Of a DNA stretch of 26,625 nt, positions 1-26,625 are shown piece by piece. The number at the start of each line of letters is the position of its first letter. Position 1 is the stretch's first letter. A program made the position numbers and the translations under genes. The stretch is from Octopus sinensis (taxonomy: Eukaryota). The DNA lies in NCBI RefSeq assembly GCF_006345805.1, contig NW_021834130.1, forward strand, positions 1 to 26,625, read 5' to 3'. Under the pieces are notes generated by a model that saw only the letters and a program-made list of their open reading frames with translations, was not told the origin of the DNA and did not search any database.

Positions 1-71
1 AAATACTTCAACACAATACTTATTCATACTCCCTCACACACACATACAACCCACATTCATAAACAATATAC

Positions 72-111
72 GTATATTCGTCTGTCTTTATGTTCTGAGT
101 TCAAGTTCACC
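72..111 (+). mobile_element. SINE B internal fragment
   Basis: gtatattcgtctgtctttatgttctgagttcaagttc matches B consensus ggtatttcgtc..ttacgttctgagttcaaattc seen in other copies. Confidence 0.55.
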
Positions 112-118
112 ATTACCA

Positions 119-337
119 TCTCTCGGATCACTGTTCTTTCTTCTTCTTTGGTGCACTTTGCTAATGGAGTGGCCATGCTTACACTGTAAAGCCAGGGGAA
201 AAAATGGCGCGATCGGGCTCAAACTTCGAACACGTGACCACAATAGTACCAACTATAATTACGCAGCGCAGAAGGTAGTGTGCCAATAATAAAGATATAT
301 TATGACGAAAGTGTGGATATTTTTTTAACTTCCCCTG

Positions 338-339
<2 letters not shown>
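119..339 (-). mobile_element. mariner-like DNA transposon 5' end (TIR, 5'UTR, first ~19 codons of transposase)
   Basis: Minus strand starts cagggGAAGTTAAAAAAATATCCACACTTT next to a TA tract; ATG at 176 gives MATPLAKCTKEEERTVIRE, resembling mariner N-termini (M.APL..CTKEEQR.VIRFL). Confidence 0.7.

Positions 340-342
<3 letters not shown>

Positions 343-380
<38 letters not shown>
343..380. repeat. (TA)n microsatellite
   Basis: direct reading. Confidence 0.95.
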
Positions 381-384
<4 letters not shown>

Positions 385-415
385 CTTTATTTAAAGCAGC
401 AGAAAATTCAACAAA

Positions 416-459
416 AACCTGTTACTCTGAGTTTCACGTTCCCGTTCGTCGGACAGTTT
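416..459 (-). ncRNA. minimal type I hammerhead-ribozyme-like motif, variant core CCGACGA
   Basis: Minus strand: ctgt CCGACGA acg-ggaa-cgt GAAA ctc-a-gag TA acag; stems I-III pair; U4 replaced by C. Confidence 0.45.
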
Positions 460-466
460 TTGCTAG

Positions 467-510
467 AAACTGTCAGACGAATGGGAACGTGAAACTCAGA
501 GTAACAGGTT
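467..510 (+). ncRNA. minimal type I hammerhead-ribozyme-like motif, variant core CAGACGA
   Basis: ctgt(470-473) CAGACGA(474-480) atg-ggaa-cgt GAAA(491-494) ctc-a-gag TA(502-503) acag(504-507); U4 replaced by A. Confidence 0.4.
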
Positions 511-609
511 TGGTTGAATTTTCTGCTGCTTTAATAAAGCATATTACTCTACCACTGGTATTTGAGTACTCTTTTTTCCACCTTGTTTCACATTGTGTGT
601 TCACTCCGG

Positions 610-610
<1 letters not shown>

Positions 611-668
<58 letters not shown>

Positions 669-671
669 TAT

Positions 672-703
<32 letters not shown>

Positions 704-709
704 CTATGT
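611..709. repeat. (TA)n microsatellite
   Basis: direct reading. Confidence 0.95.
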
Positions 710-711
710 AT

Positions 712-820
712 GCTTACAAAGAATAGGTCCTGGGATGGATTTGTTCGATTAAAGGCGGTGCTCCAGCATGGCGGCAGTGAAATGACTGAAACAAATAAAA
801 GCAAAAAAGAATAAAAGAAT
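712..820 (+). mobile_element. SINE A 3' fragment
   Basis: aaaggcggtgctccagcatgg..aaatgactgaaaca matches the 3' end of full A copies. Confidence 0.85.
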
Positions 821-1017
821 ATACATGCATGCATAAATATATACATGCGTGTATTTTTTTAGTCATATATGTAGGCGTGGGGAGGGGTATCTGTAGTTAT
901 GTGTGTGCGCATCTGCGTGCGTGTATATATCGCGTGTGATACGACAGATATGGACATTTATGAAGCGAAGATTTGTCATATTTATATATACATGTTTATG
1001 CATATATATATATATAT

Positions 1018-1474
1018 GAGTGTATTGTGTGGTAAGTAGCTTGTTTACCAGCCACATGGTTCCGGGTAAAGTCCCACTGCGTGGCATCTTGGGCAAGTGT
1101 TTCTGCTATAGCCTCGGGCGAACCAAAGCCTTGTGAGTGGATTTGGTAGACGGAAACTGAAAAAGAAGCCTGTCGTATATATAATATATATATATATATT
1201 ATAGATATATATATATATGTCTTATATTATATATATATATATATATATATATGTTTGTGTGTCTGTGTTTGTCCTCCTAGCATTGCTTGACAACAGATGC
1301 TGGTGTGTTTACGTCCCCGTTACTTAGCGGTTCGGCAAAAGAGACCGATAGAATAAGTACTGGGCTTACAAAAAGAATAAGTCTCGGGGTCGAGTTGCTC
1401 GACTAAAGGCGCTGCTCCAGCATGGCCGCAGTCAAATGACTGAAACAAGTAAAAGAGTAAAAGAGTAAAAGAGT
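1018..1474 (+). mobile_element. SINE A (tRNA-like head, CORE-like segment, internal (TA)n, 3' module, GAGTAAAA tail)
   Basis: Collinear with 10767-11180 and 18901-19360; B-box-like ggttccgggt(t)(c)agtccc; ccttgggcaagtgt segment. Confidence 0.9.
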
Positions 1475-1844
1475 ATGTACATAATATTATTCTCAACAGA
1501 CTCGAGACCGGCACCCGTATGTGTACGTATAAGAGTAGCAGTGAGCAGACGATGATTTTTTTGTGTTTCCTTAGTACTATTGGCCATTAGACGCGCTTTC
1601 TTGCTAAGAAACAGCATGAGTCGTCTGTAGAAAAAATGGCTGCGACGATCTTGTGTAAGAGCGTCTGTCTGTGTGAGTGTGTGCTAGTGCGCGTGTTTGT
1701 TACGCGAGAGAATAATGATGACCTGTGAAATTCTATAGAAAGATCGTTGAACCCAGCCGAGTTGTTGTAAAATTAAAACAAATTATTTGAACTGAACGGA
1801 GACACACGAGGAGTTTAAAATAACAAAGGAAAGAAATTTATAAT

Positions 1845-1886
1845 CATAACAACAACAACAACAACTACAAAAACAACAACAACGAC

Positions 1887-1930
<44 letters not shown>

Positions 1931-1938
1931 TGATGATG

Positions 1939-1978
<40 letters not shown>

Positions 1979-2061
1979 CAACAACAACGATAATAATAAT
2001 AATAATAATAATAATGATGATAATAATAATGATGATAATAATAATAATAATAATGATGATG

Positions 2062-2128
<67 letters not shown>

Positions 2129-2133
2129 TAATA

Positions 2134-2164
<31 letters not shown>

Positions 2165-2247
2165 TGATAATAATAATAATCTTTGCTTTTAATTATTTTC
2201 TATTTTACTTTTATTTTATTTTATTTTATTTTATTTTATTTTATTTT
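1845..2247 (+). repeat. compound (CAA)n/(AAT)n/(ATG)n tract followed by (TTTTA)n
   Basis: direct reading. Confidence 0.95.
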
Positions 2248-2479
2248 TAAAGCTGAATCTGATAATTAAACCACTCAATAGATTCCCCGCTTAATGAAGG
2301 CAGACCGACAAGCGCTACAACTGGTTGATAATGGAACATCAAAGGAACGGTTTCGTCAGCGTTTAATTGCGAAGCAGAACTGCGTATGTCTTGCTGTACT
2401 AATATGGCGCTTGTTGAAGACGACGGCAACGGCGGACACGACAGCAGCGACATCAGCATCGCCAGGAAACAACAACGGT

Positions 2480-2502
2480 GGCGGTGACGGTGACGACGAC
2501 GG

Positions 2503-2543
<41 letters not shown>

Positions 2544-2911
2544 GTCGTGATGTTGATGACGATCATGATGATGATGATGATGATGATGATGACGATGATG
2601 ATGATGATGATGATGATGGTCGTGATGTTGATGACGATGATGATGATGATGACGGTGATGATGATGACGACGACGACGACGATGATGATGATGATGATGA
2701 TGACGGTAACATTATTCTTAATTATAACAAAAATAATGATGATGATAGCAACATCAAGGAGGAGGAAGAGGGGAAGGAGGAGAAGAGGAGGGCGAAGGGG
2801 AGGAGAAGAGGGGTGAGGGAGGAGATGGGGGTAAGAGGAGAAAGAGAAGAAGAAGAAGAAGAAGAAGAAGAAGAAGAAGAAGAAAGAAGAGAAGAAGAAG
2901 AAGAAGAAGAA
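2480..2911 (+). repeat. (GAT/GAC)n tract then purine-rich tract ending in (GAA)n
   Basis: direct reading; source of the poly-Asp/poly-Glu ORF 2294-3007. Confidence 0.9.
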
Positions 2912-2913
2912 GT

Positions 2914-3037
2914 ATTCTCTCTACTTTTGGCACAAGGCCAGAAATTTCGGGGAAGGGGACATGTCGATTACATCGACCCTAGTCCCTTTAAATGCTTTAT
3001 TTATTAAAAGGCAGATTTGACCTCGGCAGGATTTGAG
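2914..3037 (-). mobile_element. SINE B, degenerate, tail type 2
   Basis: reverse complement carries gggtcgatgtaatcgac and ccccttccccgaaatttctggccttgtgcc tail. Confidence 0.75.
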
Positions 3038-3058
3038 CAATAATAATAATAATAATCT

Positions 3059-3214
3059 GTTTCTTTATTGCCCACAAGGGGCTAAACATAGAGGGGACAA
3101 ACAAGAACAGACAAATGGATTAAGTCGATTACATCGACCCCAGTGCGCGTAACTGGTACTTAATTTATCGACCCCCGAAAGGATGAAAGGCAAAGTCGAC
3201 CTCGGCGGAATTTG

Positions 3215-3215
<1 letters not shown>
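3059..3215 (-). mobile_element. SINE B, 5'-truncated, tail type 1
   Basis: reverse complement matches the array unit from tcaaattccgccgagg to aaagaaa. Confidence 0.9.

Positions 3216-3290
<75 letters not shown>
3216..3290 (+). repeat. (TAA)n microsatellite
   Basis: direct reading. Confidence 0.97.
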
Positions 3291-3292
<2 letters not shown>

Positions 3293-3575
3293 TGACAGGT
3301 TAGCTTGGGAGGTTAAGCAGTTGTGGTCGATGAAAATATTGATAGTAGTACCAATAATCGTCGGAACCCTGAGAACAGTGAGTAAAAATCTTGAGAAGTA
3401 CATGGGACAAATACGAGCTGCAATAAGGGTGGAGCACTTGCAGAAAACAGCACTGCTTGGAACCGCTCAAATACTCCGGAAGGTGCTCGAAAAATAAGAG
3501 GTGTTACCTTAGTTCACTGGTAGTGAACAACTGACACTGTAGTACATCTCCAGCGTTAGAAGCTGTGCAAAGGCA
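3291..3575 (+). mobile_element. R4/Dong-like RLE LINE 3' fragment (3'UTR type 1)
   Basis: Frame from 3291: YDRLAWEVKQLWSMKILIVVPIIVGTLRTV...LQKTALLGTAQILRKVLEK* (stop 3495-3497), then 3'UTR ending in aatgataataa. Confidence 0.85.
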
Positions 3576-3600
3576 ATGATAATAATTATTATTAATTAAT

Positions 3601-4140
3601 TTTTAAATGTGACATGGAACAGAGTAACCTTCTCAAAATTGTCCATAGTTTCAGCAAGGACGACGGAATCTGCATGGGGCTGGACAAATGTGCCGAGGTC
3701 ACACTCAGAAGAGGTAAATTAATCAGCACTGAAAACATTGCACTTGGCATAGACACAGAAATTGGAGAATTAGACCACACCCACCCATACATATATCTAG
3801 GAATAGAAGAAACAGCTAAAGTACAACACACAAAAATGAAAGAGAAAATTAAGAGAGAGAATTACAGAAGAGTTAGACTAATATTAAACACTGAAGTCAA
3901 AGCTAAAAATAAGATAATAGGGATAAACACGCTAGCCATACCAGTCGTAAATTACAGCTTCAACATAATAAACTGGAAGATCAGTGGATTAAGAAACCTA
4001 GATAGAAAATCCAGAAAACTTTTAACAGCGTACCGAAGTCAACACACCAAAGCAAACGCAGACAGAACATATCTTTCCCGCTCAGAAGGGGATCGTGGCC
4101 TGACACAAGTAGAGAACTACTATGAAATTACAAAAGTTGG
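3601..4140 (+). mobile_element. R4/Dong-like LINE RT/thumb fragment
   Basis: ORF 3614: FSKDDGICMGLDKCA...YIYLGI...NKIIGINTLAIPVVNYSF..INW..LDRKSRKLL..ADRTYLSRSEGDRGL; lacks YxDD and RLE. Confidence 0.85.
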
Positions 4141-4144
4141 ACAA

Positions 4145-5940
4145 AAAGTTGGAAACAAAAAGTGGAAGACTATTACATATAATAAAGTAACACAGGAAAA
4201 AGAAAACGCGTTTCTCTGTACACAATGAGGTAACAAAATTCGATACAGACAAACTACACTAATGCACTTTCCAAAAGACTGCCAAATACATCTGGCATGA
4301 ACTCACGGGTTTCATAAGACAGATCATCCAAACCGAGCAATTTGCGACTTGTGCAACCGCTCATCGCCCCCTGTATTTTAGCAGCCATTACAGGATTTTC
4401 TCACAACCTCGCGTCTGCTGCTGAGATCACAGGAGGCAACAGTGCGAAGTGCTGTTGCTAAGCCGCACACAACCGAGTAGCTCTCACCCGTCCCGCTTCA
4501 TCAAATACCTGACTTTGGTTTTGTTGCCATGCCATGTCTCTAGCGTTCGAACCCATCGGACGGCTTTTGTTCCTTCGGGTTTGCGCGCAGATGCCTTAGC
4601 TCTGACAATGCAGCTTTCCTATTTCACCTCGTAGAAATGATCAAGGTTAATTTTATCAGTAAAGGTAACACTTCCGCTGTTTCCCACGCCCTGGATCACC
4701 ACCACTTTACCGCCCGGGTCCAAGAAGATTGCCCTATTTGGAGGTCTAAGGATTTTCCTCAATAGCAATGGTACCCCGTTGTCCGATACTGGCAGGCCTC
4801 CGGATGAGAGTATCTCAGTCGTCGAAAATGAACGCCAGTGCTAATGGCAGCTACATCTAAGCCGAGCGACCTAAGATCATTAAGCAAAAGATCTTGCTTC
4901 CAAGCTAACCCCAGGCCACAGACATTCACACACCTCACTTTCAGCACAGCCATGTTAGTCAAAGAAAGAAAGCGGGGAGATAACTCTCCTCGATCTTCGA
5001 GAATCTCGTTTCCGGTCCTCTCTTCTGTCGGAAGTTTTCTAAAAGTTCCTTCTAATTTCTTTTATTTTTATTTTTATTCTGTTTTAAAATCCTCAAAGTA
5101 ACTGACACTCCTTCCCGAACTGTTTTATACAAGTCAGAAGACATTTTTGTTAACATTCTGTCCTCCAGGATTTTAAGAATGAAATCTTCACACACTTCCT
5201 CCACTTCTTAATTTTGTCTTAATTTTTATTTAAGTATTCCATCAAATAACTGTTGCTTTTGTTCGCAACTGTGAAGTTAATGGATACATTTTGTGTACAG
5301 TTTAGATCGTTTTATTGTTTTAGCAGGTTCAGTTTTCGTTGTTGTAGTGTTTGTATTTTCTCTTTATTGTTGTCGTTGATGATGATGATAATGTCGCTGC
5401 TGTTATTGTTGCTGTTGTTGTTGTTGTTATTGTTGATATTGCTGTTGTTACTGGAGTGGTTGTAAAGGTGGGTTGTCTTCTGCTTCTGTTGTTCGTAGCG
5501 GATGACGTGGTTTCATTTCCTTTGTTAAAAACTTTCATCTTCTGTTTGTCTTGAAATATGTTGCTATTGTTGACGCTGATGTCACTGTTTCTGCTGTTGT
5601 TGTTGTTGTTGTTGTGTGCGTCGATATTTTCCATTATCTGTACCTCTTTAAATTTGTTTATGTTGTTGCTGCTGCTTTTGTTGTTGTTGTTATCGTTGTT
5701 GTCGCTGTTGTTGTTGATAACGATGGTGATTTCAATGATTTCTTTGTTGAAATTTTCCGTCTTCTGTTTATTTTACAGCATTACTGTTGGTGAAAGCTGT
5801 CTTGTCGGCTGTTTTCAAAGCGGTGTCATAGCGAGTCCCGTTCCTACCGACTCTCACTGCGTTCTGATAACGCTCCTTCTTTCACAAACGAACCTTCACC
5901 GCGTCGTCTAATGTGTTATCGATGGAGGCAGAAGAGAAAA
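4145..5940 (-). mobile_element. L1/Tx1-like LINE, heavily internally deleted
   Basis: Minus strand: low-complexity ORF1-like region; APE start MAVLKVRCVNVCGLG..LLNDLRSLGLDVAAIS; AIFLDPGGKVVVI; linker KRDG.ELL..CAA*QQHFA; RT-domain-0-like KLLGLDDLSYE..MPDVFG; no RT core. Boundaries approximate. Confidence 0.65.
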
Positions 5941-6159
5941 TCTCATAAACGAAGCAAAATTAAATCGTGATGCCCCAGAAAAACGGGGCACAACACGCGA
6001 AAGGAAACTCACCAGTCAGTACAGAACAACTCGTTTTTTGACAATGGTCTAAATGTCAAAACTGGATGCAACGTTTATCCGTGATTTTTATTTTACAAAA
6101 TATACAGAGCCGAGGTTAAACCTAGCTTGCCCGGCTGACGGCAATAATAATAATAATAA

Positions 6160-6710
6160 TGCCCTGAATCAGTACCAGGCAGTGGCTCTCATGGCTTCTG
6201 ATCTTAACTGATTGGAAGTGTTATCATGTACATTGTTTCGTCTTGGTATAAAAGATGGACTACAGCAAATATTCTGCTCAATACCACAGATTTGCTTGTC
6301 AGTTGTTTGACCTTAACCATTTGACCATGTCCCTTAGTGGCTGACGATATGTGCATCTCTGATCACGAGCAGAAAATAGTGGGGGAGCATCATAGCCATG
6401 TGTTGAGAGGGATTCTTTGGGGTTTGAATAATCACCTCTGGAGACATGGGTGGTTTTTTCAACATCCTTAAACAACCCTTATTCAGGGACCGTTTGAGCG
6501 GGATGGGCTACTCAACTGAAGAAAATTCTAACTGGGCCCACCTGCAAGGTCATGTGCAGTTTATCTTGATATGAGATCACCATGTCGCGCACATATGGTT
6601 GTGATGCATGTGCCTGCTGTACCCTTATCAGACGGATAGTCATGATGGGTATATTGGGCTTCGTATATTTACCCAGTGTCACTTTGATGGCATGCGCTGC
6701 TCTCTCACTC
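6160..6710 (+). mobile_element. unclassified ~550-bp interspersed element D, copy 1
   Basis: Three collinear copies in window, AAT tracts on both sides, no TIR or tRNA head seen; strand inferred. Confidence 0.85.
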
Positions 6711-6776
6711 AATAATAATAATATAATAATAATAATAATATAACAATAATAATAATAATAATAGTAATATAATAAA

Positions 6777-6819
<43 letters not shown>

Positions 6820-6828
6820 TAATAATAA

Positions 6829-6916
<88 letters not shown>
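6711..6916 (+). repeat. (AAT)n tract
   Basis: direct reading. Confidence 0.97.
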
Positions 6917-7115
6917 GACAAAACATAACAAAAACACCAGGACTTACAAAACACATATAGTACAGAAAATTGCACTGCTAGGCACTGCACACATCCTACG
7001 CAGAACACTTTCCATACAATAACCATCAGAGCATCACAACAAATCACAGCACATACCCAAGGCACACAGAGCTGCGCTCGGTAGTGAAGTGAAAGCACGC
7101 TATAAAAATAAACTA

Positions 7116-7117
<2 letters not shown>
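6917..7117 (+). mobile_element. R4/Dong-like LINE 3' end (3'UTR type 2)
   Basis: ..QKIALLGTAHILRRTLSIQ* then 3'UTR ending aaaataaaactatg + (AAT)n; near-identical to 13070-13237. Confidence 0.9.

Positions 7118-7177
<60 letters not shown>
7118..7177 (+). repeat. (AAT)n tract
   Basis: direct reading. Confidence 0.97.
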
Positions 7178-8033
7178 TTCTTTATTAACCACCGATGACT
7201 CATGCAAAAGACTGGGAGCTGTACAGGACGATACACTGAAGCATATAAAACCGGAATAACAATAAGCAAGGGAGGACAAACTTGGGAATGGCCCGGATTG
7301 ACTACCGCAAAGCTTACAATATGATTCCACATTCGTGGATCATTGAGAGCTTAAATTTGTTTGGAATTCCAAGGAATGTAACGCGTTTTCTGAGGAGAAG
7401 TATGGTGAGGTGGAAAATTGTGTTGCCATCGTCAAAGCCTGGGCATCCTGGGTACGAGGAGAGGGATTTTCCAAGGTGATGGCTTATCTCTATTGCTTTT
7501 TGTATGACACCTCTGACCTTGGCACTTTGGAAAATGAACCTGGGATATCAGTTAAAGGGAAAATCTCAAAGAATTGATCACCTCCTCTTCATGGATGATT
7601 TGAAACTGTATGGCAAAGATGAGGTACACATGACCTCCTCCTTGGTGAACACGGCCCATTGTTTTTGTGCTGATATTATAATGGAATTCGAACTTAATAA
7701 GTGTAGTATAATGTGCCTGAAAAGAGGAAAGGTACAGTCCCTGGCAGGGATAAAATTACCTAATAAAGAATTGATAAAACAAGTTGAAAAGGAAGACTAG
7801 AAATACCTTAGCATACAAGAGTTCAACGAAATCATGGAGAATGAAATTAAAGAACAGCTGAGGAAAGAATATTTTCCGAGGACTAGGATTGGTGCTGCGC
7901 TCAAAATTGAATGGATGGAACAAAATCCAAACCGTAATACATGGGTGAAAGCGTGACTTCGGTTTGGAGGTGGGATCATAAACTGGCAAAAGGAAGAACT
8001 GAAGAGCATGGATACGAAAACAAAGAAAATATT

Positions 8034-8260
8034 TCTTTATTGCCCACAAGGGGCTAAACATAGAGGGGACAAACAAGAACAGACAAAGGGATTGAGCCGA
8101 ATACAACGACCCCAGAGTGTAACTGGTACTTATTTAATCGACCCGAAAGGATAACAGGCAAAGTCGACCTCGGCGGAATTTGAACTCAGAACGTAACGGC
8201 AGACGAAATACCCCTAAGCGTTTCGTTCGGTGTGTTAATGATTCTGCCAGCTCGGTGCCT
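8034..8260 (-). mobile_element. SINE B full-length with 14-bp TSD
   Basis: TSD acaaagaaaatatt at 8020-8033 and 8268-8281; removal restores MDTKTKKILAVHRAF. Confidence 0.92.
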
Positions 8261-8879
8261 TCAAAAGACAAAGAAAATATTGGCAGTGCACAGAGCATTC
8301 CGTCCCAAGAGTGGCACTGATAGGTTGTACTTGTCCAGAAGAAAGAGTGGGAGAGGTTTGATCACTTACCAGATTTGTGTAGAAGCAGAAGAAAACAGCT
8401 TAGAGGGACATATAAAAAATGCCGTGGTACCATTACCGAATCATGTGCTGAAGTCTAGTATCATTAAAACTGATAATTGTATAAAGAGAGAAAAACTTTA
8501 AGAGAAGAAGAAACAGCATGGAAAGAGAAAAAATGTGCTATCGGTCTGCAAGAGATACGAACGAAAACAAACAGATACAGAAGACCGGTAGCTATGGATA
8601 CGGAGGAGGGGACAGAGACAAAAGCACTTCTATGCGCAGCGCATGAACAAGCATTGAGACAAACTATATGAAGTGCAGAATTGATAACACAACTGAGAAT
8701 GGCAAATGCAGAATGTGTGGTGAGAGGGATGTAACAATATGGCACATCGTTAGCGAATGCCCGAAATTGGCACAACGCGAATACAAAAGACGACATGACA
8801 ATGTAGCAAGAATGATCCATTGGGAGCTCTGTGGAAATCACAGCCTACAAAGAGCAAAGACGTGGTATGAACAAATTAA

Positions 8880-10208
8880 GGCGGCGAGCTGGCAGAAACA
8901 TTAGCACGCCGGGCGAAATGCTTAGCGGTATTTCGTCTGCGTTACGTTGTGAGTTCAAATTCCGCCGAGGTTGACTTTGCCTTTCATCCTTTCGGAGTCG
9001 ATAAATTAAGTACCAGTTACGCACTGGGGTCGATGTAATCGACTTAATACCTATGTCTGTCCTTGTTTGTCCTCCCTGTGTTTAGCCCCTTGTGGTAGTA
9101 AAGAAATAGTTATTTCGTCTGCCGTTACGTTCTGAGTTCAAATCCGCCGAGGTTGACTTTGCCTTTCATCCTTTCGGAGTCGATAAATTAAGTACCAGTA
9201 CGCACTGGGGTCGATGTAATCGACTTAATACCTATGTCTGTCCTTGTTTGTCCTCCCTGTGTTTAGCCCCTGTGGGTAGTAAAGAAATAGTTATTTCGTC
9301 TGCCGTTACGTTCTGAGTTCAAATTCCGCCGAGGTTGACTTTGCTTTCATCCTTTCGGAGTCGATAAATTAAGTACCAGTTACGCACTGGGGTCGATGTA
9401 ATCGACTTAATACCTATGTCTGTCCTTGTTTGTCCTCCCTGTGTTTAGCCCCTTGTGGGTAGTAAAGAAATAGTTATTTCGTCTGCCGTTACGTTCTGAG
9501 TTCAAATTCCGCCGAGGTTGACTTTGCCTTTCATCCTTTCGGAGTCGATAAATTAAGTACCAGTTACGCACTGGGGTCGATGTAATCGACTTAATACCTA
9601 TGTCTGTCCTTGTTTGTCCTCCCTGTGTTTAGCCCCTTGTGGGTAGTAAAGAAATAGTTATTTCGTCTGCCGTTACGTTCTGAGTTCAAATTCCGCCGAG
9701 GTTGACTTTGCCTTTCATCCTTTCGGAGTCGATAAATTAAGTACCAGTTACGCACTGGGGTCGATGTAATCGACTAACAACCTATGTCTGTCCTTGTTTG
9801 TCCTCCCTGTGTTTAGCCCCTTGTGGGTAGTAAAGAAATAGTTATTTCGTCTGCCGTTACGTTGTGAGTTCAAATTCCGCCGAGGTTGACTTTGCCTTTC
9901 ATCCTTTCGGAGTCGATAAATTAAGTACCAGTTACGCACTGGGGTCGATGTAATCGACTTAACACCTATGTCTGTCCTTGTTTGTCCTCCCTGTGTTTAG
10001 CCCCTTGTGGGTAGTAAAGAAATAGTTATTTCGTCTGCCGTTACGTTGTGAGTTCAAATTCCGCCGAGGTTGACTTTGCCTTTCATCCTTTCGGGGTCGA
10101 TAAATTAAGTACCAGTTACGCACTGGGGTCGATGTAATCGACTTTATACCTATGTCTGTCCTTGTTTGTCCCCTCTGTGTTTAGCCCCTTGTGGGTAATA
10201 AAGAAATA
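8880..10208 (+). mobile_element. SINE B head plus seven ~184-bp headless tandem units, 12-bp TSD
   Basis: Unit starts 8929, 9111, 9292, 9475, 9659, 9843, 10027; TSD ggtatgaacaaa at 8864-8875 and 10209-10220. Confidence 0.95.
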
Positions 10209-10681
10209 GGTATGAACAAACCTCGGAAGGAGTCACCGACAACGAGAATTGCGAAATCCTGTGGGATGCGATGATTCAGTGCGACCATCAGATAAGATAT
10301 CGGAAACCTGATTTTGTGGTGTGTAAAAATGGAAAAATCTTGCATGATAATGGTCGTAACATATCCTAATAACAACAAGATCAAAGAGAAAGACAAAGCA
10401 AAACTGGAAAACTACGATGATTTGAAGTGGGGAGAACGCAGGTTGTGAGCAACGAAGATAGAGGATGTGATACCAATAGGGATTGGCGCGGTTGGAGGCA
10501 TCAGCACTGAACTACCAACATGGTTCAAAAAGATTGGTACAAATCTAAAAATAGAACACCGACAAAAATCTCTGCAGTGTTCTTGAAGCATGATCAGTAA
10601 ACAATATGTCACCTTTGTCACATGGTTGTGGACAGCTGACTATTCTATCAAGCCCAGCAAAATAAGTTGAGAGTTTTCATC

Positions 10682-10694
10682 AAATAATAATAAC

Positions 10695-10761
<67 letters not shown>

Positions 10762-10762
10762 T
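10682..10762 (+). repeat. (AAT)n tail of LINE
   Basis: direct reading. Confidence 0.95.
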
Positions 10763-10766
10763 TAAT

Positions 10767-11179
10767 CGCAGGAGTGGCTGTGTGGTAAGTAGCTTGTTTA
10801 CCAACCACATGGTTCCGGGTTCAGTCTCACTGCGTGGCACCTTGGGCAAGTGTCTTCTACTATAGCCTCGGGCCGACCAAAGCCTTGTGAGTGGATTTGG
10901 TAGACGGAAACTGAAAGAAGCCCGTCGTATATATGTATATATATATATATATATGCGTGTGTGTGTTCGTGTGTCTGTTTTTGTCCTCCTAGCATTGCTT
11001 GACAACCGATGTTGGTGTGTTTACGTCCCCGTTACTTAGCGGTTCGGCAAAAGAGACCGATAGAATAAGTACTGGGCTTACAAAAGAATAAGTCCCGGGG
11101 TCGAGTTGATCGACTAAAGGCGGTGCTCCAGCAGGGCCGCAGTCAAATGACTGAAACAAGTAAAAGAGTAAAGAGTAAA

Positions 11180-11180
<1 letters not shown>
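10767..11180 (+). mobile_element. SINE A, inserted in AAT tract
   Basis: collinear with other A copies; AAT on both sides. Confidence 0.92.
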
Positions 11181-11231
<51 letters not shown>

Positions 11232-11470
11232 CAACAATAATAACAAGAGCATTAAGAGACCGCAAACCTTCGACAAGGAAACACCAACGTCCTCTCAAAG
11301 ATTAGCCAGAGATGATTTTTAAAATGGGAATATCTGAAGTAAACCCGATTGCTCTCTGAAACGAGAATACTAAAAATAAAAACACCGACCGCTCTCAAAA
11401 TGTAAGTAAACACACCGGAAGGATAATCCAGAATCTTTGTCCGGTGCTGGATTGGTCCCAAAATCCAATC

Positions 11471-11612
11471 AATAATAATAATAATATTAATAAAAGAATA
11501 ATAATAATATAATAATAATAATACTATACTACTACTAATAATAATAATAATAATATAATAATAATAATAATAATAATAATATTAATAATAATAATAACAA
11601 TAATAATAATAT

Positions 11613-11647
<35 letters not shown>

Positions 11648-11718
11648 TAATAATAATAATAATAATATTAATAATAATAATAATAATAATAATAATGATG
11701 ATGATGATGATGATGATG

Positions 11719-11753
<35 letters not shown>

Positions 11754-11798
11754 TAATAATAATAATAATAACGATAATTATCAATAATAATAATAATA

Positions 11799-11838
<40 letters not shown>

Positions 11839-11918
11839 GATAATAATAATAATAATAATAATAAATAATATAATAATAATAATGATAATAATAATAATAA
11901 TGTATTAACAATAATAAT
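11471..11918 (+). repeat. long degenerate (AAT)n tract
   Basis: direct reading. Confidence 0.95.
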
Positions 11919-12441
11919 TGCCCTATGCAGTACCAGGCAGAGGCTCTCATGGCTTCTGATCTTAACTGATTGGAAGTGCTATCATGTACATTGTTTTGTC
12001 TTGGTATAAAAGATGGGATACAGCAAATATTCTGCTCAACGTCACAGATTTGCTTGTCAGTTGTTTGACCTTAACCTTAACCAGTTGAGCATGTCCCTTG
12101 GTGGCTGACAATATGTGCATCTCTGATAACGATCAGAAATTGTGGGGGAGCATCATAGCCATGTGTTGAGAGGGATTCTTTGGGGTTTGAATAATTAACC
12201 TCTGGAAACATGGGTGTTTCGTTCGACATCCTTAAACGACCCTTATTGAGAAAATTCTAACTGGGCCCCACCTGCAAGGTCATGCGCTGTTTGTCTTGAT
12301 ATGAGATCACCATGTCGCGCACATATGGTTGTGATGAATGTGCCTAGTGTACCCTTATCAGACGGGTAGTTATGATGGGTATACTGGGCTTCGTATATTT
12401 TTACCCAGTGTCACTTTGATGGCATGCATGCTCTCTCACTC
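11919..12441 (+). mobile_element. element D, copy 2
   Basis: collinear with copy 1 from tgccct..gcagtaccaggcag to ctctctcactc; internal deletion near 12245. Confidence 0.85.
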
Positions 12442-12464
12442 AATAAAATAATAATAATAATATC

Positions 12465-12537
<73 letters not shown>

Positions 12538-12625
12538 CAATAAAACAACAACAACAACAGCAGTAATAATAATAATAATGATAATAAAATAATAATAATG
12601 ATAATAATAATAATAATAAATTATT
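12442..12625 (+). repeat. (AAT)n tract
   Basis: direct reading. Confidence 0.95.
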
Positions 12626-12629
12626 ATAA

Positions 12630-13395
<766 letters not shown>

Positions 13396-13923
13396 GCAGA
13401 GATTGAACGATTTTTAATTGCAGTACAAGATCAAAGCCATCCCACCAGAAATCATCAAAAGCACAAAATGAAAAGAAATACAAGTAACTTCAGAATATGT
13501 GGTGATGGAGAAGAAGCAATAAATCATATTGTCACTGGCTGTCCAGTCCTGGCTGAGAAGAAATATGTTCACAGACACGACAGAGTTGAAACTTATATAC
13601 ACTGTAAGCTATGCCAATACTATGGAATAACAAGAGAGAAAAAATGGTATAGGCACACGCCAGAAAGGGTCACAGAAAACGAGGAAGCAACCATATACTG
13701 AGATATTCCAATGCACACAAATATAAAAATTAATACCATTTGACGGATATAGTTGTCAGAGATCACCAAGAAAAATGCTTTCTAATCGATGAATCAATAC
13801 CAACAGATGACAATATTTCTTTAAAAGGAACTCTCAGGCACCGCACACATCCGCCATAAAACATTTCCAATACAGTGAAAATAAGAGCACCACAACAAAC
13901 CACAGCACATACCCAAGGTACAC
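13396..13923 (+). mobile_element. older R4/Dong-like LINE CCHC/RLE fragment with internal deletion
   Basis: FLIAVQDQ..FRICGDGEEAINHIVTGCPVLAEKKYVHRHDRV..; jumps from DDNISLK to GTAHI; partial type 2 UTR. Confidence 0.85.
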
Positions 13924-13924
13924 T

Positions 13925-14426
13925 CATGCAGTAACCAGGCAGTGGCTCTCGTGGCTTCTGATCTTAACTGACTGGAAGTGTTATCATGTACATTGTTTTG
14001 TCTTGGTATAAAAGATGGGCTACAGCAAATATTTTGCTGAATACCACAGATTTGCTTGTCAGTTGTTTGAGCATGACCCTTGAAGAAGTAGTGAGGGAGC
14101 ATTATAGCCATGTGTTGAGAGGAACTCTTTGGGGGTTTGAATAATTCCCCTTTGGAAGCATGAGTGCTTCGTTCAACATCCTTAAACGACCCTTATTCAG
14201 GAACCTTTTGAGCAGGATGGGCTACTCGACCTGAAGAAAATTCTAACTGGGCCCCACCTGCAGCATCATACGCCTCTTATCTTATTATGAGATCACCATG
14301 TAACCCACATATAGATGTGATGCATGTTCCTAGTGTACCCTTATCGGACAGATAGTCATGATGGGTATACTGGGCTTCGTATGTCTTAGCCGTGTCATCT
14401 CGATGGCATGCACTGCACTCTCATTC
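13925..14426 (+). mobile_element. element D, copy 3 (internally deleted)
   Basis: collinear with copies 1 and 2; followed by (AAT)n. Confidence 0.85.
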
Positions 14427-14484
<58 letters not shown>

Positions 14485-14492
14485 TAATAATA
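14427..14492 (+). repeat. (AAT)n tract
   Basis: direct reading. Confidence 0.97.
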
Positions 14493-14495
14493 GCA

Positions 14496-14706
14496 ATCCT
14501 TTCTACTAAGGGCAAAAGGACTAAAATTTGGGGGGAGGGAGCTAGTCGATTATATCGACTCCAGTGTTTCACTAGTACTTAATTCATTGACACAGAAAAG
14601 ATGGAAAGTAAAGTCTCTCTCGGCGGAATTTGAACGCAGCATCTAAGGATAGACGAAATGCCCCTAAATATTTAGCCCGGCGTGCTAACGATTCGGCCAG
14701 CCCACC
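14496..14706 (-). mobile_element. SINE B, diverged, tail type 2
   Basis: reverse complement has head ggtgggctggccgaatcgttagcacg, gtcgatataatcgac and tail 2. Confidence 0.8.
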
Positions 14707-14748
14707 CACCGCCAAACAACCAGTTGTTGGAGAATCTGAGTAATAATA

Positions 14749-14865
14749 ATGGTTCCAAATTTAGGCACAAGGCTAACAATTTTCAGGAAGCGGTTAGTTA
14801 GTCAGTACCAGTGACCCCCAATATTGGTACTTCCGTTTATCGACCCCGAAACGGCAAAAAGTGGA
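14749..14865 (-). mobile_element. SINE B fragment, tail type 3
   Basis: tttcggggtcgataaa..gtaccaat and ccttgtgcctaaatttggaaccatt on minus strand. Confidence 0.65.
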
Positions 14866-14889
14866 TGATTTATTTTTTTCTTTTTTAAA

Positions 14890-14937
14890 TATTTTATCTA
14901 GTTTCAGCTCACGAGCTGTGGCCATGCTGGGGCACCG
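14890..14937 (-). mobile_element. SINE A-related 3' end (variant hairpin)
   Basis: minus: cggtgccccagcatggccacagctcgtgagctgaaactagataaaata. Confidence 0.7.
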
Positions 14938-15210
14938 TAATCACAAGGGCTAATAAACAAACAACATTACAAAGACAAGATTAGATAAAATGGAGGAGGG
15001 TTTTACGTGTGAAGAAAATGTGAACAAAAGCAGTCGTAAGTAACAAGGAAATTTTAACAAGGAAAATCCGCCGCTTCAAAAGCACAGCCCCCCCCCCCAC
15101 CTTTCAGAAACACATGGGAATCCCTCGGAAACACAATCATTATAATCACGCAGGCAGGGCTCCCTTTCTAAGCTGTCCCCCTTCTATTTTTAAAAGCCCA
15201 TGCTCTTAGA

Positions 15211-15356
15211 GGGGGAGGGGGAGGACCAGGGGAGGGGAGGAGGAGGAGGGAGAAGAAGAAGAAGAAGAAGAAGAAGAAGAAGAAGAAGAATGAGGAAGAA
15301 AAGAAGAAGAAGAAGAAGAAGAAGAAGAAGAAGAAGAAGAAGAAGAAGAAGAAGAA
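15211..15356 (+). repeat. G-tract cluster then (GAA)n
   Basis: direct reading. Confidence 0.9.
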
Positions 15357-15507
15357 TGGTGATGTTATGCAAGTGTTTCGCTTTCTGCGTTTGTTACACC
15401 CCAAGTCTGTGAAAATATAAAATATAGTTTTTATGTATGAAAATATAAGGTTTTCGTTTGCCATGTAGTAATGATGATATATATATATATATGAAATACT
15501 GATGATA

Positions 15508-16022
15508 TACATGGAAGTATTGTCCTGCCAAAAATAGTCTACTCAGGAGAAGCTTGGGAAATGACAACCAAGATCACTCAGAGGTTGAACGCGTTCCACT
15601 AACGGTGTCTACACAGAATGCTCAAGATCACTTCCAAGAATAGACCCAGAAATTCTGAAGTCTTGAGAAGATATTTCTTTATTGCCCACAAGGGGCTAAA
15701 CATAGAGGGGACAAACAAGGACAGACAAAGGGATAAAGTCGATTACATCTACCCCAGTGAGTAACTGGTACTTAAATTATCGATCCCGAAAGGATGAAAG
15801 GCAAAGTCGACCTCGGCGGAATTTGAACTCACAACGTAGCGGCAGACGAAATACGGCTACGCATTTCGCCCGGCGCGCTAACGATTCTGCCAGCTCGCCG
15901 AAGAGCCAGTTTGTATAGTCTGCAAGAGATTGTGGTGGAAAGATAGAGGAGACTTTGCATGTCTTGTTTTCTAACTGCCAGAAGAACAAATACTCAGGTC
16001 AACGATACGGGAGAAAATAAGA
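15508..16022 (+). mobile_element. RTE-like LINE C-terminal fragment split by SINE B
   Basis: SIVLPKIVYSGEAWEMTTKITQRLNAFH*RCLHRMLKI..NSEVLRR|ASLYSLQEIVVER after removing SINE and one TSD copy. Confidence 0.75.
15672..15899 (-). mobile_element. SINE B full-length, 5-bp TSD
   Basis: gaaga at 15667-15671 and 15900-15904; removal restores the reading frame. Confidence 0.9.
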
Positions 16023-16158
16023 CAGGATACCTTCATTAATGATTTTATGCATTTCAACATCTCATGAAATTTGCACGTTCCATCAGATAAAACAAAAACC
16101 TAATTAAATTTATAAAAATTTGTACAAACAAATATTTAGTAATGTTACGAAAACTTAA

Positions 16159-16293
16159 GGCGGAGAGCTGGCTGAATCGTTAGCGCGCCGAGTGAACTGC
16201 CTAGTGGTATTTCGTCCGTCTTTACGTTCTGAGTTCAAATTCCGCCGAGGTCGACTCTGCTTTTCATCTTTTCGGGGTCGATTAAATAAGTAC
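16159..16293 (+). mobile_element. SINE B, 3'-truncated
   Basis: head ggcggagagctggctgaatcgttagc through gtcgattaaataagtac. Confidence 0.85.
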
Positions 16294-16986
16294 TTAATGT
16301 GTTTTAAAGGTTGCCTAACCATTTATATTTTAGATGAGAGTTTAATTTTAATTTCAAGTTTTAATTTATTATAAAGCCGTAAAAATACAAGATATTACAT
16401 TCAGGTAAACATTGAAAAGTTTTAAAAGGTTGTCTCCGATATTGGTATTTTAATTAAAACTTTATTTCAATTAATTTGCTATGAATCATATATCTTCTTT
16501 TTTTTTTTTGTTGTACTTTATGTCAGTTTAGATAGGTAGGCGTAGTAACATTACTTCTACGGAATAACAAACAAGCAAATAAATTGACCGTATCATTGCG
16601 TATTTATTGCTAAACCATTAACTACAGCCAAATCAGGTGAGGGTAATTCATTTCTCAAGATAGCGTTTGTATTTCAATTTAGATTTTTACTTCGGTCAAT
16701 TAACTGTGAAACACCCCCACACATGCACACGCACACACACACAGACACACTTTCAAGTCTTTTGCATCAGTATTTGTAACATTAAAGAGCAAATACCGGC
16801 ACAATTTCGAATTTATAAATGATTAGTTGAAAGTGGATAGGCCAGAAACAACAATTTACTTTTCTTGTTGAATAGAAATAGGTTGGTACTAAAAAGGAAA
16901 CAAAGACCTAGTGGGTATATTGTTCAGAGATGAACTGGTACAGTTAATATATCACAAATGAACGAAAAGCACATATTACAGTGTAT

Positions 16987-17239
16987 GTGGAGGCGCGTGG
17001 CTTAGTGGTTAGGTTGTCAGCATCATGATCGTAAGATTGTGGTTTCGATTCCTGGACCGGGCGATGCGTTGTGTTCTTGAACAAAACACTTCATTTCCCG
17101 TTGCTCCAGGCCACTCAGCTGGCAAAAATGAGTAACGCTGCGATGGACTGGCATCCCGTCCAGCTGGGGGGAACACATACGCCATTGAAACCGGGAAACC
17201 GGGCCCATGAGCCTGGCTAGGCTTTAAAAGAGCGCATAA
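16987..17239 (+). mobile_element. SINE C (tRNA head, CORE-like body, tail X), tandem copy 1
   Basis: A box tggcttagtgg, B box ggtttcgattcc; 253-bp period. Confidence 0.9.
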
Positions 17240-17509
17240 GTGGAGGCACGTGGCATAGTGGTTAGGGTGTCAGCATCATGATCGTAAGATTGTGGTTTCG
17301 ATTCCTGGACCAGGCGACGCGTTGTGCTCTTGAGCAAAACACTTCATTTCCCGTTGCTCCAGGCTACTCAGCTGGCAAAAATGAGTAACGCTGCGATGGA
17401 CTGGCATCCCGTCCAGCTGGGGGGGAACACATACGCCATTGAAACCGAGAAACCGGGCCCATGAGCCTGGCTAGGCTTTAAAAGGGAGCATTTATTTATT
17501 ATTTTATTA
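17240..17509 (+). mobile_element. SINE C tandem copy 2 with (TTTA)-type tail
   Basis: about 10 differences from copy 1 by eye. Confidence 0.9.
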
Positions 17510-17560
17510 CATTGTATAAAATGTGTGTGTATGTGTGTCTCTGTGTCTCTGTGTGTGTAT

Positions 17561-17840
17561 ATGAAGCCTAATTTCTCAGATTTGGTATCTAGGCAGTGTG
17601 TTACATATCCCAGTTCCCCAATAATTACAGGTATAAACCTGTACTTGTAATCTAGGTAGAGTACTATTATGGTCTTCTCAATAGTTCAGCATAGGTGTTC
17701 TCTTTCTCGCTGATCTTCAGCTTTACGTTAACAACCTTTGAGCGGTTGATTTCCACAATTGTACACAGTTTCTCTTCTCTGTCTCAAACTACTGAGTCAG
17801 ATCCACTGTTTTTACATTTTATTGAGATTTTCTCTGGGAC
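17561..17840 (-). mobile_element. RLE-domain LINE fragment, distinct family
   Basis: Minus: KISIKCKNSGSDSVV*DREEKLCTIVEIN..NVKLKISEKENTYAELLR..DYKYRFIPVIIGELGYVTHCL..EKLGF. Confidence 0.75.
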
Positions 17841-17854
17841 GTGTATGTATGTAT

Positions 17855-17886
<32 letters not shown>

Positions 17887-17935
17887 TGTATGTATGTATG
17901 TATGTATGTATGTATGTATGTATGTATGTATGTAT

Positions 17936-17967
<32 letters not shown>

Positions 17968-17972
17968 TGTAT

Positions 17973-18004
<32 letters not shown>

Positions 18005-18516
18005 TGTATATATGAATGTATGTATGTATGTATGTATGTATGTGTGTGTGTATGAATGTATGTGTGTATGTATGTATGTATGTGTATGTGTGTATGTGTA
18101 CGTATGTATGTGTGTATGTATGTATGTGTGTATTGGCCTATGTATGTACGTATGTATGTATGTTTGTGTGTTTGTATGTGTATGTGTGATTGGTTTTATG
18201 TGTGTTTGTATGCATGCATGTGTGTATGTAAGTACAACACATACATGCATACATTCATACATACATACATACATAACCATACATACATACCTACATACAT
18301 ACATACATAACATACAATGTACTTTACACACATACATCTGCATCTACATACATACATACATACATACATACATACATACATACATACATACATACATACA
18401 TACATACATACATACATACTAATACATACAATGCATACATACATTACATACATACATACATACATAACATACATACATACATACATACATACATACATAC
18501 ATACATACATACATAC
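17841..18516. repeat. (TATG)n followed by (CATA)n
   Basis: direct reading; switch near 18235. Confidence 0.95.
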
Positions 18517-18900
18517 TGATTATCACATGATTCGCTAATAATATTTTGATGAAAATTCCGGTGAAATTTCTAATTTGTCTCTACATAATGAATGAATTTA
18601 CAATTAAGAATCTAATGTGATAAATTTCACAAAACTTTCGGTTCTAGAGTTATTCAGTAATTTTACGGTCGAATAAAAATACATTTACTCTTATGTATTG
18701 ATCTTTGCTTCGTTTGTTTGTTCTATCACATCTGTTTTGCCTCCTTTGATCGATGAGTTCCGAATGCAAGTTTGAATTCTGCAACCTCAGACAGAACTGC
18801 ATCTTCTCCTACACTCAATGGGCATAGGATAGGATATAGAATGTTTATAAGAAGTTTGTTGTGAAAGAGGACCGAAACAAGTAAAATATTTACAACTATA

Positions 18901-19077
18901 GGCGCAGGAGTGGCTGGTGTGGTAAGTAGCTTGTTTACCAGCCACATGGTTCCGGGTTCAGTCCCACTGCATGACACCTTGGGCAAGTGTCTTTACTATA
19001 GCCTCGGGCCGACCAAAGCCTGTGAGTGGATTTGGTAGACGGAAACTGAAAGAAGCCCGTCGTATATATGTATATAA

Positions 19078-19132
<55 letters not shown>

Positions 19133-19360
19133 TGTGGTGCATGTATGTTTGTGTGTCTGTGTTTGTCCCCCTAACATTGCTTGACAACCGATGCTGGGGT
19201 GTTATGTCCCCGTTACTAGCGGTTCGGCAAAAGAGACCGATAGAATAAGTACTGGGCTTACAAAAAGAATAAGTCCCGGGGTCGAGTTGCTCGACTAAAG
19301 GCGGTGCTCCAGCATGGCCGCAGTCAAATGACTGAAACAAGTAAAAGAGTAAAAGAGTAA
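18901..19360 (+). mobile_element. SINE A full-length
   Basis: ggcgcaggagtggc head, internal (TA)n, gagtaaaa tail. Confidence 0.92.
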
Positions 19361-19677
19361 TAGAGCATCTTCTTAAAGGCATGAAGTGCTCCTCCGAAAA
19401 AAGGAGGCCTGAATAATTAACTAGTACGAAATTCGGATCGAAGACCAGAAAATGTTTGCCGAAAACTAAAGCAGTTAACGTCTTTGAGTTTGAATACTTG
19501 AATATAATAAAGCAATGTCCAGAACTTATTCTGTTACCTTTCAGGATAACTTCATTAATGATTTTATGCATTTCAACATCTCATGAAATTTGCATGTTCC
19601 ATCAGATAAAACAAAAGCCTAATTAAATTTATAAAAATTTGTATAAACAAATATTTAGTAATATTACGAAAACTTAA

Positions 19678-19918
19678 GGCGGAGAGCTGGCTGAATCGTT
19701 AGCGCCCCGGGCAAAATGCTTAGCGGTGTTTCGTCTGCCGTTACATTCTGAGTTCAAATTCCGGCGAGATCGACTTTACCTTTCATCCTTTCGGGGTCGA
19801 TAAATTAAGTAGCAGTTATGCACTGGTGGTCGATATAATCGATTTAATCCGTTTGTCTGTCCTTGTTTGTCCCCTCTGTGTTTAGCTCCTTGTGGGTAAT
19901 ATAGAAATAGGTATTTCT
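19678..19918 (+). mobile_element. SINE B full-length, tail 1
   Basis: head to aaataggtatttc. Confidence 0.9.
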
Positions 19919-19929
19919 TCCGTTAAGAA

Positions 19930-20512
19930 GGCGGTGAGCTGGCAGAAACGTTAGCACAACGGGCGAAATGCTTAGCAGTATTTCGTCTGCTGCTACGTTC
20001 TGAGTTCAAATTCCGCCGAGGTTGACTTTGCCTTTCATCCCTTTGGGGTCGATTAAATAAGTACCAGTTACGCACTGGGGTCGATGCAATCGACTTAATC
20101 CGTTTGTCTGTCCTTCTTTGTCCACTCTGTGTTTAGCCCCTTGTGGGTAGTAAAGAAATAGGTATTTCGTCTACCGCTACGTTCAGAGTTCAAATTCCGC
20201 CGAGGTTGACTTTGCCTTTCATCCTTTCGGGGTCGATAAAATAAGTACCAGCTATGCACTGGAGTCGATATAATCGACTTAATCCGTTTGTCTGTCCTTG
20301 TTTGTCCTCTCTGTGTTTAGACCCTTCTGGGTAGTAAAGAAATAGGTATTTCGTGCGTTCTCACATGATGAGTTCAAATTCCACCGAGGTTGACTTTGCC
20401 TTTCATCCTTACGAGTTCAATCAAATAAGCACCATTTGATTACTGGGGTCGATATAATCGACTTACCGTTCTCCCGAATTTGCTGGTCTCCTTCCAAAAT
20501 TTGAAACCAATA
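19930..20512 (+). mobile_element. SINE B head plus three units, last with tail 3
   Basis: junctions aagaaataggtatttcgt at ~20161 and ~20346. Confidence 0.88.
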
Positions 20513-20687
20513 TGAGGAAGAGTTGTAAGCTAACTAAGGTTTTTACAATGTTTTTACAAAGTCTAGGTTTTTACAATGTCAGTTACCCTGGCTTAAACTA
20601 AAAGTTCATAAATATCATTTCTTTTTTTGACCTTAAATGCGGGCTCATTTATTCAAGCGAATTAATTGATAAGGTCACCCTGGAAAA

Positions 20688-20897
20688 CGGCGAGCTGGCA
20701 GACACGTTGGTACGCTGGATGAAATGCTTAGCGGTCTTTCGTCTGTCTGTACGTTCTGAGTTCAAATTCCGCTGAGGTCGACTTTGTCTTTCATCCTTCG
20801 GGGTCGATAAATTTAGTACCAGTTGCGTACTGGGGTCGGTCTAATCGACTTAATCCCTTCCCAAAAATTTCGGGCCTTGTACCTAGTGTAAAAAAGA
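20688..20897 (+). mobile_element. SINE B full-length, tail 2, TSD 13/14 match
   Basis: ataaggtcaccctg 20669-20682 versus ataaggtcactctg 20898-20911. Confidence 0.9.
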
Positions 20898-21210
20898 ATA
20901 AGGTCACTCTGAATGCAGTTAACAATAAAGTTATGCTGCCTACCAATCTTCCTCTCTGGAGAAAACTGTTCTTCAGCAATAGATTGGTTCCACAACTTAA
21001 ACGACCAGCATAACAGTAAATTCAAATAATTTGGCATTGTTAAATTTTATCTGTAAATCACTTCAGCCTATTTAGTGAAAGCCTTACTGTACGGCCGAAA
21101 ATTTACCATCACTGTTTTGAATATAGAAGTAACTAAGCGTGCCAAGAACCTTCTTCAAGCAATTATTGTTTCTGGACAAAGTACAGTGGCTCTGAGATTA
21201 TCAATATTCC

Positions 21211-21548
21211 GGCGCAATGGCCCAGCGGTTAGGGCAGCGGACTCGCGGTCGTAGGATCGCGGCTTCGATTCCCAGACCGGGCGTTGTGAGTGTTAATTGA
21301 GCGAAAACACCTAAAAGTTCCACGAGGCTCCGGCAGGGGATGATGGTGATCCTGCTGTACTCTTTCACCACAACTTTCTCTCACTCTTACTTCCTGTTTC
21401 TATTGTACTGTATTTCAAGGGCCGGCCTTGTCACTCTCTGTGTCACGCTGAATATCCCCGAGAATACGTTAGGGTACACGTTCTGTGGAGTGCTCAGCCA
21501 CTTACACGTTAATTTCACGAGCAGGCTGTTCCGTTGATTCGGATCAAC
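21211..21548 (+). mobile_element. SINE C-related (tRNA head, different body, tail Y)
   Basis: A box tggcccagcgg, B box ggcttcgattccc; 21403-21548 matches 26483-26625. Confidence 0.85.
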
Positions 21549-21559
21549 CATTTTATGTT

Positions 21560-22470
21560 GTGAATATTAATAATCAAGATGTCCTTTGTGTGGTAAGTAA
21601 AATGAATTCTGAAATCCATAAGCTTCTGGAGAAAAATAAAACTGTCATTTTTCTTTCTAACATAAAGTGAAAATGTCTAAACTCACAGAAAACTGATTTC
21701 TCATACAAAGAAGACAGGATCTTTCCCGTTTGGAACTACAACAAATAAAAATAGCAGAAAACTAAAAAAAACTTAATTTTTCGGGAAAAACAGCAAAACC
21801 TGCCTCAACTAGCAATAATTTGAAACTGTTGAAAGGTGTTGGCTTTTGCTCCCAAAAGATGTGCTTGGAAATCTTCGTTAACTTGATATGACAATAAGGA
21901 ACACTCGCATACTTTTACGTCGAGGAGAATTGCTGTGATTCAGATCAGTTCCAGAAAGCCTTCCTAACTGATGAATCAAAAGTTGTAGATATGTTCCAGA
22001 AAAACTTGTAAAATATTCCATCCTGAATGCATTTCAACAACTAGGAAATATAGAGGTAGAAGTATGGCATAGAGTGCTTCTTCATCTGATGATATTCGTG
22101 AACCTGTAGCGTGTAAACAAGGAACTACTGTCTTAGAGTGATCTGAAGTATTACAGAGAACCGGAATTTTCAGTTTACAAAATTATTTCATAAAGAAAAA
22201 CAAAACAACAGAATGTTACGTTCCGCTTATACAGCAAAACAGCAAAAAGTGGTTAGGGAAAAACTCAGAGAAAATTGAATTTTGGCATGATGAGAATCTA
22301 GATTTGAAACCCACAGAGAATTATTGGACACTTACAGGTCACGAACTTGTAAGAATATTTGTAAACTCTGATCAATTTTGAGAAATTCTGAAATATATAA
22401 TTTGGACAGTATCAAAAACACTTGTGTTAAAAGACTGAATAATTTCGTGGGAATTAATTTGATCGTCTAT
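21560..22470 (+). pseudogene. degenerate Tc1-like transposase
   Basis: DQFQKAFLTDESK (TDES 21967-21978); HPECISTTRKYRGRSM; KKWLGKN..EFWHDENLDLKPTENYW (22244-22327, cf. WPSQSPDLNPIENLW); many stops; TIRs not found. Confidence 0.75.
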
Positions 22471-22759
22471 ACTTTTAAGTTTTCTTTTTATTCTTCGTCT
22501 ACTAAATATGTTGTTAAAATTTGTCAGTTTGAGCTGAAAATAAAAGAGTTAAATTGTATTTAAAGGAGTCAAATTAAATTGTTAAAAAAGTTTATTTTAT
22601 TAGTATGAATTTATTGTAGCGTTTCTACATTTTCTTCTGATTTGATGGATAAGAAATAGTTACGACAAAAATAGTTAAATGATTTATCTTGTTAATTCTT
22701 CAGGAATGTGTAGGTGTATATGAGTGCTATATGTGTGTGCATGTGTATGTATATTCGGC

Positions 22760-24950
22760 TCTACACGTCTTGACAGACGGTATTTTTAACTTTCTCCCTG
22801 CAGCCTCTTTCATGACTGGTTCTTTCTATATTTGATGAGAAAGTTCTGCTGTAAAATTTGCAAGCAAAGAAGGTATTGCAGAGCTGCGGTGAGTTGTCTT
22901 TCTTTGACATTTTTGCTTCGAGGGCCAGGATGTTTTCTTCCGCAAACTGTTTGACTCCTTTGTTCACTGAGGCTTTCCATGCTACCCTGTCTTTAACTAA
23001 CTTTTCCCAAGTCTTTGCATCGATGTGGTACTTGGTCAAGCTATTCTTATATGTATCCTTAGATCTCAGCTTTAGTCGTCCTCTGGATCTGCTACCCTGA
23101 GCCAAATCGACATATAACGGCTGTTTGGGAATTCTGTTGTCATCCATCATTTACTTCACATACCCAAGTCATCTTAATCTCCTTTTGCACAGAATGGTTG
23201 TCATTCTCGGAAGTGTTGCCTGTTTCAAAACTTCTTTGTTGGTTAAATTGTCTTGCCAGGTGATGCCAAGGACCTTGTGCAGACATCTCTGATAGAAGAC
23301 ATTGAGCTTCTTCCCCTGTCCTGTGTATTATGTCCAGGTCTCTGATCCATAAAGGATGTATATTGGTAATGCATGCGCGGTAAATCCTTATTTTGGTTTT
23401 TACTGTGAGCATCTTGTTGTTCCACACTCTTTTACTGAGTCTACCAAAGGCTGTAGCAACTTTTTTCTGTCCTGACACATTTCATCTAGGAAGGAAAGTT
23501 GTCGAAGTCACTGAGCACAACCTCCATGAAGGTAAATACAACAGCACAGCAAAGATGCTGAAAAGGGTCGGTGCAAGAGAACAACCCTATTTAACTTCGC
23601 TTCTGATCTCAAAGCCGTCTGATATGGAACTATTGTAATGTACCGTGGCTTTCATTCCTTCGTGGAAGGTCATGATAAGTTGGAAGAGAGTTTGTGGACA
23701 TCCAATCTCGTAAAGAACCATATACAATCCTGATCTATTGGCTGTATCAAACGCCTTATATCTACAAATGCCACATGTAAGGGTTGACTTCGTTCGCGAC
23801 GCTTTTCTTGGAGCTATCGAAGAGAAAATATCATGTCCATTGTTGAGCGTCCAGATCTGAAGCCACACCGACATTCTGGAAGGACTCTCTCTGCTAACTT
23901 CAACAGTATTTGGGCAAATGCTTTTCCTGTAATACTCATCAATAAAATGCCTCTGTGGTTGCTAAAATCTCCCTTGCTCTTATACAAGGTCACTATGTTG
24001 GCATCTTTCGTGTCTTGTGAGACTTCTCCATGCTTCCAACAGAGAATCAAAAGCTTGTACATATGAGGTGGGATGGTGTCTTTGGTTTTTTTTTCAGTGT
24101 TTCTGCTGGTATATTGTCATTGCCGAGAGACTTTCCACTTGCAAGCTCATCAATGGCTTTCGACTGTTCCTCTTGGGTGAGTTCTTTGTCAAGTTCTGTG
24201 ATCCCTGGACGCTGGAGAATTACTGTTTGTAGGCTTTCATTCACTGGTCGGGTTTTTGAGTAGAGGCGTAGGTATTGTTCAACCCATCTCTCCATTTATC
24301 TCTGCTGTTTATCTGTGATCTGCTCCCCTGATAAGGATTTTAGCAGTGTCACTTAGTTGATTTGTGTTCCAAGAGCAATTCGAGTCTTCTCATACATCCT
24401 TTTTATATCACCAGTGTCAGAATCCTTTTGAATGTCGACACAAAGATTTTCCCAGTAGGTGTTGGAACATCATGCTTCCCTTTGAGTGTGGATTTTGAAG
24501 TGTGCAGCTTTTTCAAGGTAGAATTTGATGAAGTCCGGTTGTATGCTAATAGAGCAGATAATTTTTTTTAATTCTCAATCTGAGGCACCAGTGTTAATGC
24601 ATTGGCCTCAGTTCTGTCTGTCTCAGATACCTTGGTTACACCAAACACTCACAAAGCTAAATCATTACTGGTTGTTCTAACACAGTTCCATATCTTCTCA
24701 GCACAAGATTTATCCATTTCCAGGATGTGATGTTCGATATGCTTCTGAAAGGTTGCTTTCGGTTCCTTGTTGCTGATATTTCTTAAGTAGATTTTTTTTG
24801 GTTTCCTTGGCTTCTTTGATCTGTGAATGCCTTTTTGATGTTATTTTCGTCTTGGTGATGATCTGTAAGAGTTCGATATAGTAGTTTGCGCTGTGGAATG
24901 ACTTAATGATTTCACACTGTTTAGATGACTTCTCCTAACGACGATGTGTA
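22760..24950 (-). mobile_element. RTE (BovB-like) LINE, 5'-truncated, degenerate
   Basis: End of APE domain; ERWVEQY; KSLGNDNIPAE; DANIVTLYKSKGD.SNHRGI; CGFRSGRSTMDMIFSLR; VK*GCSLAPTLF; ATAFGRLSKRVW; MDDNRIPKQ.LY; WEKLVKDRVAW. Confidence 0.92.
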
Positions 24951-24954
24951 CATG

Positions 24955-25300
24955 AATATATATATATATACACATATTATATATATATTATTATATATAT
25001 ATATATATAATATAATATATATTATATTATATATATATATATATATCTAGATATATATATATATATATAGGGGGTATGTTTGTGTGTGTGTAGCATATAT
25101 ATATGTGTGTGTGTGTGTATGTATGTATACATAATATATGTACATATGTATATATATATGTATGTATGTATATATATGTATATATATGTATATCGACAAA
25201 TTAAACTTAAATGTATATATATATGTATATATACATATGTATGTACGTACGGACATACATACATACACGAACGCGCCCACACACATACAAACTTACATAC
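24955..25300. repeat. compound TA/TG/TATG/CATA microsatellite
   Basis: direct reading. Confidence 0.9.
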
Positions 25301-25318
25301 ATACGCCTTCAAGACATG

Positions 25319-25377
25319 TCCCAGCATGGCCGCTGCCTAGTGACTGAAACAAGTAAAGGAAAAGCATAAAAGAATAC
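25319..25377 (+). mobile_element. SINE A 3' terminal fragment
   Basis: cccagcatggccgc..gtgactgaaacaagtaaag. Confidence 0.7.
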
Positions 25378-25390
25378 ATACATACATACA

Positions 25391-25426
<36 letters not shown>

Positions 25427-25433
25427 TACATAC

Positions 25434-25466
<33 letters not shown>

Positions 25467-25490
25467 TTATATATATATATACATGCATGC
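25378..25490. repeat. (CATA)n then (TATG)n and (TA)n
   Basis: direct reading. Confidence 0.9.
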
Positions 25491-25769
25491 AGTAAGGGCA
25501 GTGCAAAATGAAATATAATAGACATTTCTCTGTTGATTTCAGTGCAAATCTATCTTCTGCTTACTGACGTAATGGAGGGTATGTACATACAACATTCGTG
25601 ATTTTTTTTAAAGGAATTCATCTTGCGGAAGCATGTGTCAAATGAGTACAAATATGCGTCTAAATTACATGGTATTGCCGGGTGCATGTTTAAATATCGA
25701 ATATACATTAAAACATTCTAAATCAGTGAAATCTCTAAATATTTTATTTAGTCAATTATATTTGTTTCT

Positions 25770-25938
25770 ACGTGTATATATGTATGTATACGCGTGTGTG
25801 AGTGTACGTCCGTGTGAATGTGTGTTGTGTGTGCGCGTGAGTGTGTTTGTGTATATTTGTGTATGTGCTTGTGTGCGTGTGCCTGTGTGGGTGTATGTGT
25901 GTGTGTGTGCGTGTGTGCGTGTGTGCGTGCGTGTATAC
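25770..25938. repeat. (TG)n-like tract
   Basis: direct reading. Confidence 0.85.
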
Positions 25939-26030
25939 GCATGGCCATGTGGTTAAGAAGTTCGCTTTGTAGCCACGGGGTTTCGAGTTCCGTCCTACTG
26001 CGTAGCACCGTGGGTAGTTGTCTCCTCCTA
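25939..26030 (+). mobile_element. diverged SINE A-like 5' half
   Basis: tggccatgtggttaagaagttcgct..ccacggggtttcgagttccgtcctactgcgtagcacc aligns to the A head. Confidence 0.65.
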
Positions 26031-26083
26031 AATCCGGAACAATATGAGTAGGAAGCAACCTTCTTACCAAACAGCTATGTTTG

Positions 26084-26282
26084 TATTCTTTTTTGCTTTT
26101 TTTTTATTCTTTTTACTTGTTTCAGTCACTGACTGCAGCCGCGCTGGAGCACCGCCTTTCAGTCGAGCAAATCGACCGCAGGACTTATCCTTTGCAAGCC
26201 TAGTACTTATTCTATCGGTCTCTTTTTACCGAATCGCTAAGTTACGGGGACGTAAGCACACCAGCATCGGCTGTTAAGCGAT
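26084..26282 (-). mobile_element. SINE A 3' half
   Basis: reverse complement of A 3' module, cgatgctggtgtg..gtccccg to gactgaaacaagtaaaaagaata. Confidence 0.85.
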
Positions 26283-26345
26283 CCACTTTTGAAATATATA
26301 CACCCTAGATCTGTGACTCCGAACGTAGGGGCATTCGTTCTACCA

Positions 26346-26625
26346 GTGGCGCGTGGTTTGGTGGTTAGGGCATTCGACTCGCGATCGTAAGGTCGTGAGT
26401 TCAATTCCCGGCGACGCATTGTGTCCTTGAGCAAGATACTTTATTTCAAGTTGCCCCAGTCCACTCAGCTGGCAAAAATGAGTTGTACCTGTATATCAAA
26501 GGGCCAGCCTTGTCACACTCTGTGTCACGCTGAATCTCCCCGAGAACTACGTTAAGGGTACATGTGTCTGTGGAGTGCTCAGCCACTTGCTTGCTAATTT
26601 CACGAGCCAGCTGTCCCGTGGATCG
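26346..26625 (+). mobile_element. SINE C (tRNA head, CORE-like body, tail Y), runs off window
   Basis: B box gagttcaattccc; ccactcagctggcaaaaatgagt shared with 16987 copies; tail shared with 21211 copy. Confidence 0.88.

What the first reader, a model, noticed from the sequence alone, without database searches (positions are those of the whole stretch)
385..539. Palindrome made of two back-to-back minimal hammerhead-like ribozymes with non-canonical U4
Seen: each arm reads outward from the centre as stem I (ctgt/acag), C-x-GACGA, stem II (acg/cgt, GGAA loop), GAAA, stem III (CTC-A-GAG), GUA cleavage triplet. Predicted cut after 503 (+) and between 423/422 (-). Established: the hammerhead core is CUGANGA..GAAA..UH, and minimal type I hammerheads with tiny self-complementary stem III act as dimers and are associated with Penelope-like elements and retrozymes. 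Inference: this is a PLE/retrozyme-derived foldback repeat. Unusual points: position 4 is C in one arm and A in the other, and a read-through RNA would sequester both motifs in one long hairpin, so only centre-initiated or pre-cleaved RNAs could fold. No Penelope RT or GIY-YIG ORF is visible in the window.
Basis: partly seen in the sequence, partly recalled or inferred. Interest (0 to 1): 0.85.

Follow-up and report, generated by a model that had tools for sequence, protein, structure and literature searches.

The report
Foldback copy of hammerhead-bearing octopus retroelement
The palindrome is one decayed copy of a very abundant, probably octopus, repeat made of two inverted copies of a small hammerhead-ribozyme module. 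Sister copies carry the textbook ribozyme core, so the resemblance is real, but this copy is almost certainly inactive.

Summary
Window 385-539 is a near-perfect 155-nt palindrome, and each arm read outward from the centre fits a minimal type-I hammerhead except at position 4 (A475 on +, C451 on -). A descriptor with position 4 left free hits only these two sites in the window and none in 300 shuffles.

The palindrome is part of a 227-bp unit (385-611, + strand): left arm, CTAG centre, right arm and a one-sided 72-nt 3' tail, with (TA)n on both sides. The genome holds at least 7,500 arms and 6,500 tails.

Exact genome-wide counts of the core give 2261 CCGACGA, 1538 CCGAUGA, 3098 CUGAUGA (canonical) and 215 CUGACGA. 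So the odd position 4 is a subfamily state at a CpG, one deamination away from the canonical core.

A longer, non-palindromic form exists, and 87% of its copies are canonical. These copies sit head-to-head 23 times against 1 tail-to-tail. Three same-strand pairs lie 3.35 kb apart.

Head-to-head 5'-truncated pairs, a one-sided tail, (TA)n flanks and a dimer-type helix III match what is described for Penelope-like elements and retrozymes. In this copy the -114.5 kcal/mol hairpin and the A4/C4 cores argue against self-cleavage. I file it as a new member of a known kind.

The parts
344..384 (.). 5' flanking (TA)n microsatellite, ending in TTTA
   Evidence: Seen. All 25 oriented copies have (TA)n at this end.
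385..461 (-). Left arm. It is an inverted copy of the 3' hammerhead module and lacks the tail. Read on the - strand it gives helix I 456-453, core 452-446 (CCGACGA, C at position 4), helix II 445-436, GAAA 435-432, helix III 431-425, and U-A at 424-423, with the predicted cut between 423 and 422.
   Evidence: descriptor hit at 452 on the - strand.
462..466 (.). Centre of the palindrome, GCTAG. One base pair next to CTAG is asymmetric (G on the left, A on the right).
   Evidence: In the long form the same CTAG is the point where the inverted arm is joined.
467..539 (+). Right arm, the 3' hammerhead module in sense orientation. Helix I is 467-473 with 504-511, core 474-480 (CAGACGA, A at position 4), helix II 481-490, GAAA 491-494, helix III 495-501, U502, A503, with the predicted cut between 503 and 504. 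An outer segment runs to 539.
   Evidence: It aligns to positions 140-212 of the long-form unit at about 91% identity.
540..611 (+). One-sided 72-nt 3' extension ('tail'), present only on this side of the palindrome. It marks the 3' end and so sets the strand of the unit.
   Evidence: The last 35 nt of the tail occur 3225+3297 times in the genome. 5'-truncated copies keep the tail.
610..712 (.). 3' (TA)n tract, about 51 repeats

Best explanation
Window 385-611 (+ strand) is one old, decayed copy of a high-copy retroelement family. The host genome is probably Octopus sinensis or a close relative. This copy is in the family's minimal head-to-head ('foldback') form.

The family's 3' module has four parts: a minimal type-I hammerhead, about 35 nt of outer sequence, a 72-nt tail and a (TA)n tract. 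In the long form this module follows at least about 490 nt of other sequence. Same-strand pairs suggest a full unit of about 3.35 kb.

Insertions very often consist of two copies joined head-to-head. Both copies are 5'-truncated, and the inverted one lacks the tail. The window's unit is the extreme case, in which both copies are cut about 13 nt upstream of the ribozyme core and joined at a CTAG. That form itself reached thousands of copies.

The hammerhead likeness comes from common descent. The largest subfamily has the canonical core, and two modules are predicted to pair through the near-palindromic helix III into a double hammerhead. The window's subfamily has C at position 4, which is a CpG cytosine. 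The series CCGACGA, CCGAUGA, CUGAUGA is linked by single CpG deaminations.

The architecture is the one described for Penelope-like elements and their non-autonomous relatives (retrozymes). The most likely mechanism is therefore target-primed reverse transcription at (TA)n by a PLE-type RT/endonuclease. The ribozyme would trim multimeric or read-through RNA in those forms where it can fold.

What is shown: the family, its subfamilies, the counts, the head-to-head bias, the one-sided tail and the predicted folds. What is inferred: RNA-mediated copying, a PLE partner, and ribozyme function.

In this copy the ribozyme is very probably inactive, for two reasons. Position 4 is A in one arm and C in the other. 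Any read-through RNA would also lock each module against its own antisense in a hairpin of about 75 bp.
For: Family size:
- arm 39-mer, up to 2 mismatches: 3775+3813
- tail 35-mer: 3225+3297
- reversed-pattern controls: 0

5'-truncated copies keep the tail and (TA)n.

Exact 17-mer counts of core states:
- C4C7: 2261
- C4U7: 1538
- U4U7: 3098
- U4C7: 215. This is about the 8% CpG decay rate measured.

At the long-form junction the core is U4 in 1238 copies and C4 in 188.

Among the first 100 long-form places on C1 there are 23 head-to-head pairs within 5 kb against 1 tail-to-tail, binomial p = 3e-6. Same-strand pairs are spaced 3349, 3358 and 3345 bp. Other foldback junctions occur in L078, L081 and L090.

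The motif is not a chance match: 0 hits in 300 shuffles. Cofolding two T-type modules gives an intermolecular helix III with an open core at -27.2 kcal/mol, against 2 x -12.5 for monomers.

Literature:
- PLE insertions show (TA)n targets, an inverted 5'-truncated copy and a one-sided tail (PMC8557442).
- PLE min-HHRs have a palindromic helix III, act as dimers, and occur as pairs on opposite strands (PMC4209133).
- U4C is a natural viroid variant that is viable in vivo. A 2-bp helix II and a 10.1/11.1 mismatch also occur naturally (PMC3088659).
- Retrozymes are related to PLE pLTRs (bioRxiv 10.64898/2026.07.22.740005).

PLEs are abundant and have long open reading frames in this genome. Three of 30 PLE loci have a copy of the family abutting their (TA)n 3' end.

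For this copy, the hairpin folds at -114.5 kcal/mol against -9 to -11 for an isolated arm.
Against: - No RT/GIY-YIG ORF was linked to the family. The resident PLEs I could read have a different (U3/A8) hammerhead and share no sequence with it.
- (TA)n tails also flank other repeats of this genome, so they are not specific to PLEs.
- No Rfam hammerhead model scores the motif, even in canonical copies. The PLE min-HHR used as a control is missed as well, so this negative carries little weight.
- No compensatory base changes support any helix. A10.1/N11.1 is paired in only 66% of distinct arms.
- Helix II is only 2-3 bp and lacks the G10.1-C11.1 pair typical of PLE min-HHRs.
- Non-CpG substitution in the core (0.41%) is not significantly lower than in the outer arm (1.08%), Fisher p = 0.15.
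- More than half of all arms (3799 of 7112) carry C4. So either C4 is tolerated or cleavage is dispensable for spread.
Confidence: 0.7

Rival explanations
1. The family is a SINE-like or 3'-truncated retroelement mobilised by a LINE whose tail is (TA)n, not by a PLE. The hammerhead module is still real. The inverted pairs arise from twin priming or template switching.
For: The (TA)n 3' tract, the 5' truncations and the sharp 3' end are classic signs of target-primed reverse transcription. Another SINE-like repeat in the window also ends in (TA)n. There is no sequence similarity to the 38 PLE loci examined.
Against: LINE twin priming inverts an upstream segment. It does not duplicate the same 3' module on both sides. 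The 23:1 head-to-head bias, with both partners carrying the 3' module, and the one-sided tail are what is described for PLEs. Hammerheads are known in PLEs and retrozymes, not in LINE tails.
Confidence: 0.15
2. The palindrome is a MITE or foldback DNA transposon (TA target, terminal inverted repeats), and the hammerhead likeness is incidental.
For: The 155-bp palindrome is almost perfect, has TA-rich flanks and a high copy number.
Against: The unit is asymmetric, with a 72-nt tail on one side only in 25 of 25 copies. Copies truncated from the tail-distal end are common. A long form without any inverted terminal repeat shares the arm and tail. The junctions of the inverted copy vary (L078, L081, L090). 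The flanks are (TA)n of variable length, not a TA dinucleotide. The motif is canonical in 3098 arms.
Confidence: 0.04
3. The hairpin is, or has become, a host small-RNA precursor (endo-siRNA or miRNA-like). Its conservation reflects that role rather than a ribozyme.
For: The stem is a perfect one of about 75 bp. Subfamily changes are mirrored in both arms, so pairing is always kept. Generic miRNA-precursor models give weak hits.
Against: All miRNA hits lie far below their gathering scores and are the usual response to any long hairpin. There are thousands of dispersed copies, decaying at CpGs at about 8%, which is not a conserved locus. The mirrored changes can be explained by the inverted arm being re-created from one template, or by conversion between the arms. 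Small-RNA production would be a consequence, not the origin.
Confidence: 0.08
4. The hammerhead-like pattern is a chance match inside an ordinary repeat.
For: There is no covariation, helix II is weak, Rfam gives no hit, and more than half of the arms are non-canonical at position 4.
Against: There were 0 descriptor hits in 300 shuffles, about 16 Mb scanned. A canonical core sits in the dominant long form. Subfamily-level changes fall on N7, loop 2, 11.1 and the 1.5 mismatch, plus position 4 only. The surrounding architecture is that of the known hammerhead-bearing element class.
Confidence: 0.03

Closest known systems
Minimal type-I hammerheads of Penelope-like elements (Cervera & de la Pena 2014; Lunse, Weinberg & Breaker 2017)
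   Same: Helix I is open. The CUGANGA / GAAA / UH boxes are present in the canonical subfamily. There is an unpaired base after A9. Helix III is tiny and self-complementary, which implies action as a dimer. The motif lies close to the element's 3' end. Copies are mostly single and dispersed, and pairs occur on opposite strands.
   Different: Helix II is 2-3 bp with a GNRA loop, not 6-8 bp. There is no G10.1-C11.1 pair. Helix III has an odd central A (an A.A mismatch in the dimer). More than half of the arms have C at position 4. No sequence link to a PLE ORF was found. This genome's own PLEs use a different, U3/A8 hammerhead.
PLE insertion architecture (Craig et al. 2021, MBE)
   Same: The flanks are (TA)n. 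An inverted 5'-truncated copy lies head-to-head with the main copy. An extension ('tail') sits at one end only. Tandem pairs occur at unit length.
   Different: The tail is 72 nt rather than 30-40 bp. The minimal foldback (2 x about 77 nt) has itself reached thousands of copies. The RT/EN parent was not identified.
Metazoan non-LTR retrozymes (Cervera & de la Pena 2020; Li, Clavereau & Pollet 2026 preprint)
   Same: Both are short, AT-rich, non-coding units with a type-I hammerhead. Both have thousands of copies in a mollusc, are predicted to be strongly self-paired, and have a proposed dependence on PLEs.
   Different: Retrozymes are defined by head-to-tail tandem arrays of 150-450 bp and by circRNA products. 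Here copies are mostly dispersed or head-to-head, and tandems are rare (L065, L085). No RNA data were available.
Natural U4C hammerhead variant of viroids (cited in Perreault et al. 2011)
   Same: The same core substitution occurs. That variant is reported as much weaker in vitro yet sufficient in vivo.
   Different: In the viroid it is a rare variant of an otherwise canonical ribozyme with tertiary contacts. Here C4 is the consensus of whole subfamilies that lack obvious loop-loop contacts.
Foldback elements and MITEs
   Same: Both are long perfect hairpins, dispersed, high in copy number and AT-flanked.
   Different: This unit has an asymmetric tail, 5' truncations and a non-palindromic parent form, and its foldback junctions vary. 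Those features point to an RNA-copying by-product rather than transposase-recognised terminal inverted repeats.

Membership tests
Hammerhead ribozyme (type I, minimal) | Core box C3-U4-G5-A6-N7-G8-A9 | tested here: not met
   The window copy reads CAGACGA (474-480, +) and CCGACGA (452-446, -), so position 4 is A or C. In the family, CUGAUGA occurs 3098 times and CUGACGA 215 times, against 3799 arms with C4. The feature is met by sister copies but not by this copy.
Hammerhead ribozyme (type I, minimal) | G12-A13-A14 box, A15.1-U16.1 pair, and a cleavage-site base H17 that is not G | tested here: met
   GAAA is at 491-494, and A494 pairs with U502. A503 is followed by A504. The - strand mirrors this. 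These positions are invariant at subfamily level in 75 arms.
Hammerhead ribozyme (type I, minimal) | Three helices around the core: helix I open, helix II closed, with a G10.1-C11.1 pair | tested here: inconclusive
   Helix I is 4 bp, then one mismatch, then up to 8 bp. Helix II is only C-G and G-C plus a GNRA loop. A10.1 faces U, G or A depending on the subfamily and is paired in 66% of arms. A helix II this weak is known in nature but is atypical for PLE min-HHRs.
Hammerhead ribozyme (type I, minimal) | A short, self-complementary helix III that allows a double hammerhead | tested here: met
   ACUC-A-GAGU is near-palindromic. RNAcofold of two modules forms the intermolecular helix III with the core left open.
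Hammerhead ribozyme (type I, minimal) | Covariation support or a match to a curated model | tested here: inconclusive
   No pair shows changes on both sides. No Rfam hammerhead hit appears at E<=10 for the window or for canonical copies. The same scan also misses the PLE min-HHR used as a control.
Hammerhead ribozyme (type I, minimal) | Site-specific self-cleavage | not testable with these tools
   This needs in vitro transcription of monomer and dimer constructs.
Penelope-like element or PLE-dependent non-autonomous element | An RT plus GIY-YIG endonuclease ORF in the element or in a parent that shares its termini | tested here: inconclusive
   The window has no PLE ORF. Thirty-eight PLE loci share no sequence with the family. 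The 3.35-kb unit implied could not be read.
Penelope-like element or PLE-dependent non-autonomous element | An inverted 5'-truncated copy joined head-to-head, and partial tandems | tested here: met
   There are 23 head-to-head pairs against 1 tail-to-tail within 5 kb, at spacings from 35 bp to 4.9 kb. Same-strand pairs lie about 3.35 kb apart. The window palindrome is the minimal case.
Penelope-like element or PLE-dependent non-autonomous element | [quoted passage not shown] | tested here: met
   The 72-nt tail is on one side in 25 of 25 oriented copies, and the inverted arm never carries it. It is longer than the 30-40 bp quoted.
Penelope-like element or PLE-dependent non-autonomous element | Insertion bias for microsatellites, here (TA)n | tested here: inconclusive
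   Full units have (TA)n on both sides. However, 5'-truncated copies such as L069 have a unique 5' flank. (TA)n also follows other repeats of this genome. The tract may therefore be the element's own tail rather than its target.
Non-LTR retrozyme | Head-to-tail tandem arrays of 150-450-bp monomers, each with a type-I hammerhead, expressed as circRNA | tested here: not met
   Copies are mostly single or head-to-head. Only occasional short tandems were seen (L065 3 x 173 bp, L085 2 x 299 bp). circRNA cannot be tested here.
MITE / foldback DNA transposon | Symmetric terminal inverted repeats with a fixed-length target-site duplication, and no polarity | tested here: not met
   The unit has polarity (a one-sided tail and truncations from the other end), and its long form has no terminal inverted repeats. 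A TSD cannot be read inside (TA)n.

The most novel reading that the evidence does not exclude
The CTAG-centred foldback may be a self-propagating derivative with its ribozyme silenced. It would be a hammerhead module fused to its own antisense, which spread to thousands of copies without self-cleavage. Its perfect hairpin RNA of about 75 bp could feed the small-RNA pathway against the parent family.

Within the family the canonical U4 core arose, or was restored, from a C4 ancestor by CpG deamination. It has been kept mainly in the non-palindromic copies, where it can fold (87% U4 there, while about 95% of C4 arms lie outside that context).

That would make the family a natural experiment on whether Penelope/retrozyme-type elements need their ribozyme. 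A further speculation is that dimerisation through helix III brings two RNAs together and promotes the head-to-head insertions.
Probability: 0.12. Interest if true: 0.7.

Novelty: new member of a known kind. Interest (0 to 1): 0.45.

Why it matters
Hammerhead-bearing repeats are known across invertebrates, but I found none described for cephalopods. Full-text searches for hammerhead plus octopus, and for the arm sequence itself, returned nothing relevant.

The family offers a clean internal comparison. Thousands of young copies carry a canonical core, and thousands carry U4C. Each state occurs both in a form that can fold and in a form locked in a hairpin. This makes a long-standing question directly testable: do PLE/retrozyme-type elements need their ribozyme to spread, and how much core variation is tolerated in vivo?

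There are practical points too. Hairpins like this draw weak sub-threshold hits to generic miRNA-precursor models, so they could mislead miRNA prediction. Rfam's hammerhead models miss this class entirely, including the resident PLE hammerheads.

Tried and rejected
- Rfam at gathering threshold on the whole window, and at E<=10 on 300-620 and on six canonical copies, gave no hammerhead hit. I discount this because the PLE min-HHR control is missed too.
- blastn of the unit against 30 PLE endonuclease loci and 8 full-length PLE loci found only three adjacent insertions of the family and no shared termini.
- blastx of all family loci against PLE ORFs, and blastn of the long form's upstream region against PLE loci, gave nothing except low-complexity matches.
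- ARAGORN on the window found no tRNA. A box-A-like word in the tail lies on the antisense strand and too far from the end, so I dropped the idea of a tRNA-derived SINE.
- I considered a Helitron. The ends are not TC...CTRR and the hairpin is far too long, so I rejected it.
- Per-copy conservation analysis is uninformative, because copies decay neutrally and my samples were chosen by similarity.
- Dating the subfamilies was not possible, because the samples were biased and no more sequence could be fetched.
- A fuzzy-regex scan timed out and was replaced by blastn.
- The Lunse et al. 2017 paper is not held in the library.

Full report
**1. The observation**

The sequence at 385-539 is as described. 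It is a 155-nt near-perfect palindrome. The arms 415-459 and 467-511 are 96% complementary. The region folds at -114.5 kcal/mol, z = -23.7 against shuffles.

Read outward from the centre, each arm gives these elements in order:
- helix I (CUGU/ACAG)
- a seven-base box C-N-G-A-C-G-A
- a 3-bp helix II with a GGAA loop
- GAAA
- CUC-A-GAG
- U-A

The predicted cuts fall between 503 and 504 (+) and between 423 and 422 (-). Position 4 is A475 on the + strand and C451 on the - strand.

I wrote a descriptor with position 4 left free. It finds exactly these two sites in the 26.6-kb window and nothing in 300 dinucleotide-preserving shuffles. The two motifs are mirror images produced by the palindrome, so they count as one observation.

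**2. The real unit and the family**

The palindrome recurs genome-wide. Orienting and aligning 25 copies shows a larger unit. It runs (TA)n, left arm, CTAG centre, right arm, a conserved 72-nt extension on one side only, then (TA)n. In the window this is 385-611 on the + strand, and there is only this one copy.

Whole-genome pattern counts:

| Pattern | Forward + reverse |
|---|---|
| Arm 39-mer, up to 2 mismatches | 3775 + 3813 |
| Last 35 nt of the extension | 3225 + 3297 |
| Reversed-pattern controls | 0 |

Copies truncated from the end opposite the extension are common. Examples are three tandem 173-bp units in L065 and tail-only copies in L079 and L084. The extension plus (TA)n is therefore the 3' end.

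The host assembly has 2.72 Gb, 13,516 contigs and 30 large scaffolds. That fits Octopus sinensis. I did not verify this identification.

**3. The hammerhead likeness comes from descent**

I sampled 20 loci chosen only by an exact tail match. Most of them belong to a subfamily whose arms read CUGUCUGAUGA...GCAA...GAAACUCAGAGUA/ACAGA, which is the textbook core.

Exact 17-mer counts across the genome:

| Core | Positions 4, 7 | Count |
|---|---|---|
| CCGACGA | C4, C7 | 2261 |
| CCGAUGA | C4, U7 | 1538 |
| CUGAUGA | U4, U7 | 3098 |
| CUGACGA | U4, C7 | 215 |

C4 and C7 are both CpG cytosines. CpG sites in the family decay at 8.1% per site, against 0.4-1.1% for other sites. The rare CUGACGA class (215 of 2261) is about what post-insertion decay predicts, and it mostly occurs in one arm only.

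The three abundant states form a single-step series, CC then CU then UU. On mutational grounds this series runs toward the canonical core. I could not date the subfamilies, so the direction remains an inference.

The window's consensus state is C4. Its A475 is a further change that it shares with L002.

Besides position 4, subfamily-level differences fall on N7, the second base of loop 2 (which stays GNRA), position 11.1, and the 1.5 mismatch in helix I. All other core and stem positions are fixed.

Two canonical modules are predicted to cofold into a double hammerhead, with an intermolecular helix III and an open core.

The literature supports the unusual features:
- U4C is a natural viroid variant that is weak in vitro but viable in vivo.
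- A 2-bp helix II and a mismatched 10.1/11.1 pair occur naturally.
- Helix III palindromes and dimer action are the hallmark of PLE hammerheads.

Evidence on the other side:
- No helix has compensatory changes.
- Helix II is weak and lacks G10.1-C11.1.
- Per-copy conservation of the core is not significantly better than that of the flanks, p = 0.15.
- No Rfam model scores the motif. The same scan also misses the resident PLE hammerhead used as a control.

**4. Long form and head-to-head architecture**

In many copies the arm and tail are preceded not by the inverted arm but by a conserved non-palindromic sequence (L073, L080, L083, L086, L068). This sequence continues upstream for at least another 330 nt.

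The inverted arm of the foldback is joined exactly at a CTAG within that sequence. Other junctions exist in L078, L081 and L090.

At the long-form junction the core is canonical in 1238 copies and C4 in 188. About 95% of C4 arms therefore sit outside the long-form context, mostly in foldbacks, where the ribozyme is masked anyway.

Among the first 100 long-form places on C1:
- 23 pairs within 5 kb are head-to-head, at spacings from 35 bp to 4.9 kb.
- 1 pair is tail-to-tail, giving p = 3e-6.
- Same-strand pairs lie 3349, 3358 and 3345 bp apart. This suggests a full unit of about 3.35 kb.

The window palindrome is the shortest member of this continuum, and it is a form that itself became abundant.

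**5. Which kind of element**

The family shows four architectural traits:
- an inverted 5'-truncated copy upstream
- an extension at one end only
- (TA)n flanks
- a hammerhead near the 3' end

These are the traits listed for Penelope-like elements. Retrozymes are now argued to derive from PLE terminal repeats.

PLEs are abundant here. There are at least 4846 candidate GIY-YIG hits and ORFs of 762-883 aa. Three of 30 PLE loci have a copy of the family abutting their (TA)n 3' end. I estimate about 0.2-0.4 such cases from the copy density, so the enrichment is modest.

However, those PLEs carry a different hammerhead, with the U3/A8 covarying core. They also share no sequence with the family. The PLE link therefore rests on architecture alone.

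A LINE partner with a (TA)n tail remains possible. A MITE origin does not fit the unit's polarity, the truncations, or the long form without inverted ends.

**6. This copy**

A transcript through 385-611 folds into the long hairpin (-124 kcal/mol for the whole unit). An isolated arm manages only -9 to -11 kcal/mol. Each strand's RNA holds one module together with its own antisense. With A4 in one arm and C4 in the other, self-cleavage of this copy is very unlikely.

**7. Unexplained**

- All subfamily differences are mirrored in both arms. This suggests that the inverted arm is re-made from one template, or that the arms convert each other. Yet the window and L002 share an asymmetric A4.
- The one asymmetric base pair at the centre occurs in both orientations relative to the tail.

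**8. Verdict**

This is a new member of a known kind: a PLE/retrozyme-type hammerhead-bearing retroelement, here in a cephalopod. It has an unusually successful minimal foldback form and large U4C subfamilies. This particular copy is a decayed and probably inert relic.

Noticed in passing
L056:2550-2586; also L031, L034, L043, L046, L048-L053, L055: The genome's Penelope-like elements carry their own conserved minimal hammerhead with the covarying U3/A8 core (UUGAUAA ... GAAA, helix III ACAUGU). It lies about 85 nt before their (TA)n 3' end. Rfam models do not detect it.
   Followed up: partly
G000 C1:205209973/205213322, 207430049/207433407, 56860746/56864091: Same-strand pairs of the canonical module lie 3345-3358 bp apart. 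This implies a unit of about 3.35 kb (a possible autonomous parent) that I could not read.
   Followed up: no
window 462-466 and the centres of L002-L026: One asymmetric base pair next to the central CTAG occurs in both orientations relative to the one-sided tail (about 9 versus 15 copies). L074 and L017 have a perfect GCTAGC centre.
   Followed up: partly
L065:1645-2188: Three tandem 173-bp units (97% identical). Each consists of a 5'-truncated arm, the tail and (TA)n.
   Followed up: yes
window 8929-10213 and 19676-20465: A 184-bp tandem repeat (7 copies, 97% identical), with related units further on. It contains a box-B-like word, so it may be a tRNA-derived SINE-like unit. A similar piece lies near window 85-125.
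   Followed up: no
window ~1020-1170: Another SINE-like repeat that ends in (TA)n, so (TA)n tails are not peculiar to the family studied. ARAGORN calls no tRNA here.
   Followed up: no
window 718-822 and 1372-1476: A 105-nt direct repeat at 84% identity, belonging to another unidentified repeat family.
   Followed up: no
family-wide (75 arms from L002-L091): CpG positions have changed in 8.1% of cells, against 0.4-1.1% at other positions. This indicates germline CpG methylation of these repeats.
   Followed up: yes
L073:918-1060: A different, unrelated perfect hairpin repeat of about 140 nt. It also draws weak miRNA-model hits.
   Followed up: no
window 1887-2180, 6711-6916, 11471-11918 and others: Numerous long (AAT)n arrays and other microsatellites. 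The window is almost entirely repetitive, and no convincing gene was noticed among ORFs of at least 120 aa.
   Followed up: no

What the first reader, a model, noticed from the sequence alone, without database searches (positions are those of the whole stretch)
6160..6710. Element D: headless ~550-bp repeat found only in AAT tracts, candidate non-autonomous partner of the Dong-like LINE
Seen: three co-oriented copies (6160, 11919, 13925), all ending in AAT and two starting from AAT; no TIR, no tRNA head, no credible ORF. About 75 nt before the tail each has the hairpin taccc-tt-atcagac-[ggata/gggta/agata]-gtc-a-tgat-gggta (6620-6651, 12350-12381, 14336-14367). Stem substitutions in copies 2 (gtc>gtt) and 3 (atca>atcg) give G-U pairs only on the + strand. 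The GGTAGT loop of copy 2 and a nearby atggttgtg resemble the LINE 3'UTR motif. Inference: a microsatellite-targeted short retroelement transcribed on + and mobilised in trans by the RLE LINE. I cannot tell whether it is already catalogued.
Basis: partly seen in the sequence, partly recalled or inferred. Interest (0 to 1): 0.75.

Follow-up and report, generated by a model that had tools for sequence, protein, structure and literature searches.

The report
Octopus AAT-repeat retroposon riding Dong LINEs
Element D is a real, abundant, gene-less mobile element of about 555 bases in octopus genomes that copies itself almost only into AAT microsatellites, most likely by borrowing the enzymes of the AAT-specific Dong-type LINEs beside it, although it shares no sequence with them.

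Summary
Three co-oriented copies lie at 6160-6710, 11919-12441 and 13922-14425. None has an ORF, a tRNA head or an Rfam match.

The family is large in this 2.7-Gb octopus-type genome:
- 7,131 exact 5' ends, of which 3,823 sit directly after AATAATAA.
- 13,288 exact 3' ends followed by AATAAT, against 226 followed by a non-A base.
- The roughly two-fold excess of 3' ends, extreme 5' truncations and stuttered 5' junctions point to target-primed reverse transcription.

D clusters with Dong/R4-type LINEs. In an unbiased 23.5-Mb sample, 11 of 88 D ends lie within 1 kb of a young Dong 3'UTR (0.7 expected), all on the same strand. Copy 3 is fused, 4 nt from its 5' end, to a truncated Dong 3'UTR.

D is not a LINE fragment. 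A profile search, BLAST and shuffle tests found no similarity to a full-length young Dong or to four LINE tail types.

The hairpin is real and larger than described: 48 nt, 20 bp, z about -4.6, and twice as stable on the + strand. Covariation is not significant. RNA evidence gave no verdict.

This scan has already found the same family on many other pieces of this genome. I read it as a new variant of a known kind, of moderate interest.

The parts
6143..6159 (+). Short (AAT)n tract between the 3' end of the upstream LINE and D copy 1. It serves as landing site and 5' junction.
   Evidence: Sequence read. The same AATAATAA(+0/1 nt) junction precedes 3,823 of 7,131 exact D 5' ends.
6160..6710 (+). 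D copy 1, full length (551 nt), 96.8% identical to the family majority.
6160..6286 (+). First 127 nt of D. In some genomic copies this unit is repeated head to tail with a 128-nt period upstream of a complete element. It is a candidate internal promoter or monomer region (inferred).
   Evidence: The same D[..127]+A+D[1..] junction occurs 13 times at 8 or more loci, in tandem runs of 2-4 (also L006 and L008).
6612..6659 (+). It ends about 50 nt before the AAT tail.
   Evidence: dG -20.9 kcal/mol, z -3.5. A young copy gives -23.0 on the + strand against -11.5 on the - strand.
6711..6916 (+). (AAT)n tail and target tract downstream of copy 1.
   Evidence: 13,288 D 3' ends are followed by AATAAT, against 226 followed by a non-A base.
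11919..12441 (+). D copy 2, 92.4% identical to the majority, with an internal gap of about 36 nt. It is preceded by (AAT)n 11471-11918 and followed by (AAT)n 12442-12619. Its hairpin is at 12342-12389.
12628..13237 (+). 5'-truncated 3' end of the young Dong-type LINE family (95.5% identical), with its own (AAT)n at 13238-13395.
13394..13923 (+). Older 5'-truncated Dong-type LINE fragment covering the CCHC/RLE coding end and part of the 3'UTR. It lacks the last ~58 nt and has no AAT tail. It is fused directly to D copy 3.
   Evidence: 83% and 81% identical to positions 3197-3637 and 3816-3909 of a 3,967-nt full-length copy. The junction is unique in the genome.
13922..14425 (+). D copy 3, about 86% identical to the majority. 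It lacks its first 4 nt and about 55 nt internally. Its hairpin is at 14328-14375 and its (AAT)n tail at 14427-14492.
6899..7117 (+). Last ~220 nt of a young-type Dong LINE (94.5% identical), followed by (AAT)n 7118-7177. It sits in the same array and the same orientation as D.
7282..8904 (+). Degenerate older Dong-like LINE with reverse-transcriptase and C-terminal CCHC zinc-finger ORF pieces.
   Evidence: Weak RVT_1 hits. tblastn to the young Dong ORF: residues 600-856 and 1005-1091. 31,386 first-look candidates in the genome.
3291..6142 (+). Probable further Dong-like LINE remnant whose 3' end abuts the AAT tract before D copy 1. The extent is approximate.
   Evidence: tblastn to the young Dong ORF: residues 719-895 at window 3611-4141, 56% identical. 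Its tail shows no similarity to D.

Best explanation
D is a non-autonomous, non-coding retroposon of about 555 nt. It has neither a Pol III gene-derived head nor a LINE-derived tail. It spreads by target-primed reverse transcription into (AAT)n/(TAA)n microsatellites, using in trans the protein of the AAT-specific, R2-group (RT + CCHC + restriction-like endonuclease) Dong/R4-type LINEs that share those arrays.

Proposed steps:
1. A + strand D RNA ending in (AAU)n is made. The promoter is unknown; it may lie in the first ~127 nt, which is tandemly multiplied in some propagated variants. This step is inferred.
2. The Dong protein nicks an AAT array, and the (AAU)n tail pairs with the nicked strand and is extended. 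Recognition may be helped by the 48-nt hairpin about 50 nt upstream of the tail. This step is inferred.
3. Reverse transcription often stops early or jumps templates at the 5' end. This step is shown by the anatomy of the copies.
4. Each insertion brings a new AAT tail, so arrays grow into co-oriented trains of D and LINE copies. This step is shown.
For: Target and tail:
- 13,288 exact D 3' ends are followed by AATAAT, against 226 followed by a non-A base.
- 3,823 of 7,131 exact 5' ends lie directly after AATAATAA.
- One copy in a mariner-like element has a non-AAT 5' flank but its own AAT tail.

Retroposition signatures:
- 3' ends outnumber 5' ends 1.9-fold.
- Truncated copies start directly after AAT, some retaining only the last ~20 nt.
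- 5' junctions carry stuttered repeats of the first 18-30 nt or internal D pieces.

Link to Dong:
- The neighbouring young LINE has a 1,226-aa open frame with RVT_1 and zf-RVT. It matches solved R2 proteins over residues 457-1207 at E 2e-35.
- That LINE sits between AAT tracts.
- D lies in about 19 of 50 loci that were fetched by LINE match, and is co-oriented with the LINE in 20 of 20 cases.
- In an unbiased 23.5 Mb, 11 of 88 D ends have the LINE 3'UTR within 1 kb (null mean 0.73, maximum 5 in 2,000 trials), all 11 on the same strand.
- Window copy 3 is fused 4 nt from its 5' end to an internal point of a Dong 3'UTR, as an RT template jump would give.

Timing:
- Both families are recently active. 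D copies reach 98-99% identity to the majority, and the LINE copies are 97-99% identical to each other.
- D variant frequencies differ between species.

Strand:
- The hairpin folds at -23 kcal/mol on the + strand (z -4.6) against -11.5 on the - strand.

Background:
- Dong-R4 LINEs are reported as abundant and recently active in Octopus (PMC13282606, PMC9115989).
Against: - No experiment or RNA data show that D is transcribed or that a Dong protein copies it.
- The runs holding D were contigs of uncertain RNA status. D depth per letter read was about the same as in DNA runs.
- D shares no detectable sequence with any sampled Dong 5'UTR, ORF or 3'UTR. The usual shared-tail evidence for a SINE/LINE pair is therefore missing, and the partner is assigned only by target, orientation, proximity and one old fusion.
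- That fusion could also be a later genomic deletion.
- Hairpin covariation is not significant: 4 of 5 family-level stem variants keep pairing, but all are one-sided transitions.
- R2-type enzymes are usually described as needing their own 3'UTR.
Confidence: 0.75

Rival explanations
1. D is a short internally deleted derivative (SIDE-like) of a Dong-type LINE family that I did not sample or that is extinct. On this view its ends are diverged LINE 5' and 3' UTRs, and the LINE protein recognises it through that inherited tail.
For: Earlier notes of this scan (s1-107387, s1-109790, seen) read it this way. R2 SIDEs arise exactly so (PMC3414825). The octopus genome holds many Dong families: 31,386 and 89,019 first-look candidates. 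I compared D with only four tail types and one full-length family.
Against: A profile of 40 D copies finds nothing outside D itself in about 300 kb of Dong-rich loci or in three full-length or near-full-length young copies. Local alignments of the D head and tail against four LINE tails and a 5'UTR are at shuffle level. A genome-wide pattern for the D 3' terminus with a non-D upstream sequence returns only truncated or indel-bearing D copies, not another family.
Confidence: 0.12
2. D is mobilised by a different enzyme, for example an RTE- or CR1-type LINE whose RNA also ends in a microsatellite. Its presence in AAT arrays would then be a by-product of tail-to-target annealing, not of Dong specificity.
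For: An active octopus RTE has a microsatellite-rich 3'UTR (PMC9115989). D lacks any Dong-derived sequence. A few D copies have non-AAT 5' flanks.
Against: APE-type LINEs insert broadly, with target-site duplications. D has AAT on both sides in most copies. It is always oriented like the Dong LINEs, and one copy is fused to a Dong 3'UTR. No other AAT-specific autonomous element appeared in the sampled arrays.
Confidence: 0.06
3. D is not an independent element. It is either the 3' part of a longer element seen as truncated copies, or a sequence spread at the DNA level (microsatellite-associated duplication, Helitron-like transfer).
For: Local tandem runs exist (L029 and C10), and some arrays may have grown by duplication. 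D has a hairpin near its 3' end, as Helitrons do.
Against: 7,131 copies carry the same exact 5' 20-mer, more than half of them directly after AAT, so the 5' end is discrete. Copies lie on all large scaffolds with unrelated outer flanks. The termini are not 5'-TC/CTRR-3', the hairpin lies about 50 nt from the end, and there are no inverted termini. Graded 5' truncation fits reverse transcription.
Confidence: 0.03

Closest known systems
R2 SIDEs (short internally deleted elements) of Drosophila, PMC3414825
   Same: Non-coding, non-autonomous passengers of a site-specific LINE that carries a restriction-like endonuclease. They insert at the LINE's own target in the LINE's orientation.
   Different: SIDEs keep the R2 5' ribozyme and the R2 3'UTR. 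D shows no homology to any sampled Dong UTR and no ribozyme match. Its target is a microsatellite, not rDNA.
Dong (Bombyx mori) and R4-clade LINEs; octopus Dong-R4 families (PMC309301 as cited in PMC9115989; PMC13282606)
   Same: Same target, (TAA)n = (AAT)n. Same orientation and same register at the 3' junction, with element sequence followed directly by AATAAT. Same arrays.
   Different: Dong elements are about 4 kb and encode RT, CCHC and RLE domains. D is about 555 nt, non-coding and unrelated in sequence.
Alu/SVA with L1 (relaxed, tail-only recognition); my own knowledge
   Same: The passenger shares only a simple-repeat 3' tail with the LINE RNA. Like D, SVA has no Pol III head.
   Different: L1 uses an APE endonuclease and poly(A) and inserts genome-wide. 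D has an (AAU)n tail and lands in matching microsatellites, presumably through an RLE enzyme.
UnaSINE1/UnaL2-type pairs with a 3' stem-loop plus terminal short repeats (Kajikawa and Okada 2002; my own knowledge, not checked here)
   Same: A stem-loop some tens of nt upstream of a short tandem repeat at the RNA 3' end is the proposed recognition and priming module.
   Different: In those pairs the stem-loop region is homologous between SINE and LINE, and the SINE has a tRNA head. Neither holds for D.

Membership tests
Non-autonomous non-LTR retroposon (SINE in the broad sense) | No coding capacity | tested here: met
   The longest ORFs are 43-58 aa with no Pfam hit.
Non-autonomous non-LTR retroposon (SINE in the broad sense) | Dispersed high-copy family with discrete ends and a simple-repeat 3' tail | tested here: met
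   7,131 exact 5' ends and 13,288 exact 3' ends followed by AATAAT, on all large scaffolds.
Non-autonomous non-LTR retroposon (SINE in the broad sense) | Signs of target-primed reverse transcription (5' truncation, 5' junction irregularities) | tested here: met
   The ratio of 3' to 5' ends is 1.9. Truncated copies start after AAT. 5' ends show stutters and internal-fragment junctions.
Canonical SINE | Pol III promoter head derived from tRNA, 7SL, 5S or snRNA | tested here: not met
   No tRNA. No Rfam match even at E<=10. A TTTT run near position 78 would stop Pol III.
Canonical SINE / stringent SINE-LINE pair | 3' region homologous to the partner LINE's 3' end | tested here: not met
   nhmmer, BLAST and shuffle-controlled alignment against four Dong tail types and a full-length young Dong found nothing. 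No other family shares the D terminus.
SIDE (internally deleted LINE) | Both ends collinear with the parent LINE's 5' and 3' ends | tested here: not met
   No similarity to the young Dong 5'UTR or 3'UTR. Unsampled families are not excluded.
Dong/R4-clade LINE (for the neighbouring autonomous element, not for D) | Single ORF with RT followed by a CCHC zinc finger and restriction-like endonuclease, inserted in (TAA)n | tested here: met
   A 1,226-aa open frame with RVT_1 and zf-RVT. It aligns to R2 proteins through the C-terminal domain (residues 457-1207, E 2e-35). It is flanked by AAT tracts. No RT phylogeny within the R2 group was made.
Helitron-type non-autonomous element | 5'-TC and 3'-CTRR termini, hairpin 10-20 nt from the 3' end, insertion between A and T | tested here: not met
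   The termini are TGCCC... and ...CACTC. The hairpin ends about 50 nt from the 3' end.
Self-cleaving-ribozyme-headed retroelement (R2-like 5' HDV-type ribozyme) | Ribozyme fold at the exact 5' end | tested here: inconclusive
   No Rfam ribozyme family matched at E<=10. By eye, the first 22 nt form only a simple hairpin. A novel ribozyme is not excluded.

The most novel reading that the evidence does not exclude
D is an independently evolved RNA parasite of an R2-group, restriction-like-endonuclease LINE. It shares nothing with its host LINE except the (AAU)n tail, and possibly a mimicking stem-loop. It carries its own multiplying 128-nt promoter monomer. If so, Dong-type enzymes, unlike the R2 paradigm of strict 3'UTR recognition, accept templates largely by microsatellite tail pairing. 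Successive Dong families could then have served the same passenger across copies that range from about 14% to under 2% divergence.
Probability: 0.3. Interest if true: 0.6.

Novelty: new variant of a known kind. Interest (0 to 1): 0.42.

Why it matters
Passengers of endonuclease-specific (R2-group) LINEs are rare. The described ones (SIDEs) are deletion derivatives that keep the LINE's own ends. D has no LINE-derived sequence, yet by exact-word counts it outnumbers one young partner LINE family (13,288 against 8,328). That suggests template choice in Dong-type elements may rest mainly on the microsatellite tail. This bears on how R2-group enzymes, now of interest as gene-insertion tools, select RNA.

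It also explains part of how AAT arrays in octopus genomes grow into long co-oriented trains of repeats. It gives repeat annotators a classification for what is probably listed as 'unknown' or 'unclassified SINE'.

Tried and rejected
- **Rfam and tRNA.** Rfam at gathering and at E<=10, and ARAGORN, gave no family, tRNA or ribozyme.
- **Homology to LINEs.** I tested D against about 300 kb of Dong-rich loci and three near-full-length young Dong copies with nhmmer, BLAST word 7, Smith-Waterman with shuffles and shared k-mers. All were negative. I therefore rejected 'D is a LINE UTR or fragment' for the sampled families.
- **Shared-terminus lead.** An earlier scan note said a LINE shares the exact 3' terminus. 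A genome-wide pattern search found only D variants: extreme truncations and a 15-nt-deletion subfamily.
- **Second copy of the LINE::D fusion.** The only candidate (C5:58.85 Mb) proved to be a D copy inside a mariner-like element with a chance-similar flank.
- **RNA evidence.** The only runs flagged 'RNA?' are Logan contigs of uncertain type, with D depth per letter like that of DNA runs. This gives no verdict on expression, strand or 5' end.
- **Hairpin covariation.** Family-level variants are few and one-sided, so this is not significant. Variation between individual copies is neutral decay and was not used.
- **Literature.** No paper holds 18-23-nt words of D, and none describes a non-autonomous partner of Dong/R4. 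Dfam and Repbase could not be searched.
- **Limits.** Later genome-wide tests are therefore word counts only.

Full report
**Observation.** The window holds three co-oriented copies of a ~555-nt repeat at 6160-6710, 11919-12441 and 13922-14425.
- All three end in ...CTCACTC followed by (AAT)n.
- Copies 1 and 2 begin directly after (AAT)n.
- Copy 2 lacks about 36 nt and copy 3 about 55 nt internally.
- ARAGORN finds no tRNA. Rfam finds nothing at gathering thresholds or at E<=10. The short ORFs have no Pfam match.

**Size and shape of the family.** The window's own assembly is 2.72 Gb in 13,516 contigs. By its content and the literature it is an octopus genome.
- The DNA search found 7,105 first-look candidates. 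Nearly all 40 scored hits were full length at about 96% identity.
- The first 20 nt of D occur 7,131 times. Of these, 3,823 follow AATAATAA directly, with zero or one extra base.
- The last 15 nt followed by AATAAT occur 13,288 times. The same 15 nt followed by a non-A base occur 226 times.
- Reversed-pattern controls gave 0-3 hits.

D therefore has a discrete 5' end and a 3' end that is almost always continuous with AAT repeats. About twice as many 3' ends as 5' ends survive.

In 82 D hits across 77 fetched loci most full-length copies are flanked by AAT on both sides. 5'-truncated copies start directly after AAT at positions 56, 57, 302 and 422. A pattern search turned up about 25 copies that keep only the last ~20 nt after AAT.

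That test is clearly failed by the alternative, and D passes.

**Retroposition signatures at the 5' end.**
- Several full-length copies are preceded by stuttered repeats of the first 18-30 nt of D (L003, L010, L018, L037, L070).
- Others are preceded by internal D pieces.
- One junction, D[..127]+A+D[1..], recurs exactly 13 times at eight or more loci, in tandem runs with a 128-nt period.

I read the variable stutters as template jumps of the reverse transcriptase at the RNA 5' end. I read the recurrent 128-nt 'monomer' form as a variant that was itself transcribed and copied. That hints at promoter activity within the first ~127 nt. This last point is inference.

One copy sits in a mariner-like element with a non-AAT 5' flank but with its own AAT tail. 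This suggests the tail is part of the RNA.

**The LINEs.**
- Window 7282-8904 carries degenerate RT and CCHC zinc-finger ORF pieces of an old family. That family has 31,386 first-look candidates, 70-84% identical at the protein level.
- Next to a D copy in locus L007 I found a much younger family. It has 89,019 first-look candidates, and all 139 scored hits are 96-98% identical with open frames up to 1,226 aa.
- A full-length copy is 3,967 nt long and lies between AAT tracts.
- Its open frame has RVT_1 and zf-RVT. It aligns to solved R2 proteins over residues 457-1207, E 1.9e-35.

An R2-group enzyme inserted in (TAA)n is the definition of a Dong/R4-type LINE. Dong-R4 families are reported as abundant and recently active in Octopus (PMC13282606; PMC9115989).

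Fragments of the young family lie in the window at 6899-7117, 12628-13237 and 13394-13923, all in D's orientation.

**Is D a piece of a LINE?** No, as far as I could sample.
- An nhmmer profile of 40 full-length D copies found only D itself and its 5' stutters. It was run against about 300 kb of Dong-rich loci and against three full-length or near-full-length young Dong copies.
- BLAST with 7-nt words gave only chance 11-19-mers.
- I aligned the D head and tail by Smith-Waterman against four LINE tail types and the young 5'UTR, with 300 shuffles each. The minimum uncorrected p over ten tests was 0.013, which does not survive correction.
However, four shared 6-mers are expected by chance (P=0.14), and atggttgtg has no counterpart.
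- No other family shares D's terminal 19 nt.

This contradicts two earlier notes of this scan that called D 'tail-derived'. It agrees with another note that found the tail resemblance unconvincing.

**Link between D and Dong.** The link rests on five points:
1. The target is identical and so is the 3' junction register: element sequence, then AATAAT.
2. Orientation: 20 of 20 D copies in loci fetched by LINE match run the same way as the LINE.
3. Proximity: using the tool's first-listed coordinates on scaffold C1 (0-23.5 Mb) as an unbiased sample, 11 of 88 D 3' ends have the young LINE's exact 3'UTR 22-mer within 1 kb. Random placement gives a mean of 0.73 and a maximum of 5 in 2,000 trials. 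All 11 are on the same strand.
4. Both families are recently active. D copies chosen by D match have a median 98.7% identity to the majority. D copies met by chance near LINEs range from 86% to 98%. The window's three copies are at 96.8%, 92.4% and 86.3%.
5. Window copy 3 is a fusion. A 5'-truncated Dong fragment stops 58 nt short of its 3' end, has no AAT tail, and runs straight into D at D's fifth base.

A breakpoint within 4 nt of the D 5' end is what a jump from the end of a D template onto a LINE RNA would give. A later deletion could also produce it, and the junction is unique in the genome. I therefore count it as suggestive only.

**The hairpin.** It is larger than described: 48 nt and 20 bp, at 6612-6659, 12342-12389 and 14328-14375.
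- In a young copy it folds at -23.0 kcal/mol (z -4.55; 1 of 200 shuffles as good). The complementary strand folds at -11.5 kcal/mol, because four pairs are G-U.
- The older copies 2 and 3 keep it intact, at -25.8 and -24.0 kcal/mol.
- Family-level polymorphisms in the stem appear both in the copy alignment and in the read pile-ups of other species. They are 6616 G/A, 6621 A/G, 6624 C/U and 6654 U/C, and all keep pairing. A fifth, 6654 U>A, common in one species, does not.
- All are one-sided transitions, so the pattern is roughly what chance allows.
- The 146-nt 3' region as a whole is not exceptional (z -1.45).

The hairpin supports a + strand RNA. It does not prove a function.

**Other species and RNA.** D words are held by runs of five coded organisms in twelve studies. 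Variant frequencies differ sharply between organisms. For example, 6411 G>A is at 92% in organism C against about 20% in organisms A and E, and 6208 C>T is at 42% against under 2%. Amplification therefore continued after these species split.

The only runs guessed to be RNA are contigs. Their D depth per letter read equals that of DNA runs. I draw no conclusion about expression.

**Mechanism I commit to (about 0.75).**
1. A + strand D RNA ending in (AAU)n is made. Promoter unknown; inferred.
2. A Dong-type protein captures that RNA in trans. The tail pairs with the nicked AAT target and primes cDNA synthesis. Inferred.
3. Synthesis often ends early or jumps templates. Shown by the anatomy of the copies.
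4. The new tail enlarges the target, so D and LINE copies pile up head to tail. Shown.

**Rivals.**
- A SIDE-like origin from an unsampled Dong family: 0.12.
- Use of another LINE's enzyme: 0.06.
- A fragment of a longer element, or DNA-level spread: 0.03.

**Comparison and novelty.**
- The nearest described things are R2 SIDEs (PMC3414825), which keep the LINE's ends.
- Tail-only passengers such as Alu and SVA on L1 are the other close comparison (my own knowledge).
- D fails the canonical SINE tests: no Pol III head and no LINE tail.
- D fails the SIDE test: its ends are not collinear with the parent LINE.
- D passes every test for a non-autonomous TPRT retroposon.
- I found no paper describing a non-autonomous partner of Dong/R4, and none holding D sequence words. 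The 2026 O. vulgaris annotation lists 893 'unclassified SINE' and 58 'unknown' recently active families, where D may already sit unnamed.
- This scan has met the same family on at least a dozen other pieces of this genome.

Noticed in passing
window 8929-10213, 19978-20465; inverted copies at 15672-15900 and 8020-8262: A 184-bp unit is repeated head to tail seven times at 97% match and again 2.7 times 10 kb away, with inverted copies elsewhere. The unit contains a tRNA-T-arm-like GGTTCAAATTCC motif, so it looks like a tandemly arrayed SINE inserted into the old Dong-like LINE.
   Followed up: no
window 13394-13923 joined to 13922-14425: A Dong LINE fragment lacking its last ~58 nt and its AAT tail is fused to D four bases from D's 5' end. 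The LINE part also lacks about 178 nt internally. The junction is unique in the genome.
   Followed up: yes
G000:C2:179955192-179955603 (also C10:35706049-35706206, C23:14556117-14556274): The first 127 nt of D plus one A are repeated with a 128-nt period up to four times upstream of a D copy. The same junction occurs at 8 or more loci. This resembles the promoter monomers of some LINE 5' UTRs.
   Followed up: partly
L003 1400-1500, L018 1390-1500, L010, L037, L070 (5' flanks of D): Stuttered tandem repeats of the first 18-30 nt of D lie between the AAT tract and the complete element.
   Followed up: partly
L077 (G000:C5:58847200-58850300, minus strand): A D copy lies inside a mariner-like transposase remnant. 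Its 5' flank is not AAT and 8 nt are missing, but it has its own AAT tail. Part of the mariner sequence appears to be missing at the site.
   Followed up: partly
genome-wide, e.g. G000:C3:73387851, C5:36918675: A D subfamily (about 25 exact hits) has a 15-nt deletion near the 3' end between two CAC triplets (...GTGTCAC|TGCTCTC...).
   Followed up: no
L009, L023, L077, just after the AAT tail of D: A recurring sequence starting ...ACAACATCGAAAAATA... follows D's tail in 3 of about 40 loci. It resembles a stretch of the young Dong 5' UTR, so it is probably a 5'-truncated LINE of a related family.
   Followed up: no
L015 (C12440) and L018 (C9527): These two loci on different small contigs are reverse-complement duplicates of each other, including the D 5' stutter. 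They are likely uncollapsed haplotigs or an assembly duplication.
   Followed up: no
window 12628-13237: A young-type Dong 3' fragment (95.5% identical) has a ~30-nt deletion that removes the predicted 3'UTR stem-loop containing GGTAGT, yet keeps the terminal 30 nt and the AAT tail.
   Followed up: no
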